From the sequence record NZ_CP123987.1: a DNA stretch of 64,000 nucleotides; one strand, given 5' to 3'. Position numbers and translations under genes: made by a program. How positions within the stretch are numbered: position 1 is the first letter of the stretch; each line of letters starts with the position of its first letter. Below are positions 1-64,000 of the stretch, in pieces. The notes beneath the pieces are model-generated. The model had not been told where the DNA came from. It saw nothing but the letters and a program-made list of their open reading frames with translations, and ran no database searches. Source of the DNA: a plasmid.

Positions 1-7
1 ATTTTCA

Positions 8-508
8 TTATTTGTCTAATCTATCTAAAATTTCTTTAGCCACTTCATGATTAGTATACATCCAGAAAATGTGACCCAATACTTCTGACAAGTGTTCTTC
101 TAAAGGTTGACGTTTAGCACTTGGAATAGTCTTCATAGCTGGCATAATTACCAAGTGGAAAGCGATCCACATAGCTACACCAAATGGAATACCTTGTTTC
201 TTAGTTAACCAATTCATTTTCTTTTCCAATGCTAATGCATATGTTGTCGCAAAAGTTACTGAAAATCCAAAGTGAATTAGGAAACTAGCCCATGGCATTC
301 TATGACCAGAATATTTATAAGTTGATTGTGTTATCTCTGCCGGTACTCCCAATTGTTGTAAGAAAGTTTGTGGAGGATTAACTTCATCGCGTTCTGGAGT
401 TCTAGGTGGCATAATATTTTCCCAACCTAATTTAACTAAACCAGAAATAATCCCTGATGCAGTTCCAGCAATTAAAACATTTTTTAGACTTTTGTTCACA
501 AAAATCAC
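8..508 (-). CDS. hypothetical integral membrane protein (DUF1440-like)
   Basis: 166-aa ORF with several hydrophobic helices; no recognisable catalytic motif. Confidence 0.45.
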   Translation of the reverse strand: MIFVNKSLKNVLIAGTASGIISGLVKLGWENIMPPRTPERDEVNPPQTFLQQLGVPAEITQSTYKYSGHRMPWASFLIHFGFSVTFATTYALALEKKMNWLTKKQGIPFGVAMWIAFHLVIMPAMKTIPSAKRQPLEEHLSEVLGHIFWMYTNHEVAKEILDRLDK

Positions 509-525
509 CCCTCTTTGAATTGCTA

Positions 526-843
526 CTAGTGTATCCCTAAAGCTAACTTAGCGTATCGACTTAAACGGTCTGTCGTCCACATTGGCTCCCATACAAATTC
601 AACATCTACGTTCTTTATCTCTGGAATATCTCTCAAAGCTCTTGTAACCATATCTGCCAAAATGTTAGTAAGTGGGCAACCCATTGTAGTCAATGTCATT
701 TCTACCAAACAGATGCCATCTTCATCTAAGTCAACGTTGTAAATTAATCCTAAGTTAACAATATCTATATTCAATTCGGGATCAACCACTGTTGTTAGCT
801 TCTCTATTATATCATCTCTGACCTCTTTATTACTTCTCATACG
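526..843 (-). CDS. DUF59 / SufT-like Fe-S cluster assembly protein
   Basis: MIP18/DUF59-like sequence (…DPELNIDIVNLGLIY…GCPL…). ATG at 841-843 with an AGGAAAGGA RBS, so the 150-aa track ORF is over-extended at the 5' end. Confidence 0.55.
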   Translation of the reverse strand, partial: RMRSNKEVRDDIIEKLTTVVDPELNIDIVNLGLIYNVDLDEDGICLVEMTLTTMGCPLTNILADMVTRALRDIPEIKNVDVEFVWEPMWTTDRLSRYAKLALGIH

Positions 844-856
844 ACTTGGTCCTTTC

Positions 857-1738
857 CTATAGATTTTTACCAAAAATACGCATTCTAATTTCTTGTCCAG
901 TTGGAGTTCCTGCCAAACCACCAATTCCAGTTTCTCGTAGTGACTCTGGCATATTTTTACCGACCTTGTCCATCGCACTAATTACTTCATCTGCTGGAAT
1001 CATACTTTCGCAACCAGCCAGTGCCATGTCTGCAGATATCAAAGCATTGCTAGAACCAATAGCATTACGATTAATACAAGGCACTTCTACTAAACCTGCA
1101 ATAGGATCACATACCAAACCTAATAAATTACTAATTACAATCGCCATTGCATTAGCACTCTGTTTAGGAGTCCCGCCTGCTACTTCTACAGCCGCAGCTG
1201 CTCCCATTCCAGAAGCACTACCTACTTCAGCTTGGCAACCACCTGTAGCACCTGCAATGCAAGCATTGTTAGCAATAACCATTCCAAATCCACCAGCAGT
1301 AAATAAAAATCTCACCATTTGTTCTTCATCTAATCCCAACCTCTTTTCAAGAGTAAATAATACTCCTGGAAGAGTACCTGAAGATCCTGCTGTTGGAGTT
1401 GCACATATAACTCCCATCGCTGCATTAACTTCATTTGTAGCAATGGCTGATTGTACTGCTGACATTATCATATCTCCAGATAATGTTTTGTGAGATTTTC
1501 GATAATCTTTTATTTTTACAGCATCACCACCTGTTAATCCTGTTTTAGAGTGTACTCCAATTCCATGGGCACCCCGACTAACTGCTAATCTCATAGTGTC
1601 TAAATTATGTTTCATTTTTCTCCATACATCATTTCTGGAAACGTTCATATCGTTACACTCAGCTTGAATAACCAATTCAGATATTGGTAAGTTTTTAATT
1701 GTAGCATCGCTAACTAATTCTTCTATACTTGCATACAT
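857..1738 (-). CDS. sdaAA: L-serine dehydratase, iron-sulfur-dependent, alpha subunit
   Basis: 293 aa; typical SdaA alpha-chain glycine/cysteine-rich motifs (…GMVIANNACIAGATGGCQAEVGSASGM…). Confidence 0.85.
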   Translation of the reverse strand: MYASIEELVSDATIKNLPISELVIQAECNDMNVSRNDVWRKMKHNLDTMRLAVSRGAHGIGVHSKTGLTGGDAVKIKDYRKSHKTLSGDMIMSAVQSAIATNEVNAAMGVICATPTAGSSGTLPGVLFTLEKRLGLDEEQMVRFLFTAGGFGMVIANNACIAGATGGCQAEVGSASGMGAAAAVEVAGGTPKQSANAMAIVISNLLGLVCDPIAGLVEVPCINRNAIGSSNALISADMALAGCESMIPADEVISAMDKVGKNMPESLRETGIGGLAGTPTGQEIRMRIFGKNL

Positions 1739-1750
1739 TTTAAATTCCTC

Positions 1751-2413
1751 TTATAGACAGATGATATTTTCATATTTATTAACAAAAAATCCTCTTATTC
1801 CTTCTTGTAATTGTTGTTTCAAATCAAATTCATATATTGTATATTCATTATTTTTTAAAACTTGTTTCTTATCAAATGGAGCTAACCTATTCAAGTCCTC
1901 AATAAGTGATATTCCGTTATTCCTTTCTGTATTGGTGGTTACGTAAAGTATAATTGATAGTGGTCCGGTTGGTTTAATATCTATTCCATGAAGTCTAATA
2001 TTACGAATCTCTATGGTTCCTCCACCAATGGAACAACCTGAAATTTGCACCCTTTTATCTCCACCAATCAAATCTAAAACTGCAGTATTAGGATGATGAA
2101 TAGGACTTTCACCGCTCTCTTCTACAAACCTAATATCTATTCCTTGTTCTCTAGCAATTTGTCTAGAATTAGGAACTCGTGGATCTGATGCATCAAATCC
2201 TAAAACTCCTGCTGCAATTGCGTAATCTGTTCCATGACCGCGATGCGTCTTAGCAAATGAACCATAGTAATGTACGATTACTCTTTCAGGAATTCCGCCA
2301 AATAAATCATTAGCTGCCCTTCCAATTGCAACCGCACCAGCAGTATGAGAACTTGAAGGACCTATCATGATCGGTCCAATAATATCAAAAACACTTCTAT
2401 ATATATTACTCAA
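1751..2413 (-). CDS. sdaAB: L-serine dehydratase, iron-sulfur-dependent, beta subunit
   Basis: 220 aa; N-terminal IIGPSSSHTAG motif of the SdaA beta chain plus a C-terminal ACT-like region; immediately upstream of sdaAA on the same strand. Confidence 0.85.
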   Translation of the reverse strand: MSNIYRSVFDIIGPIMIGPSSSHTAGAVAIGRAANDLFGGIPERVIVHYYGSFAKTHRGHGTDYAIAAGVLGFDASDPRVPNSRQIAREQGIDIRFVEESGESPIHHPNTAVLDLIGGDKRVQISGCSIGGGTIEIRNIRLHGIDIKPTGPLSIILYVTTNTERNNGISLIEDLNRLAPFDKKQVLKNNEYTIYEFDLKQQLQEGIRGFFVNKYENIICL

Positions 2414-2529
2414 ACCGAGTACCTACTTTCACTAGGATATTTGTCTACATTATTATAGCACACTGTTTAAAATATCACTTTTAATTATTTTTATATTTTT
2501 CACAAGTAATATATAATTTTTACCTACTT

Positions 2530-3340
2530 AAATCATAACCACCCGTAAAACGGGTGGTTTGCTCCACGGCTATAAGCCGTTAAGAACAGCCAGCGTCTCA
2601 AGGCGCTGGCTTTCTCTTCGTTCAAGCCAAATTGCTATGATTTCTTTGCCACCACTTTAAGTGGTATTAGTATCACTTTAACTTATTACCCTTAAAAGGG
2701 TCTGAATATTCTTTAGTTGTCAATTTATCTATCGATAAATCATGTTTTTCTTGATCTCTTATATATTTTCGAATTGTTTGTTCATTCAATCCTACTGTAC
2801 TAACATAATACCCTTCAGACCAAAAATGTCTATTTCCAAATTTGTACTTTAAATTCGCATGTCTATCAAACATCATCAATGCACTTTCCCCCTTTAAGTA
2901 TCCCATAAAACTTGATACACTCTGCTTTGGGGGAATACTTACTAAAAGATGTACATGATCTGGCATCATATGTCCTTCTATAATTTTTACTCCTTTATAT
3001 TGACATAATAACTTTATAATCTCTATTAAATCTTTTCGGTATTGATAATATATTATTTTACGTCTATACTTTGGAGTGAATACGATATGGTATTTACATA
3101 ACCATTTTGTATGGGCTAAACTATTTAGTTTATTAGCCATTTCAAATTATCTCTTTTCTTTTTTATTTTTTGGCCTGAACAACTTAATCTTAAAACCAAA
3201 AGAGTAATTTGTATATAATACTTCATTTTCCACTCGCATAGCGAGTGGTTTTTTGTTTCGTACGCTTTAGCGTACTCAACCAGGTCTAAAGACATAATAA
3301 AAATTGCTGGTAACTTATTAAAAATTACCAGCAATTGTCA
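2530..3340 (-). mobile_element. IS200/IS605-family insertion sequence (Y1 HUH transposase flanked by subterminal hairpins)
   Basis: Clusters of perfect hairpins on both sides of tnpA: 2539-2557 ccacccgtaaaacgggtgg, 2565-2580, 2587-2611, 2648-2665; and 3231-3249 ccactcgcatagcgagtgg, 3259-3276, 3304-3334. Confidence 0.75.
2673..3140 (-). CDS. tnpA: IS200/IS605 family transposase TnpA (HUH Y1)
   Basis: 155 aa with the HVHLLVSIPP (HuH) motif and overall IS200-like sequence. Confidence 0.85.
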   Translation of the reverse strand: MANKLNSLAHTKWLCKYHIVFTPKYRRKIIYYQYRKDLIEIIKLLCQYKGVKIIEGHMMPDHVHLLVSIPPKQSVSSFMGYLKGESALMMFDRHANLKYKFGNRHFWSEGYYVSTVGLNEQTIRKYIRDQEKHDLSIDKLTTKEYSDPFKGNKLK

Positions 3341-3354
3341 CATTCAAATTGTAA

Positions 3355-4860
3355 TTATTTTTTAGTATACTCTACATCGATAGTTCTAACTGTTAATCCT
3401 GTTACATCTTTTCTATATTGTGGTGTAACTAGACCTACAAGATAACTTACTACAAATGAAGTCAAGAAAGATACACTACTTGTAATGAATGGAGAAATAT
3501 TCAAGGATTGTACGTAGTATGTTAAACCAGCTGCAACAATCAAAGCAATTACAGCACTAACAGTATTTGCTTTTTCTGTAAAAATACCTGCAGCGAAAAT
3601 ACCTGCAATAAAAACACCAAATAACCCAGTTACTGCTAAGAATAAGTTCCATGTTTCTGAAGTATTACCAACTAATAAATAAATAGCAACTGCTAAACTA
3701 AATAAACCAGAAATTATAATAATCCAACGAGCTAATGCAACATCACTAACGTTCTTAAATTTATCATTAAAAAATCTTTGTTTAAAGTCAACAATGCCAC
3801 AAGAAGAGATAGCATTCAAACTAGAAGCAATAGTTGATTGAGCAGCAGCAAAAATAGCAGCAATAACTAATCCAGCAATACCAGCAGGAAGTTTGGTTAC
3901 AATGAAGTATGGTACAACTGCACTTGTATTAAATCCTTTTGGTAACATTGCTGCGTGGTTGTAGAAACTAAATAGAACTGTACCCATTCCATAAAAAATA
4001 GGAATTGTGATAAATGCTAAAATACCATTTGTCCAAAGAGATTTTTTTGTTTCTTCCATTGTTGCTGTTGTTTGATAACGTTGTACAACATCTTGACTAC
4101 CAGTGTATTGATACAAACTATTAAAGAATTGACCTGCAAATATCAAGGGTAAGAATTTGGATAAGTCACTTATTTTCATATCAAATCCAGAAATTAATTT
4201 ATGATGTGTAATTGCATCAGAAGCTACAGTAGCCCAGCCCCCATCAATATAATGTGCACCTAAAATAATAACTAATAAGGCACCACCAAGTAGTAAAATG
4301 CCTTGGATAACATCTGACCAAATAACCCCTTCAATACCACCAAGGAATGTGTAAATGATACATAATCCACCAACAAATAATGCAATGATAATTGGATTAA
4401 TATCAGAAACAGATGTAATTGCAATTATAGGTAGGTAAATAACAATAGCTACTCGAGCAATATGATAAAGCATAAATAGTAAGCTACCTAAGATTCTCAT
4501 TACTGGACCAAATCTTTCTTCTAAATATCCATAAGCTGTTGGAACTTTTAATTTTCTAAAAAATGGAACATAATATTTAACCAAAATTGGAATAATAGCA
4601 ATAATTGCTAGATTACCAATTGAGTATGCCCAGTCGTTTAAGAAAGCTTGTTCAGGAGTAGACATAAATGTTATTGCGCTTAAAGTTGTTGCATATATAC
4701 TAAATCCTGCGGCCCAAGCTGGAATTTTACCTTCGGCTGTAAAAAATGAATCTGTATTCTTACTTGCTTTTTTAGTAAAATATGCACCGACAGCTAACAT
4801 TGCTAATAAATATAGAACTAGAACAATCCAATTAAGAGTACCAAAACCTACTTTTTCCAT
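3355..4860 (-). CDS. sodium:solute symporter (SSS family), possible sialic acid transporter
   Basis: 501 aa polytopic SSS-family sequence; in the same neighbourhood as the nanK/nanA/nanE/nanR genes. Confidence 0.75.
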   Translation of the reverse strand: MEKVGFGTLNWIVLVLYLLAMLAVGAYFTKKASKNTDSFFTAEGKIPAWAAGFSIYATTLSAITFMSTPEQAFLNDWAYSIGNLAIIAIIPILVKYYVPFFRKLKVPTAYGYLEERFGPVMRILGSLLFMLYHIARVAIVIYLPIIAITSVSDINPIIIALFVGGLCIIYTFLGGIEGVIWSDVIQGILLLGGALLVIILGAHYIDGGWATVASDAITHHKLISGFDMKISDLSKFLPLIFAGQFFNSLYQYTGSQDVVQRYQTTATMEETKKSLWTNGILAFITIPIFYGMGTVLFSFYNHAAMLPKGFNTSAVVPYFIVTKLPAGIAGLVIAAIFAAAQSTIASSLNAISSCGIVDFKQRFFNDKFKNVSDVALARWIIIISGLFSLAVAIYLLVGNTSETWNLFLAVTGLFGVFIAGIFAAGIFTEKANTVSAVIALIVAAGLTYYVQSLNISPFITSSVSFLTSFVVSYLVGLVTPQYRKDVTGLTVRTIDVEYTKK

Positions 4861-4877
4861 TTTGTTTCACCTCATAA

Positions 4878-6068
4878 TTAATTAATTTGCTTCTTCGTGT
4901 AAATATCTTCTCTTTCTGTTCTTTGTATATAAAATTTTAAAATTAATGGTGCAATCAAAGTTGTAATTACAGTCACAATTATCATGGCAGTATAGTGATT
5001 CTGATCAACCACATGTGCATTCAATGCCACATTTGCTACAACTAATGCCATTTCTCCACGTGATACCATCCCTGCACCTACAACATTCGATTCATCCCAA
5101 GTTAGACCAAAAGCTTTTGCTCCAAGCCCACAACCTATTTGTTTTCCAAGAATTGCTATAATAATTAACAATATTATAAAGAAAATATCATTTTTCATTC
5201 CTTTAAAACTAATACTCAATCCAATACTTACAAAAAATACTGGTATAAATACAGCATATCCTATAGGCTCTACCTTCAGTGACAGTTTCTCTTTAAATTT
5301 CGTTTCAGAAATTGCTAGCCCTGCAAAGTACGCACCTAAAACATCACTCATTCCCATGGATACAGCTAAAGCAGCAAAACCAAAACATAAAATGATCGCT
5401 GCAGTTGTATCGTTTTCGCTTGCGTTCAATTTACTAAAAATTTCTAGAAATCTAGGAACAAACCATTTCCCTACAAAGAATGCGATTACAAAAAATAGCA
5501 TCTTTGGACCAATTAATTTTAATAATGTTATTCCCGATGCTCCATTACTTCCAACAAAACTAATACACAACCCTAATAAAATAACACAAATAATATCATC
5601 AGCTACTGCAGCACCTAGAATCATTGCACCTTCTTTACTATTCATACGATTCATCTCTCTAAGTACTTGAACTGTAATACTCACAGAAGTTGCACTTAAA
5701 ACTAATCCAATAAATAATGCGGTTTCCCAAGAAAAACCAAATACTAATGCACATAAAAGCGCTGCACTCCCAGTCGGAACAATTACACCTAATATTGCAA
5801 TTGTCACAGATGGTTTCCAATACTTCATCAACATCTGTAAATTTCCTTCCAAGCCCGCGATAAACATTAGGATAATTACTCCTAGTTCTGAAAAATAGTG
5901 AACCAAATTAGTTGGGGTTAAAATCCCAAGCACTGCAGGTCCCGCAATAATTCCTACTAATAATTCTCCGATAACACTCGGAAAATTGAATACATTAGAC
6001 ACATGAGCCCCTATTTTGGTCAAAAGTAGTATTATAAATAATTCAATGAGATACGTCATTGATAACAC
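4878..6068 (-). CDS. cation:proton antiporter (CPA2/NapA-like)
   Basis: 396 aa polytopic membrane protein with Na+/H+ exchanger family features. Confidence 0.65.
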   Translation of the reverse strand: MLSMTYLIELFIILLLTKIGAHVSNVFNFPSVIGELLVGIIAGPAVLGILTPTNLVHYFSELGVIILMFIAGLEGNLQMLMKYWKPSVTIAILGVIVPTGSAALLCALVFGFSWETALFIGLVLSATSVSITVQVLREMNRMNSKEGAMILGAAVADDIICVILLGLCISFVGSNGASGITLLKLIGPKMLFFVIAFFVGKWFVPRFLEIFSKLNASENDTTAAIILCFGFAALAVSMGMSDVLGAYFAGLAISETKFKEKLSLKVEPIGYAVFIPVFFVSIGLSISFKGMKNDIFFIILLIIIAILGKQIGCGLGAKAFGLTWDESNVVGAGMVSRGEMALVVANVALNAHVVDQNHYTAMIIVTVITTLIAPLILKFYIQRTEREDIYTKKQIN

Positions 6069-6800
6069 CTACCGTTTCATCAGTACATCCTCTACCTTCT
6101 TCATTTCATCAATTATTTTATTCTCATCAATTCCATACTCTAGAAATACTGGTATATTTTCACCTAGTTTATTTAACATATATCTCCAATCTGTATCTCC
6201 ATTATTTAACATCATCGTATTTTTGCTTTTAATATCTTTTAAATGAAATACAGAAATATTTTCTCTCAATTCATCAAAAGCAACATGAGGGTTTTCATTT
6301 ATCCAATACCAATTTCCAGAATCAAATGTATACCCTAATTTAATGTGATTATCATTCAAATAATTAAGTGCTTTTTTCATTTCTACTAAGGAACCATTAT
6401 CATTAGGTTGATTTTCAATAGTCACATTTACAGATGTATTATTTAAAATATCATTTAATTCATTAATATCTGTATTTTTAACATTTATATGACCTAAACT
6501 GTATTTTAAGTTTGAAACATTATATTTTTCTGCTAATGCAATTTTATTTTCTATATCTTGATTGAAACCATCTGAATTAAATAATTCTTGTGGAACGGAG
6601 TAAAATAATTTCCATCTATTCTTTTCACATAAATTAGAAATTTCTTCTAATTCTTCTTCAACTCTTTCTTCATCAAAAAATTCTCCACGTACTTCAATAC
6701 TATCTATTATTTTATCTGGTAATCTTTCTAAACATTCTAACTGACTTTTACCTTTTTTTATTTCATCTTCGAAAACAGCTGTGTTTATAGATAAATGCAT
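6069..6800 (-). CDS. sugar-phosphate isomerase/epimerase-like TIM-barrel protein
   Basis: 243 aa; weak resemblance to the xylose-isomerase-like TIM barrel family; located in the nan region. Confidence 0.4.
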   Translation of the reverse strand: MHLSINTAVFEDEIKKGKSQLECLERLPDKIIDSIEVRGEFFDEERVEEELEEISNLCEKNRWKLFYSVPQELFNSDGFNQDIENKIALAEKYNVSNLKYSLGHINVKNTDINELNDILNNTSVNVTIENQPNDNGSLVEMKKALNYLNDNHIKLGYTFDSGNWYWINENPHVAFDELRENISVFHLKDIKSKNTMMLNNGDTDWRYMLNKLGENIPVFLEYGIDENKIIDEMKKVEDVLMKR

Positions 6801-7095
6801 TTATATCCAACCGCCTTTCTTAATATTAACCCGGTGCAGTATTATATCCGAAGGTAGCACGTTTAAATAAAACGTTTTCATAAAACAACATTATTATATA
6901 AAAAGAAAATAAATATTTCAACACTTAAAAAAGATATTTATTTTCAAAACAAGGTTATAATTCTCTTATATCAGCATTTTATAGAAAGTAAATTTTTTTA
7001 TTTTGATAAAAGTAAAAATATAATATCTGTAAAATAAAGAAAGCTAAGAATCACGTTAAATTAGTGTAATTCTTAGCTTTCATCTTTATTTACTT

Positions 7096-7533
7096 CTAAA
7101 AATTAAATTCTGGAAACCATATTTTAATTTCACGTTGCGCACTTTCTACACTATCTGATGTATGCACCACGTTTTGGATATGTTTATAAGGCCATTCTCG
7201 CCCATAATCTCCACGGATAGTTCCAAATTCAGCTTCTCCTGGATTTGTATTACCAGCCATTCGATGCATTGCTTTAGTAATATTTGTACCTGCCGCAACT
7301 ATCCCCACAATTGGACCTGATTGCATGTAAGATAACATATCTGGAAAATATGGTTTGTCAACCTTATCATTGTAATGTTGTTTTAATTGATCCTCTGTAG
7401 CTGATACAACCTTTAAAGCTTCAATTTCATATCCTTTGCGCTCAATTCTAGTGATAATTTCACCTACATGACGACTTGAAACTCCATCTGGTTTAACTAA
7501 GATAAGTGTTCTTTCTTCTGCCAAATTTGTCAC
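7096..7533 (-). CDS. ndk: nucleoside diphosphate kinase
   Basis: 145 aa; LILVKPDGV…NVVHTSDS motifs of NDK with the active-site His. Confidence 0.85.
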   Translation of the reverse strand: MTNLAEERTLILVKPDGVSSRHVGEIITRIERKGYEIEALKVVSATEDQLKQHYNDKVDKPYFPDMLSYMQSGPIVGIVAAGTNITKAMHRMAGNTNPGEAEFGTIRGDYGREWPYKHIQNVVHTSDSVESAQREIKIWFPEFNF

Positions 7534-7617
7534 TTCTCTTTCTCTTCTCGTTAAATTTACCTATCATTACCTATAAGTATAATCTAACACTAATGAATAC
7601 TCAACAAATTTTTTTAT

Positions 7618-8481
7618 TTATATATTTACTAGCTCAGCAATTCCACCTAAAAGTTGTGCTTTATTTGCTAAATGACTAACCTTAATTTGTGTCTGTATCA
7701 ATCCTTTAGGAACATATTCTTCAAGATGTCTTTCTACTAAATCAACTAGATATTCTCCTTGTTTAGCAACTGCTCCACCTAATAAGATAAGTTCAGGATC
7801 AAATAACAAAATAATTTCTGCCACACCTCGTGCTACTTCATCTCCCCAATCTTCAATAATCTTTTCAAATCTTTCATCACCAGCTTTAGCTTTTTCAAAA
7901 GCATCAATTACAGATATATCAAATTTTTTCAAGTAAGCTTCTAGACTTAAAGTAGCTGCTCTTTTCTGATAGTCTGTTTTAGTATTTTTATCATAAAGAG
8001 TATAACCAATAGAATTAGCACCAGCATGAGCACCAGAAAATAATTTCCCTTCATAAAAATATGCACCACCTATACCAGTACCTAACGCTATACAATAAAC
8101 ATTGTCACTGCCTTTCGCACCACCAGCTAAACGTTCTCCTAATAAAGCAGCATCTACATCATTAACTACTGATACTGGTAATCCAGATAATTCCTCTAAC
8201 TCCTTCTTTATAGGTGTTCCTATATATCCTGGGATTGTTGGACCAGCATATTGAATTTCACCATTTTTACCAACAATACCAGCTGTACTAACACCAATTC
8301 CTAGTAAAGTGTAAGAATTCATCATTTCTTCAGTAATTTTCTTTAGGCTTTTTAAAATATGACCATCTTTATTTTCTAAAGTTGGACAACTACTACTTTC
8401 GATAATATTTAATTCAGAATCAATCAAGCCATATTTAATGGTAGTACCACCTACATCAAAACCTAAATAATATTTTTTCAT
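7618..8481 (-). CDS. nanK: ROK-family sugar kinase, probable N-acetylmannosamine kinase
   Basis: 287 aa; DVGGT N-terminal ATP motif and ROK signature; divergent from nanA. Confidence 0.7.
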   Translation of the reverse strand: MKKYYLGFDVGGTTIKYGLIDSELNIIESSSCPTLENKDGHILKSLKKITEEMMNSYTLLGIGVSTAGIVGKNGEIQYAGPTIPGYIGTPIKKELEELSGLPVSVVNDVDAALLGERLAGGAKGSDNVYCIALGTGIGGAYFYEGKLFSGAHAGANSIGYTLYDKNTKTDYQKRAATLSLEAYLKKFDISVIDAFEKAKAGDERFEKIIEDWGDEVARGVAEIILLFDPELILLGGAVAKQGEYLVDLVERHLEEYVPKGLIQTQIKVSHLANKAQLLGGIAELVNI

Positions 8482-8670
8482 TTGATTACCTTCTTTCTAA
8501 AGGAATTTATTATAACCGCTTTCAATATAGCATAAGATACTTTTTTTCTCAAATTAATTTTATAAAAATAATTATCACATTGATATAACAACGTTTACAG
8601 CTAATTATGATAATTATTATCTAAATATGTTGTTGAAATAATTTTTTTCGTATTGTATAGTATAAACGAA

Positions 8671-8686
8671 GGTAGTTAAAGCGTTA
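8671..8686 (+). promoter_or_regulatory. candidate cre (CcpA) operator upstream of nanA
   Basis: TTAAAGCGTTATCA matches the cre consensus TGWAANCGNTNWCA at 13 of 14 positions; about 30 bp upstream of the nanA ATG. Confidence 0.35.
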
Positions 8687-9010
8687 TCAAAAATGAATTG
8701 TGAGGTAATAGATTATGAAAAAACTTTATTCTGCTCTTATGACTGCATTTAACGAAGATGGTTCTGTTAACTTAGACGGTGTTCGTGAAATGGTTCGTTA
8801 CAATATTGATGTAAATCATATCGATGGACTTTATGTAGGTGGTAGTACTGGTGAAACTTTCATGCTTAGTACAGAAGAAAAAAAGAGTATCTTCAAGGTT
8901 GCTTATGAAGAAGCTGCTGGCAAAACACATCTTATTGTAAACACACTATAGTGTGACATTACAGATAAAAAGGCCCTCAAAATCACATTTTCCTAGTGAT
9001 TTTGAGGGCC

Positions 9011-10537
9011 TTACTTTGTACAAATTTCTTTAACTTTAGAATTCCATGGCAAATAAGCTCCAACCTTGACATTTTCTCGTTTTTCTAATAGTGAGAAAAT
9101 GTAGTTGAAATACTTGAATATATCTAAGCCATTCAACTTGGCTGTTTGAACTAAACTATAAAATATTGCACTAGCTTTGGCACCATCAACGCTTCTCGCA
9201 AACAATGAGTTCTTACGAACTAAGGTAGATAGCCTAATCACTTGTTCTATCGGATTGTTTGATAGAGGGAGTTCGCCAATTTTATATATATTTTCTAATC
9301 TAGGCTGAAATTTTTTGGCATATTCAACAGCTTTCTTTAATTTACTGCTAGGATTAGGGATAGTATCCAGAAAATCGTAGAATTCATCAACATATTTTTT
9401 CAAATGAAGCTTCCGCTTCAGTACTTTTTCTTCTGCATTTTGATACTCAAGCTTCTTTTCTTCTTTAAAAATACGATTTAATAATTCTACCGCTCTTACT
9501 GCATATGATCCTCTTCCTTGTTTTAAAGATTTGACTATTTCCACAAAATGTCTGCGTATATGCACCAAACAGCTACCATATGTAATTTGTGGATACATTT
9601 CACTGCTATAGGCATTATAACCATCACACATAATTGCTCCAGTGTAAGCTCCAACCAGATTAGAAATATTTTCTTGCTTTCGGCTACTAGAGTAATTAAA
9701 CACCACTATTTGATGATTTGAAAATTCTTCTGTCGTTCTCATTACCCAAAAATACGATTTACTTCGATTCTTTTCTTCCAACACCTGAAAAGGAGTTTCG
9801 TCCATATGAATAACCGGATTTTTCAATAAAATCTTAGTAAGTTCATCGTGAACCGTTTCTAACTGTTCACTCAATTTAATGATGGCACGTGCCATATGCT
9901 TTGTATCTATTGGTAAGCCAATATGTTTAAAATATATTGCTTGTCTATTCAATGGTACAGCCATTAAATATTTAGAAGTAACTACTTGAGCCAATACACT
10001 ACTGGAAAAATAACTATGTGGAAAAATAGGACTAGTAGGTACTTTACCGGCAACTATTTTATCGCCACCTTTTGGGTGGCAATTTTCACATTTATAGGTT
10101 TGCTGATAATGATTACGACAAAAAAGCTCAGGTTGTTTCAAGCCTACCTCTCGATAAACACATTTTTTGCCAATTAGAGTGAGTTTTTCATGACAATCAG
10201 CACAATTTTTTTGTTCAAGATCATGAACGACATCTACTTGTACTAAAGTATCAAGAAACTCAGCTCGTTGACCACGTGGTTTAACTTTTCGGTGGCAAAC
10301 TACTCTAAGCTCTACTTCAACTTCTTCATTTTCTTTAGATGAAATATCAGAATCTATATCTAATTCTTCTAATTCAGCCTCTGAAAAAAATGAAAGTTGA
10401 TTTTTATCTAATTTTTCCGTTTTTTTTCCAAAAATACGGGCATTGAGAAGCTTAATAGTTTCAGACAATTCTTCAATCTTTTTATGAAGTTGTTGATTTT
10501 CCTTTTCAAGCTCCTCTATTCTTTTGTCTTTATCCAT
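9011..10537 (-). CDS. tnpC: IS66 family transposase TnpC
   Basis: 508 aa with a leucine-zipper N-terminus, a Cys-rich Zn-finger region and a DDE domain. Confidence 0.85.
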   Translation of the reverse strand: MDKDKRIEELEKENQQLHKKIEELSETIKLLNARIFGKKTEKLDKNQLSFFSEAELEELDIDSDISSKENEEVEVELRVVCHRKVKPRGQRAEFLDTLVQVDVVHDLEQKNCADCHEKLTLIGKKCVYREVGLKQPELFCRNHYQQTYKCENCHPKGGDKIVAGKVPTSPIFPHSYFSSSVLAQVVTSKYLMAVPLNRQAIYFKHIGLPIDTKHMARAIIKLSEQLETVHDELTKILLKNPVIHMDETPFQVLEEKNRSKSYFWVMRTTEEFSNHQIVVFNYSSSRKQENISNLVGAYTGAIMCDGYNAYSSEMYPQITYGSCLVHIRRHFVEIVKSLKQGRGSYAVRAVELLNRIFKEEKKLEYQNAEEKVLKRKLHLKKYVDEFYDFLDTIPNPSSKLKKAVEYAKKFQPRLENIYKIGELPLSNNPIEQVIRLSTLVRKNSLFARSVDGAKASAIFYSLVQTAKLNGLDIFKYFNYIFSLLEKRENVKVGAYLPWNSKVKEICTK

Positions 10538-10611
10538 AGTTCGCCACCTCCTCTTTTAAGATTATGCTTAAAAGCATACCAGTAGGCAGCGTTTTTAGTA
10601 AAGAAAAATTT

Positions 10612-10968
10612 TTAATAAAATGCACCTTTTGGTGCTAAATGTACTTTGGGTTGTGGTAAAGGATTAAGTCCACTTAAAAGTAAGTCAATTTGTTGGTTAT
10701 CTAATTCTTTAACTTCTTCACTAGTTTTCGGCCAAGTTAAATTACCATTTTCGAAACGTTTATAGAGTAGTATAAAACCTTCACCATCCCAATAAAGAGC
10801 TTTAAATCTGTCGTTTCTTCGACCACAGAACAAGAAGATTGAATCATTATAAAGATTCATACCAAAATTATCGGCAATTAAAATTGCCAGTGTATCGATT
10901 CCTTTACGTAAATCAGTGTTGCCACAAACAATATATACATGTTTAGGAGAGTGATAATTAACTAACAT
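10612..10968 (-). CDS. tnpB: IS66 family accessory protein TnpB (Orf2)
   Basis: 118 aa, typical IS66 Orf2. Confidence 0.8.
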   Translation of the reverse strand: MLVNYHSPKHVYIVCGNTDLRKGIDTLAILIADNFGMNLYNDSIFLFCGRRNDRFKALYWDGEGFILLYKRFENGNLTWPKTSEEVKELDNQQIDLLLSGLNPLPQPKVHLAPKGAFY

Positions 10969-11146
10969 ATTTCTTTATCAACTCCCAGACGTCATTCATT
11001 ACTTCAGTATCAACTCCGTGACACAACAAAATTTTCACCTTATCAAATTTAATTTCAGCATCTAAATTCAATTTGGTTGTTTTAATTTTAGTTGCTGTTT
11101 TCCGTTTTTTAGTTGGTTTTACTTCAACAATTTCAGTTTCTTCCAT
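10958..11146 (-). CDS. IS66 family Orf1 (TnpA, small HTH protein)
   Basis: Probable start at MEETEIVEV with an AGGAGG RBS; the upstream part of the track ORF lies inside the terminal IR. Confidence 0.6.
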   Translation of the reverse strand: MEETEIVEVKPTKKRKTATKIKTTKLNLDAEIKFDKVKILLCHGVDTEVMNDVWELIKKYVS

Positions 11147-11904
11147 TGTATAAAAAATCCTCCTATACTTTTTATGATAATAGTATAGGGGGATTTCAAA
11201 TTTTTTCATATTCAGCTCATTATAAAGTACTTACATCTTATTGCTCAAGTAGGGTCTTTGAATTTAAATGAAGCAAAAGAATTAGCTAAATATGTGACTG
11301 ATTTAGGTTACCCTATGATTTCTGCTGTTACACCTTTCTATTATAATTTCTCATTTGAACAAATTAAGAATTATTATAATTCAATTCTTGAAGGTGTAGA
11401 TAATAAACTTATTATTTATTCTATTCCAGCTTTAACAGGTGTAGCATTATCTCTAGATCAATTTGCTGAATTGTTTGAAAATCCAAAAATTGTAGGTATT
11501 AAATATACTAATGCCGATTTCTATCTCCTAGAACGTGTTCGTAATCGTTTCCCAGATAAGTTAATTCTTTCAGGTTTTGACGAAATGCTATTACCTGCTC
11601 TTGCATTGGACGTTGATGGTGCAATTGGTTCAACATTTAACTTAAACGCTCCTCGTGTTAAAGAAGAAATTGCAGCTTTCGAGGCTGGAGATATAGAAAA
11701 AGCTCGTGAACTTCAAACATTAAGTAATGACTATATTACTGATCTTTTAAATAATGATTTATATCCAACTATTAAGTTAGTATTTGAAAAAATTGGTGTT
11801 CATGCTGGCTACTGCAAAGAACCTATGAGCAAGCCAACTCCTGAAATGGAAGCTGGAGCTCAAAAGATTTATGAAAAATATTTCAAAGAATAGTAGAAAT
11901 TGGG

Positions 11905-12603
11905 GTGAAGATTATGGAAAATACCTTTCTTGATCAAGTTCATGGAAAATTAATTATTTCTTGTCAAGCACTTGAAGGTGAGCCTTTACATAGCTCCTTC
12001 ATTATGGCACGTATGGCACGTGCTGCTAAAATGGCTGGTGCTCCTGCAATTAGAGCTAATTCTGTCGTTGATATTCAAGCTATTCAAGACGAGACTGGAC
12101 TTCCAATTATTGGAATTATAAAAAAAGATTATCCAGATTCTGACGTATATATTACTCCAACTCTTAAAGAAATGCGTCAAGTTGCTGCTACTGGAGTTGA
12201 AGTTGTTGCTTGCCAAGTAACAGGACAAGCACGTCCTAATGGAGAAAAATTGGAAGAAATCATTCCTCAATTCCGCGAAGAATTTCCTAATACTCTTCTT
12301 ATGGCTGATACTGGTGATCTCAATGATGTCAAAGAAGCTAATAGACTTGGTTTCGATATTATCGGTACGACTATGCATGGCTATACCCCTACTACTAAAG
12401 GTATGAATATTGCTGATAATGATTTTGAATATTTAAAAGAAGTTCTAAAAGTTGCTGAGCATCCAGTTATTGCTGAAGGTAAAATTGATCTCCCCCAAAA
12501 AGCTAAACGTGTTTTAGAATTAGGTGTACATGCCTTAGTAGTTGGTGGCGCGATTACTCGTCCACTAGAAATTGCAAATAAATTTATGGACGCAATTAAG
12601 TAA
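11905..12603 (+). CDS. nanE: N-acetylmannosamine-6-phosphate 2-epimerase
   Basis: 232 aa NanE family sequence immediately downstream of nanA. Confidence 0.8.
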   Translation: MKIMENTFLDQVHGKLIISCQALEGEPLHSSFIMARMARAAKMAGAPAIRANSVVDIQAIQDETGLPIIGIIKKDYPDSDVYITPTLKEMRQVAATGVEVVACQVTGQARPNGEKLEEIIPQFREEFPNTLLMADTGDLNDVKEANRLGFDIIGTTMHGYTPTTKGMNIADNDFEYLKEVLKVAEHPVIAEGKIDLPQKAKRVLELGVHALVVGGAITRPLEIANKFMDAIK

Positions 12604-12639
12604 AAAATTGTGCTATACTTGAGATAAATTATATCAGGG

Positions 12640-13473
12640 GTGATGTTGATGAATTTGCTTAATAATATAGAAGCAATTTTCTCCACACTTTCTCGCCAAG
12701 AACGTAAAGTAGCTTTAAAAGTTCTTCAAAATCCTCAAGAAGTACAATCTATGAATATTACTAAATTAGCTAAAAAAGCGGGTGTTAGTAATGCTACTAT
12801 CACTCGCTTTGTGCGTAGAATGGAATGTTCTGATTTTCATGATTTTAAATTAAAGCTCGCTATATCTGCTGCTAGCTCTCCTGAGGTTCCAGTTTCTTCT
12901 GAAAGCGATTCTATGGGAGATAAAGTTTACGAATTCTATCAAAAAGTACTTCAAGGTACTTGGAAGCAACTAGATACTGACACTATTCATAATATTGTCC
13001 ATGCTATTACTAAGGCTCGTCGTGTCTACGTTTACGGTTTAGGAAGTTCAGGTTATACTGCACAAGAATTCACTCAACGACTAATTCGTATGGGAATTGC
13101 TGCTTTTTGTACAGTCGATAGCCATATGATGTTTATAGATAGTACTATTGTAAACTCTGATGATGTTATCATCGCCATTAGTCAATCTGGTAATACTGAT
13201 GATGTAAATGTTGCTTGTTCTTTAGCAAAACAAAAAGGAACAAAAATTATCAGCATCACTGGATTTTATCAAAGTCCACTTATCGAACTCTCTACTTGGA
13301 GTGTAGTTGTTAAAAACAGTAATTTTGTTGATAATACTCGCTTTATTAATTCTCAGCTAGCGATCGTTTATGTTATCGATATTATTACAATGGAACTGAT
13401 GGAAAAATCTGAATATAGTTCTACTATGAATAAGACCGTTGAATTAATCATGGATCGAAAATTATCTAAATAA
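12640..13473 (+). CDS. RpiR/MurR-family transcriptional regulator (HTH + SIS domain), probable nan regulator
   Basis: 277 aa with an N-terminal HTH_6 and a C-terminal SIS domain. Confidence 0.75.
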   Translation: MMLMNLLNNIEAIFSTLSRQERKVALKVLQNPQEVQSMNITKLAKKAGVSNATITRFVRRMECSDFHDFKLKLAISAASSPEVPVSSESDSMGDKVYEFYQKVLQGTWKQLDTDTIHNIVHAITKARRVYVYGLGSSGYTAQEFTQRLIRMGIAAFCTVDSHMMFIDSTIVNSDDVIIAISQSGNTDDVNVACSLAKQKGTKIISITGFYQSPLIELSTWSVVVKNSNFVDNTRFINSQLAIVYVIDIITMELMEKSEYSSTMNKTVELIMDRKLSK

Positions 13474-13524
13474 CAACACCAATTGGGGTTTCTCAGTTGG
13501 TGTTTTTTGAAAGAAGGCATCGCT

Positions 13525-14142
13525 ATGAAAATTACCGTCGTTGGTGGAACTGGATTAGTCGGTCAAGGGATATTGTCCGAACTATCTAAAGATAAATCAC
13601 TAGATCTCCACTCTATTTCACGTAATGGTAAACGTCCTAATTCCATTACTGGTATCACCTACCACTCTTTTGACTTAGCTCATGACACTAATTGGCATTA
13701 TTTACTTCAAACTTCTGATTGGGTTATTGATTGTATAGGAATTCTTTTCCCTAATAAGTCAAAAAATCAGACTTATGAAAATAGCAGCATTCAACCTGCT
13801 AAGTTAATTATTGATAATATCGTTGATTCTGATAATAAATTTTTGTTCATCTCTGCCAATTCAGCTCCATTCTTTTTAAATAATTATTTACAAGCTAAAA
13901 GAACTGTTGAAAATTATGCTAGTAGAAAACTAGGTAATCGTGCAATATCAGTCTATCCTGGATTAATTTATTCTAGATTTAGAAGAAGCAACTATTATCC
14001 TGCTGTAATATTAGACTTTTTATTAAAATTCAAACTATTTAGTTTCCTAAGAAAATTTCGCCCAATTAGTAGAGAAAGATTTGCTAAAGAAATACATTAC
14101 ATAATAGAAGGAAAAAATAGTAGTCTTACTTATAGAATTTAA
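13525..14142 (+). CDS. NAD(P)H-binding oxidoreductase (NmrA/SDR-like)
   Basis: MKITVVGGTGLVG Rossmann motif; ATG at 13525 with a GAAAGAAGG RBS. Confidence 0.6.
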   Translation: MKITVVGGTGLVGQGILSELSKDKSLDLHSISRNGKRPNSITGITYHSFDLAHDTNWHYLLQTSDWVIDCIGILFPNKSKNQTYENSSIQPAKLIIDNIVDSDNKFLFISANSAPFFLNNYLQAKRTVENYASRKLGNRAISVYPGLIYSRFRRSNYYPAVILDFLLKFKLFSFLRKFRPISRERFAKEIHYIIEGKNSSLTYRI

Positions 14143-14314
14143 AAGCAATTAAATTTAATCATAATTTAATTTTTTATCATTATAATTTAAATATATTTAC
14201 AGAAGATATTAAATCAATCAATTATTAAATTAATCATCTTTTTCTTAATTACTCAACTTTGTTTTAATCATTATATGCTAAAATAATCTTTATCATTTTT
14301 AAAGGAGATTTTTT

Positions 14315-15802
14315 ATGAATGATAAAAATAAAAAAATAGGCTTATTTAGCTTAATCATGATGATTTTTTCAAGTATTTTTGGTTTTGCTAACATGCCAGT
14401 TGCTTTTTTGCAAATGGGATATGCTAGTATCATCTGGTATATTTTTGCAGCCATCTTTTTCTTTCTGCCAGTATCTATGATGCTTGCAGAATATGGCTCA
14501 ACTTTTAAAGATGAGCAAGGTGGTATTTATGCTTGGTTAAGTAATACTATTGGTGAAAAGCTTGCATTTATCGGAACTTTCATCTGGCTTTCTAGTTGGA
14601 TAGTTTGGTTAATAAATATTTCATCAAAAGTATTTATCCCCTTCTCTGCCTTATTATTTGGTAAAGATATGACACAAACTTGGGCTTTTGGTCCTTTCAG
14701 TGCTACCCAAGTAGTTGGAATTTTAGCTATTCTTTGGATTATTTTCGTTACTTTCTTTGCAAGTCGTGGTGCAGATGTTATTTCTAAGGTTTCTAGTATT
14801 GGCGGAACTTTCGTAACTGGAATGATTTTTGTATTTTTAATTGCTACTTTCATTTCTTTGTTTGTTACTCATGGACACTTCGAACAACCAATTACAGCAT
14901 CTGCATTTGTTAAATCACCTAACCCTGCTTTTACTAACCCGGTTGCTACTCTATCTTTTGTTGTATATGCTATTTTTGCTTATGCTGGCATGGAATCTTT
15001 AGGTGGAATGATTGATAATATTGAGGAGCCTGAAAAAACTTTTCCTAAGGGTTTATTGATTTCTTCAATATTAATTGCAGTTGCTTACTCCTTCATGATT
15101 CTTTTATGGGGTGTCAGCGTAAATTGGAAAGATGTTCTTTCTAGTGACTCTGTTAACCTAGGAAATATCACTTATATAATGATGCAACATCTTGGTATCT
15201 ACCTCGGACATAGCTTAGGATTATCTGCAAGTGTAAGTAATTTAATCGGAAATATTTTTATCCGTTTTGTTGGTTTAGGAATGTTTTTAGCTTATGTTGG
15301 TTCATTCTTTATTTTGATTTATTCTCCAATTAAATCATTTATCTTAGGATCTAAACACTTATGGCCAGAAAAAATGACTAAACTTAACAAGCACGGCATT
15401 CCAGAATTTGCAATGTGGATGCAGGCTCTACTTGTATGTATCTTGATATTCTTAATTTCATTTGGCGGTGGTCAAGCTAAGAGTTTCTACACGATTTTAA
15501 CTGATATGTCTAACATATCAACTTCGTTTCCTTACTTATTCTTAGTTGGTGCCTTCCCTATATTTAAGAAAAAAGGATTTAAGCAACCATTTATTGCTTA
15601 TAAAAATCATACTTGGACAAAAATTATTACCTATATATGTTTCTCAATTATCTTATTTGGTATCATTTTCACTTGCGTTGATCCATTTATACAAGGTGAT
15701 TGGGTAACCGGATTTTGGACTGTTATTGGACCAATTTTCTTTGGTTCTCTAGCTCTAGGAATTTATACTCGAGCAACAAAGAAAAATAAGAATAAAAATT
15801 AA
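14315..15802 (+). CDS. APC-superfamily amino acid permease
   Basis: 495 aa, 12-TM APC transporter features. Confidence 0.75.
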   Translation: MNDKNKKIGLFSLIMMIFSSIFGFANMPVAFLQMGYASIIWYIFAAIFFFLPVSMMLAEYGSTFKDEQGGIYAWLSNTIGEKLAFIGTFIWLSSWIVWLINISSKVFIPFSALLFGKDMTQTWAFGPFSATQVVGILAILWIIFVTFFASRGADVISKVSSIGGTFVTGMIFVFLIATFISLFVTHGHFEQPITASAFVKSPNPAFTNPVATLSFVVYAIFAYAGMESLGGMIDNIEEPEKTFPKGLLISSILIAVAYSFMILLWGVSVNWKDVLSSDSVNLGNITYIMMQHLGIYLGHSLGLSASVSNLIGNIFIRFVGLGMFLAYVGSFFILIYSPIKSFILGSKHLWPEKMTKLNKHGIPEFAMWMQALLVCILIFLISFGGGQAKSFYTILTDMSNISTSFPYLFLVGAFPIFKKKGFKQPFIAYKNHTWTKIITYICFSIILFGIIFTCVDPFIQGDWVTGFWTVIGPIFFGSLALGIYTRATKKNKNKN

Positions 15803-15855
15803 ATTTAAAGCCCTAATTAGTTGCGATGATTTATCGGACTAACTAAGGCTTTTTC

Positions 15856-15963
15856 TTATTTATTCTTTTTATGTGCTTTAATTATTTTAAGCGCACGTTT
15901 CTTAGTCTTACGATTACTGCTTCGCAAACGACGATAAGCACTTGATAAATCTGTCTTTTCCAT
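15856..15963 (-). CDS. small basic protein (35 aa) cotranscribed with rpsN paralog
   Basis: ATG preceded by a GAGAGGTGA RBS; MEKTDLSSAYRRLRSSNRKTKKRALKIIKAHKKNK; not in the ORF track because it is short. Confidence 0.4.
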   Translation of the reverse strand: MEKTDLSSAYRRLRSSNRKTKKRALKIIKAHKKNK

Positions 15964-15982
15964 TATATTCACCTCTCTTTAA

Positions 15983-16252
15983 CTACCAACTTGCTTTATG
16001 GACACCTGGTATTTTTCCTTGATGTGCCAACTCTCTAAAATTAATACGTGACATTTTAAACTTACGCATATATGCACGTGGACGACCATCAATTTCATCT
16101 CTATTTTTTAATCGTATAGGGTTAGAATCTTTAGGTAATTTTCGCAAGCTCTCATAATCATGATTTACTTTCAACTGTTTTCTTATCTCTGCATATTTAG
16201 CAACTAACATTTGCTGTTTTCTATATTTAGCAATTTTTGATTTTTTAGCCAA
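15983..16252 (-). CDS. rpsN: 30S ribosomal protein S14, Zn-independent (C-) paralog
   Basis: 89 aa S14 without CxxC motifs; a Zur-box-like palindrome lies in its promoter. Confidence 0.85.
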
Positions 16253-16271
16253 AATTATACCTCATTTCATT

Positions 16272-16326
16272 TAAATAGTAATTATTACTTTTTTAAATGA
16301 TAACAATTACTATTTAAAAAGTCAAT
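16272..16326. promoter_or_regulatory. candidate Zur boxes in the rpsN / GTPase divergent promoter
   Basis: AAATAGTAATTATTACTTTT (core GTAATnATTAC identical to the Firmicutes Zur-box core) and a second degenerate copy AAATGATAACAATTACTATTT. Confidence 0.5.
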
Positions 16327-16453
16327 AAAAATTATCATATTCAGAGTAAAGTTAAATAATTTGATTACTTTTTTTCAATTTTCTACAATTATCTTATTAA
16401 CTACTCTAAGATTAGAAGGGAGAACGGCATTTTTTTTATTGCCTATTAATTCA

Positions 16454-18373
16454 TTGAAATATATTGTTACTGGAATTATTGCCAATGTTGATGCAGGAAA
16501 AACTACTCTTTCTGAAGCATTACTATATCAAACGGGAAATCTACTCAATTTAGGTCGCGTTGATAACGGCAATACTTTCTTAGATACTGACCAACTAGAA
16601 AAAAAGCGTGGTATTACTATTTTTTCACACCAAGCAAATTTAGAATATAATGATCTTTCACTGACAATTTTAGATACTCCAGGACACGTTGATTTTGTTA
16701 CTCAAACCGAACAAGTTTTAAGTGTTCTTGACTATGCTATATTAGTTATTTCTGCTACTGATGGAATTACTAGTCACACTAGATCTCTTTGGAATTTGCT
16801 AAATCATTACCATATTCCTGTATTTATTTTTGTTAATAAAATTGATATCAGCACTAATAAGGCCTCACAGATTTTATCTCAATTAAAAAGTGAATTAGAT
16901 GAATCAATTATTGATTTTTCTTCTGATAATATGATTGAAGATATTGCAACGTGCAATGAATCATTATTTGAAGAGTATTTGCAAATTAATACCATATCTG
17001 ATGAAAAAATTCTATCACTAATCTCTGATAGAGTTATTTTCCCATGCTATTTTGGCTCTGCTTTAAAGTTAGATGGTATTGATAAATTTTTACAAGGATT
17101 CAATCAATGGACAAAAAAGTTACACTATCCGAATAATTTCCAAGCCAAAGTATTTAAAATTTCTCACAACGATAAAGGTGAACGTCTAACCTGGCTTCGT
17201 ATTCTAGGCGGCTCTCTAAAAACTAGAGATGAATTATTACCTGAACAAAAAATTAGTCAAATTAGAGTATATAATGGTGAAAAGTTTTCAACTTACCCAA
17301 CTGTTACTGCTGGTCAAGTTTGTACAATTCCTGGGCTAGTAAATACCTATCCTGGTTTAAGCATTGGTAAAAAACAAGTAGATACAATTCCAATCGTTAC
17401 ACCTGTTTTAAGTTATGCTCTTGACCTCAATGGCAATGATATTCAAGCTTGTTTAAAAGCTCTTCATGAATTAGAAGATGAAGATCCTAAGTTACATGTT
17501 ACTTGGTCTGAACATCTCAAAGAAATTAGTGTACAAATTATGGGAGAAATTCAGTTAGAAATCCTAGAACAAATACTCCTTGATCGATATAATTTAAACG
17601 TCACTTTTACTAAAGGAAATATTTTATATAAAGAAACTATCACTAATTCTATTGAGGGAGTTGGTCACTTCGAACCACTTCGTCATTATTCAGAAGTACA
17701 TTTATTATTAGAACCTGGAGAAAGAGGCAGTGGTCTCCAGTTCGAAAATCAATGTAGTCTAGAAGTCTTAAATAAAAATTGGCAACATCAAATTATATAC
17801 AATCTCAAGTCTAAAGAGCATCTAGGTGTATTAACTGGTTCCCCTCTTACTGATGTAAAAATTACCCTTTTAGGCGGGAAAGCTAGCAATGTACATACAG
17901 TTGGTGGAGATTTTCGTCAAGCATGTAGTCGTGCAGTTCGACAAGGTTTAATGATGCTCAGAGAAAATAATAATTGCCAACTCTTAGAACCTTGGTATCG
18001 TTTCAGACTAAAAGTTGATCGTACTCAAATTGGTCGTGCAATCAATGATATTCAACGAATGCATGGTACCTTGGATGAACAACAAGTTGAGGGGATACTA
18101 ACTGGAATTGCTCCTGTTTCAGAAATGTACAATTATGCCACCAATGTACGCGCATATACTCATGGGAATGGCACACTAGAATTGGAAATTGCTGGTTATT
18201 ATCCTTGTCATAATTCGACAGATATAGTATCTCAACAAAATTATGATCCTGTATCAGATTTAGAAAATACTCCACAATCTGTTTTCTGTGCTCATGGAGC
18301 TGGATATACAGTTGACTGGAAAGATGTACCTACAACTATGCATTGCGAGTATTTTTGGAATGGGATGAATTAG
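16454..18373 (+). CDS. EF-G/TetM-like translational GTPase (ribosomal-protection-type protein)
   Basis: G1-G4 motifs (AHVDAGKTTL, DTPGH, NKID); the domain order parallels Tet(M)/Tet(O) and EF-G; start uncertain (TTG 16439 or 16454; the track ORF begins at 16361). Confidence 0.7.
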   Translation: MKYIVTGIIANVDAGKTTLSEALLYQTGNLLNLGRVDNGNTFLDTDQLEKKRGITIFSHQANLEYNDLSLTILDTPGHVDFVTQTEQVLSVLDYAILVISATDGITSHTRSLWNLLNHYHIPVFIFVNKIDISTNKASQILSQLKSELDESIIDFSSDNMIEDIATCNESLFEEYLQINTISDEKILSLISDRVIFPCYFGSALKLDGIDKFLQGFNQWTKKLHYPNNFQAKVFKISHNDKGERLTWLRILGGSLKTRDELLPEQKISQIRVYNGEKFSTYPTVTAGQVCTIPGLVNTYPGLSIGKKQVDTIPIVTPVLSYALDLNGNDIQACLKALHELEDEDPKLHVTWSEHLKEISVQIMGEIQLEILEQILLDRYNLNVTFTKGNILYKETITNSIEGVGHFEPLRHYSEVHLLLEPGERGSGLQFENQCSLEVLNKNWQHQIIYNLKSKEHLGVLTGSPLTDVKITLLGGKASNVHTVGGDFRQACSRAVRQGLMMLRENNNCQLLEPWYRFRLKVDRTQIGRAINDIQRMHGTLDEQQVEGILTGIAPVSEMYNYATNVRAYTHGNGTLELEIAGYYPCHNSTDIVSQQNYDPVSDLENTPQSVFCAHGAGYTVDWKDVPTTMHCEYFWNGMN

Positions 18374-18421
18374 CAAAAAGCGAAGTTAGACGAAAAGGTT
18401 AATATATTGGTTGTGTAATAT

Positions 18422-18462
18422 TTAGGACTGATAATGTAGAATTTTTTACATTACGGTCCTTC
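18422..18462 (+). terminator. rho-independent terminator after the GTPase gene
   Basis: GGACTGATAATGTA…TACATTACGGTCC hairpin followed by a T-rich tract. Confidence 0.5.
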
Positions 18463-18696
18463 TTTTATTTTCTTCATTTTGCGTCAAAATAAAAGAGAGA
18501 GCCCACACGTCAATCTAATTAAAAAAAGGACACCATCTCTATGGATATACTTTTACTTGGAATTACAGACCCTAATTTAACTATTGATCTTAAATATCAA
18601 TATATTTCGTATATTGAAGAAAAAACTATTAAAAATAGTAAGGTTTTGCTCTGTCATCTATAGCGGTCGCCCATCTATTTCACCTTTATTTTTTTA

Positions 18697-18840
18697 CGTA
18701 CAAGATTAGAATCCTTAGGTAATTTCCGTAAACTCTCATAATTGTGAGCTGTTTTTAATTTTTTCTTAGCTCCACATATTTAGTAATCAATATTTGTTGC
18801 TTTCTGTACTTTGTAATTTTTGATTTTTTAGTATTGGCTA
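18697..18840 (-). pseudogene. truncated duplicate of the S14 (rpsN) 5' region
   Basis: ~75% nucleotide identity to 16128-16258. It encodes IANTKKSKITKYRKQQ…[12 protein letters not shown], which aligns with the S14 N-terminus ([14 protein letters not shown]…). The ATG is mutated to ATA and the ORF is truncated after ~50 codons. Confidence 0.7.
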
Positions 18841-19643
18841 TTCTTCCAGAAGCATGGTTTGTTAATTTTATTATTTTAAGTGTGCTTCTAATTCTCTTAC
18901 TTGCTTGTTTGTCAGCAACGGCAAGAAGACTTAGAGACGTTGGATATAGTGGTTGGTTTACTTTCCTATCTTTTATTCCTTATTGTGTAGGACTTATAAT
19001 ACTTTTATTTTTCACAACAAAACCCTCTAAAAAAGAAAACAATAAGTACATAGAAGATACACAATCTAATTTGGGCAAGTTTCTTATGCAATCGAATAGA
19101 TCATTTATTGGTTCTTTATTAGTATTAGCTTTATTATTTGGTGCTATTGGCGCAACAGATACTGATAATAACAGTGGAAATAACAATAGTTCTTTTGCTG
19201 CGAATAAACACAGTTCAAAGCATAAGAATAATAGCAGTCGCCATAAAAAGAAAAGTAGTTCTTCAAGTAAAAAGGATGAAGATAAACATGAAAGTAGTAG
19301 TTCTTCTGAAAATTCTAGTTCATCTAGCGTAGTAGAAGATTATCATCCTATAACTTATGATGAATTAGCTCGTAATCCCCAAAGTCATATGAGTGAGCAT
19401 ATTCAAGTTTCTGGTAGTGTAGTACAGGTTGTAGAGAGTTCTAAAGCGTTACTCGTAGACTTAAATGATGACCCAGACCAAGCAGTTATTGTAAGAATGT
19501 TAAAGAGTAATAATAATAACCGTATTTTAGAAGGTGATTGGGTAAACATTCAAGGAACCAGTGTTGGAACAATAGATTATAAAACTGTAATGGGAAACAC
19601 AAGAACTGTTCCTGCTATTACCACTACAAATATAACAAGATAA
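18834..19643 (+). CDS. membrane protein with a DUF805-type motif, Ser/Asn-rich linker and C-terminal domain
   Basis: RRLRDVGYSGWF motif typical of DUF805; the N-terminal part appears to be replaced by the rpsN fragment; start uncertain. Confidence 0.5.
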   Translation: MAILPEAWFVNFIILSVLLILLLACLSATARRLRDVGYSGWFTFLSFIPYCVGLIILLFFTTKPSKKENNKYIEDTQSNLGKFLMQSNRSFIGSLLVLALLFGAIGATDTDNNSGNNNSSFAANKHSSKHKNNSSRHKKKSSSSSKKDEDKHESSSSSENSSSSSVVEDYHPITYDELARNPQSHMSEHIQVSGSVVQVVESSKALLVDLNDDPDQAVIVRMLKSNNNNRILEGDWVNIQGTSVGTIDYKTVMGNTRTVPAITTTNITR

Positions 19644-19699
19644 ATAACCATACAGGTATTGGTTCTGATGAGCTAATACCTATTTTTGTATGCAAATAT

Positions 19700-20140
19700 G
19701 CCTGTTAGACGTACTTTAAGCATAAGTTCAAGTTATAATATGAATAAATCTCACAAAATGAGTTGCCAGATAAAATTATAAAACTTAGCTTTAATCGTTA
19801 TAATACACGGAAAGATAAGTATGGGTTTAAGAGAAATTTAAAGATATATCAAGCTAACAAAATTCAACTATCATCAAAGTTAGATAAACTAGCTAAAACG
19901 CCTAGTAGACGTCAATAACAAATTCAAGTTAATCAAACTTGGAATTATTATAAAGAAAAAATAAAAGAAAACCTCTCTAGTGATGAAGGACAGGCCATTT
20001 ATCGTCGTCGTAAGTATGATGTAGAACCTGTTTTTGGTCGTATGAAGAGGAATTTTGGTGTGCGAAGAACACATCTTAGAGGACAAAAATCCGTTGAAAA
20101 CGATATAGGATTAGTTTTAATGAGTATGAATTTAGTAAAA
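19700..20140 (+). pseudogene. IS1182-family transposase C-terminal remnant
   Basis: Translation …AIYRRRKYDVEPVFGRMKRNFGVRRTHLRGQKSVENDIGLVLMSMNL matches the conserved C-terminus of IS1182-type DDE transposases; no start codon and no N-terminal part. Confidence 0.65.
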
Positions 20141-20165
20141 TGATAGCTCAGTTTAGTGCTAGATA

Positions 20166-20215
20166 TATAGAATATATAAAAATTCGACTCCAAATTTTGA
20201 ATTATTCAGAATTTT
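20166..20215. terminator. bidirectional rho-independent terminator / IS-end hairpin
   Basis: AATTCGACTCCAAA…TTTGGAGTCGAATT perfect 14-bp stem flanked by A and T runs. Confidence 0.5.
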
Positions 20216-22193
20216 GGAGTCGAATTATTTTTTAGGAGCTAGAAATCAATAGTTTTTTCATCCTCTTTATCAGTATATTATACATTATATTTTATTTATT
20301 TATATTATGGTAATTCATTAACACAATGTTATTGTTTATCTTTTGTGATAGTTTAAAGATATCTCATTCCTACATTTAGATTCTACTTTCCACCAAATAT
20401 TTTCCCAAAGAATCCTTTTTTCTTTTTATTTCTCTCATCCATTGCGTCAACCACTTGTTTAACTAGATCTTTTTGTAAATCCATTTGAATTTGTGCTTGC
20501 ATCTTAACTTGCCTATATGTTTCCTCTTTCTTATCAGTAATTCCGTGAGTATCCTCATACTTTTTGCGAAGAACAGGCTCTCCCATCCATTTATCGAAGT
20601 TATCTACATCGATCATGAATCCAGAAGTACCATACTTACTACTATCAGAAATTTCATACTTACGCGGAAGATTATTATAGTACAACCCCATCTGTGAACT
20701 ACCATTATTTTTATTGGTCCCATCTGACAATTTATTAAACGCTTGTTTATTAAATTGTGCTTGTAGCTGCTTTCTATAAAAGAAAAATCGTCTGGTTCTT
20801 TTACCTGTTCTATTAACATATGCCAATCTGACTTACCTCTATATAAAGCATAGTCATAGTTATCTTTTTCAAAAAATTTCTCAATTTCTTGAAAAAGATC
20901 ATATTTAACAAGTAAGTCCTTTAAGATTTTCTTAATTGGATACAAAAAGTCTGCCTGAATTTTTATAGCATCCTCTTCTGAAATATCTTTAAAATATTCT
21001 TCCAATAATTGTTGGCATAAGTAATATAGATCAGAGTCAGCACGATTTAGTAGTTCATCTACTTTCAAATCTCCTTCTTTACTGTTACCTTTAAATGATG
21101 ATTCAAAAGATAAGAACCAAATACGTCTTGCAATTTCATGACGATTAGATACAACGCCCTTAGAATCATCCTCTTTATTCATTGTAAATATTGCAGTAGG
21201 CATTGGGCCAGTTATAGAGTTTGAATTGCGTTTAATCATATCTTCAAAATATTGTCTAGTTGTTAAATCAGGACGAACATCATCAATCATTAATGGACTA
21301 ACTGGACCTGATGTTTGTAAATATTCATTAATAACATCACTTATTGCTTTGTTAACATATTTATTTCTTTCTTCAAACTCACCACTACCCGTAAAATTTA
21401 GTGCACCTGTCAACTTAGCGGCTAATCTTCTACCTAATGTCGATTTTCCCGTCTTACCTTGTCCAATCAAAGCAACTGCTATTGGAACATCTTCTCTATG
21501 TTTGCTTTTATCCGCTAAATCATATAAATCTCTTACCCTCCAAATAAAAGGTGCTTCATATAAATATAATAAAAATCCTAACGTCTGCCATCCTTCTCCT
21601 GATAACTTATACGTATCATACTCGTTGACAATATCGCAGAATAATTGTAATTTTTCTTTTAATTCTTCATCACTCAATGAAACTTGTTTTAAAACTTGAC
21701 CACCTTCGCCTACTTTGGATGCAGTAAATAATTTTTCAAATTCATTATTCCAAATTAAAGCTGGTTTAGGGAAATAATCCACATCATTTTTTTTCTTAGA
21801 TGATTTTTTTGAATTTTCTTGATACTCAATAATTTGATTTAAGTTTAAGATTTCACTAGTAGCTTTCTTTAAGGTCTTTTCTTTTCTCAGATTACCTAGT
21901 TCTGTAAATAACTTAATTGTTTGATTAACAGTTACAGCTTCCTTTTTACCTAAATTGCCATTTTGAATTTCCTTAGTTGTATCATTTAAATACACTTTTA
22001 CTTCATCAGAAGGAAAGTTTACCTTTTCATCTGTATCGGCAGAATTACTTAACATATTGATAGAATCAGTGTACACATTAAGCTGTGTTTGTTTTGAATT
22101 ATCTTTTACAAGAAAACCTTTTAAGCGTTTTGAATCTTGAAGTGCCTTACAATTGTTAGACAAAGTCTAGCGATTGTGAGGTGCTTTTTTCGT

Positions 22194-22712
22194 ATGACTA
22201 AATATACTCAAAAATTCAAATTAGATCTTATTCAGGAATACCTAGATACTGGCTGTTCACAACGATGGATAGAAAATAAGTATTCTTTACCAAAGGATAC
22301 CTTAAAAAAATGGTGGACTGTATACAATTTAAAAGGACCCGAAGGGTTGAAATTACGACATTTCAAACGTAAATTTACTGTTGATTTTAAACTTCGTGTG
22401 ATAAACTACTACCTAAATAATGATGTTTCAATGTCCAAAGTGGCAGCTTCCCATAATCTTTTGTGTTCACAGATATCTATCTGGTTGAAGTTGTTTATGG
22501 AAGGTGGATCTGAGGCCTTGAAACCCAAGAAGAAAGGTAGGCCAAGTAAGATGTCAAAAATGACAAAGAAGGATGCACGCAAAATCTTAAAAAAGGAAAG
22601 TGATGAAATTGCGGCACTAAAGAGTGAATTACGTCAAGTCAAAATGGAGCGTGATATCTTAAAAAAATCGTTGACCCTGTTCGGACCCTCAAAGCCAAGG
22701 AGAAAACAATAA
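22194..22712 (+). CDS. IS3 family transposase OrfA (HTH)
   Basis: Typical IS150 OrfA; an A7 slippery run (TTAAAAAAATCG, ~22659-22670) allows a -1 frameshift into OrfB. Confidence 0.75.
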   Translation: MTKYTQKFKLDLIQEYLDTGCSQRWIENKYSLPKDTLKKWWTVYNLKGPEGLKLRHFKRKFTVDFKLRVINYYLNNDVSMSKVAASHNLLCSQISIWLKLFMEGGSEALKPKKKGRPSKMSKMTKKDARKILKKESDEIAALKSELRQVKMERDILKKSLTLFGPSKPRRKQ

Positions 22713-22714
22713 TT

Positions 22715-23612
22715 GTGGATCAGATCAGGGTGGACCAACAAAACTTGCCCAAAAAGGAACGATATGGGATTGGTGAGCTTCTAAAAACGATTGACTTGAA
22801 GCGACCAACCTATTACGATGAACGCAAACGTATCATCAATAAAAATGATAAGTATGCTGATGTTAAGGTGGTAATCAAGGAAATAGCGGAAAAAGGTAAA
22901 TGGAGAGGTTCTTACACATACGGCTATCGCCGTATAATGCCACTTCTTGAAAAAGCTGGATATCACATGGCTGAAGCCACTTTACGTCGCCTAATGAACG
23001 AATTAGGTGTACAACCAGCTATGTATAATCGTCGTAAAAATAATCACTATTCTTCTTATAAAGGTACAGTTGGTAAGGTAGCTGATAACTTGTTAAACCA
23101 AACATTTGATGCTACATCTCCTTTTACCGTTCTTCATACGGATGTTTCACAGGTACGTCTAGGTGATTCGACCTGGGCTTACATGTCAGTCATTTTAGAT
23201 CAAGCTACCAAGGAAGTTTTAGCCGCTTCTGTTAGCCAAAGCCCAAATAAATTGTTGATTATGGATACATTAAACCAGCTTGAGGATAACCTCCCTAATA
23301 ACTTTAGTCCAATTATCCATTCTGACCAAGGATGGCACTACCAATTAGAATATTACCGTGAAAAGATTGATTCGTTAAGTTTAATTCAAAGTATGTCCCG
23401 CAAGGGAAACTGCCTAGATAATGCCCCCAATGGAAAGCTTTTTCTATCTTTTTAAAGTTGAATCACAGCCTGAAATAAAGAAATGTAAGAGTATTTCTCA
23501 GTTCACACATTTCTTTAACAAGTATGTCAATTGGTACAATAATGACCGAATTTCCAATAAAACAAAAAACATGAGTCCGGTTGATTACCGAACCCATGTC
23601 TTAGCTGCTTAA
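22715..23612 (+). pseudogene. IS3 family transposase OrfB (DDE integrase) with a +1 indel in a C-run
   Basis: DDE domain HTDxG…D…NAP then a frame change at GCCCCCA (~23425): …GNCLDNAP|MESFF… continues in the 63-aa ORF 23421-23612. Confidence 0.7.
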
Positions 23613-24364
23613 AAATATTTTATTTTTGTCTAACTTTTTTGTTGCACTTCATCTAGATATGTAGCAGAATTTTTCTTTATATCATCATACATTTGCTTAT
23701 ACAATTGATATAAATCATCATTTTTACTTCCATAATCCCATATCAATTGCTCAAAGTTCTTTGACACTGCAGTTTCAGTTAAATTCATTGAACCTGTAAA
23801 ACATTGATAAGTATTTTGTTCTTTATTTTCCATCAAGTAAACTTTAGAATGGATCAACTTATCTTTAGTAAATCGCAATCTTAAAGAGCCATCTAATATT
23901 CTTTTGGCAAATTCACTTTCCAAATTATTTTCAACATAATTTACCCACGAAACACGCTTATCCATCAATTCCTGCATTCTTTATCCAATAGAATTATTAC
24001 CATTATCTGATAGGCCTAGAATTAACTCTATATCTTGATAAAATGGTAACAACTTTTCTTCAATAAATTTTATAGATGAAACAAAACTTACTCCATAAAA
24101 ACAATCATTCTCTTCTTTCCTACTTAATTCCCAGAAATTTCCATCTGAATATAATTTATTTTTTTCTCTATCTAGGATTTGCAATGTCATTCTGCTCACA
24201 CCCTTTCTTTTCTTATTTAATCGTTTGTTTATACACTAGACTCTTAACATAGCTTTCTTTGTCATTATAAACTTTTTTGTTTACTTTTTCATATTTAACT
24301 TCTTGTTATAATATAGATAGTTAAATATTAATTTTGGTTCGTTATTTAAAAGGGGGGAAGTTAC

Positions 24365-24532
24365 ATGACATATTTTTGGATTAGAACAATTGCTGGTATC
24401 CTAGTAGTAGCTACCATTTCTACATCATACTATTTAAAAACCGGACACGCCTGGATTTTTATTGTTGTGGTAATATCTGCCCTAATAGAAATTCCTTTAT
24501 CTTACTATCAGGAAAAGAAGAAAAATAAATAG
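24365..24532 (+). CDS. small membrane protein (56 aa)
   Basis: AGGGGGGAAG RBS, two predicted TM helices. Confidence 0.35.
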   Translation: MTYFWIRTIAGILVVATISTSYYLKTGHAWIFIVVVISALIEIPLSYYQEKKKNK

Positions 24533-24564
24533 CCCAAAAGTTCAATAAACTTTCAGGCTATTTA

Positions 24565-25062
24565 TTAAAAATTCCATTCCCAAAAAGCATTGCCATTCGC
24601 TACAATAAACATCTCTAACCATTTTAGAAAAGTACATTTAAAACACTTATCCATTTCCATACCTGGATAAGTTAAATAATCCTTTTTTTGCTTATAATTT
24701 CTGATATTGATACACATTTCACCATAATCACGGAAAAGTAGTATAGGAATTAAGTCTTTATCTATTGATTCTTGATATCTTTGTAAAATTTCCTGTCCAG
24801 AATAAATTTTACAAACAGGTCCACCTAATTCCATACCTTTGAATTCATCTTCGAATAAATTCAATCCATTAGTATACCTTAGTAGTTCAATTACTTCATC
24901 AGGTAAATTAAGTTCAATAAGTTTATTTGCTACATCATTAGGAATTTTATCAAAAAAAGTTATTCTAAAATTAAATACTCCACCAAAATCAGTGACAGGA
25001 TATTTCTTATTTCCATTATCTGATATTTCTTTCAACATCGAAATAATACTTTCAGCTGTCAT
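24565..25062 (-). CDS. SMI1/KNR4 (SUKH-1) family protein, putative polymorphic-toxin immunity protein
   Basis: 165 aa with typical SMI1/KNR4 family features; no cognate toxin gene adjacent. Confidence 0.6.
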   Translation of the reverse strand: MTAESIISMLKEISDNGNKKYPVTDFGGVFNFRITFFDKIPNDVANKLIELNLPDEVIELLRYTNGLNLFEDEFKGMELGGPVCKIYSGQEILQRYQESIDKDLIPILLFRDYGEMCINIRNYKQKKDYLTYPGMEMDKCFKCTFLKWLEMFIVANGNAFWEWNF

Positions 25063-25186
25063 ATTATCCCCTCTCTAATTTAAATAAACATATCTCTTCC
25101 TATTATATATAATAAATTTCAGAGTGTAAGGTTAGTCTATAAAAATAAATTTTTAATTCATAAACATTATAGATATACATAATGTA

Positions 25187-25233
25187 AAAAACACATAACA
25201 TTACCACAATGTATAATGTTATGTGTTTTTGAT
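25187..25233. repeat. 17-bp perfect inverted repeat in the plasmid-origin region
   Basis: AAAAACACATAACATTA…TAATGTTATGTGTTTTT. Confidence 0.7.
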
Positions 25234-25735
25234 ACTATTTTTACACTTCGAACATTATATTGTGCTCGAGGTGTAAAAATAGTCTTTTTTATACAGACTA
25301 TTTTTACACTCCGAATAGATTCTGTCCCTTTTCCCTGTATTTCCTTACATTCCAACTTCTTTTTTTAGCTCTATTTAGACTATTCTTACACTTCGAAGTG
25401 GTCAATATGACCATTTCGGAGTGGAAAAATATCTTATTCCCCTTTTTCTTTTATTTTAAAAGACTATTCTTACACTTCGAACATTATATTGTTGCAAAAA
25501 AGGCCTTAAATTGCGCGTGTAAGCCTTGACATATCAAGATTCTTCAATTTTAATAAAATTATCAATTATATACTAAAGTGTTCTTTTCTCACTGTTATTA
25601 GATTTCTTGTGATTCGCATAATTACAAGCTTTATCTATGTAAAAAGTGCATAAGACCGGGATTGGTTTATGTCGAGGTGTAAAAATAGTCTGTAATGTAT
25701 ATCTATTTTTTCGCTGTGTAAGAATGGTCTATAAA
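25230..25735. repeat. iteron array of a theta-type plasmid origin (~22-bp repeats in direct and inverted orientation)
   Basis: GACTATT(T/C)TTACACT(T/C)CGAA occurs at ~25236, 25297, 25386 and 25458. Inverted copies (TCGAGGTGTAAAAATAGTC) lie at ~25266, 25415, 25672 and 25704. The array is directly upstream of a Rep_3 gene. Confidence 0.75.
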
Positions 25736-25851
25736 TTCATTCAATTATATTGTAATTATTAATTCTATATGATTATAATAAACATAATGATAATTTATAG
25801 ATGTTTCTATGATAATTCTTAGTTACATCTTGTGTATTGTGAGGTGTTTGT

Positions 25852-26616
25852 ATGTCTAAAGAACCTGTTGTCCAACAGGAAATTGTAACAGCCTTCCCTA
25901 ATACCAAGGAAGTTCGTTACGATAATGAATTAAACCGTATTCCTATTGGGTTTATGAATGAAAGTGAACAGAATATTTTCTTCGCTATCCTAAGTCAGGT
26001 TAAAGAAACTAGTGAAAGAAAGACCAAATTATCTTTTACTCAAATTCGTGAATTAGCAAGTTTTCAGAAGACTTCAAACAAAGAGTTAATCAAGTCTCTT
26101 GATAATATGACAACAAAACTAGCCTCTTTAAATGTTCGAATCCATAACCAACAACAAATTATTAAGTTTACCCTATTCCCAACTTTTCAAATAGATGGGG
26201 ATCAGCAAACTCTAACTGTTGCTGTTAACGAAGATTTTCGCTATATCGTTAATGATTTAGCCAAAGGATTCGTAACTAACTTTGACATTGAAGAATTTAC
26301 TTCTATCAAATCTAAATATGCGAAAACAGCTTTTCGTTTAGCTAGAGAACACGAAAATGAAGTCTTTGATGTTGTATTAAAGGATTTTAAAGAACTTTTC
26401 TCTATTCCTAAATCTTATCGACCAACGGATATCAATAGATTAATTTTAACAAAAGTTAGTAAAATCCTACAGGAGTATTTTACTGTTTTTGAAATTACAC
26501 CTGTACAAGATGAAAAAGGTAAAGCTCATCGAATTATAGCTTACCGTTTTAATATTGGAAAACGTATTTTAAGAAATCTTGACGAACCACGTCAAATTTC
26601 ATTATTGGATGACTAA
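25852..26616 (+). CDS. rep: Rep_3-family plasmid replication initiator
   Basis: 254 aa; N-terminal NELNRIPIGFMNESEQNIFFAILSQV matches Rep_3 (pfam01051-type) initiators; an iteron array lies upstream. Confidence 0.8.
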   Translation: MSKEPVVQQEIVTAFPNTKEVRYDNELNRIPIGFMNESEQNIFFAILSQVKETSERKTKLSFTQIRELASFQKTSNKELIKSLDNMTTKLASLNVRIHNQQQIIKFTLFPTFQIDGDQQTLTVAVNEDFRYIVNDLAKGFVTNFDIEEFTSIKSKYAKTAFRLAREHENEVFDVVLKDFKELFSIPKSYRPTDINRLILTKVSKILQEYFTVFEITPVQDEKGKAHRIIAYRFNIGKRILRNLDEPRQISLLDD

Positions 26617-26900
26617 ATAAAAAAGCCCCTACCGACCAAAGTAAGGAGCTTAGAAACTGTATGTGACCAGCATACAGTAAAATCTCAGTCAAGTACCACC
26701 AAGACTAAGAACAAATAATTAATATCAAACTTACGATAGCTCTTTATAAAAGTTAATTAAGCACCACCAAAATTAACTTGAGTTTTTTGCACTCATTTTT
26801 CGCTATCTATGTTTCTAATTATAGCATTATTATGTCTTTTTTTCATCATTTTTAGTCTTGTGTGTACTTCAAATATTTTTTATGGAAGGAAGTTTACACA

Positions 26901-27893
26901 ATGAAAAGTCTTACATCTCGTGCATTTTTACCAATAAACACTGATTTATTCAACAATCCTAAGTATCAAGAATTAAGTTGCGATGCTATGGTTTTATATT
27001 CACTATATTCTCAAAGAAAAGAAGTATCTGCTTTTCATTCTCAAACCGGTAATGACACTTTTACAGATTCAGAAGGTATTTTTATCTATTTTTCTAATGA
27101 CGAAGCTTCAAAAATCCTTCGTATGTCTGTAAGAAAAATCTCTACTTTACGCTCTCAACTTATTGACTGTGGCCTAATAAGTGTTGTTCGTCATGGTCTT
27201 AAGAATTTTAAGATCTATGTAAATACACCAGAAACAACTCCGGCTGAAACAGATCTTGTTTTGCCTTGGGCCAATTTTGACTTTGAAAAGCCTATTAAAT
27301 CCGTTCCTGCAAATTCTGCTAGTACGAAGTCGCAAAAATTGCCTATAAATCAATCTAACAATAATCAAACCAAATTATTATTATCAAAAGAATCAAATGA
27401 ATCAGTACCACAAAATCAGAGTAATACTCCGGTTACACCTAAAAAATCCGAAAAAGATGGTTTAAATGATCTATCTTTAGATTCAATTATTACAAGACTT
27501 AAAGATACATTTAGTCTTCCTGTAGTTTCTAGATTGAAAGTATTAGCAAACAATTCATATACAAAATTAAAATGGTTTAGTGACACTATTTTTAAAGCTA
27601 AAAGTCAAGTAACTAAAAAATTATTATCTAATGCTAAATGGCTATATAATCCTGCTAGTCAAGAAGCAACTCATTTTGAATCCAACGAGTTGTTAAAACG
27701 AGGATTGGAATCTGCTTTACTTCAGATTGCTGAAATAGTCTATAAGGGTAAAGAAAAAGTACAAAATGAAGCCAAGTTTATTTATGTTTACTTACGTAAT
27801 TTTATGGCAAATGCAGTAAAACAATATTTGATAGACAATTATGAATTAACTGAGGATGATGAAATAGATTTGAATTTATTATTAAGATTCTAA
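26901..27893 (+). CDS. RepA_N-family (Firmicutes plasmid) replication protein
   Basis: N-terminal …NPKYQELSCDAMVLYSLYSQR…IFIYFSNDEASKILRMSVRKISTLRSQLIDCGLISV… matches the RepA_N wHTH domain; ATG 26901 with a GGAAGGAAG RBS. Confidence 0.65.
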   Translation: MKSLTSRAFLPINTDLFNNPKYQELSCDAMVLYSLYSQRKEVSAFHSQTGNDTFTDSEGIFIYFSNDEASKILRMSVRKISTLRSQLIDCGLISVVRHGLKNFKIYVNTPETTPAETDLVLPWANFDFEKPIKSVPANSASTKSQKLPINQSNNNQTKLLLSKESNESVPQNQSNTPVTPKKSEKDGLNDLSLDSIITRLKDTFSLPVVSRLKVLANNSYTKLKWFSDTIFKAKSQVTKKLLSNAKWLYNPASQEATHFESNELLKRGLESALLQIAEIVYKGKEKVQNEAKFIYVYLRNFMANAVKQYLIDNYELTEDDEIDLNLLLRF

Positions 27894-27943
27894 AAAAAGA
27901 ACCTGTAATCATACAGATTCTTCTGGAAAACTTTTATATTAAA

Positions 27944-31296
<3,353 letters not shown>

Positions 31297-31321
31297 TATA
31301 AAATCCTCCATTTGAATTTAG

Positions 31322-31360
31322 TAAATGAAGGTTTAGCCAACTGAATGTAACTATCCAATA
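31322..31360 (-). promoter_or_regulatory. RAT (ribonucleic antiterminator) element in the bglP leader
   Basis: Minus-strand GGATAGTTACATTCAGTTGGCTAAACCTTCA resembles the RAT consensus GGATTGTTACTG…GCAGGCAAAACC. Confidence 0.5.
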
Positions 31361-31368
31361 ATGATTTA

Positions 31369-32217
31369 CTAATCTGTATTTGTGTGTCTAATTAATTTTT
31401 CAATATGTATAGTTAGATAGATTAATTCATCACTTGCGAGTTCACAATGATATTCGTTTTGTATAAATTCCAGCACCTTTTTAGCAGCCTGGTAGGCCTC
31501 AGGATATTGAAGACTAATCATATCAAGCATAGAAGAATCATTTTTCTCTACAGATATTTGTTTAGAAAAAATTCTTTGTGCTAAATAACGTAAGTGAGTT
31601 ATAAAGCGATAATAATAAGCTGAGTGCTCATTAATTTCTTGATGACAAGCATATTTTAGAATTTGAATTACTTTTTGGATAAACTGTGTCAATCCATCTA
31701 AATCGTCAATAGTCTGATTCATTTGTGCTTCTACAATATGCATTGTAATAAAACCTGCCTCATCTTCAGGTAGTTTAATTCCAAATTGTTGATTAATAAT
31801 ATCTAGTGCTTCTTTACCGACTTTGAATTCTTCAGGATAGAATCTTTTAATTTTCCAAAGTAAATTATTTTTTAATTCAATACCAGAATTATATCGTTCT
31901 AATGCACTATGGATATGGTCACTAAGAGCAATAACTTTTGAGTCACTAACTTTGGTATTAAAAATATCTTCGGCATAATTTAAAATCTGGGTGGCAACCC
32001 TAATATCTTCTAAAGAAATATTGGATAATAATTGAGAGACTGAAGATTCTTCATTATCTGATGAACTAAGAGAAAAACGTTTTTCAATTAAATTTTCATC
32101 GATATTATTTCCAGGTCGTTGTTTGAAACCTAATCCTCTACCCATCAAAATAATTTCTTGATTATTTTGATCGAGAGTAATGACAATATTATTATTAATA
32201 ACTTTAAAAATTTTCAT
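31369..32217 (-). CDS. licT: BglG/LicT-family transcriptional antiterminator
   Basis: CAT RNA-binding N-terminus (MKIFKVINNNIV) plus two PRD domains. Confidence 0.85.
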   Translation of the reverse strand: MKIFKVINNNIVITLDQNNQEIILMGRGLGFKQRPGNNIDENLIEKRFSLSSSDNEESSVSQLLSNISLEDIRVATQILNYAEDIFNTKVSDSKVIALSDHIHSALERYNSGIELKNNLLWKIKRFYPEEFKVGKEALDIINQQFGIKLPEDEAGFITMHIVEAQMNQTIDDLDGLTQFIQKVIQILKYACHQEINEHSAYYYRFITHLRYLAQRIFSKQISVEKNDSSMLDMISLQYPEAYQAAKKVLEFIQNEYHCELASDELIYLTIHIEKLIRHTNTD

Positions 32218-32239
32218 GGTATCCTCCTTTCTGAATAGT

Positions 32240-32300
32240 AATAAAAAAACCAATATACATCTTTGTAGAGACTACAACAAAAAAGATGTATATTGGTTTA
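32240..32300 (-). terminator. RAT-overlapping terminator upstream of licT (autoregulatory attenuator)
   Basis: Minus strand: RAT-like GGATAGTTATTGCGCTTGGGTAAGCTAAACC overlaps the hairpin AAACCAATATACATCTTT…AAAGATGTATATTGGTTT, which is followed by a T-run. Confidence 0.45.
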
Positions 32301-32389
32301 GCTTACCCAAGCGCAATAACTATCCAAACTTATACAAGAAGAATATAACACAAGGTAACAAAATTAGCAACCGTTTTCTTTTGTAACAT

Positions 32390-32490
32390 ATAACATTTAT
32401 TAAATACATTATATATAATATAAATATATAAATCATTAATATAATTAATTAACATTATATTAATATATAATGTATTAATATAATGTTATA
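32390..32490. repeat. AT-rich palindromic repeat cluster (ACATTATA/TATAATGT family) upstream of parA
   Basis: TAACATTATATTAATATATAATGTATTAATATAATGTTA; related copies at 33800-33900, 34420-34480 and 37140-37270. Confidence 0.6.
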
Positions 32491-32609
32491 ATTAAACAAA
32501 AAGAATTAACACATTGTGGGAGATTGTGGTAAACTAATTAAAGATACAAGGCTACAAAGATAAAAAGCTACAAGTATAAATGTGTAAATGTAGAAAGGTA
32601 GGTTAAAAG

Positions 32610-33422
32610 ATGACTGCCACAGTATTATCATTTTTAAATTTTAAAGGTGGCGTTGGTAAAACTAGCGCTACTGCATTAGTAAGTTACAACTTAGCAAAAA
32701 TGGGTAAAAAGTGTCTAGTTATAGACTTTGACCCTCAGGCTAATATTACTGCCCTATTTTTAAAAACTAAGTATCAAAATAAAGATAAAGTTGCAACTAT
32801 TGAATCATCATTAATGACCGCTTTGAATAGAGAAGAAAGTTTAGATTCAATAACGATTGAAATTGAAGACAACTTATACCTTATTCCAAACGCTGTTGAC
32901 TTTAGTATGTATAGTCGTTTTTTGGAAAGAAACTTTATGGATGAAAAAGAACGTATTGGTTTCTTCAAAAAGAAAGTTGATTCATTACGTGATAAATACG
33001 ACTTTATCTTCATAGATGTTCCACCAACAATTTCATTACCAAACGATACAGCTTTCTATGCATGTGATCAAATTATTGTAGTTCTTCAAACTCAAGAACG
33101 TTCGTTGCAAGGCGCAGAAGTTTTGATTGAGTATTTACAAAATAGTATTGTTGATGCATATGATTCTAAAGTTGATATTTTAGGAATTTTGCCTTTCTTA
33201 TCAAAAAGAAGTGCTAGCGTAGATAAAGAAATTTTGGATGCTGCTTCAGAAGAATTTGGTGATGAAAATATCTTTAATGCAAAAATTATGCAAATGGAAC
33301 GTGTTAAGAGAATGGATATGACAGGAATTACCGATAATCCAAGTGATTCGTGGGATAAGAAAACACATGCAGCTTTCAAGGGAGTTGCTAATGAAATTTT
33401 AGAAAGGTTAGGTGAAGAATAA
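32610..33422 (+). CDS. parA: ParA/Soj-family partition ATPase
   Basis: KGGVGKT deviant Walker A, 270 aa. Confidence 0.85.
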   Translation: MTATVLSFLNFKGGVGKTSATALVSYNLAKMGKKCLVIDFDPQANITALFLKTKYQNKDKVATIESSLMTALNREESLDSITIEIEDNLYLIPNAVDFSMYSRFLERNFMDEKERIGFFKKKVDSLRDKYDFIFIDVPPTISLPNDTAFYACDQIIVVLQTQERSLQGAEVLIEYLQNSIVDAYDSKVDILGILPFLSKRSASVDKEILDAASEEFGDENIFNAKIMQMERVKRMDMTGITDNPSDSWDKKTHAAFKGVANEILERLGEE

Positions 33423-33757
33423 TGGCTGGTGGATTACTTAATCATTCTAAAAAAAGTGGACAAAATAAATTAGTTCATAGTGGACCAGTAAAAGTTGAAA
33501 ATCAGGTTGAACGTGGCGATGTAGTTACTGATGAAAATACAGTAACCTTTCCTGCTAATGTTCGTGTAGATAATCATATTAGAAATCAAATAACAGCTTT
33601 AAATAATATAGGGATTGGATCAACCCAAAAAGAAGTTGTAGGGAATCTGTTGAGTGAAAGAATTGAAAAGTTAAGCGATAGTGACAGGCAAAGATTTAAT
33701 CGCATCTTGAATATTTTGGAACAAAAAGATTATCTTACATCACTAAGTAAAAAGTAA
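33422..33757 (+). CDS. small ParB/ParG-like partition protein
   Basis: 111 aa, translationally coupled to parA (ATG overlaps the stop codon). Confidence 0.45.
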   Translation: MAGGLLNHSKKSGQNKLVHSGPVKVENQVERGDVVTDENTVTFPANVRVDNHIRNQITALNNIGIGSTQKEVVGNLLSERIEKLSDSDRQRFNRILNILEQKDYLTSLSKK

Positions 33758-33955
33758 TGGTGAAACAGAGGATAGTTTGATACTATCCTCTGTTTTTGTA
33801 GTGTTAAATGTAAATAGATTATATATAATGAATAATGTATTTATATAATGTTAATAGGATAATATTATGTAGACAACATTTATATAAAGTGTATAATAAA
33901 GAAAATTATTAATATGTGGCGTTAAAAGATAATCTTGAATGGAGGGAAAGTAACG

Positions 33956-34420
33956 ATGAAAAATGTATGGCTGATATTAAAGTTAATAAGGTATTTGCTA
34001 GTGGGTATAATTTGTCTAACTCTAATATTTATTTATAAAGAGGATATTACTTTTCACCCGACGAAGTATACATTTGAAATGCAACATATGTATTTTTTTA
34101 TTACCACAGCTATTCTCCCATTCTTTAGATTGAAACACCAAAGTTGGTTTATATCCGATGGTGAACCAGTAGTTTCTTATAAGCAGAAAGCGTTAGATTT
34201 ACATCATCAGGATCTTGCGCAAAATCATAAAGATAGAAAATGGACATCAAATGGAGTCTACACAAATCCATACGAATATACGAGTGTAGATACAATGTCG
34301 CATGATAATATGTCGGAATGGCTATATAGTGTAGCTAAAAGTGTGATTATGAGTATATTATTTATTTTTTTTGGACCAATTTTTATCGCAATAGGGATAT
34401 ATGTTAAATATAAAAGTTAA
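33956..34420 (+). CDS. hypothetical membrane protein
   Basis: Two TM regions; flanked by AT-rich palindromes. Confidence 0.4.
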   Translation: MKNVWLILKLIRYLLVGIICLTLIFIYKEDITFHPTKYTFEMQHMYFFITTAILPFFRLKHQSWFISDGEPVVSYKQKALDLHHQDLAQNHKDRKWTSNGVYTNPYEYTSVDTMSHDNMSEWLYSVAKSVIMSILFIFFGPIFIAIGIYVKYKS

Positions 34421-34424
34421 ATAC

Positions 34425-34470
34425 ATATGTTAAATGTTAATGTATAATGTTATAAACATTATACATTAAC
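34425..34470. repeat. perfect 16-bp-arm palindrome GTTAATGTATAATGTT-ATAA-ACATTATACATTAAC
   Basis: Visible in the sequence at 34430-34465. Confidence 0.7.
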
Positions 34471-34543
34471 ATTAACACAAAATAAGAGTTAGAAAAAAGG
34501 GCTAGGAAAATCTTTTTCCTAGCCCTTTTCTTATTATATATAT

Positions 34544-37078
34544 TTAATCAAGGATATTTGAAATAGCAGCATTTACATGATCTCTTTCACGTTCAATCAT
34601 AGCAACACGACTTTCGATAACTTTAGTATCCATGATAATTTCACGTGTTAAACCTGGAGTATTAAGTTTAGGTTCAAAGAACTTTTTGAATTCAACTAAT
34701 CGTGATTCGGTATGCAATGCACGTGCAGTAACTGTGATATAAGATGTAAATTCCATATCACCACCAACTGTATCTTCAAGCCATTGCCATTCGTTGCGAA
34801 TCCAATCCCAAGCTGCTTGTTCGCCTAGATTGTTTGAAAGAGTTCTGAAGTACCAAGTGCGCAAATCTTGAGGCTTGATGGTATCTGCATCTTCGAAATA
34901 AGATACAATTTGTTGAATTTGGTCAGCATTTTTTGTTGAAGTTAATGCGAACAAGATGTCTTGCTTATATGAACTATCACTAGTTTTACGATAATCTTCT
35001 AGTAAGGATTCAAATAATTGGGAAGAGTTATAATTTTTAACTTCATTTTGTAATACAAGAGCACGAATATCAGAAGACAAACTTAATAATTTATCTTGAT
35101 TTTGAGTAAAGATTTCATGTGCTTCAGATTCTGCAGAAGGATTTTCAGCATATAAAGCAGCGTTCAAAACAAGTGGACGAACTAGTTGATCGTCATTGCT
35201 ATCAGTATCCTTTGGTAACCAAGATAATCGTTGAACTTGGTCAGCACTTAAAGTATTAACAAATTTCTTTAAGTTTGTTTCATCAGTGGAATATGGAGTA
35301 ACAAAGAATTTCAAATTATTAACAATGCTATATAAAGTTTCATTAACAATAGCTGAATCACTATTTGAAAATTCTTTTAATAATGGAATAACCTTGGAAT
35401 AAGAAGTTAAACCACTATCAGCAAGGAGACGTAAATCTTGCAATAATTGTAATTTATCAATATGTGTTAGATTTTGCGAGTTAACTAAAATATCTTCTAA
35501 TAGTTCAGGAGAGTAATTAACTACAACATGAGAAGTATTTCCCACATTAAAGCGTAGAGGTTTGTCAGCTGCTTTTCTCAATTCTTGATAGTCACCTAAG
35601 TCTAATTCTTTCTGTGTAAGTAACTTAGGAGCTTGAGCAAAGTCTGCATGTAGAGGAACTTGCCATAAACGATCTACTTCTTTACCTTCACCAATGAAGA
35701 ATTGATTTTGTTCAACTACTAAATGACCATTTTTAACATTGACATTAAGGACTGGATAACCAGGTTGTTCTAGCCATGAGTTCATAATAGAGCCAATATC
35801 AAGATTTGAAGCTTCACCAAGTGCTTTCCATAAGTCAGAACCAACTGCATTATTGTATTTATGTGACTTAAAGTAAGCTTTTAGTCCAGAACGTAAAGCT
35901 TCATCGCCAATTAAAGCACGAACCATTACTAATAAACGAGAACCTTTTGCATAAACAATAGCTGGATCAAATAGAGAATCGATTTCAGCAGGATCCTTAA
36001 CTTCAACGTGAACGGATTGAACGCCATCAGTTGCATCGCGTTGTAGAGCTTGAGGTGCTTCAGATGTTTGGAATAATTCCCAGATATTCCAGTCAGGTTG
36101 TAGTGCATCGATAGCAACATATTCCATCATATTGGCGAAACTTTCATTTAACCATAGATCGTCCCACCATTTCATAGTTACTAAATCACCGAACCATTGA
36201 TGAGCAAGTTCATGAGCAATAACAGTTGCAACAATACGCTTTGTATCTAAAGATGTGTTATCAGGATTTAATAATAGATAAGCTTCACGATAAGTTACCA
36301 AGCCCCAATTTTCCATGGCTCCGGCTGAAAAGTCAGGTAAGGCTAGTTGCCAGGAGTGAGGGAGTGGATATGGAGTTTGATAATAATCTTCGTAAAATTC
36401 AATTGAACGTTTAGCAATATCTAAAGCAAAATCTAGTTCTTTTTTGGCATGAGTTTTAGTTGAAAATACACCGATTTTAACACCAGATTTAGTTTCAGTA
36501 AGTTTGCTTTGTAGTTCACCAAAGGCAAAGGCTACAAGGTAAGTTGACATTCTCACAGTAGTGTCAAAGTAATGAACACCATTTTCTGTCTTAACTTCTG
36601 GCATGTTGCTAAGGACAGTTTCACCTTCATGCTCGTCAAACTTTATAGCAAGATCGAAAGTAGCTTTAGCAACTGGTTCGTCAATAGAAGGAAATGCTTG
36701 ACGCGCAAATGTAGTTTCAAATTGCGTACCGATAAGTTGTTTTTTTACACCATCAACTTCATAGTAAGAAGGATAGATCCCCATCATAGAATCAGTAAGC
36801 TTAGCGGAATATGATACTTCTAAATTAAGATCTCCAGTATTAGGAACATTAAAAGAGACAGTTTCAGAATTATCATCGAATTTAAAATCGGTAGAATTAC
36901 CATTAACCTTTACTTCAAGAATGTTAAGAAATTTTTGATGTAAAGCAATTTCTTTTTGAGAAGCATTCCCAGAAATTTTTGTAACTCCAGTGAATGTTTT
37001 CTTTTCACGATTAATATCTAAATAAATTTGATAATGTTTTGGTTGGAATAAATCATATAAATGTGATACTTGTCCCAT
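34544..37078 (-). CDS. pepN: aminopeptidase N (M1 family)
   Basis: GAMENWG and HELAHQWFGDLVT…E zinc-binding motifs; 844 aa; GAAAGGTGG RBS before the ATG at 37078. Confidence 0.9.
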   Translation of the reverse strand: MGQVSHLYDLFQPKHYQIYLDINREKKTFTGVTKISGNASQKEIALHQKFLNILEVKVNGNSTDFKFDDNSETVSFNVPNTGDLNLEVSYSAKLTDSMMGIYPSYYEVDGVKKQLIGTQFETTFARQAFPSIDEPVAKATFDLAIKFDEHEGETVLSNMPEVKTENGVHYFDTTVRMSTYLVAFAFGELQSKLTETKSGVKIGVFSTKTHAKKELDFALDIAKRSIEFYEDYYQTPYPLPHSWQLALPDFSAGAMENWGLVTYREAYLLLNPDNTSLDTKRIVATVIAHELAHQWFGDLVTMKWWDDLWLNESFANMMEYVAIDALQPDWNIWELFQTSEAPQALQRDATDGVQSVHVEVKDPAEIDSLFDPAIVYAKGSRLLVMVRALIGDEALRSGLKAYFKSHKYNNAVGSDLWKALGEASNLDIGSIMNSWLEQPGYPVLNVNVKNGHLVVEQNQFFIGEGKEVDRLWQVPLHADFAQAPKLLTQKELDLGDYQELRKAADKPLRFNVGNTSHVVVNYSPELLEDILVNSQNLTHIDKLQLLQDLRLLADSGLTSYSKVIPLLKEFSNSDSAIVNETLYSIVNNLKFFVTPYSTDETNLKKFVNTLSADQVQRLSWLPKDTDSNDDQLVRPLVLNAALYAENPSAESEAHEIFTQNQDKLLSLSSDIRALVLQNEVKNYNSSQLFESLLEDYRKTSDSSYKQDILFALTSTKNADQIQQIVSYFEDADTIKPQDLRTWYFRTLSNNLGEQAAWDWIRNEWQWLEDTVGGDMEFTSYITVTARALHTESRLVEFKKFFEPKLNTPGLTREIIMDTKVIESRVAMIERERDHVNAAISNILD

Positions 37079-37334
37079 TATTTGACCACCTTTCATTTAC
37101 TAGATAAGTCAATAATACGCTTTTAAATGAGAAAAATCTATTAATACAATTAAAAATATATAATTATATATAATATAAATGGATTATATATTTAACATAA
37201 TTCATAAAATTAATATATAAACATTATGTATTTAACACTATACATATACATTAACATAAAAGCAAGTAATATAGTGATTTGTAAATTTTAAAAATTTTGT
37301 TTAAAATATAATAGCCAATTAATATTTATACAAG

Positions 37335-38615
37335 GTGATTTATATGAGAATTTATATTTTTGGAATGCTTTCAACTTTGATGATAGAGGTAATTACATTA
37401 TCTTATTCAAGCAAAGTAAAGTTTGATTTTTTGCATATAATTGCATTTGTTTTGTTAATGATTATTTGCATACCGATTAAAATTAGTAATTTAATTATGA
37501 TTATCGGTGGAGTATTGATTACCTATCATCAAGATAATGGAAGAGACAGTTGGTTGAGATACATAATTTTTGTAATGTATTCTTTTATCACGACTTAGAT
37601 TTTACAAGTAGTTTTGAATTTTTATGGAAATAAAATCTACGATTGGTTTAACTACAATAATTATTTAGGAACTTTGGTTTGTCAAAGTATAATCTTTTTA
37701 ATGCAGATAGGAATTATCTATTGGTTTAAAGATAGTTTGGAAATTTTATCAATGTCCGATTCAAGTAAAAAGAGAAAGATGGAATTAGTGGCTATTGCAT
37801 TTTTAGCAATCTATTTAATTTATGGATCAACATTTAATGATAATTACAATAGTTGGTGGATAAGCGTTTATGTAATAGGATTGATTTTATTTTGGGGATA
37901 TATAAGAGCGATTGCCTTATTGGAAACTAAACGAGAACTTGATGAACTAAAAGATTTTGAATTACAGAATATTGAAAATTACGCGAACAAGATTGAAGAA
38001 ATGTATCAAGGTCTTAGAAGGTTCAGACATGATTATTTAAATATCTTACTTAGCATGGATCAAGCAATAAAAAGTGGAAATTTAGAGTTGATAGAAGAAA
38101 CGTATACTAAAATTATGGAACCAAGTAAAGAAAAGATTAACGCAGCTTACTATGATTTGGGTAAACTGAAACATGTAAAAACTTCAGCAATTAAAAGTAT
38201 TCTTTATAATAAATTTAGTTATGCGGCTCGTGAAGGAATTGAATTGGAAATTGAAATAAATGATGATGTTACGGTTCAATACACAAGATTGCTAGATGCA
38301 GTTAGAATACTATCTATATTGTTGGATAATGCAATTGAAGCGGCGTTGGAAAGTAAGGAACCACGATTATTAGTGGCATATATTAAAGATGCTGATATTG
38401 AAAGAGTAATTATTGAGAATAGTACTAAAGTAGGAAGAGTAGAGATAGCCCCACTGTTTAAGGAAAATTATACGACTAAGAGTGGAAATAGAGGGCAAGG
38501 ATTAGCGACTGTTAAAAGGTTGATCGGTCATTATCCCAATGTATCCTTAAAAACAAGTAGTAGTGACTATACATTTACTCAGGAGTTAGTTTTAAATAAG
38601 GAAGAAAAAAGATGA
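37335..38615 (+). pseudogene. AgrC/ComD-like (HPK10) quorum-sensing histidine kinase with an in-frame TAG
   Basis: The 87-aa ORF (3 TM) and the 333-aa ORF (3 TM + HisKA_3-like + HATPase) are in the same frame, separated by TAG at 37596-37598. Confidence 0.7.
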
Positions 38616-39305
38616 AAATATTTATTTTAGAGGATGATTCACTTCAAATTTTACGCTTAAAGTTGGTTTTAGAGAGTATTCAACCAAACTTAGTGATTCA
38701 AACTTTTAAAGAATCAGATAAATTATTGCAACATATTACTCAGCCAGATGAAAATAATATTTATTTGCTGGATATTGAATTAAAAAATTCTAGATATGGT
38801 GGTTTTGAAGCTTCTCGAAGAATTAGAGAAGTTGATAATTTAGGTACAATTATTTTTATTACTACGCATTCAGAATTTATGAGAAAAACATATGAGTACA
38901 GAGTAGCGGCGCTAGACTTTATTGATAAAATCCAAACAAATGATGAAATTAAACAGAGTTTGGTTACAGATTTTCAATTGATAAAAGAAAGACAAAACTT
39001 AAATGAAGAAACTGAATTTATTGAATTAGAAAGTAATTCTGAAATTTTTAGAATACCGGTATCTGATATATATTTTTTTGAAACAATCACTGACTTAACA
39101 AAAAGGAAATTTAAAAAGCATAGAAACTAAGAGCGATAGTTTTATGAGAGTACATAGATCATTTGTCGCAAATGTAAATAATATCAAGAGATTTGATAGT
39201 AAGGAAAAGAAACTATATTTTAGCGAAAAGACTTATTGTTTAGTTTCTCGAAAAAATGTAGTTCCATTAAAAAATATACTTAAAGAAGGATTTGTGGAAA
39301 TGTAA
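38612..39305 (+). pseudogene. LytTR-family response regulator (AgrA-like) with a frameshift
   Basis: The receiver domain (38612-~39070) is followed by the LytTR start …FRIPVSDIYFFE. The frame breaks near the A-runs at ~39100-39145, and the rest of the LytTR domain (MRVHRSFVANVNNIKRFD…) is in another frame, 39146-39305. Confidence 0.7.
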
Positions 39306-39417
39306 AAAATTACCATTTGGTGTAAATTTAGTACCATTCAGTGCAAATTTCTAAAAAATCATAATATTTTGGCTATACTAACAACAGTTTTTAAGGAAAG
39401 GAGGATATGTTTTTATA

Positions 39418-40746
39418 ATGAAGGTTATGCGGGAAATTGTTGTTGGTTTAGTATTTTTATTAGGTTTTGTAATTAATTTTCATTTTGGAAATAGCAATGT
39501 TTCGGCTGATAACATTGATCGTTATATCGCTTATGTGGGGCAATCACAGGATTCATACGGAATGCCAATTTATGTACAAAATTTAAGTACAGGAAAAGTT
39601 GATGTTGCTTATTGTATAAATGAATCAAAGAAATTACCTTACTCAGCAGTATATAACAGATTTGATGCAACGCCGGAACGATTGATGGCATTAGATAATC
39701 CACTGGTAGATAGGGAGCAGTTACCAGATATTATTAAAAGAATCATATACAATGGTTATCTATTGAATGCTACTAAGTTGCAAGGAAAACTATCCGACGG
39801 TGCTTTCAGAAGACTTACTCAACTTGCAATTTGGCATTATAGTGATTCATATAATGTAAATGAAAATGAATTAACACAAGAAGAAAGAATGGTATATAAC
39901 GAATTGATACAAAGCGTCAATCCGGTACCAGTAAATCTAAACTTAAATATATATGTAAAAGATGACAGTACATATCAAGACTTGCTAGGGACAAGTTTTG
40001 GTAAATTACCTGAACACCCACAATTTAGTTCAAGTAGTTCAGTTTCAAGTAGCTCGAGTTCGAAACCTTCAAGTTCTAGTTCCTCATCAAGCATTGAATC
40101 TTCAAGTTCAAGTGTATCTAGTTCTTCGAGCTCAAGTTCTTCAAGTTCAGTAACTAAGGCTGAAAGTACTTCGAGTTCTTCTTCAGTAAGTTCAAGCAGT
40201 TCTGTTTCTAGTAGCGTACCCCAGATTGAAACTTCAACTGTTAGTTCAAGTAGTTCGAGCTTAAGTAGTTCAAGCTCAGTAACAAAAGCTGAAAGTACTT
40301 CATCCAGTTCAAGTAGCTCAAGTGAACAACAAGAATCAAGTTCCTCGTCTAGTATTCCAAGTTCAAGTAGCTCAAGTTCTGTGGAAAGTTCTAATGTAAG
40401 TTCAACTTCCAGTGTAAGTAGTAGCTCAAGTAGTGAGCAAACCTCCAAAGTCTCAAGTGAACAAAGCAGCTCATCTTCTTCAGAAATTAGTATTGTACCA
40501 TCTGTTGCGACATCTACAAGTAGTTCGAGTTCTACTAATAGTGAAAAGGTGATTCCTGTTGAGACAAGTTCAAGTTCATCAAAGAAAGAATTAGTAAGTA
40601 AGAAAGTTAATTCATCGGTCAAAGTAGATAAGAAAAAAGATTTACCGCAGACAGGTGAGAAGCATAATGAAGTCTTATGGCTAAGCATACTAGGGTGTAT
40701 AGTTCTTGCTGGTTCGCTTTGGATATTTGAAAGAAAATACAAATAA
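39418..40746 (+). CDS. LPXTG-anchored surface protein with an N-terminal thioester (TQXA) adhesin domain and a serine-rich stalk
   Basis: Signal peptide; Cys in VAYCINE and Gln in TQLAIWHY match the thioester-domain (TED) Cys–Gln pair; ~190-aa Ser-rich region; LPQTGE + TM + KRKYK sorting signal. Confidence 0.75.
   Translation: MKVMREIVVGLVFLLGFVINFHFGNSNVSADNIDRYIAYVGQSQDSYGMPIYVQNLSTGKVDVAYCINESKKLPYSAVYNRFDATPERLMALDNPLVDREQLPDIIKRIIYNGYLLNATKLQGKLSDGAFRRLTQLAIWHYSDSYNVNENELTQEERMVYNELIQSVNPVPVNLNLNIYVKDDSTYQDLLGTSFGKLPEHPQFSSSSSVSSSSSSKPSSSSSSSSIESSSSSVSSSSSSSSSSSVTKAESTSSSSSVSSSSSVSSSVPQIETSTVSSSSSSLSSSSSVTKAESTSSSSSSSSEQQESSSSSSIPSSSSSSSVESSNVSSTSSVSSSSSSEQTSKVSSEQSSSSSSEISIVPSVATSTSSSSSTNSEKVIPVETSSSSSKKELVSKKVNSSVKVDKKKDLPQTGEKHNEVLWLSILGCIVLAGSLWIFERKYK
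40020..40560 (+). repeat. serine-codon tandem-repeat region inside the adhesin gene
   Basis: Reiterated AGTTCAAGTAGCTCAAGT-type units. Confidence 0.8.
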
Positions 40747-41039
40747 AGCTAATAGTTTCAAAAAAGAGAATATATAATTTATTTATCCTGAATTAATACG
40801 TTTATCGTAATTATAGTAGAAATAGGCACTTTTCGTGAGTGTCTATTTTTGCTTTGAATATGTAATGGTTAAAATCCAATATAATTTGTTTTGCACTATA
40901 ATTGCATAATTAGAATTTACGTTCTATCTGAATTCTATTTAAACCAGTCGATTTGAGAGGAGGGGTGCAAAAATTTTAATTTCATTTATTTAGATTGGAA
41001 AATTCTACTAACTAAAATATTATTAATTTTTTCCGTCAA

Positions 41040-41307
41040 ACTATAATGGCTAGGGTAAAGAAATTTATAAGGTTAAAGATGTTCCCACAATTCCTGTTCA
41101 TCCTAATTGCAGATGTGCGGTTGGTGCTTATTGGGTGGATGAGAAGAGTAATTTATATAAAGAAACTATAAAGAAAAATCTTGTTTCCGGGCTAGAACGT
41201 AAGAAAAATAAATCCAAACGTATAACCATCAACAAAGAAAGATTACGGCTGGCTTCAGAAAAAATGGTGGAAAAATTTGGCAAGATGCTGGAGCAGAAGC
41301 ATATTTA
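41040..41307 (+). pseudogene. C-terminal fragment of a phage MuF/SPP1-gp7-like (head morphogenesis / MuF-toxin) protein
   Basis: A stop-to-stop ORF without a start codon encodes …DVPTIPVHPNCRCAVGAYWVDE… (the HPNCRC motif of the Mu F family). Confidence 0.5.
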
Positions 41308-41382
41308 AAAGTGAGAGGGTTAAACGCTGTTGCATTAAGTGAAGATCTTATAGCTTAAAAAAATAGACCAACTGTAAGTGAA

Positions 41383-41598
41383 ATGTTAGAAGAACTGTAT
41401 CACGTTGAACAATTTAAAGATGGCAAGATAGACGTAACAAATATTTCTAGATATAAGGCTGAAATTGAAGCACAAAATTATTTGTTATCGCTAAAAAAGT
41501 TATATAATACATCTGAGGAAGAAATTTTAGAAACTAAGGCTAATTTACAATACTGGAAGGAGAAACTGGAAAATGAACGAAAGAAAAATTACTTATAA
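41383..41598 (+). CDS. hypothetical small protein
   Basis: 71-aa ORF downstream of the MuF fragment. Confidence 0.3.
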   Translation: MLEELYHVEQFKDGKIDVTNISRYKAEIEAQNYLLSLKKLYNTSEEEILETKANLQYWKEKLENERKKNYL

Positions 41599-41794
41599 AT
41601 TTTCAGCTCCTGGGCATACAGTTTTAATTGTAGATGAAGAATTACCTAAAGGAATATGGATTGGAGATAAAGTCAAAGCAGATAATTTAGTGTTTACTAT
41701 TACAGGCATCCCTATTTCAGATAGAAATACGTTTATGGTAGATGAAACTGATAAGATAGATGTAAATCAAATTGTTGAGTTTTATAAAGCTTAA
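41573..41794 (+). CDS. hypothetical small protein
   Basis: 73-aa ORF overlapping the end of the previous ORF. Confidence 0.3.
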   Translation: MNERKITYKFSAPGHTVLIVDEELPKGIWIGDKVKADNLVFTITGIPISDRNTFMVDETDKIDVNQIVEFYKA

Positions 41795-42551
41795 GCATTC
41801 ACAATAAAAATTGTGGGTGCTTTTTTTATACATGAATTTAGGAGGTATGGATTATGTTTGAGCTTATATATTGGTGTAGAATTAATAACAACCAAGGAGA
41901 ATTCATTACTGAAATAGTTGAGATTGACAGAATTGCATTACATAAATTTTGGCATTAATAAATTTCTAAAATTTACCAATGAATCCGGTCAAGTAAATAT
42001 AATACCTATTGACAATATTAATCGGTTGAAAGAATTGAATTAGTATTTTGCCTTTTTCCTGCTTGCAGGCGTTAAAAACTGAGTACTCTCTCAAGGCTTT
42101 AACTGCGAGAAAAAGGAGTTTTGTGATGGATAACGAAAATCAAGAAGTAGAAAACTAAGACAATACCGGTAAAGCTGCTAAAACAGTCGAAAAACTTCAA
42201 AAACGTTTAGGAAAATTAACTGGTGATAAGCACGACTTGGAAGAAGAATTAGTCAATGCTAAGTTGAGCTTGAAGCATATAAATTAGGTAAAAAGATAGT
42301 TAAAAAGTTATCTGAAGAAGAATAAGGTTAAAAAAGAGAAAAGATGTTAAAGATAAGGTTTACACAATGATACAAGAGCGTGACATTGAATTTTATGTTG
42401 ACCGTCGAGATGCTGGTGAAACTAATCAAGAATTATATAATTTATTCCTACGAATGTTTGAGAGTAAGTACTTTATAATGAGCTGAATATGAAAAAATTT
42501 GAAATCCCCCTATACTATTATCATAAAAAGTATAGGAGGATTTTTTATACA

Positions 42552-42740
42552 ATGGAAGAAACTGAAATTGTTGAAGTAAAACCAACTAAAAAACGGAAAA
42601 CAGCAACTAAAATTAAAACAACCAAATTGAATTTAGATGCTGAAATTAAATTTGATAAGGTGAAAATTTTGTTGTGTCACGGAGTTGATACTGAAGTAAT
42701 GAATGACGTCTGGGAGTTGATAAAGAAATATGTTAGTTAA
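42552..42740 (+). CDS. IS66 family Orf1
   Basis: Same protein as 10958-11146. Confidence 0.6.
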   Translation: MEETEIVEVKPTKKRKTATKIKTTKLNLDAEIKFDKVKILLCHGVDTEVMNDVWELIKKYVS

Positions 42741-43086
42741 TTATCACTCTCCTAAACATGTATATATTGTTTGTGGCAACACTGATTTACGTAAAGGAAT
42801 CGATACACTGGCAATTTTAATTGCCGATAATTTTGGTATGAATCTTTATAATGATTCAATCTTCTTGTTCTGTGGTCGAAGAAACGACAGATTTAAAGCT
42901 CTTTATTGGGATGGTGAAGGTTTTATACTACTCTATAAACGTTTCGAAAATGGTAATTTAACTTGGCCGAAAACTAGTGAAGAAGTTAAAGAATTAGATA
43001 ACCAACAAATTGACTTACTTTTAAGTGGACTTAATCCTTTACCACAACCCAAAGTACATTTAGCACCAAAAGGTGCATTTTATTAA
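42730..43086 (+). CDS. tnpB: IS66 family TnpB
   Basis: Identical to the copy-1 protein. Confidence 0.8.
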   Translation: MLVNYHSPKHVYIVCGNTDLRKGIDTLAILIADNFGMNLYNDSIFLFCGRRNDRFKALYWDGEGFILLYKRFENGNLTWPKTSEEVKELDNQQIDLLLSGLNPLPQPKVHLAPKGAFY

Positions 43087-43160
43087 AAATTTTTCTTTAC
43101 TAAAAACGCTGCCTACTGGTATGCTTTTAAGCATAATCTTAAAAGAGGAGGTGGCGAACT

Positions 43161-44687
43161 ATGGATAAAGACAAAAGAATAGAGGAGCTTGAAAAGGAAA
43201 ATCAACAACTTCATAAAAAGATTGAAGAATTGTCTGAAACTATTAAGCTTCTCAATGCCCGTATTTTTGGAAAAAAAACGGAAAAATTAGATAAAAATCA
43301 ACTTTCATTTTTTTCAGAGGCTGAATTAGAAGAATTAGATATAGATTCTGATATTTCATCTAAAGAAAATGAAGAAGTTGAAGTAGAGCTTAGAGTAGTT
43401 TGCCACCGAAAAGTTAAACCACGTGGTCAACGAGCTGAGTTTCTTGATACTTTAGTACAAGTAGATGTCGTTCATGATCTTGAACAAAAAAATTGTGCTG
43501 ATTGTCATGAAAAACTCACTCTAATTGGCAAAAAATGTGTTTATCGAGAGGTAGGCTTGAAACAACCTGAGCTTTTTTGTCGTAATCATTATCAGCAAAC
43601 CTATAAATGTGAAAATTGCCACCCAAAAGGTGGCGATAAAATAGTTGCCGGTAAAGTACCTACTAGTCCTATTTTTCCACATAGTTATTTTTCCAGTAGT
43701 GTATTGGCTCAAGTAGTTACTTCTAAATATTTAATGGCTGTACCATTGAATAGACAAGCAATATATTTTAAACATATTGGCTTACCAATAGATACAAAGC
43801 ATATGGCACGTGCCATCATTAAATTGAGTGAACAGTTAGAAACGGTTCACGATGAACTTACTAAGATTTTATTGAAAAATCCGGTTATTCATATGGACGA
43901 AACTCCTTTTCAGGTGTTGGAAGAAAAGAATCGAAGTAAATCGTATTTTTGGGTAATGAGAACGACAGAAGAATTTTCAAATCATCAAATAGTGGTGTTT
44001 AATTACTCTAGTAGCCGAAAGCAAGAAAATATTTCTAATCTGGTTGGAGCTTACACTGGAGCAATTATGTGTGATGGTTATAATGCCTATAGCAGTGAAA
44101 TGTATCCACAAATTACATATGGTAGCTGTTTGGTGCATATACGCAGACATTTTGTGGAAATAGTCAAATCTTTAAAACAAGGAAGAGGATCATATGCAGT
44201 AAGAGCGGTAGAATTATTAAATCGTATTTTTAAAGAAGAAAAGAAGCTTGAGTATCAAAATGCAGAAGAAAAAGTACTGAAGCGGAAGCTTCATTTGAAA
44301 AAATATGTTGATGAATTCTACGATTTTCTGGATACTATCCCTAATCCTAGCAGTAAATTAAAGAAAGCTGTTGAATATGCCAAAAAATTTCAGCCTAGAT
44401 TAGAAAATATATATAAAATTGGCGAACTCCCTCTATCAAACAATCCGATAGAACAAGTGATTAGGCTATCTACCTTAGTTCGTAAGAACTCATTGTTTGC
44501 GAGAAGCGTTGATGGTGCCAAAGCTAGTGCAATATTTTATAGTTTAGTTCAAACAGCCAAGTTGAATGGCTTAGATATATTCAAGTATTTCAACTACATT
44601 TTCTCACTATTAGAAAAACGAGAAAATGTCAAGGTTGGAGCTTATTTGCCATGGAATTCTAAAGTTAAAGAAATTTGTACAAAGTAA
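43161..44687 (+). CDS. tnpC: IS66 family transposase TnpC
   Basis: Identical to the copy-1 protein. Confidence 0.85.
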   Translation: MDKDKRIEELEKENQQLHKKIEELSETIKLLNARIFGKKTEKLDKNQLSFFSEAELEELDIDSDISSKENEEVEVELRVVCHRKVKPRGQRAEFLDTLVQVDVVHDLEQKNCADCHEKLTLIGKKCVYREVGLKQPELFCRNHYQQTYKCENCHPKGGDKIVAGKVPTSPIFPHSYFSSSVLAQVVTSKYLMAVPLNRQAIYFKHIGLPIDTKHMARAIIKLSEQLETVHDELTKILLKNPVIHMDETPFQVLEEKNRSKSYFWVMRTTEEFSNHQIVVFNYSSSRKQENISNLVGAYTGAIMCDGYNAYSSEMYPQITYGSCLVHIRRHFVEIVKSLKQGRGSYAVRAVELLNRIFKEEKKLEYQNAEEKVLKRKLHLKKYVDEFYDFLDTIPNPSSKLKKAVEYAKKFQPRLENIYKIGELPLSNNPIEQVIRLSTLVRKNSLFARSVDGAKASAIFYSLVQTAKLNGLDIFKYFNYIFSLLEKRENVKVGAYLPWNSKVKEICTK

Positions 44688-44794
44688 GGCCCTCAAAATC
44701 ACTAGGAAAATGTGATTTTGAGGGCCTTTTTATCTGTAATGTCACACTATAGTGTGTTTACGTTTGAGATATGCGATTCTCAAACTTTTTTTGT

Positions 44795-44835
44795 AAAAAA
44801 ATACCGATTAGAATTTTACGAATTCCAATCGGCAT
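44795..44835 (-). terminator. rho-independent terminator of the aldo/keto reductase gene
   Basis: Minus strand CCGATTGGAATTCG…ATTCTAATCGG followed by a T-run. Confidence 0.5.
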
Positions 44836-44845
44836 AAGTTAATTA

Positions 44846-45694
44846 TTAGAATGTAGCAGTATCTGGATCAGTTGCTAAATGAGTAACTCCACGTAATCCA
44901 TCTAATTTCTTCATTTCATCATCAGTCAATTCAAAATCAAAAATATCAGTATTAGATTTAATATATTCAGCATGAACAGATTTTGGAAGTGGGAGGAAAT
45001 CATGTTGCAACGACCAGCGAAGTAGAACTTGAGGTACACTATGATTGTGAGCTGCAGCAACTTCAGCAACTAATTCATTACGCAACAAATCACCAGTACC
45101 TAAAGGACTATAAGCTTCATTTAAAATATCGTATTCCTTATTAGCAGCTAGTACATCTGGTTGAAGATCACTAGGATTTAAGTAGTTTTGGTTAACTGCA
45201 GGAACGATATTAGCAGTCTTCAATAATTCATCTAAATGATGCTTGCGGAAATTAGAAATACCAATTGCACGAATTTTACCAGCTTTAACGGCTTCTTCCA
45301 TAGCTTGCCAGCTTTCAGCATTTAATTCAGCCCAATGTTCGCGTACTGATACTGGGTTTGACCAATGAATTAAGTATAGATCTAAATAATCAGTATCTAG
45401 TTTCTGTAAACTTAAATCAATAGCTTTTTTAGTAGCTTTATAACCATGGGAATCGTTCCAAAGTTTAGTTGTCAGAAAAATATCCCCTCTGTTGACACCG
45501 CTTTCTTTTATCCCCTGACCAACGCTAGTTTCATTGCCGTAAATTGCTGCTGTATCAATATGACGATAACCAACTTCAAGCGCAGTTTTTACAGATTCAC
45601 GAGCAACGTCACCATCTGGAGTTTGCCATGTACCGAAACCGATAATAGGAATTTCTACACCATTATTTAATTTATATGTATCTGTTAGTGCCAT
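44846..45694 (-). CDS. aldo/keto reductase
   Basis: 282 aa AKR with the catalytic tetrad context (…GYRHIDTA…). Confidence 0.85.
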   Translation of the reverse strand: MALTDTYKLNNGVEIPIIGFGTWQTPDGDVARESVKTALEVGYRHIDTAAIYGNETSVGQGIKESGVNRGDIFLTTKLWNDSHGYKATKKAIDLSLQKLDTDYLDLYLIHWSNPVSVREHWAELNAESWQAMEEAVKAGKIRAIGISNFRKHHLDELLKTANIVPAVNQNYLNPSDLQPDVLAANKEYDILNEAYSPLGTGDLLRNELVAEVAAAHNHSVPQVLLRWSLQHDFLPLPKSVHAEYIKSNTDIFDFELTDDEMKKLDGLRGVTHLATDPDTATF

Positions 45695-45781
45695 CTTAAC
45701 ACCTCCTAATAAGGTTATAATTCATTATAAATCTTATTATTAGTAAGCAGCAAATGATATATCTTGAGAAGAAAAAATTTG

Positions 45782-46561
45782 TTAATAGATTAACTTTACT
45801 TTATTTTCTTTTAATAAATTAACAAATTTATCATCAGGCTTTTTATCAGTAATTAAATAATCAAAATCTTCTAAGGAACAAAGTTTAATAAAATCGCTCT
45901 TTACTTTAAATTTAGAATGATCGACTAATAAAACTGATAAGTCGGCATTTTCTATCATTTTCTTTTTACAATGCGTTTGGCGAATATCGGCCATAAAAAC
46001 TCCATTTTCATTAATAGATGAACAAGATATTAGTGATAATCTTGGATGAAATTGACTAAGATATTCTAGTGCTTCGGAGCCAAGAACGGTTTCTGAATAG
46101 GGACGTAAGAATCCACCGGCTAGAAAAACACGAATATTTTTTTGGTTGTGACCTTGCATAGCGATATAGATATTATTAGTAATAACATTAACTTTTTCTC
46201 TATCTGTCAAATTTTGAATAATATATTTATTAGTAGTAGAAGAATCAATGAATACAGAATCATTGTCAAAAATCAAATCTGAAGCTAGTCTACAAATTTT
46301 TCGCTTTTCATTAGGATGTTGGGTAGAACGAAAACTTGCAGTATACTCGATATTATCTTTTCTAAGTAGTGTAACTAATCCAAATGATCGTTTTATAATA
46401 CCATTAGTTTCTAACTCAATTAAATCTCGACGTAATGTAGATACTGAGCTATCAACAAGTTGTTGTAGTTTATGTATATGTATAGAGGAATTACTGCTAA
46501 GAATATCCAATAGATAAGAAATCCTATCTTCTTTTTTCAAATAAATCACATCCTTGAACAA
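45782..46561 (-). CDS. DeoR/GlpR-family transcriptional regulator
   Basis: N-terminal HTH (…HIHKLQQLVDSSVSTLRRDLIELE…) plus a C-terminal sugar-binding domain. Confidence 0.8.
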   Translation of the reverse strand: MFKDVIYLKKEDRISYLLDILSSNSSIHIHKLQQLVDSSVSTLRRDLIELETNGIIKRSFGLVTLLRKDNIEYTASFRSTQHPNEKRKICRLASDLIFDNDSVFIDSSTTNKYIIQNLTDREKVNVITNNIYIAMQGHNQKNIRVFLAGGFLRPYSETVLGSEALEYLSQFHPRLSLISCSSINENGVFMADIRQTHCKKKMIENADLSVLLVDHSKFKVKSDFIKLCSLEDFDYLITDKKPDDKFVNLLKENKVKLIY

Positions 46562-46688
46562 ATTTTGAACATTTGACCTAAATTTTAACTCAAATTTGAA
46601 TGTTTTTCAAATATCCATGATTTTTTATATTATTTTTAATATGTATGATATACTAAAAATGTAAAAAGAAACAGGGAGTGTGAAAAGC

Positions 46689-47150
46689 ATGAATTACAAG
46701 GATATGTTACACAGAGAGTTAATTTTTTTAGATGAAAATTCGAATAATAGAGAGGAATTATTTGAATCTATTAGTCATAAATTAATGGATTTAGGATATG
46801 TGAAAAGTTCATATCAGGTGGCTTTAAATTCAAGAGAAGATGAATTTCCAACAGGTCTAATTACTAAATTCTTACCTATTGCTTTACCTCATGCAGATCC
46901 TGAAAATGTAAATAAAGCATTTATAGCAGTTGCTAGAAACAATCAAGAAATTCCAATGCTTCAAATGGGGAGCAATGAAGAAATGAGAACAAAATATTTC
47001 TTTTTCTTAGGAATTACAGATTCTTTACATCAAGTTATTTTATTACAAAAATTTATGCAATTATTACAAGATAAGGAATTTGTAGATAAATTAGTATCAG
47101 CTAATAGTGTTGATGAAGTTTATTCATTGTTAGATGAATATTTTGATTAA
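46689..47150 (+). CDS. PTS EIIA, galactitol/fructose type (EIIA_2)
   Basis: Matches the EIIA_2 family; an AGGGAG RBS precedes the ATG at 46689. Confidence 0.7.
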   Translation: MNYKDMLHRELIFLDENSNNREELFESISHKLMDLGYVKSSYQVALNSREDEFPTGLITKFLPIALPHADPENVNKAFIAVARNNQEIPMLQMGSNEEMRTKYFFFLGITDSLHQVILLQKFMQLLQDKEFVDKLVSANSVDEVYSLLDEYFD

Positions 47151-47175
47151 TAAAGAAATAATTTTAGATTAGGAG

Positions 47176-47496
47176 ATGTTTATTATGGCAAATATTGTTG
47201 TAGCTTGTGGTAGTGGAGTTGCTACTAGTGAAACAGTTGTAAGTTTGATTAAAGGATTTTTTGAAGATCATAATATTTCAGGTGTTAATGTTGAAGCAAC
47301 AGACTTTAAGGGGTTAGCAGGGGTATTACCTAATTATGATATTTATGTGTGGATAGCTAAACCTACTAAGGAAATCCAAGATATCTGTGATAGAGAAGGA
47401 ATTGTTGATGTTAATGGGGTTAATATTTTAACTGGAAATAATTCAGATGATTCATACAAGAAAATTTTGTGGGCTCTACAAAAGATGACTATGTAA
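47176..47496 (+). CDS. PTS EIIB, galactitol type
   Basis: VVACGSG active-site Cys loop. Confidence 0.75.
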   Translation: MFIMANIVVACGSGVATSETVVSLIKGFFEDHNISGVNVEATDFKGLAGVLPNYDIYVWIAKPTKEIQDICDREGIVDVNGVNILTGNNSDDSYKKILWALQKMTM

Positions 47497-47509
47497 GGAG
47501 TTGAGTAAA

Positions 47510-49060
47510 ATGGAAGTCTTAAAAAGTGTAGTTAATTACATTTTAAATTTAGGTGGACCAGTATTTGTTCCGTTGGTAATGCTGATAATTGCACTTATCG
47601 CAGGATTATCTTTTAAGAAATCAATTATTGCCTCAATTACATTAGGTGTTGCCTTTTCTGGAATGAATTTAGTTGTTAATTACATGCAAGAAATTATATC
47701 TCCTGCTGGTAAAGCAATGTCTAAAGCCATAGGTGTTACTTTAAATGCTGTTGATGCTGGTTGGACAGGAGTAGCTGCTATTACCTGGTCATATAAAGTT
47801 GCATTCCTATTTTTCCCACTATTACTAGCTATCAACTTTATAATGTTGACTTTTAATTGGACAACTACTTTAAATGTTGATATGTGGAATGTATGGAATA
47901 AGATATTCACTTATGTAATCGTTTACTATTTCACAGGAAGCATGCTTATTGGATTTTTAGTTTCAAGTATTCAAATTATTTTCGAATTAAAAGCAGGTGA
48001 TGTATGGCAAAGACACATAGAGGATATGACTGGAATGCCAGGGGTTACAGTGCCTCATTTTATTACACTATTCGCAGTAATTTTAAATCCTTTAAATAAA
48101 TTACTTGACTTTATTCCTGTATTTAACAAACCATTTGACTCAGAAGCTATTCAAAAAAAGATTGGTATCTTCGGAGAAAATAAAGTAATGGGATTTATTA
48201 TCGGTATATTATTGGGATTTGGAGCTGGATATGGTTTATCCAAGTCTTTGATGTTAGCTGTAGAAGCTGCAACTGCAATGACATTATTCCCAATGATCTC
48301 TAAATTATTTATGGAAGCATTGAATCCGATTGCTGACGCAATGGGGAACTTCATGAAGAAACACTTTAAAGATAGACAAGTATATATTGGATTAGATTGG
48401 CCTATCTTGGCTGGACGAAGTGAATTATGGGTTACAGTAATTCTTTTGGTTCCAGTAGAACTTTTATATGCTATCATCCTACCACATAATAATGTACTAC
48501 CTTTTGCTGGAATTATTAATCTTTCTTTTGTAGTTGCTGCATTATTGGTTACAGGTGCTAACTTATTGAGAATGCTAGTATTAGGTTTGATAACAACTCC
48601 TATTTTCTTATATGGTGGCACATACTTTGCTCCAATGATAACTAAATTGGCGCGTTCAACTAATAGTTTCAAAGTTCCAGCTGGTCAACAATTATCATGG
48701 TCTACATTTGAAGGCCCAGATTTTAGATTATTCTTTGGTCAAGCTTTCACAGGTAAATGGTGGGCAATATTAGCAGTAGTTATTTGGGTATTAGGATTCA
48801 TTTGGTTATATTTAGATCAAAAGAAAATTCCATTACCTAGTCAAAGATATCAAGTAGCTATTCCAAACGTTGGAAACAGTAGTGATGAAAATAAGCAAGT
48901 AACTGTTGAACAAAATGATTATAAAGATATTAATTTAGACGATTTTAATGGTGCTAATTTTAGTAATACTAAAAAAGTAGCACAAAATAATGAAGGCGAT
49001 TACAAGAATATCTCATTAGATGATTTTGATGGAATGAATTTTGGAAATAGAAAAAGGTGA
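47510..49060 (+). CDS. PTS EIIC, galactitol type, with a C-terminal repeat extension
   Basis: GatC-like membrane domain; the C-terminal ~60 aa contain two copies of DYK(D/N)I(N/S)LDDF(N/D)G(A/M)NF. Confidence 0.8.
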   Translation: MEVLKSVVNYILNLGGPVFVPLVMLIIALIAGLSFKKSIIASITLGVAFSGMNLVVNYMQEIISPAGKAMSKAIGVTLNAVDAGWTGVAAITWSYKVAFLFFPLLLAINFIMLTFNWTTTLNVDMWNVWNKIFTYVIVYYFTGSMLIGFLVSSIQIIFELKAGDVWQRHIEDMTGMPGVTVPHFITLFAVILNPLNKLLDFIPVFNKPFDSEAIQKKIGIFGENKVMGFIIGILLGFGAGYGLSKSLMLAVEAATAMTLFPMISKLFMEALNPIADAMGNFMKKHFKDRQVYIGLDWPILAGRSELWVTVILLVPVELLYAIILPHNNVLPFAGIINLSFVVAALLVTGANLLRMLVLGLITTPIFLYGGTYFAPMITKLARSTNSFKVPAGQQLSWSTFEGPDFRLFFGQAFTGKWWAILAVVIWVLGFIWLYLDQKKIPLPSQRYQVAIPNVGNSSDENKQVTVEQNDYKDINLDDFNGANFSNTKKVAQNNEGDYKNISLDDFDGMNFGNRKR

Positions 49061-49065
49061 AAAAA

Positions 49066-49305
49066 ATGAAAAGTAGATTATTCTGGTTAACACTTTTATT
49101 TATAGACTTACTTATATTTTTACAAGCAATTATTAGTAATAATGTTATTTTACTAATAGTTGTTGGAGGTATTGCTGGAGTAATTTATTTCAAAGGATAC
49201 GATCAATTGTTTGAGGAGTTTGATAGAAAACAAAAAATCAAGAGAGAAAAAAGAAAACAAGAGATCCTAGAATTACGAAAAGTTGGAAGGAAGTATTCAA
49301 AATGA
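49066..49305 (+). CDS. small membrane protein
   Basis: Two TM helices followed by a charged tail; translationally coupled. Confidence 0.4.
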   Translation: MKSRLFWLTLLFIDLLIFLQAIISNNVILLIVVGGIAGVIYFKGYDQLFEEFDRKQKIKREKRKQEILELRKVGRKYSK

Positions 49306-50027
49306 CAGAAAGTTTTGTTTTCGAAGAGCAACGGAGAGATTTAGCAAAAGTAGCTAAAAAGATGTTTGATAGAAAAATGACAAACGTAGCAGGTGGAAAT
49401 ATCTCGCAAAAGATTGTAGCTGATCAAAGTTTAGACTATGGTCATGTTCATATTGAAAAAGATAGAGAATATTTAATCATAACTCCAACATATATGTCTG
49501 AAGCTTGGTATGGAGAATTATCTCCAGCTCAAATTTTAGTGGTAGATCTGGAGACTGGAGAACAAATTGATGGTTCAGGAAGATTGACAAGGGAAATTAA
49601 TATGCATAGAGAAGCATATGAAGCAAATGAAAATATAAAAGTTGTATATCATTCTCATACACCTGCATCAATGTTTTGGGCAACAATAGGTGAAGATATG
49701 CCTAATGTTACTGAAGCCACTTCACACGATTTAGATTTAGGTACAATTAAATGCTTGCCTTATAAACCTGCGTGTTCAAAAGAATTAGCAGATCAAGTAC
49801 ATGATGAATTAGTAAAATTAGGTGATAAAGCTGCCAATAATATTTTCCTTTTAAATAGTCATGGTGTTTTAATTACAACCAATGATTTACATCATGCTAC
49901 ATGTATTTTAGAAACAGTAGAATGGAATGCAGAAATTGCATATAAGCAAGCAGTCTTTAAGAAGTTAGGACTAATAGATGGATACATGTCTAAAGGAAAA
50001 TTGAGTGATGGTTTGGTAAGTAAATAG
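49302..50027 (+). CDS. class II aldolase/adducin-family protein (ketose-phosphate aldolase/epimerase-like)
   Basis: His-rich metal-site motif YHSHTP and the family fold; in an operon with the PTS genes. Confidence 0.7.
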   Translation: MTESFVFEEQRRDLAKVAKKMFDRKMTNVAGGNISQKIVADQSLDYGHVHIEKDREYLIITPTYMSEAWYGELSPAQILVVDLETGEQIDGSGRLTREINMHREAYEANENIKVVYHSHTPASMFWATIGEDMPNVTEATSHDLDLGTIKCLPYKPACSKELADQVHDELVKLGDKAANNIFLLNSHGVLITTNDLHHATCILETVEWNAEIAYKQAVFKKLGLIDGYMSKGKLSDGLVSK

Positions 50028-50155
50028 TTAAAAAATTAATATTTATTTAACTTATAACATTAACTCTGAAGGCATCTCATACAGAAATGTATGGGATGTC
50101 TTTTAGTTTACTGCGTAATTGTATAATATTAAAATGTAAGCACAAGGTAATAATA

Positions 50156-50308
50156 ATGGAAGAATTTAATAATGAAGAACTAGAATTAAAAACTAAAAAG
50201 GCTACTACTTTCCTGAAAAAAGAAGAAGTTTCTTCAAGTGTGTCAAAACTTATAGATCAAGGTATTAAAGAGAATAGAGAATTATTAGAATGGCTGAAGG
50301 ATAAATAA
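50156..50308 (+). CDS. hypothetical small protein
   Basis: MEEFNNEELELK…; short acidic ORF. Confidence 0.3.
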   Translation: MEEFNNEELELKTKKATTFLKKEEVSSSVSKLIDQGIKENRELLEWLKDK

Positions 50309-50339
50309 AAAATATACAACAAAATAAAGAGGTATGACT

Positions 50340-50759
50340 ATGAACAAAAGAGAAGAAATAATCAGTTTATGGTTTGAAATGTGGTTACAAAAGAAAGACC
50401 TAGGAATTTTTAAGATATTTTCGAATAATGCTACATATATTGAAAGTTGGGGGCCGAGATATGATAGTTCTAAAAAAATTAAACTTTGGTTTGATGAGTG
50501 GAATAGTCGTGGAACTGTTCTTAAATGGGATATTAAGCAATTTTTTCACAAGGAAAATCAAACAATAGTTGAATGGTACTTTGAATGTCAAATGGAAGCA
50601 GAAGAGGCTACAGCGTTTGACGGAATGTCTCTAATAGAATGGACAGATGATAATAAAATAAAGTTTCTTAAGGAATTTGGCTGCAACATTAATAATTACG
50701 ATCCATATAAGTCTGGAAATATGCCTAAATTTAAAGACACAGAAGTTGGCTGGTTTTAG
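50340..50759 (+). CDS. SnoaL/NTF2-like family protein
   Basis: ~139 aa NTF2-like fold signature. Confidence 0.5.
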   Translation: MNKREEIISLWFEMWLQKKDLGIFKIFSNNATYIESWGPRYDSSKKIKLWFDEWNSRGTVLKWDIKQFFHKENQTIVEWYFECQMEAEEATAFDGMSLIEWTDDNKIKFLKEFGCNINNYDPYKSGNMPKFKDTEVGWF

Positions 50760-50929
50760 TTATGGAATATATTACTTATATATATTCTCTATTATCCTAT
50801 GGAAGATGCAAGTTGAATCTTTAGTAGTTTTCCCTGATAGGTATTATTCATATATGACGCCAGGAACAAACATATTTACAAGTACAAAAAAGCCCCAATA
50901 TAAATTGAGGCTAAGTGTAGTATTTATAA

Positions 50930-52645
50930 TTACTTCAAGTTATGGTTGGTAAATTTTGTTACGTTCCCAATACTTTGTCCATTAACAACGTTAGCTTTGA
51001 AACTGACGTTGTCACCACTTCTAAGCAAGTTAGCTTTGACAAAATCATCAGTATCGATGGTGTAAACAATTTGATTATCTTTGAGAGTAAACATTACTTT
51101 GTTTTTATTAGATACTATTGCTACTCTATCTACAGTTCCTGTAATCTGCTTCAGATTACTATTAGGTGTATTTGATGCTTTAGCTCCACTGTTTACTAAT
51201 GCTTGTCTAAAATCATCTAAGGCACTAATTGGGGAAGGACCTGTTCCGTAAATAGATTGGTCTTCAGCATCGAGATAATAATATCCTCTGATTGCGTGTG
51301 TTTTATCTAAAATAGTCATGATCCATGTTGGTCGTCCATCAACGTTATATAGGATAGGCATGTTAGCTGTCCATTGTTGAGCTTTGTAATTTTGGTTAGC
51401 GTTACTCTTTGCACCAGAACTATCCATGATTCCATTAGCTTTGTAATAAGTTAATTCACCTGTACGAGCATTAATCATGGAGTACCCTAAAGCGGAATCA
51501 GATTTAGTATTAGGGTTAGTAAAGTCTGTGAAATAGCTAATGGTTCCATTTTCATTGAATATTGAAGTTACGCCGTCTTCTGGGCCATTATTAGTTGGTT
51601 CTTCCATATCTGTTTTACCCAAGAAACGATTCCAAAATCCGTGCTTGTAACTACCATAATTACTGTTTATTTCTGCTGCAACATCTGAAGTGATACCTTC
51701 ATCAACAAATTTTGGCAAATTAGATAATTTGTATGTTTTAGTTTTTCCTGTAACAGCGTTCATAACAATGACTCTTAGTTTTTTGTAGTTAATTCTGTGA
51801 CTTAGGAATTCAGATTTATATACTGTTTCTACCCAATAAGGATTTCCATTATTGTCAATTTCTAGCTGTGCGCCGCCATCACCTAATTTCAACCATTGTG
51901 GATTATTTCGATATAGTTGTCTTTCGGCATCTCTTTTGAAATAGGCACTTGTAGTATATTTGTACGGTTTTTTGATAAATTTTGGTGTCGCATTTTGACT
52001 CGTTGCATCAATCATAAAATATCCAGGAATATTTTTTGCCTTCATCATCGCAAAGAATCCTTGGTATTCAACGGGGACAATATAGACTGCTTTACCATGA
52101 ATATATTGTGCTTGCACAGTTCCGGCAATTTTGTAGTACTGACTATTTGGTAAATCAGAAACTGCTTTTCTTACTCGATTCAAAACAGTTTTAGGTGCTA
52201 AGGCTACAGGAGTCTCACCACGTTTAAATGTTGGAGCTTGTTTGGAACTGACTTTTTTGACTGAAATTGAATTATAAGTTGGCTTAACTGATAGTATTGA
52301 ATATAGTTCACCGCCAACTGCTATCAAAAGTGTAATCATAACTACTGATAATCCAATTGAAAAAGATTTATTAACCCATAATTTTCCTCGGCGAATATCA
52401 TCATCAAAATTTCCAATAAATAGATTTAAAATTAAGAAAATTCCACCGAAAATGGCATTTCCTAGTAACAATGAGAGTAAGTTTCTCGATGGGAGTAAGA
52501 AATATACAAAAATAAAAATTAATAATATTTCTAGTAATAAAATACTTAATGATATTAATGTTTGCTTTTTATTTCTTAAAAATATCGACTTACATACAAA
52601 AATTATGATAGCTAAGAGACTGTACATTAAGGTCATAACTAACAT
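50930..52645 (-). CDS. membrane-anchored protein with a large extracytoplasmic domain
   Basis: 3-4 N-terminal TM helices and a ~430-aa hydrophilic domain; function unknown. Confidence 0.5.
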   Translation of the reverse strand: MLVMTLMYSLLAIIIFVCKSIFLRNKKQTLISLSILLLEILLIFIFVYFLLPSRNLLSLLLGNAIFGGIFLILNLFIGNFDDDIRRGKLWVNKSFSIGLSVVMITLLIAVGGELYSILSVKPTYNSISVKKVSSKQAPTFKRGETPVALAPKTVLNRVRKAVSDLPNSQYYKIAGTVQAQYIHGKAVYIVPVEYQGFFAMMKAKNIPGYFMIDATSQNATPKFIKKPYKYTTSAYFKRDAERQLYRNNPQWLKLGDGGAQLEIDNNGNPYWVETVYKSEFLSHRINYKKLRVIVMNAVTGKTKTYKLSNLPKFVDEGITSDVAAEINSNYGSYKHGFWNRFLGKTDMEEPTNNGPEDGVTSIFNENGTISYFTDFTNPNTKSDSALGYSMINARTGELTYYKANGIMDSSGAKSNANQNYKAQQWTANMPILYNVDGRPTWIMTILDKTHAIRGYYYLDAEDQSIYGTGPSPISALDDFRQALVNSGAKASNTPNSNLKQITGTVDRVAIVSNKNKVMFTLKDNQIVYTIDTDDFVKANLLRSGDNVSFKANVVNGQSIGNVTKFTNHNLK

Positions 52646-52799
52646 GATTTGACAACCCCTTTAATAAAAATTAGTTAATTAATTATATCATACTGTCAGT
52701 ATCTATATTGTTAAATGATCGAAAACGCAAACATTATACGTTGAAATATCATAAATAGTTTATAATTACATTAGGTAGCAAAGAAAGGTTGTGGAAACA

Positions 52800-53966
52800 A
52801 TGAATATAATCACCACAAATGAAAATAAGAAGATAGCAGATAAAATTTGGGATAAAAATGATATTAATTGGATACTTAGGAAGAATGGATTTAAAGCAGT
52901 GAAAGATGCAAAATTTGCAGACTGGAAATTAGATAGTATTAAAGTAAATGGACTAGATTTTTATGTATTAGCGCAAGAGGATCTGGCTACATATGCAATT
53001 TTTGATGAAGAAATGGCAAAATTTTCAATTTCAATTGTAGTAGATGCATTAGAGCAGATTGATATTATTCCACAACAACAAATGGTTTTATATGAAAATG
53101 CATTATTTAATGGCAATGTTATGAAGATCAAAACAAGAAAGAATGTTAAGGTGAACTTGTCTGATGATGACCTGGACTTTATTAGTAATTATCTTGATTC
53201 GCGTTTTTATACCCCAGGAATGTCGGAAAATGAAAAAATCGAGTGTTTCCTTGAGATAAGCGGATATTTATCTTTTCGCAACCAAATTGATGAAAATAAG
53301 CTAAATGATTATTATCAAATCAAACTTGGAAAAGCAAATAAAAAATACAGCTATGTTACATTGGAACGTAATTTTAGATACTTTGAAAATTGGGACAAGT
53401 ATGCAGATTTAAGTAAGGATGATGAAAAATACGAAAGAGTGAAGAGTAAACTTATAGAAAATAATAATAAGATGATTGATCAATATTTGAACTTTGTAAA
53501 ATCAGAAAAAAATTTCACAAGCATGCCTCCAATTAGTCAGCAAAAGGAAATATTGGAGGATTACCTAAACAAGTATCTCCTAAAAGACAAAATACAAACA
53601 GTTATAACAAATGCAGCTGAATTATATACTTATAAAATTAGTATTGGCGAAACTGGTATTACAGAGTATATCGCGATTATGACGGAATTATTTAATTTCT
53701 TGCAAAAAACTGGTGCGGTTAAGAAGAATGATGGTAAAAAAGTAAAAGATATACTGGAGGAATTAAGCATTATCACAGGTGATAACGAGGATCATTCAAT
53801 GGAAGATAGTTTACTTGATGCATTAAATGATTTAAGTGATGAAGAGCTAGATCTTTTGGGAGAAGTCATGTCTTCAATAGAAAGACCTGTCGATCCAGAA
53901 GTTATTTCAGATGATAGTCAAAATCTTGAAGTTCCATACATGAGACTTTTAAAAAGAGATGAATAG
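52800..53966 (+). CDS. hypothetical acidic protein
   Basis: ~389 aa; no recognisable motifs; the terminator-like hairpin at 54093-54139 lies ~127 bp downstream, across an unannotated gap. Confidence 0.45.
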   Translation: MNIITTNENKKIADKIWDKNDINWILRKNGFKAVKDAKFADWKLDSIKVNGLDFYVLAQEDLATYAIFDEEMAKFSISIVVDALEQIDIIPQQQMVLYENALFNGNVMKIKTRKNVKVNLSDDDLDFISNYLDSRFYTPGMSENEKIECFLEISGYLSFRNQIDENKLNDYYQIKLGKANKKYSYVTLERNFRYFENWDKYADLSKDDEKYERVKSKLIENNNKMIDQYLNFVKSEKNFTSMPPISQQKEILEDYLNKYLLKDKIQTVITNAAELYTYKISIGETGITEYIAIMTELFNFLQKTGAVKKNDGKKVKDILEELSIITGDNEDHSMEDSLLDALNDLSDEELDLLGEVMSSIERPVDPEVISDDSQNLEVPYMRLLKRDE

Positions 53967-54092
53967 TCTATAATTAAATATAAAAAAATGGAAGGCAAAA
54001 ACAGCCCTCCATTTCTTTAAAAAGAATTTTTAACAAAAATAAATGGCAGTGGTTTCCAGTCATTTAAATTGCTAGTTATTTTTGAACATAAA

Positions 54093-54139
54093 TTAAGGCA
54101 CTTTGTTTTACTCTAACTGAGTAGAAATAAAGTGCCTTT
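54093..54139 (+). terminator. rho-independent terminator
   Basis: AAGGCACTTTG…AAAGTGCCTTTT hairpin followed by a T-run. Confidence 0.5.
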
Positions 54140-54185
54140 TGAGTTATTAAAATAAGTAAAATGACAAATACAACTATGTATATTC

Positions 54186-55112
54186 CTACAATTCTTTCAA
54201 ATGTTTTAAAATTTTCCGATTATCTTTAGTTTCAAGTTCTTTAATGATATGTAGATATGTTTCTTGAGTAGTCGTAACATTAGCGTGTCCCAATCTTCGT
54301 GATACACTCAAGACTGATACACCTTGGAATAATAGTAGCGATGCATGTGTATGCCTTAGACCATGTATGGAAATTGTAGGAATGTTGGCATGTCGACATA
54401 ATGTTGCTAGTCTGCTGTTGACGGTAGAGTTAAATATTTTTTGATTCTGATTAACGAAAATAGGTTGGTCAGGGTCTTTTTCTTTCGTCAATTTCTTGAA
54501 AGCTTTTAAAGTACTATCATCAACGAAGATTTTCCGATTAGAGCTTTTATTTTTGGTGGGTTGAAAGCCATAATCTTTGAACTTGTAATTCCAAGATTTA
54601 TTAATGTTTATTTGTTGATTTTTATAGTCAAAGTCAGCAGGTGTTAGGGCTAACGCTTCAGCAAATCGCAATCCAGTTTTGCTAATCAAATAGATGAACC
54701 AATCCCAATTTACTTCAGCAGGTAGGTTCAATTCATATAATAAAGCTTGTAATTCATTCATATTCAAGAATTTCTTCTTTTTCTTTCTTTTTTGAATTCC
54801 TTTAATAATAGCTTTTCTTGTAGGGTTAATTCTAATAATTCCATCTTCATATGCATCTACAAGACATGGCTTTAAATGATGATGAAAGTCGAGTGTTGTT
54901 TCACGTTCATGATTTTCAGCAAATTTATTTAAAAGTAATTGATAACTCTTACGATCAAGTTGGTGTAAATGTAAATCAGGGCAAAGTTCTTTAACATGTT
55001 TGTGAGCGAGCTCGTATTTTACTAGAGTCGCATGACGTACTGCATCTTTCTTATATAGCTCAATCCACTCTTTATAGTATTTATGGAACAATTTTGTACT
55101 TTTTCTTGGCAC
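54186..55112 (-). CDS. tyrosine site-specific recombinase (phage-integrase family)
   Basis: C-terminal R…HxxR…Y catalytic-box context (…HGLRHTHASLL…ETYLHI…); adjacent to hsdS. Confidence 0.8.
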   Translation of the reverse strand: MPRKSTKLFHKYYKEWIELYKKDAVRHATLVKYELAHKHVKELCPDLHLHQLDRKSYQLLLNKFAENHERETTLDFHHHLKPCLVDAYEDGIIRINPTRKAIIKGIQKRKKKKKFLNMNELQALLYELNLPAEVNWDWFIYLISKTGLRFAEALALTPADFDYKNQQININKSWNYKFKDYGFQPTKNKSSNRKIFVDDSTLKAFKKLTKEKDPDQPIFVNQNQKIFNSTVNSRLATLCRHANIPTISIHGLRHTHASLLLFQGVSVLSVSRRLGHANVTTTQETYLHIIKELETKDNRKILKHLKEL

Positions 55113-55322
55113 TAGCCATCACCTCTCTAATTATTTAGCTGAATTAAATATATCAGTAATCTATTTTTGATTGAATATTGTGGACCTCCAAAATTATTTT
55201 TAGGTAATATGATGAAATTACCAAAAAAATTGTTGAAATTTTAGAGAAGTGAGATATAATAAAATTGTAATAGGGGTTAATTACAACATTAATATAGATA
55301 GAAATAAGGAGTTGAAAATTTT

Positions 55323-55880
55323 ATGAAGTTAAACGAATTGGTAAAAATCGAAAGTGGAATTAATTCAGTTCGTGTAAAGGATCAAAATTATACGCTATAT
55401 ACCATAGAAGACGTCAATTATGACTTGGGGCATGGTGAGGATTATCAACACGATAAGGCTAGTGGTAAAAGTATTACAGCAAGGGGAGATATTGTGATAA
55501 ATACTGTAAGTAATCTAGCAAGTGTTGTTCATTCTAGAAATGCTGGTAAGATGCTTAATCAAATTTTTCTTCGTTTAAATATCCTTGATGAGAATACATT
55601 AGACCCTTGGTATTTATGCTATCTATTAAATAAGTCCGAATACATTAGGTACCAAGAAGCAGCCATTATGGATGGATCTGTTATTAGAAAGCTAACTAAA
55701 GCTAATCTTGAAGATTTAGAGATTAATCTGCCGGGAGTAGTTGACCAAAAGAAGATGGGGGAAGCTTACAAAGAAATTATGAAAAAGTATACATTAGCTA
55801 TGGAGAAAGCGGAGTTAGAAAAAGATCTGTACTTACAAATGTTAGGGGAAAAAGATTTAAACAACAGAGAGGCGGTTTAA
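55323..55880 (+). CDS. hsdS: type I R-M specificity subunit, half-size (single TRD)
   Basis: 185 aa; one target-recognition domain plus a conserved C-terminal coiled-coil spacer (…LPGVVDQKKMGEAYKEIMKKYTLAMEK…). Confidence 0.7.
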   Translation: MKLNELVKIESGINSVRVKDQNYTLYTIEDVNYDLGHGEDYQHDKASGKSITARGDIVINTVSNLASVVHSRNAGKMLNQIFLRLNILDENTLDPWYLCYLLNKSEYIRYQEAAIMDGSVIRKLTKANLEDLEINLPGVVDQKKMGEAYKEIMKKYTLAMEKAELEKDLYLQMLGEKDLNNREAV

Positions 55881-55881
55881 T

Positions 55882-57273
55882 ATGGATAAGGATTTAGAAG
55901 AAAGATTAGCAGTTAAAGATAGCTATATCACTATTCATGACTTTTATGTGTTAATGGCATTTTATCAATCAATTTCACAAAAAGTTTTACGAAAATTTGA
56001 TAAAGATGGCAGCATTTTAGAAGTACAAAAAAAATATGAAGAAAGTAGGGAGACTGTTCAGGATGCTCAATTCGTAATAGCGCCACAAGATACATATTAT
56101 CATCATTACCAAATGTATAAGGCCAATAAATTTGAATATGTTGAACTCGTAAAATCTCTATATAATATAGAAGAAAAAAATCCAAAATTAAAAAATATCT
56201 TCCAAGATGTTAGCGGAAGTACTTCAAGTTTACCGAGTGAAACTGCTTTTGAAAAGATAGATTCACGTAATGAAGTAAGTTTTGAAGAAAATTTAGAAAT
56301 AATTAAGCGAAGCAGTGGCGCTAGGGATAATTACGATTATACTTCGAAAAATATCCGTAAGTTGATTACTAAATTAGTTGGAAGTAAAAAAGAAGGAGTA
56401 TCAATTTATGATCCAGCTTTGGGAACAGCGAGTTTACTGTTAGGTATAAATCGAGATGCACTTAAAGAAAATAAATATTATGGACAAGAAATCAATACTC
56501 AAGTGATAAAAATAGCCATTATGAACGCAATAGTTAATGATGTAGATGATGATAAATTTGAATTTAAGAATGAAAATACATTGGCTAATAACTGGGAATT
56601 TGGCAAGGTTGATATAGTAGTGTCTGATCCACCTATAAATATGAAATGGAATGTTGATAGAAATTTAAGTCAAGATAGACGTTACCGAGATTATGGTGAG
56701 ATGCCTAACAAAGCTGATTGGGGATTCATTTTAGATGGAATAGATAAATTATCAGACAATGGCATGATGGTTGTGTCAGTTGTTCAAGGTACGCTGTTTA
56801 GAGGAGCCAAAGAATACAATATTAGACGTAAACTTCTAGAAGATGGAAAGATTAGGGCGGTAATCCAGTTGCCAGGGAATACAAAAATTTCAACTACAAT
56901 CGCAACTTGCTTATTAGTGCTTAGAAAATCATCAGAAGATAAAGATGTCTTCTTTATTAATGCAAGCCAAGAGTATGAGAAGAAAGGCTTGGAAAATATT
57001 CTAACAGAAGCCAATGTCGATAAAATTGTAGATATTTTTAATGAAAAGAAAGAAGAAAAAGGATTCTCACATGTAGCGAGCTATGAAGAAATTGAGAAAA
57101 ATGATTTTAACCTATCAGTAGCACGTTATGTAAATCAGTATAAGTTTAAAGAAAAATTAGATTATCAAGAAGAAATAAAAAATCTTGAAAAGTTAGATGA
57201 AAAACTAAGTCAAACTGATGCGACATTGAAGAATTTGATGGGTGATTTAGGTTTGATGGAGATTAATAACTAG
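55882..57273 (+). CDS. hsdM: type I HsdM-like N6-adenine methyltransferase with atypical catalytic motifs
   Basis: HsdM architecture with the C-terminal FNLSVARYV motif. Motif I reads IYDPALGTASLLLG (canonical DPACGSGGFL) and motif IV reads VVSDPPI (canonical NPPF/Y). Confidence 0.7.
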   Translation: MDKDLEERLAVKDSYITIHDFYVLMAFYQSISQKVLRKFDKDGSILEVQKKYEESRETVQDAQFVIAPQDTYYHHYQMYKANKFEYVELVKSLYNIEEKNPKLKNIFQDVSGSTSSLPSETAFEKIDSRNEVSFEENLEIIKRSSGARDNYDYTSKNIRKLITKLVGSKKEGVSIYDPALGTASLLLGINRDALKENKYYGQEINTQVIKIAIMNAIVNDVDDDKFEFKNENTLANNWEFGKVDIVVSDPPINMKWNVDRNLSQDRRYRDYGEMPNKADWGFILDGIDKLSDNGMMVVSVVQGTLFRGAKEYNIRRKLLEDGKIRAVIQLPGNTKISTTIATCLLVLRKSSEDKDVFFINASQEYEKKGLENILTEANVDKIVDIFNEKKEEKGFSHVASYEEIEKNDFNLSVARYVNQYKFKEKLDYQEEIKNLEKLDEKLSQTDATLKNLMGDLGLMEINN

Positions 57274-57291
57274 AAATTAAGGGGGATAAAA

Positions 57292-57534
57292 ATGATTAAA
57301 CTAGAAAAAATGATCAAAAAATTAGAGTTAATACTGGCAGGGGTTATGTTACCCACAATGATAATCTTTGTCGTTCTTGAATTGAATAGGTTAATGACAG
57401 GAACTGAAACAGACTATGGGTATTTGGCAATAACAATGATAATGACACTACTACTAGGAACTTTAGAAGTCCAGTTTTCAATGAAAGAAGAAATTAAAGA
57501 GTTAAAAATGGAACTCAAAAATATTGATAAGTAA
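57292..57534 (+). CDS. small membrane protein
   Basis: 80 aa, 2 TM helices; inside the operon. Confidence 0.4.
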   Translation: MIKLEKMIKKLELILAGVMLPTMIIFVVLELNRLMTGTETDYGYLAITMIMTLLLGTLEVQFSMKEEIKELKMELKNIDK

Positions 57535-57685
57535 AATTTCCAAATTTGCCAATTTAGATATAGGAGAAATTAGAAAATTTGTGCAAATAGTAGATTTCTT
57601 AGATTAAAAACTAAATTTTTGCATAAATTAGAAAATTGGTCCTGTGTCTAGAATGGAAAATTGGAGAAAAAGGAGAAAAAAGAAG

Positions 57686-59650
57686 ATGAAGTTATTTAAT
57701 AAAAGTCATTCTAAAAATAGTGAGTGGTATTTTCCAGGTGGTAAAGACTTACAAATGGAATCTGGATCTAATGCGAGTTTAGAAATGTTTAAGGATAATC
57801 CTTTAGACTCTTTAGCTAGAGAAATATGTCAAAATTCGTTAGATGCTGGGATAGAGGGTAGTAATAAGCCTGTTCGAGTAGAGTTTACAAGTTTCAAGGT
57901 TAAAGCTGAAAATATTCCAGGATATCTGGAGCTAAAATATGAAGTTATAAATAAGGCGATGAAACAATGGCCTAATGAGCAAAAAACAATGTCTATGTTA
58001 AGAAAAATGGACAGGATTTTGAAAAATAAATTTGTTAATGTTTTAAAAATTAGTGATTATAACACTACTGGTTTACGAAAAGAAAATTGGAAATCATTAA
58101 TTGAACAAGTTGGTTCATCTGTAAAGAAAGATTCATCATCAGCCGGATCATTTGGTATTGGTAAAGGGGCACCATTTGCTGTTAGTGATTTACGAATGGT
58201 ACTGTATAGTACTTTGGCTGATGAAGGTATTAAGTCCATTGGTGTAATGAAGTTTGTATCTTATAAAGATAAGCTTAATGGGAAAACTATAATTACCCAA
58301 GGTACAGGATATTATGGGGAAAATGGGAGTAAGAAACCAATTTCAAAAGATTTTGGATTAGGAGGAGAAATATCTAGAACTGAAAAGGGAACAGATATCT
58401 ATATTATTGGTTTTAATCAAGAATTGATGGAGAACTGGACTAAAGAAATAACATATTCTTTAGCAAATAACTTCTTATTTTCTTTCTATACTAATAAATT
58501 AGAAGTAGTTATTGATAATAAATATATGCTTGACTACAGTAAGATGAACAAGATTATTGAGGAAATTCGTAATGATAAGAAATTACTAAGGAAATATGAG
58601 TATTTACCAGGTTATTATGATGTTTTACAAGATGAAGATCATAAAGAATTTAATTTAACTGGATTCAAAGAATATGGTATTAAAGATGGGGAAGCAATAC
58701 TTTATACCTCAAATAAGGGCGATGTAAATCGTAGAGTATTAATGACAAGAAATGCAGGTATGAAGATTAAAGATCTAAATAGAATCAGTTCCATTATTAA
58801 ATTTTCCGGAATATTCTATGCTCATGGAAAAAATATCAACGGAATACTTAAACAACTAGAAAATCCTAATCATAATGATTGATCCAAGGATAGATCTGAA
58901 ACGCCTAAAAAAGCTGGCAGATTCTTAAAAGGTATGAATAGATTTATAAAAGAAACTATCAAAGATACATATACTGAAAAAGTAGCTGATGAAGTTGATG
59001 CATATGGGGTTAGTGATTTCCTCCCAGAGGATATAAATTCGATAAGACTGTCAAATAAAAAAGTCAAAGATAAAGGTCATAAAAAAGTAGCTATTGAGAT
59101 TGAAAAAATAAATACAAAGTCTAAAGTAGCTAGAGTTAGAGAAAATAATCATATTACTGGCGGCGATGATAAAGGTGTTACTAAAGGTGGAGTAGGTCAA
59201 GGAGATAGTTTTGGTACAGCTTATGATGGAAGAGGACATAGAGGTGGATCTAGTACAGGAAATAACTTTGGTTATGGCGATAGACCTGGGGAAAATGGAC
59301 CTAATAACAATGATGATATGTTTATAAAAAATAGAAATAGTCAAAAAAAGATAACCAATGTGAAATACAGATGTATAGAAGTTGATCATCAAAGTGGAAT
59401 GTATAGGCTGATGGTAAAGCCTGATAAGAGTTTAAGCAATGTGCGTATTGATTTAGATGTTATTGGTGATTCAGGTAAAAAAGATACAGTTCAGATAACA
59501 AAGGCGACCTATCGAGGAAAACAATTAAATATAGGATATTCAAATGTATATATCCAATCTTTACTTGCAGGATCTTGGCAGCCTATCATGATAAAACTTA
59601 ATGGAAATACACGGTTGAAATTGGAGGTAGAAATTTATGCGAATATCTGA
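57686..59650 (+). pseudogene. MORC-like GHKL ATPase (HATPase_c_3-type) with an in-frame TGA
   Basis: Bergerat-fold N box LAREICQNSLDAG and G-box SAGSFGIGKGAPFAVSD. TGA at 58880-58882 lies in frame between the 412-aa and 238-aa ORFs, so a single reading frame covers the whole length. Confidence 0.65.
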
Positions 59651-62406
59651 CAGTATTTATCCTTATCCAGTATTATCAGTAGATGATGAAGATTATATTC
59701 AAGATTCAGAATTTGATGTCGAGTTTACTAGTGTTACAGCAACACCATTTAAAAATGCAATTGTAAAATGTAGATTTATTTTACAGTGCGCCCGGCATGG
59801 TCGATAACTAGGTGGTGAAAGTCCGCTGTGGGCCGTAGTAGTAGGAACCACGAGCCAAGGGCAAGGGTGTCCATCGTGAGGTGGAATCTGAAGGAAGCTC
59901 GATGAGCAAACCACTGCACTGATGAACAAAAATCGACTGTAAGGCCAAGGGGAGAGGATAAGGTTGCTGTACAAACTGAAGTCCAATACTACTCGAAACA
60001 AACCTTGGTAAAGTCGGCAGTGACATGGTGGGAAAGTTATCGTCCTTACCCGGGGAGGTCTGGTCTGCAAGTTTCCGACAAGAGGAATACCTATAATTCC
60101 ACAGAAACAAGCGTTTCAGTGATGGAACGTTGAGCAGAGCAGAAGTCAGCAGAGGTCATAGTAGCCTAAATTAGGCGAAGGACTGAACGACAATAACTCA
60201 TAAATTATATTGGAGGTGAAGTTGGTGCGACAATCGCAGAAAACAGAAATACAAGCTGGCCGCTTGTCGAGGATAGATTTGGAAAATCAAAAGTACACAA
60301 GGGTGCGTAGCACCAATTTTGGTGAAAATAAAGGTATGAGTGTCACTATTCAAGACGAAGTCTTAGACCGCAACAACCTAAATAAGGCATACTTGCGTGT
60401 CAAAAGTAACAGAGGAGCAGCTGGCATTGATGAAATGACAGTTGACGAATTATTCCAATACCTTAGAGAAAATAAAGAGGAACTTACCACAAGTTTGCGA
60501 GAAGGAAGTTATAAACCACTTCCAGTTAAACGTGTAGAAATTCCTAAGCTAAATGGGGGAACGAGAAAGTTAGGAATACCGACAGTAATTGACCGTATGG
60601 TCCAACAAGCAGTAGTTCAAGTACTAACACCCATATTTGAAGAAATTTTCTCTGAAAACAGTTTTGGTTTTCGACCAAACAGAGGAGCTCAAGATGCGAT
60701 AGATAAGGTAATTAGTTATTATAATCAAGGATATAAACGAGTAGTAGATTTGGATCTTAAATCCTACTTCGATAATGTTAATCATGATTTAATGATAAAA
60801 TACTTACAGCAATATATAGATGATGAATGGACGTTAAAACTCATACGTAAATTTCTAACAAGTGGAATATTAGACAATGGGTTATTCGTCAAAAGTGAGA
60901 AAGGAACTCCACAAGGAGGGCCTTTATCACCACTATTAGCCAACATCTATCTTAATGAGCTAGATAAGGAATTAACTAAACGTGGACATCGTTTCGTTAG
61001 ATACGCAGATGACTGTAATATCTACGTTAAAAGTCAGCGAGCAGGTGAAAGGGTAATGCGTAGCATTACGAAGTTTCTAGAAAAACAACTAAAAGTTAAG
61101 GTAAACACAGATAAAACACGAGTAGGCAGTCCTATAAAACTGAAATTCTTAGGTTTCTCTTTGGGAGTAGATAATAAAGGAGGATATGCTCGACCATCAA
61201 AAGAATCTCAGAAACGCGTGAGACAAGCACTTAAAATGACAACCAAGCGAAATAGAGGAATTTCTCTGAACGATATGTTCAAAGAAATATACCAGAAAAT
61301 GCGTGGTTGGTTACAGTATTACTCAATAGGGAGAATGACTACTTTTATCAGACGTCTTGACCAATGGCTAAGGTCAAGAATAAGGCAATATATCTGGAAA
61401 CAATGGAAGAAACCTAAAACAAGATTTGTTAACTTGAAGAAGTTAGGGTTGTCACAACAAGATGCATATACATTTGCCATGACTCGTAAGGGTTACTGGC
61501 GAACTGCACATAGTAAGACATTAACGTATACCCTAACTAATAGAAAACTGGAGCAACTAGGACTAATAAATATGTCCAAAGTACTCCAGTCAATACAAAG
61601 TGATTAAATTGTCGAACCGCCGTATACGGATCCGTACGTACGGTGGTGTGAGAGGTCGATAATTGAACTAATCAATTATCTCCTACTCGATTGATCGCAA
61701 TTTAGAAAGATTAATAAGCTTAGGTAAAGCAGGATTGTATTTACGTGTAGAAAATAGTCTCACTGCATATCGTAAACTATACGCATTAGAACCTGGGAAA
61801 TATACGTTTGAATTAGAAATAGATCCTAAATATATGAGAAAAAAAGTAGAGGTAACAGGCTTACTTTTAGCAAAACAAAATATCACAGATTTTATTAGTG
61901 ATACTATCAATACTGACCTATATGGAAAAGATTATGTATTTCCTGATTTAAATACTGGGGACCCATTAGCTGTTGCATTTACTACTAATGTTGTTGTAAA
62001 TGACGAAGATAGTTTTAAAAGTGTATCTTCAATTATGAAGGTAGCTAAATCAAAAAAGGAGTATATGGTAGTAGATCCAGATGGAGAAATCATATACGTA
62101 TATTTGCCAGAAACTTTATATGAACAATATATTAGATACCAATCAGTACCAGATATAGCTTTATCAATAGTAATATTACCGGCACTTATACAGGTTTTAA
62201 GTTATATGGTATTAAACCGAGGTAATGATATTGATGAACAAAAATGGTATATGGTAATTGAGAAGAAAATAAGGAGTTTAGATAAGGATATTAATGATTT
62301 ATTTAACGAAAAAATTTCACCACTAGAGTTAGCACAAATGATCTTAGAAAATCCAGTAGAAAGATCATTCAATGAAATAAAGGGGATTGTTGGAATTGAA
62401 GATTAA
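59637..62406 (+). CDS. hypothetical protein encoded by two exons interrupted by a group II intron (exon 1 59637-59785, exon 2 61692-62406)
   Basis: Exon 1 (50 codons, RBS GGAGGTAG) ends at the GTGCG intron 5' end. The in-frame open region upstream of the 223-aa ORF extends back to ~61681. Joining 59785 to 61692 keeps the frame, giving a ~288-aa product. Confidence 0.5.
59786..61691 (+). mobile_element. group II intron (~1.9 kb) with an ORF in domain IV
   Basis: 5' GTGCGCCCGG…; structured G/C-rich RNA 59786-60200 that contrasts with the AT-rich surroundings; IEP; domain V-like hairpin GAACCGCCGTATACGG…CGTACGTACGGTGG at ~61614-61650; domain VI-like stem and an …AT end at 61691. Confidence 0.75.
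60222..61607 (+). CDS. ltrA: group II intron reverse transcriptase/maturase (no endonuclease domain)
   Basis: RT domains 0-7 including FVRYADDCNIY (YADD) and maturase domain X; a GGAGG RBS before TTG/GTG at 60222/60225. Confidence 0.85.
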   Translation: MVRQSQKTEIQAGRLSRIDLENQKYTRVRSTNFGENKGMSVTIQDEVLDRNNLNKAYLRVKSNRGAAGIDEMTVDELFQYLRENKEELTTSLREGSYKPLPVKRVEIPKLNGGTRKLGIPTVIDRMVQQAVVQVLTPIFEEIFSENSFGFRPNRGAQDAIDKVISYYNQGYKRVVDLDLKSYFDNVNHDLMIKYLQQYIDDEWTLKLIRKFLTSGILDNGLFVKSEKGTPQGGPLSPLLANIYLNELDKELTKRGHRFVRYADDCNIYVKSQRAGERVMRSITKFLEKQLKVKVNTDKTRVGSPIKLKFLGFSLGVDNKGGYARPSKESQKRVRQALKMTTKRNRGISLNDMFKEIYQKMRGWLQYYSIGRMTTFIRRLDQWLRSRIRQYIWKQWKKPKTRFVNLKKLGLSQQDAYTFAMTRKGYWRTAHSKTLTYTLTNRKLEQLGLINMSKVLQSIQSD

Positions 62407-63190
62407 GGCGAAAACTTGCGATGAGAATTTTTTAGAGGAAATAAAACGAAATTTTGATACTAAATACATAGATTTATATCGTAATTTCGATAAGAAGGGT
62501 ATTCAAGAATTATTCGATAATGAGTTAGTGTATGATATAGAACATGAATTTGAATACTTAGAATTGTTTGATCCTAAATCTTTTAGTGATTTATTTACAA
62601 ATAATATAAAAAATACTTATGAGGCGTTGAAATTTTTAACACCTGCCCAAGCATCTAGAGAAGAATTTTGGTTTACTATGATTAATACTGTATATTTAGA
62701 TTATTTATTGGATTATTTAAAAACGGTATCGGATCGTAAAGATTTTGATCAAAAGATTAAAAATAGTATTTTTTATAATAGCTCAATTACTAAGGCACAA
62801 ACAATTCAAAGAATATCTCGATATTGGTGGTTAGGTTATAGGACATATGATGAAAAAAATATTTCAAATCCATATTGGCTGACAGAATATTTCTTTGAAC
62901 GTGATGGTTCCAGTAAAATTATTGCATTCTTTTCTAGTAATTTGACTAACAATAAAGATATTGCATTAGGAATAATTGAAGGTATCAAAAATAGAAATGA
63001 TAAGATAGTAAATAATAGATGGGCATATTTAATTATGAATAAATATTTTAATGCTATGGGTGGCGTTAGAATCATAGATATTATGACTAGGGAAGAAATT
63101 AAAAAAGAAACAATGAAATATATTGATTATATAGTAGAGAACCCAGAACTATTATCATTAGAAGAGAGAAAGGGAATAATAAAGGGTTAG
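62390..63190 (+). CDS. hypothetical protein (operon member, unknown function)
   Basis: ~266 aa; overlaps the upstream gene end; no known motifs recognised; start uncertain. Confidence 0.45.
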   Translation: MELKIKAKTCDENFLEEIKRNFDTKYIDLYRNFDKKGIQELFDNELVYDIEHEFEYLELFDPKSFSDLFTNNIKNTYEALKFLTPAQASREEFWFTMINTVYLDYLLDYLKTVSDRKDFDQKIKNSIFYNSSITKAQTIQRISRYWWLGYRTYDEKNISNPYWLTEYFFERDGSSKIIAFFSSNLTNNKDIALGIIEGIKNRNDKIVNNRWAYLIMNKYFNAMGGVRIIDIMTREEIKKETMKYIDYIVENPELLSLEERKGIIKG

Positions 63191-63245
63191 CAGCATGATA
63201 TAATTTTTATAAAAGACACAAACACTAATCGGAGGAGAAAGCAAG

Positions 63246-64000
63246 CATGGCTATTACGGAGTATGAAGATAAAATAAAGGATATTGTAGAGAATCTAGAC
63301 AAAGAAGAATTTATCTTTGAATTTTTGAGTGTTTATAGCAAAATTGCAAAATCTACAATTACTAAATTACGCAAGGGGACTAATAATTTATCTAAGGTGC
63401 CTGGTGAATACCATTTAAAAAATAAATTATATTTTAAACAAGTTTCAGGAGATACATTACAAGCTTTTACTGACTTGGTTAGTAAAATATCTCAACAAAA
63501 TGTGAATCCAAGATACATTATGGTAACTGATTTTAAAAACTTAATTGCAAGGGACACAAAAACTCAAGAAACAATAGACATTGATTTTAAGAAGTTACCA
63601 AGAAACTTTGAATTTTTTTTAGCTTGGAATGGCATTGAAAAAGCTGATTTCGAAAGAGAAAATCCAGCTGATTTAAAGGCTGCTGAGAGATTTGCAAAGT
63701 TGTATGATACATTGTTAAAAGACAACGAGCGCATATCCAGACATGGACTAAATTTATTTTTAATTCGATTACTCTTTTGTTTATTTGCAGAAGATACAGG
63801 AGTGTTTGAAAAAGATATTTTTACTAATACAATTAAGAGCATGACAAAAGAAGACGGCAGTGATTTAAACTGCCGAATTCAAGAATTATTCGAATTTTTA
63901 GATACTAAAATTAGACCGGAAGATACACCTGCATGGTTGAGAAAATTTCCTTACGTCAACGGGCAGCTATTTACTGAACAACATACAAACGTTGTCTTTT
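63246..64000 (+). CDS. MmeI/PglX-family (Type IIL R-M / BREX methyltransferase-like) protein, N-terminal part (gene continues beyond the window)
   Basis: …LNLFLIRLLFCLFAEDTGVFEK…GSDL…FPYVNGQLF matches the conserved MmeI N-terminal region (…LYLVRLLFCLFAEDTTIFEK…FPYINGKLF); GGAGGAGAAAG RBS. Confidence 0.7.

Follow-up and report, generated by a model that had tools for sequence, protein, structure and literature searches.

An operon for a stand-alone Type I-like module without HsdR is carried by a megaplasmid of Ligilactobacillus salivarius (sequence record NZ_CP123987.1), of which a stretch of 64,000 nucleotides (the window) was analysed, and the M subunit of this module is encoded by the ORF at 55882..57273 (+ strand), whose translation is a full-length HsdM-type protein of 463 amino acids. 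The same module, consisting of a half-size S gene, an M gene and an ORF for an 80-amino acid protein, is present at 92-100% nucleotide identity in 29 megaplasmids of L. salivarius, where it borders a defence island of variable content. From its gene content and its altered motif IV, the module may act, like Ronin and without methylating, as a decoy for or sensor of anti-restriction proteins that mimic DNA, a reading to which we assign a probability of about 0.4.

The assignment of the M subunit is based on profile matches and on a structural model. The Pfam N6_Mtase profile (PF02384) matches residues 153-424 (235.9 bits, cut-off 20.4; E 8.9e-70), and the PADLOC MTase_I profile matches with an E-value of 7e-66. 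The protein differs from canonical HsdM in that it falls below the equivalog cut-off of the NCBIfam hsdM profile TIGR00497 (194.8 versus 242.75 bits), of which positions 200-510 alone are matched. A Pfam search gave no match to the HsdM_N domain (PF12161), yet in a phmmer alignment residues 40-453 align to the solved HsdM chain 3LKD, the N-terminal domain being shortened. The AF2 model (pLDDT 83.6, pTM 0.80) superposes over its full length on 3LKD with a TM score of 0.71, and matches full-length HsdM chains, among them EcoR124I in complex with Ocr and with ArdA, with the M1 and M2 subunits of PacII among the best structural matches. The three-domain HsdM fold, PF02384, an EcoKI-type motif I and an adjacent S gene are all features of the M2S complexes of EcoKI, EcoR124I and 3LKD, whereas a non-aromatic motif IV, the lack of hsdR, and an S subunit that is half-size and not diversifying are not. 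The RefSeq label for the protein is 'N-6 DNA methylase'.

Upstream of the M gene is S-half (55323..55880, + strand), which encodes a half-size specificity subunit of 185 amino acids (Pfam Methylase_S, E 1.1e-5; PADLOC Specificity_I, E 1.4e-14). The PADLOC match spans half of the profiles, in agreement with a layout of one target-recognition domain and a C-terminal helix, and the S-half stop codon is 1 nucleotide before the M start codon. Downstream, beginning 18 nucleotides past the M stop codon and preceded by a strong ribosome-binding site (AAGGGGGA), is the ORF for TM80 (57292..57534, + strand), a candidate effector of 80 amino acids for which the hydropathy profile indicates a membrane protein whose two hydrophobic helices are followed by a charged C-terminal tail. 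TM80 is found at 95-100% identity in 12 of 13 plasmid-type loci, is absent in L005 (a contig at 2.7x coverage), and has a 26-amino acid in-frame deletion in L012. Searches of Pfam, PADLOC, NCBIfam and PHROGs with TM80 were without a match. No HsdR was found in the window locus or in the 13 plasmid-type loci, and neither an hsdR nor a second hsdM lies within 10 kb of the module in any of the 13 megaplasmid loci.

To the left of the module, and divergent from it, is a gene for a Xer-like tyrosine recombinase (54186..55112, - strand; 308 amino acids, XerC/D-like) that matches PF00589 with an E-value of 1.3e-23 as well as Xer-type NCBIfam profiles, and that is a conserved neighbour in all 13 plasmid-type loci at 94-100% identity. 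Such an adjacent recombinase might drive a phase-variable hsdS shufflon, a possibility that was rejected since neither inverted repeats nor silent hsdS copies were found in 52600-57700; candidate operator repeats were likewise not found in this interval. The region's best promoter-like site, TTGAAA-16-TATAAT, is at 55233..55260 (+ strand), upstream of S-half, and agrees with the consensus at 11 of 12 positions, although it represents a consensus match only, as 11 promoter-like sites were found versus 12.9 expected in shuffled sequence.

A preliminary description of this DNA regarded both motif I and motif IV of the HsdM-like protein as degenerate. Alignment to solved HsdM chains confirms that DPALGTASLL and DPPI, the sequences in question, are correctly placed as motifs I and IV, and the two motifs are considered in turn. 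In the case of motif I (amino acids 177-186; 56410..56439, + strand), the sequence siYDPALGTASLLL aligns in phmmer with kiYDPAAGSGSLLL of EcoR124I, whose motif I is DPAAGSGSLL, and with tlYDATMGSGSLLL of 3LKD, and it retains the conserved Asp and Pro as well as the first Gly. The sole departure from GSGSLL is a Gly to Ala change at the third glycine position, which is the state found in EcoKI, where motif I as read from E. coli K-12 hsdM is VVQDPAAGTAGFLI (DPAAGTAGFL); Ala is also present at this position in 20 of the 114 relatives with a canonical NPP[YF]. The supposed consensus DPACG(S/T)GGFL is the form of one subfamily only, and the motif described here fits the broader pattern D-P-x-x-G-[ST]-[GA]-x-[FL]-L. 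The alignments with EcoR124I, 3LKD and EcoKI, together with the frequency of Ala in canonical relatives, led us to reject a degenerate SAM-binding loop, and motif I is an intact loop of the EcoKI/EcoR124I type. Elsewhere in the pocket, E203 (the acid of motif II) and F306 (the Phe of motif VIII) are kept; motif X, overlooked in the preliminary description, deviates, reading DYTS as opposed to F/Y-Y-T-P.

The situation for motif IV (DPPI, amino acids 249-252; 56626..56637, + strand) is different, and here the claim that the aromatic residue is missing holds. The phmmer alignment pairs divvSDPPINmKW with daivSNPPYSvKW and dgvlmNPPYSaKW of solved HsdM chains, placing Ile at the aromatic position. 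This is unusual: among the 147 nearest representatives of 50%-identity clusters, the fourth position of motif IV is Y (81), F (61), L (3), K (1) or I (1), such that an aromatic residue is present in 97% (142/147) and a non-aromatic one in 5. Ordinary HsdMs at or below 50% identity have an invariant NPP[YF]. Within the clade, on the other hand, the motif is variable, and reads DPPI in the window, DPPM in alleles close to it, and DMPL in a paralogue on the chromosome, where the first Pro is lost too; I and M alternate between alleles that are 93% identical, and two of the four residues differ between the two L. salivarius paralogues. The motif IV aromatic stacks on the flipped base (PMC3874165), and changes of N266 or F269 in EcoKI abolish activity (PMC2647291). 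The preliminary description had proposed an inactive or functionally diverged methyltransferase, which is a reasonable suggestion given that the aromatic is absent clade-wide and that the I/M/L drift occurs under strong purifying selection; the inactive part of that suggestion is a prediction from sequence, as we infer non-methylation because one residue class, the motif IV aromatic, is lost. The literature searched yielded no usable methylome, biochemical or REBASE-type data for L. salivarius.

All three genes of the module are under strong purifying selection, with dN/dS values of 0.05-0.15 for the M gene, 0.04-0.15 for S-half and 0.02-0.09 for TM80, the lowest of the three, at dS of 0.09-0.43. 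The plasmid module and its chromosomal paralogue have diverged to a dS of ~1.5 at a dN/dS of ~0.22, and S-half is more conserved than M, since identity between the paralogues is 70% for S-half and 51% for the M protein. This conservation is the reverse of the hypervariability that is usual for S subunits. In a profile search of 1.84 billion representatives, the clade scored 957 and 620 bits and the next match 283 bits, while a scan of genome contigs returned the clade from L. salivarius and one 3.7-kb MAG contig only. All matches to S-half were likewise from L. salivarius, none being found outside the species.

The closest architectural parallel is Ronin of Enterobacteria, in which hsdS and hsdM, with no hsdR, are joined by a gene for a 61-amino acid membrane toxin, RonA, often with an integrase upstream and with linkage to BREX or Type I/IV RM systems, and which is triggered by Ocr, ArdA or Aop1 (bioRxiv 10.1101/2023.04.06.535777; Silas et al.). 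In both cases hsdS and hsdM are tightly linked, the S subunit is half-size (200 amino acids in the Ronin of E. coli D5, 185 here), a small hydrophobic protein is tightly linked, an integrase adjoins, and the neighbours are BREX or RM systems (here BREX, Type III RM, MmeI-like or PDC-M33). The Ronin locus of E. coli D5, for instance, has the order integrase remnant, ronA, S-half and M, with BREX further downstream. Moreover, Ronin activity is unaffected by F287G in its NPPF motif, a change used as a catalytic-dead allele (bioRxiv 10.1101/2023.04.06.535777). Ronin function is thus independent of methyl transfer, and the eroded motif IV described here would be consistent with a role that is also independent of catalysis. 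The resemblance is, however, one of architecture and not of orthology, because identity of the HsdM-like protein to Ronin HsdM (33%) does not exceed that to ordinary HsdMs (37-40%), which are its nearest relatives outside the clade; S-half and Ronin S share 30% identity over 61 amino acids. The L. salivarius module also lies on a Gram-positive megaplasmid and is known here from sequence.

By analogy with Ronin, two M and two S-half subunits could assemble into an M2S2 clamp that holds DNA or DNA-mimic proteins and has lost adenine methylation; in M2S complexes, Ocr is clamped in the DNA groove (PMC2647291). Such a clamp would be a decoy, or guard, to which DNA-mimic anti-restriction proteins (ArdA or Ocr, for example) bind; the targets of these inhibitors would be the RM and BREX systems that are encoded beside the module. 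Binding of an inhibitor to the clamp might then release or activate TM80 and so lead to arrest of the infected cell, and at loci without TM80 the clamp might simply titrate the inhibitor. Since catalysis would be dispensable in a decoy, this proposal could explain both the drift of motif IV in an otherwise conserved protein and the lack of diversification in the S subunit. Several observations argue against a decoy. The residues that bind SAM are conserved, for which a pure decoy would have no obvious need, and Ronin HsdM itself retains NPPF, in contrast to DPPI here. TM80 was compared with RonA and found to have no sequence similarity to it, and in the profile searches above no homology to a known family was found either; it also has two helices and is encoded downstream of M, whereas RonA has one helix and is encoded upstream. 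One of the 13 loci lacks TM80. The integrase is Xer-like as opposed to the DUF4102 integrase of Ronin, and no convincing small membrane ORF was found next to the chromosomal paralogue or next to other HsdMs with an altered motif IV. A decoy function without methylation would mean that decoy immunity to anti-restriction proteins extends beyond Enterobacteria, to lactobacilli. For genes of this kind a methylation motif should then not be expected, which bears on methylome assignment and on restriction barriers in probiotic L. salivarius.

Loss of a canonical motif IV is not restricted to this clade. At least seven other HsdM lineages have an altered motif IV, of which five lack the aromatic; most adjoin RM systems, and five have a half-size S. 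The closest relatives of each altered lineage are canonical HsdMs, and the motif IV changes therefore arose separately. For instance, P0219 (DIPK) and P0132 (DIPF) have a half-size S and are next to Type I RM systems, and P0265 (TPPI) has a half-size S and is next to a Type III RM system. In P0219, P0132, P0198, P0254 and the L. salivarius chromosome, the altered M belongs to, or adjoins, a complete Type I operon that has a single HsdR; the chromosomal paralogue of L. salivarius adjoins hsdM-hsdS-hsdR but has its own half-size S, and in L001 and L003 the canonical hsdS beside the paralogue is itself half-size (177 amino acids). It is tentatively suggested that HsdMs in which motif IV is eroded, and which almost always have a half-size HsdS as partner, represent a convergent and undescribed class of pseudo-methyltransferases attached to RM, BREX and other defence islands, whose members may be decoys or guards for DNA-mimic anti-restriction proteins, as a Gram-positive counterpart of Ronin with decayed catalysis, or readers of a foreign base modification that feed Type I HsdR, the L. 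salivarius operon with its 80-amino acid membrane effector being the clearest example. The combination of a non-aromatic motif IV, a half-size S and no HsdR is a possible search signature for such modules, which are currently labelled as an ordinary 'N-6 DNA methylase'.

A different view of the module is that it is an active, solitary Type I-like methyltransferase, in which an M2(S-half)2 complex methylates adenine at a fixed palindromic bipartite site for self-marking of the plasmid or for epigenetic regulation, an aliphatic I, M or L and the retained motif VIII Phe being sufficient to hold the flipped base. Conservation of motif I, the motif II acid, the Asp and second Pro of motif IV and the motif VIII Phe would be in keeping with activity, as would strong purifying selection and the RefSeq annotation, and a fixed S specificity is what is expected of an orphan regulatory methyltransferase. 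Yet the retention of Y or F by 97% of the nearest relatives, the loss of activity in the EcoKI N266 and F269 mutants (PMC2647291), the stacking role of the aromatic (PMC3874165), and the use of F287G as the catalytic-dead allele of Ronin (bioRxiv 10.1101/2023.04.06.535777) all count against it; so do the variation of this residue in the clade, the additional loss of the first Pro in the DMPL paralogue, and the altered motif X (DYTS). Activity is therefore considered doubtful, although an active enzyme would be of mechanistic interest as a rare amino-methyltransferase working without a stacking aromatic. Selection weighs against the idea that the module is the remnant of a decaying Type I RM system, a pseudogene in the making. 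The missing hsdR, the half-size S and the eroded motif IV could be read in this manner, but dN/dS values of 0.05-0.15 over dS of up to 0.43, intact ORFs in 13 of 13 loci and 29 plasmids, and the maintenance of the paralogue pair at dS ~1.5 and dN/dS ~0.22 make decay exceedingly improbable, and a pseudogene reading of the M gene is refuted by dN/dS.

The remaining alternatives accept a non-catalytic M subunit and assign it a different task from that of a decoy with an effector. It could be part of a recognition module for which the nuclease or methyltransferase is encoded elsewhere, recruiting a chromosomal Type I HsdR or, together with S-half, pairing with a canonical HsdM and half-size S; the resulting complex would have a single active site for methylation or none. 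In another version, it would read a modified or unusual base, as in Type IV-like behaviour. The location of altered M genes in or beside complete Type I operons, and the half-size canonical hsdS of L001 and L003, fit this arrangement, and there are precedents for dead subunits with active partners. In PacII-family systems, M1 (NPPF) and M2 (NPPY) both methylate with one full-size S between them, and a subunit made inactive by APPA continues to support its partner in Type I systems with two methyltransferases (PMC5100572), showing that a catalytically dead subunit can keep a structural part. Two HsdM paralogues per system are likewise seen at the L. salivarius chromosomal, P0219 and P0132 loci; the window module differs from PacII in having its own half-size S, a non-aromatic motif IV, and no second M or R nearby. 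METTL14 (EPPL) and the ciliate pseudo-methyltransferase MTA9 are non-catalytic partners as well (PMC7544214), in which motif IV is eroded and the amino-methyltransferase fold is retained for binding or scaffolding, although these are eukaryotic, beta-class, obligate heterodimers with an active paralogue, and no active partner is present in the L. salivarius module. The lack of hsdR or a second hsdM within 10 kb in all 13 megaplasmid loci, the occurrence of the megaplasmid copies beside Type III RM, BREX and MmeI-like cargo, and the self-toxicity expected from recruiting HsdR without methylation of its own sites, unless a foreign mark is read, make a recognition module unlikely. A sequence-specific DNA-binding or titrating complex without a toxin, sponging up DNA-mimic inhibitors or regulating the integrase or the defence island, would account for the fixed S specificity, for the position of the module at the boundary of a recombining island with a recombinase adjacent, and for the fact that L005 and the other lineages with an altered motif lack TM80. 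TM80 would then be unrelated, which is at odds with its retention in 12 of 13 loci, its dN/dS and its placement 18 nucleotides past the M stop codon behind a strong ribosome-binding site; with no candidate operator repeats found in the interval given above, such a complex is judged improbable. Contradicted by the comparison of loci is the suggestion, made in the preliminary description, that an inactive methyltransferase serves the GHKL-type ATPase encoded next to it as scaffold or sensor. The gene concerned is PDC-M33A of the PADLOC candidate defence system PDC-M33, and it is adjacent to the M gene in the window and in six other loci and has a weak sacsin/HATPase-like match. However, the module is constant while the cargo downstream of it varies, being PDC-M33 in seven of the 13 loci, Type III RM in three, and MmeI-like, BREX and another helicase in one each, such that PDC-M33 is absent from six; in CECT 5713, an S and M pair 100% identical to that of the window is followed by Type III RM. 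The PADLOC definition, with models for a GHKL-like A, a B and a DUF6339 C protein only, includes no methyltransferase, and a literature search for 'PDC-M33' found no papers. The cargo of the 13 loci and 29 plasmids, together with an in-frame TGA at 58880-58882 in the window copy of PDC-M33A, led us to reject a functional link, and a partnership is very improbable. PDC-M33A is further fragmented in L007, L009 and L010, where S-half, the M gene and TM80 are intact, and PDC-M33B in the window carries a group II intron.

The window derives from a repA-type megaplasmid of Ligilactobacillus salivarius, and the 463-aa HsdM-like protein (plasmid M; 55882-57273, + strand) is encoded in identical form on pHN3 of strain CECT 5713 (CP002037/NC_017499). 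Its gene is preceded by that of a half-size specificity subunit, S-half (185 aa; 55323-55880, +), and by an opposite-strand tyrosine recombinase (54186-55112, -), and is followed by TM80 (57292-57534, +), encoding an 80-aa hydrophobic protein with two hydrophobic helices, which starts 18 nt after the plasmid M stop codon and has AAGGGGGA as its RBS. The operon is Type I-like, with a half-size S, no R and a complete HsdM fold. In PLSDB, 29 megaplasmids of L. salivarius, pMP118 of UCC118 among them, carry the S-half and plasmid M segment at 92-100% nucleotide identity. Left of the recombinase lie two conserved genes, for a 571-aa protein with hydrophobic segments at its N-terminus (50930-52645, -) and a 391-aa protein (52791-53966, +), neither of which has a match in Pfam, PADLOC, NCBIfam or PHROGs; strain S35 carries toxin-antitoxin pairs in place of the 391-aa gene.

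By its fold, plasmid M is an HsdM. It scores 236 bits against Pfam PF02384, and its AlphaFold model (pLDDT 83.6, pTM 0.80) superposes full-length on 3LKD (TM 0.71), as well as on PacII M1 and M2 and on EcoR124I with Ocr or with ArdA. The NCBIfam hsdM equivalog score of 194.8 is under the cut-off of 242.75, and no HsdM_N domain was matched in Pfam. In phmmer alignments with solved HsdM chains (3LKD, E 4e-59; EcoR124I, E 2e-44), the peptides DPALGTASLL (residues 177-186) and DPPI (residues 249-252) fall exactly on motifs I and IV, with SDPPINMKW aligned to SNPPYSVKW; the preliminary description therefore located the motifs correctly. Its claim that motif I is degenerate does not survive comparison with EcoR124I (DPAAGSGSLL) and EcoKI (DPAAGTAGFL, taken directly from E. 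coli K-12 hsdM), and of 114 close relatives whose motif IV is canonical, 20 share the single Gly-to-Ala change of plasmid M. Plasmid M has an intact cofactor motif and keeps E203, the acid of motif II, and F306, the Phe of motif VIII. The lack of an aromatic residue in the catalytic motif IV, as also described, is real and unusual: of the 147 nearest cluster representatives, 81 have Y at the aligned position, 61 have F, three L, one K and one I; the suspicion of functional divergence stands alongside it. A second deviation is found in motif X, which reads DYTS in place of the usual F/Y-Y-T-P.

A canonical [NDS]PP[FYWH] motif IV is missing from 33 of the 147 representatives, and for seven of these the genomic context was looked up on metagenome contigs (L020, L022-L027, L030-L033). 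A half-size S of 186-206 aa precedes M in five of the seven lineages, most of which adjoin complete Type I or Type III RM systems. For instance, the DIPK protein (P0219) lies between an S-half of 205 aa and an unknown 179-aa protein, HsdR, PD-T7-3, a canonical HsdM and a full HsdS, and the DIPF protein (P0132) between an S-half of 186 aa, with an opposite-strand integrase on one contig, and HsdR, a canonical HsdM and a full HsdS. The TPPI protein (P0265) follows an S-half of 206 aa and precedes Type III Mod and Res; the NPPL protein (P0161) follows an unknown 273-aa protein and an S-half of 200 aa, with no R within 8.4 kb; and the TPPF protein (P0203) follows an S-half of 204 aa. The HLPL protein (P0198) adjoins HsdR, a canonical HsdM and HsdS, and the HPPL protein (P0254) precedes HsdR on a short contig. 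On the L. salivarius chromosome (L001-L004, L019), an S-half of 188 aa and an M of 471 aa (DMPL) lie immediately upstream of a canonical Type I RM made up of HsdM, a region of phase-variable HsdS with recombinase, and HsdR. No small membrane gene is found at this chromosomal locus, and no obvious one beside the other altered-motif lineages. Each lineage is closest to proteins with a canonical NPP[YF], not to the other lineages, and the motif IV changes are therefore of independent origin. At the DIPK locus, the PD-T7-3 homologue (L020 10620-11945; PADLOC E 1.4e-119) sits between hsdR and the canonical hsdM. A larger HsdM-like set keeps PP[FY] with the catalytic Asn/Asp changed to V, I, T, H, Q, R, E, Y or A (P0127, P0131, P0133, P0139, P0141, P0142, P0157, P0163, P0181, P0182, P0197, P0204, P0215, P0221, P0238, P0239, P0244, P0245 and P0266).

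Close plasmid alleles (92-96% identical) have DPPI or DPPM as motif IV, while the chromosomal 471-aa clade, 52% identical to plasmid M, has DMPL together with DPAVGTANLL as motif I; type strain DSM 20555 carries both paralogues. With a profile searched against 1.84 billion representatives, only these two clusters score high (957 and 620 bits, the next at 283 bits), and no S-half homologues were found outside L. salivarius. Among six plasmid alleles (Nei-Gojobori, dS 0.09-0.43), dN/dS is 0.05-0.15 for plasmid M, 0.04-0.15 for S-half and 0.02-0.09 for TM80, and the three genes are therefore functional and under strong purifying selection; the plasmid and chromosomal paralogues are separated by a dS of about 1.5, with a dN/dS of about 0.22. 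Motif IV differs at two of four positions between the paralogues, and by I or M between alleles 93% identical, whereas the tetrapeptide is invariant among ordinary HsdMs much more divergent from one another. Restriction specificity subunits are normally less conserved than M, but here S-half is 70% identical between paralogues and M 51%. The S of the module does not diversify, and its greater conservation, together with the drift of motif IV, points to a specific loss of constraint on catalysis.

The recombinase, S-half and plasmid M are constant in 13 of 13 plasmid-type loci, and 12 of these carry TM80. Downstream, the cargo differs from locus to locus, consisting of PDC-M33 with an MmeI-like enzyme and a helicase in seven loci, a Type III RM with a tandem set of three Mod genes in three (including UCC118 and CECT 5713), and, in one locus each, an MmeI-like enzyme with helicase and GIY-YIG nuclease, an HTH protein with BrxA/B/C, and another helicase. 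The module persistently adjoins RM and BREX cargo, and the region 3' of TM80 (57535 onward; L005, L006, L011, L013-L015, L017) is a cargo-swapping defence hotspot. CECT 5713 and the window share 100% identical S-half and plasmid M but differ in cargo, with recombinases 94% identical, which implies that recombination breakpoints lie at the module edges. In the window, the candidate defence gene PDC-M33A (57644-59650, +) is cut in two at codon 413 by an in-frame TGA (58880-58882), with PADLOC matches on either side (E 5.6e-118 and 7.4e-28), whereas the type strain copy is uninterrupted over 668 codons; additional breaks occur in L007, L009 and L010. PDC-M33B (+) runs from about 59636, is broken at 59785/59786 and resumes at 61735-62406, owing to a 1,906-bp group II intron (59786-61691) missing from the type strain copy, the intron boundaries being set against that intronless allele with B exons on both sides. 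The intron matches RF02001, RF01998 and RF00029 in Rfam and encodes an RT/maturase (60210-61607). PDC-M33C (DUF6339) follows at 62387-63190 (+).

The known system closest to the module, Ronin, has been described in E. coli: hsdS and hsdM, with no hsdR, are linked to a 61-aa membrane toxin called RonA. Ronin is often preceded by an integrase, adjoins BREX or Type I/IV RM, and kills the cell on expression of Ocr, ArdA or Aop1 (bioRxiv 10.1101/2023.04.06.535777). A Ronin locus of E. coli D5 has the order integrase remnant, ronA, hsdS (200 aa, half-size) and hsdM (493 aa), with BREX further downstream, a close match in architecture to the L. salivarius module. However, the Ronin HsdM is 33% identical to plasmid M, no closer than ordinary HsdMs (37-40%), and RonA is unrelated to TM80, which lies on the opposite side of hsdMS; the sequences thus give no indication of orthology. 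The module may best be described as a new Gram-positive and catalytically eroded version of Ronin's decoy architecture, an HsdMS without R. At a probability of about 0.4, plasmid M and S-half would form an M2S2 clamp that no longer methylates and acts as a Ronin-like decoy or guard against DNA-mimic anti-restriction proteins, with TM80 as its probable output. Ocr is clamped within the DNA groove of M2S (PMC2647291), and Ronin is unaffected by F287G in its NPPF motif (bioRxiv 10.1101/2023.04.06.535777).

That plasmid M is instead an active solitary methyltransferase, tolerating an aliphatic residue in motif IV, is rather doubtful. Its cofactor motif is intact, but in NPP(Y/F/W) it is the aromatic residue that stacks on the flipped base (PMC3874165), and changes at N266 or F269 abolish EcoKI activity (PMC2647291). 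It is unlikely to be a non-catalytic recognition module that acts together with HsdR or HsdM from the chromosome and might read modified bases. In two-MTase Type I systems, an HsdM with a dead APPA motif can still support its partner (PMC5100572), and METTL14, with its eroded EPPL motif, is a paralogue that does not catalyse (PMC7544214), while the module stays beside varying cargo on the plasmid. Less probable again is a toxin-free sponge or regulator, a role in which the constrained TM80 would have no part. The partnership with the GHKL-like gene, proposed in the preliminary description as a scaffold or sensor, is very improbable and the tie was not borne out: the gene, PDC-M33A, adjoins the module here, but the module is independent of such genes across the 13 loci, and PDC-M33A is stop-broken in the window. 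The GHKL assignment of PDC-M33A has a weak sacsin/HATPase-like NCBIfam match as its sole support. A decaying remnant is scarcely credible given the purifying selection, motif IV erosion notwithstanding.

The TM80 gene itself varies among the loci. It is absent from a BREX-linked contig (L005 11398-12121), in another locus (L012 11411-11572) has lost one hydrophobic helix through an in-frame deletion of 26 aa, and in CECT 5713 (L011 11426-11659) contains stops near its 5' end, with a start codon available further downstream.

Follow-up and report, generated by a model that had tools for sequence, protein, structure and literature searches.

Class C (IIC) introns of bacteria target a DNA stem-loop, normally that of an intrinsic terminator, together with a 3-4-nt IBS1 and a single IBS3 base, and they have no long homing site (PMC1702495, PMC4424553). 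The intron described here shares with the IIC introns B.h.I1 (Bacillus halodurans), GsI-IIC (Geobacillus stearothermophilus) and 7uim a reverse transcriptase (RT) that lacks an endonuclease (En) domain, a CGC triad in a short domain V (D5), an EBS1-IBS1 pairing of 3-4 bp and a T at IBS3, and its sibling copies lie directly after intrinsic-terminator hairpins (PMC1702495, PMC4424553). Unlike these introns, however, the copy in the window (the whole 64,000-nt stretch of plasmid DNA that was analysed, from NZ_CP123987.1) is found in coding sequence, in the sense orientation and not after a terminator. Its intron-encoded protein (IEP) also differs from that of GsI-IIC in having an N-terminal extension of ~40 aa, which is conserved in Lactobacillaceae relatives. 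Class C introns that use a non-terminator stem-loop are exemplified by the IIC-attC introns, such as S.ma.I2, at integron attC stem-loops (PMC4424553), but our locus has no integron or attC context and the target would be a fortuitous hairpin within an open reading frame (ORF). Sense-strand interruption of an ORF whose frame splicing would restore is a property of Ll.LtrB, in the relaxase gene ltrB, and of the CL/ML introns in cyanobacterial housekeeping genes. Ll.LtrB and the CL/ML introns are IIA or IIB elements with long IBS1/IBS2 homing sites, and their IEPs mostly contain an En domain. It is chiefly CL/ML introns that reside in genes (PMC4424553), whereas the present intron is of class C and its host operon carries a nonsense mutation. 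This operon corresponds to PDC-M33, an uncharacterised three-gene candidate defence system that is defined computationally in PADLOC and for which a literature search returned no publications. As in PADLOC PDC-M33, genes A, B and C are all present in order and the third encodes a DUF6339 protein, but, unlike in an intact system, a stop codon divides gene A and the intron interrupts gene B.

The locus is very probably explained by insertion of an apparently active IIC intron of Ligilactobacillus salivarius at a chance hairpin-like site in PDC-M33B (M33B), in an operon that is probably already inactive or decaying. Coordinates of the relevant features are given in Table 1. The intron had been recognised in a first-pass annotation of this DNA; newly established here are its IIC class, the EBS1-IBS1 pairing, the target sites of its siblings and the linked nonsense mutation in PDC-M33A (M33A). 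No new mechanism is revealed by the M33B intron, a genuine insertion of a mobile element but a fairly ordinary one.

Table 1. Features of the intron, its target site and the PDC-M33 operon in the window
Feature	Coordinates	Strand	Description	Basis
PDC-M33A, N-terminal fragment	57644..58882	+	Model positions 3-377 of 627; premature TGA 58880-58882	PADLOC
PDC-M33A, C-terminal fragment	58934..59650	+	Model positions 397-625 of 627; same frame as N-terminal fragment	PADLOC
RBS of PDC-M33B	59623..59627	+	GGAGG, 9 nt upstream of ATG 59637	Read from sequence
Exon 1 of PDC-M33B	59637..59785	+	49 codons and first 2 nt (CA) of codon 50	
Candidate stem-loop target	59762..59785	+	Perfect inverted repeat (8 bp), TGTAAAAT-N8-ATTTTACA; its end coincides with the insertion point	
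IBS1	59782..59785	+	TACA, last 4 nt of exon 1; TAYA in sibling copies	Complementary to EBS1
Group IIC (bacterial class C) intron	59786..61691	+	1906 nt, GTGCG to ...CTACTCGAT	Rfam, empty sites, identical copies
Domain I core with EBS1 loop	59870..60044	+	137 bits, E = 3e-28	Rfam group-II-D1D4-3 (RF02001)
EBS1	59968..59971	+	UGUA, in loop GC-UGUA-CA	Covariation with 5' exon ends
Domain III/start of domain IV region	60108..60183	+	71 bits	Rfam group-II-D1D4-1 (RF01998)
IEP	60225..61607	+	RT/maturase, 460 aa from GTG 60225	RVT_1, GIIM, TIGR04416
D5/D6	61615..61691	+	49 bits (gathering score 40), full model 1-77, ends AU	Rfam Intron_gpII (RF00029)
Domain V	61617..61646	+	30 nt; CGC triad 61618-61620, AC bulge 61636-61637, short distal stem	RF00029 alignment
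Domain VI	61649..61689	+	Bulged candidate branch-point A 61685, 7 nt from 3' end	Rfam alignment and sequence reading
Exon 2 of PDC-M33B	61692..62406	+	T 61692 is third base of His50 codon; stop 62404-62406	
PDC-M33C (DUF6339)	62396..63190	+	Third gene; E = 6e-49; overlaps end of exon 2	PDLC04584

Boundaries and class of the intron

The element is a group II intron, as the first-pass annotation had proposed. Its GTGCG at 59786-59790, directly 3' of exon 1, conforms to the group II GUGYG consensus, and its final CGAT, ending at 61691, conforms to the AY consensus at the 3' end. Comparison with Rfam, in line with the structure prediction and classification that the annotation had suggested as a check, gave three matches above the gathering score, all on the + strand, in which both a domain I-IV ribozyme core and D5/D6 are present. 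The annotated start at GTGCG and the domain V/VI region placed near 61614-61691 and ending in AT are therefore as they were read. Moreover, the intron-less loci L001-L006 and plasmids H1-H4 lack precisely 59786-61691; empty sites exist, and the DNA of L004-L006 equals the ligated exons, a sequence that no shifted junction reproduces. The boundaries 59785/61692 had thus been placed exactly right. D5 is common to 22 related introns, with G/C covariation in its distal stem, and the bulged A 61685 of domain VI is the putative branch point.

Assignment of the intron to class C rests on its IEP, its D5 and its exon pairing. The IEP, whose ORF lies in domain IV, contains the motif YADD and the Pfam domains RVT_1 (E = 1e-42) and GIIM (E = 1e-15), scores 426 bits against TIGR04416 (cut-off 300), and gave no HNH/En match in a domain search of the ORF, in agreement with the earlier description of an RT/maturase without an En domain. 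TTG codons at 60222 and 60210 are alternative starts. Among solved structures the GsI-IIC RT is its closest relative (403 bits, E = 1e-119); next come the RT/maturase of the group II intron in 7uim (380 bits, E = 2e-112) and, at about 297 bits, the RT fragments 5hhj/5hhl, whereas LtrA and 6me0 score far lower (151 and 129 bits). We take LtrA to be a IIA protein, 6me0 to be IIB, and the GsI-IIC RT and 7uim to be IIC. The CGC catalytic triad of D5, a hallmark of IIC introns, lies within C-CGC-CGUAU (61617-61625) and is invariant in the 22 relatives, Geobacillus and Bacillus lineages included. In addition, EBS1 pairs at all four positions with IBS1, so that just 4 nt of exon 1 are involved, and across ~24 related introns the EBS1 loop shows covariation with the final 3-4 nt of the 5' exon. 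IBS3 is T 61692, the first base of exon 2, and almost all related insertions likewise have T at +1; no EBS3 was identified in domain I. The sibling copies have no common sequence upstream of TAYA, which argues against an IBS2. On the strength of the En-less, GsI-IIC-like IEP, the triad and the short pairing of 3-4 bp, we place the intron in bacterial class C, a placement by similarity and structural hallmarks rather than by formal phylogeny of reference members. The class had been missed in the first-pass annotation, and it explains the insertion site, which consists of a hairpin, a 4-nt IBS1 and a T.

PDC-M33B and its operon

The intron interrupts, in the sense orientation, a protein-coding gene of a defence operon, as had been claimed, although the system is a PADLOC candidate. 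Three models match adjacently and in the order A-B-C: PDLC04582 (A, in two fragments), PDLC04583 (B, after splicing) and PDLC04584 (C). The island also contains type I S/M genes, an MmeI-family gene, a helicase and a GIY-YIG nuclease. PADLOC PDC-M33B matches exon 1 from position 1, and when 59785 is joined to 61692 a 287-aa ORF without a stop results, which covers positions 1-282 of the 289 in PDLC04583 (E = 2.4e-57). A search for intron-less homologues, another of the checks suggested earlier, showed that the predicted spliced product aligns without gaps with 287-aa proteins down to 43% identity, with the junction residue His50 conserved; the spliced junction, TTTTACA/TGATCG (the slash marks the insertion point), is identical in DNA to that of L004-L006. 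The good RBS and the in-frame rejoining of the exons, which can now be matched to PDC-M33B end to end, had been correctly noted, whereas other details need amending. The intron was said to follow 50 codons, and the coordinates were correct, but exon 1 comprises 49 codons and 2 nt, and the intron follows the second base of codon 50. The spliced gene encodes 287 rather than ~288 aa, and the junction string, although correctly positioned, was quoted with one T too many; it should read ...TTTATTTTACA/TGATCGCAAT.... Hence the first-pass interpretation stands for the intron, its boundaries, the in-frame exons and the unusual site, but not for the retained function of the host gene.

Retained function is doubtful because of what has happened to M33A, the gene immediately upstream. 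Intact M33A has 654 aa, as in L001 and NZ_CP047413, and alignment to L001 reveals a TGG-to-TGA nonsense mutation at 58880-58882. All 11 intron-bearing alleles (the window and 10 others sampled) have the TGA, whereas TGG is retained in 3 of 3 intron-less alleles, and the 10 other intron-bearing alleles have further breaks in M33A (three), M33C (one) and the IEP (one, L105). The nonsense codon in every intron-bearing allele suggests that the PDC-M33 system of these alleles has probably already lost its function, and this linkage makes a functional defence role unlikely. An alternative is that the intron is efficiently spliced and that PDC-M33 still works, with the M33A fragments acting as separate polypeptides or through reinitiation and the intron being a harmless or regulatory passenger. 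The sense orientation of the intron, and the fact that its precise removal restores a conserved full-length 287-aa protein, fit this idea, as do the intactness of the intron and its identity to recently mobile copies. The M33A fragments share one frame and the second begins with ATG 58934, and the invaded allele is about as common as the empty one. Nevertheless, any reverse-spliced intron that is removed precisely leaves its exons in frame, so that the rejoining is no evidence of selection or of retained function, while the M33A nonsense codon is universal among the intron-bearing alleles and their additional breaks suggest relaxed selection. [quoted passage not shown] The stem in M33B is weak and shares bases with IBS1, so that splicing need not be efficient, and we consider a working system distinctly improbable. 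It is more improbable still, by a wide measure, that M33B expression is splicing-dependent, with the IIC intron serving as a conditional switch (responding, for example, to IEP level, stress or Mg2+) and the allele being kept at high frequency for that reason; if true, the intron would be the first of the terminator-seeking class C to have been domesticated within a coding gene of an immune system. The M33B locus is, in any case, a potential test of IIC exon ligation in a weak-stem context.

Some residual function of M33A is conceivable given that its second fragment has its own ATG and shares the frame of the first. In public data, intron-bearing alleles are represented on 279 and 237 contigs and intron-less alleles on 266, about equally common, although a single successful plasmid lineage, sampled many times, may lie behind such contig counts.

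Target site and sibling copies

Copies of the 1906-nt intron that are 100% identical to that in the window occur at at least 5 or 6 other L. salivarius sites, in different strains, and this identity implies recent mobility. These copies all follow strong terminator hairpins of -15 to -28 kcal/mol at a distance of 2-9 nt and have TAYA/T flanks. At most one of 41 related insertions (0-1/41) lies inside a sense-strand ORF, and the M33B site is atypical for a class C intron; the earlier remark that the location is unusual holds for this lineage. It might be argued that the element is a dead relic, unable to splice or move, in a gene that is simply disrupted, given that the operon is decaying and that the IEP is broken in L105. 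The copy in the window, however, has an intact 460-aa IEP with YADD, canonical D5/D6 and a 5' GUGCG, and its identity over 1906 nt to copies at no fewer than five other sites points to recent movement, so that a relic is very unlikely.

In M33B, the codons for VKCRFIL form an A/T-rich 8-bp hairpin that is followed by TACA/T. Unlike the stem-loops at typical IIC sites, this hairpin is weak (about -6 kcal/mol on folding; z = -1.2 against shuffles), has no T-run and does not constitute a terminator. IBS1 lies within its 3' arm, whereas the stems of the siblings end 2-9 nt upstream, and as a consequence of this overlap stem formation and IBS1 pairing would compete. In the pre-insertion window, 8 of 597 TAYA/T sites (1.3%) have such a hairpin 0-9 nt upstream, the site used being among them, and 8-bp hairpin ends were found at 98 positions in about 124,000 scanned. 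Given these properties, the hairpin could be there by chance, with IBS1 and IBS3 alone having directed the insertion, which would then be an essentially random ectopic retrotransposition through 4 nt of IBS1 and 1 nt of IBS3. That the stem is unexceptional relative to shuffles, overlaps IBS1 and belongs to a kind of A/T-rich inverted repeat that is common in this genome would be expected on such a basis. We regard random insertion as unlikely, if far from negligible, because the chance of such a hairpin at a TAYA/T site is about 0.013 (8/597), all other copies and nearly all relatives follow hairpins, and IIC introns are known to require a stem-loop (PMC1702495, PMC4424553).

Insertion directed by the hairpin, the reading that we prefer, would have proceeded by reverse splicing of the intron, in the sense orientation, into the middle gene of the operon on an L. 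salivarius megaplasmid, at a site that mimics a terminator and TAYA/T motif by chance. The insertion arose once and was then inherited in a common plasmid lineage, in which the operon that houses the intron is most likely already inactive or decaying. Precise splicing of the operon pre-mRNA, either with A 61685 as branch point or by hydrolysis, would be expected to give the original 287-aa frame. Read in this way, the locus is a clean natural case in which a class C intron, an element usually restricted to positions just after terminators, has colonised coding sequence by means of a chance hairpin and a 5-nt match. The empty sites, the siblings and the inherited alleles together offer a potential natural test of how strong a stem-loop IIC introns need.

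The insertion also affects how these plasmids are annotated. Automated tools used in defence surveys will miss or mis-score this PDC-M33 locus, and what hundreds of L. salivarius contigs list as "hypothetical proteins" of 56 and 223 aa are the two exons of a single gene, PDC-M33B; the 56-aa ORF, which reads through from the exact exon 1 sequence, is on record on 279 contigs. The exact IEP sequence is likewise annotated in L. salivarius.

Boundaries and class of the intron

Every group II intron feature that can be sought in silico is present in the 1906-nt element that splits PDC-M33B, the second gene of a candidate phage-defence operon (PDC-M33A, B and C). A whole-window scan with Rfam gives exactly three matches above the gathering score, all on the plus strand and collinear, and the open reading frame between the last two codes for an intron-encoded protein (IEP) that passes the NCBIfam TIGR04416 cut-off of 300 with 426 bits; a domain search found no endonuclease domain in this frame. 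All of the sequence features named in the first-pass annotation are found in the window.

Features of the intron, its host operon and the flanking DNA (window positions)
Feature	Position	Strand	Remark
Tyrosine-recombinase (integrase) gene	54186-55112		
Half-size HsdS (185 aa) and HsdM-like N6-methylase genes	55323-57273		
PDC-M33A	57644-59650		two fragments; PADLOC
TGA codon in PDC-M33A	58880-58882		
GGAGG	9 nt upstream of ATG 59637	+	sequence reading
PDC-M33B			split by intron; PADLOC
Perfect 8-bp inverted repeat TGTAAAAT-N8-ATTTTACA	59762-59785		directly upstream of insertion; codons for VKCRFIL
Intron 5' end GTGCG	starts 59786	+	abuts ORF beginning ATG 59637
group-II-D1D4-3	59870-60044	+	Rfam, 137 bits
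EBS1 loop	59968-59971		UGUA
group-II-D1D4-1	60108-60183	+	Rfam, 71 bits
IEP ORF	60210/60225-61607	+	RVT_1 and GIIM domains
Intron_gpII domain V/VI	61615-61691	+	Rfam, 49 bits, full-length match, AU end
Domain V	61617-61646		
PDC-M33C	62396-63190		DUF6339; PADLOC
Invertible segment	63717-64000		284 bp; reaches window end
Bounding 11-bp inverted repeats	63717-63727; 63990-64000		AAAAGACAACG; CGTTGTCTTTT

With 59785 ligated to 61692, an uninterrupted 287-aa frame results, in which the His50 codon straddles the junction: 49 full codons and CA come from exon 1, the T from exon 2. The 289-position PADLOC model PDC-M33B is matched by the spliced protein from 1 to 282 (E = 2.4e-57), and a protein search returns 287-aa homologues, of 97% to 43% identity, that are gapless across the junction and conserve an L-H-D motif there. 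Moreover, intron-less DNA loci lack exactly 59786-61691; the junction is ...TTTATTTTACA/TGATCGCAAT... in L004-L006, identical to the ligated exons, and has a single substitution, C to T at -2, in L001-L003. The intron-less operon is present on four complete L. salivarius megaplasmids, and in other plasmids the only matching stretch is the intron (query positions 2187-4093). Splice junctions shifted within +/-3 nt were rejected because none gives the empty-site DNA. The junction coordinates proposed in the first-pass annotation are correct, three independent tests (model match, homologue alignment and empty-site DNA) being in agreement, and the intron-less homologues that it suggested looking for show the junction and frame that it predicted. 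The junction string given there has a surplus T; the ligated exons are predicted to read ...AGATTTATTTTACA/TGATCGCAATTTAG.... Recognizing the intron corrects the annotation of PDC-M33B.

The IEP scores 403 bits (E = 1e-119) against the GsI-IIC reverse transcriptase (6ar1), 380 bits against the 7uim retroelement and about 297 bits against 5hhj/5hhl, all of class IIC, compared to 151 bits for LtrA (IIA) and 129 bits for 6me0 (IIB). Judged by these scores, the IEP is much nearer to the solved IIC reverse transcriptases than to those of other classes. In addition, domain V opens with C-CGC-CGUAU and so has a CGC triad, which, rather than AGC, is typical of IIC introns; its distal stem is short. 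This domain V recurs in 22 related introns (Lactobacillaceae, Bacillaceae, Clostridia and Sporomusa), whose distal stems show G/C covariation. EBS1, the domain I loop that pairs with the last 4 nt of exon 1 (IBS1), was mapped by aligning domain I of about 24 relatives with known exon flanks. Within a loop of the form GC-NNNN-CA, a 3-4-nt block covaries with the final 3-4 nt of each 5' exon in these relatives (TAGA with ..CTA, AACA with ..TGTT, TTCA with ..TGAA, and ATAA with ..TTAT), and the loop in the window is a perfect complement of the exon 1 end, TACA. UGUAAG at 59939-59944 was discarded as an EBS1 candidate, since every relative, regardless of its exon, retains this segment (CTATAAGGC). 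Classes IIA and IIB were rejected on the basis of IEP similarity, the CGC triad and an IBS1 of 4 nt. A short EBS1 and an IEP devoid of an endonuclease domain agree with published descriptions of IIC introns (PMC1702495, PMC4424553), as does the T that opens exon 2 in almost all of the copies. Assignment to class C is consistent with each feature that could be checked, but the terminator-type target is imitated rather than present and EBS3 was not located. The intron belongs to the same class as B.h.I1 and GsI-IIC and probably works in the same way, differing from them in its site, the coding sequence of a defence-candidate gene. No new mechanism is involved; the class is already known and the location is atypical.

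Target site in PDC-M33B

One genome per species was scanned for relatives of the IEP, giving 589, of which the best 80 were retained; where the flanks can be read, nearly all of the insertions are a few nt downstream of a strong hairpin that in most cases precedes a T-run, the form of an intrinsic terminator. The identical 1906-nt intron (0-1 mismatch) is also present at six or more other L. salivarius sites, downstream of fba and of genes for a flavodoxin, an acetyltransferase, a glyoxalase and a prophage tail protein, and beside an IS200-like element. At all of these sibling sites a hairpin of -15 to -28 kcal/mol ends 2-9 nt upstream, the 5' flank ends in TAYA and the 3' flank starts with T. 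The PDC-M33B site has the flanks TACA/T and a hairpin formed by the inverted repeat that abuts the insertion, and we regard it as a chance imitation of the usual IIC target. A live rival is that insertion was directed by IBS1 and IBS3 (T 61692) only, with the hairpin being coincidental. The hairpin is indeed weak (about -6 kcal/mol, z = -1.2 versus shuffles) and, unlike those at the sibling sites, includes IBS1 within its 3' arm, yet of the 597 TAYA/T sites in the reconstructed pre-insertion window only 8, the used site among them, have a perfect 8-bp hairpin whose end lies 0-9 nt before the site. A sense-strand open frame runs across the junction in only 0-1 of 41 related insertions, and the earlier remark that the location is unusual holds, especially for class C. 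This copy is useful as a natural test case for the target and splicing requirements of IIC introns.

Related IIC introns are also found in head-to-tail tandem (L027, about 1904; L043 and L044, about 2446; L069), the domain V/VI end (...CTCCTACTCGAT) of one copy forming the 5' flank of the next, and the domain VI hairpin of the resident copy seems to have provided a stem-loop target for the second insertion. Separately, L087 and L088/L091/L093 (intron at 2562-4467 in the L087/L088/L091 comparison and at 1492-3397 in L093) have one 3' flank in common, TATCTACA, which precedes a MatE gene, and two different 5' flanks, either the terminator of fba or an IS200-like element with a Y1 transposase, which abuts the intron with its terminal hairpin and TTTACA. 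This arrangement suggests an IS insertion or rearrangement exactly at the 5' boundary of the intron.

State of the host operon

The first-pass annotation held that the host gene probably remains functional after splicing, which is a weak inference. In-frame rejoining is uninformative about selection because it follows automatically from precise splicing of a reverse-spliced element. Moreover, alignment to the intron-less L001 shows that PDC-M33A is split by a single TGG-to-TGA change, both fragments being in the same frame; TGA is present in 11/11 intron-bearing alleles (the window and 10 sampled), and TGG in 3/3 intron-less alleles covering this codon, a perfect linkage. The NZ_CP047413 plasmid has an intact, intron-less operon with a PDC-M33A of 654 aa; assemblies GCA_009870295.1 and GCA_009863785.1 are examples of intron-bearing isolates. 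Further lesions among the 10 sampled intron-bearing alleles comprise a PDC-M33A break in 3/10, a split PDC-M33C in 1/10 and a split IEP in 1/10. Deleting or mispairing the 5'-exon stem of the IIC intron B.h.I1 abolishes exon ligation in vitro (PMC1702495), so that the weak and overlapping stem in PDC-M33B makes efficient splicing uncertain.

By exact-sequence look-up, the IEP, the two exon ORFs and the genes around them all belong to Ligilactobacillus salivarius. The intron-less 287-aa protein is on record in 266 contigs, the 223-aa exon-2 ORF in 237, and the 56-aa exon-1 read-through ORF, as an exact sequence, in 279 contigs and 552 indexed sample blocks, counts that repeated sampling of one lineage may inflate. 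PDC-M33B-resident copies in other strains carry 2-12 substitutions relative to the window copy, which is itself identical to intron copies elsewhere in the genome, implying that the insertion is not brand new and that the family is active or being homogenised. The alternative that the gene originally contained the intron and that other alleles lost it was rejected, given that the gene is uninterrupted in homologues from other Lactobacillaceae with identities as low as 43%, and that mobile copies elsewhere have the identical intron. The simplest interpretation is a single insertion passed down in a successful megaplasmid lineage in which PDC-M33 is inactive or decaying.

Two contigs have mixed flanks: L089 (intron 2562-4467) has a prophage-tail 5' flank and PDC-M33B exon 2 on the 3' side, and L106 has PDC-M33B exon 1 on the 5' side and the MatE-side 3' flank. 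Either homologous recombination of intron copies or chimeric metagenome assembly over the 1.9-kb repeat would account for them, and they were not counted as independent insertions. In another L. salivarius strain (P0023 and P0074; locus tags V8V50_11575 and V8V50_11580) PDC-M33B is decayed, with a 187-aa ORF that begins at residue 176 and continues through a frameshift into PDC-M33C, and a separate 101-aa N-terminal fragment, an independent inactivation of the same operon.

Neighbouring genes and an invertible segment

PDC-M33 is a computational candidate only. PDC-M33A and PDC-M33B have no significant match in Pfam or NCBIfam, a sub-threshold sacsin/GHKL-like ATP-binding match in PDC-M33A being the sole hint of function, and a literature search found no relevant publication on PDC-M33, DUF6339, or L. 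salivarius together with "group II intron". The surroundings are of defence-island type, with genes for an integrase, a half-size HsdS and an N6-methylase upstream, and for an MmeI-family protein, a DEAD-box helicase and a GIY-YIG nuclease downstream. The HsdS/HsdM-like pair lies beside the tyrosine-recombinase gene with no hsdR in view next to it; being directly upstream of PDC-M33 on the same strand, it may be part of the same module.

An invertible segment bounded by inverted repeats lies inside the MmeI-family restriction-modification gene. With the segment oriented as in the window and L103, the gene is a single uninterrupted ORF; the opposite orientation, seen in L001, L097 and NZ_CP047413, breaks it into MmeI_N, a 66-aa piece on the minus strand and the rest of the gene. 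The segment looks like a phase-variable ON/OFF switch, for which the integrase gene upstream of the operon is a candidate recombinase.
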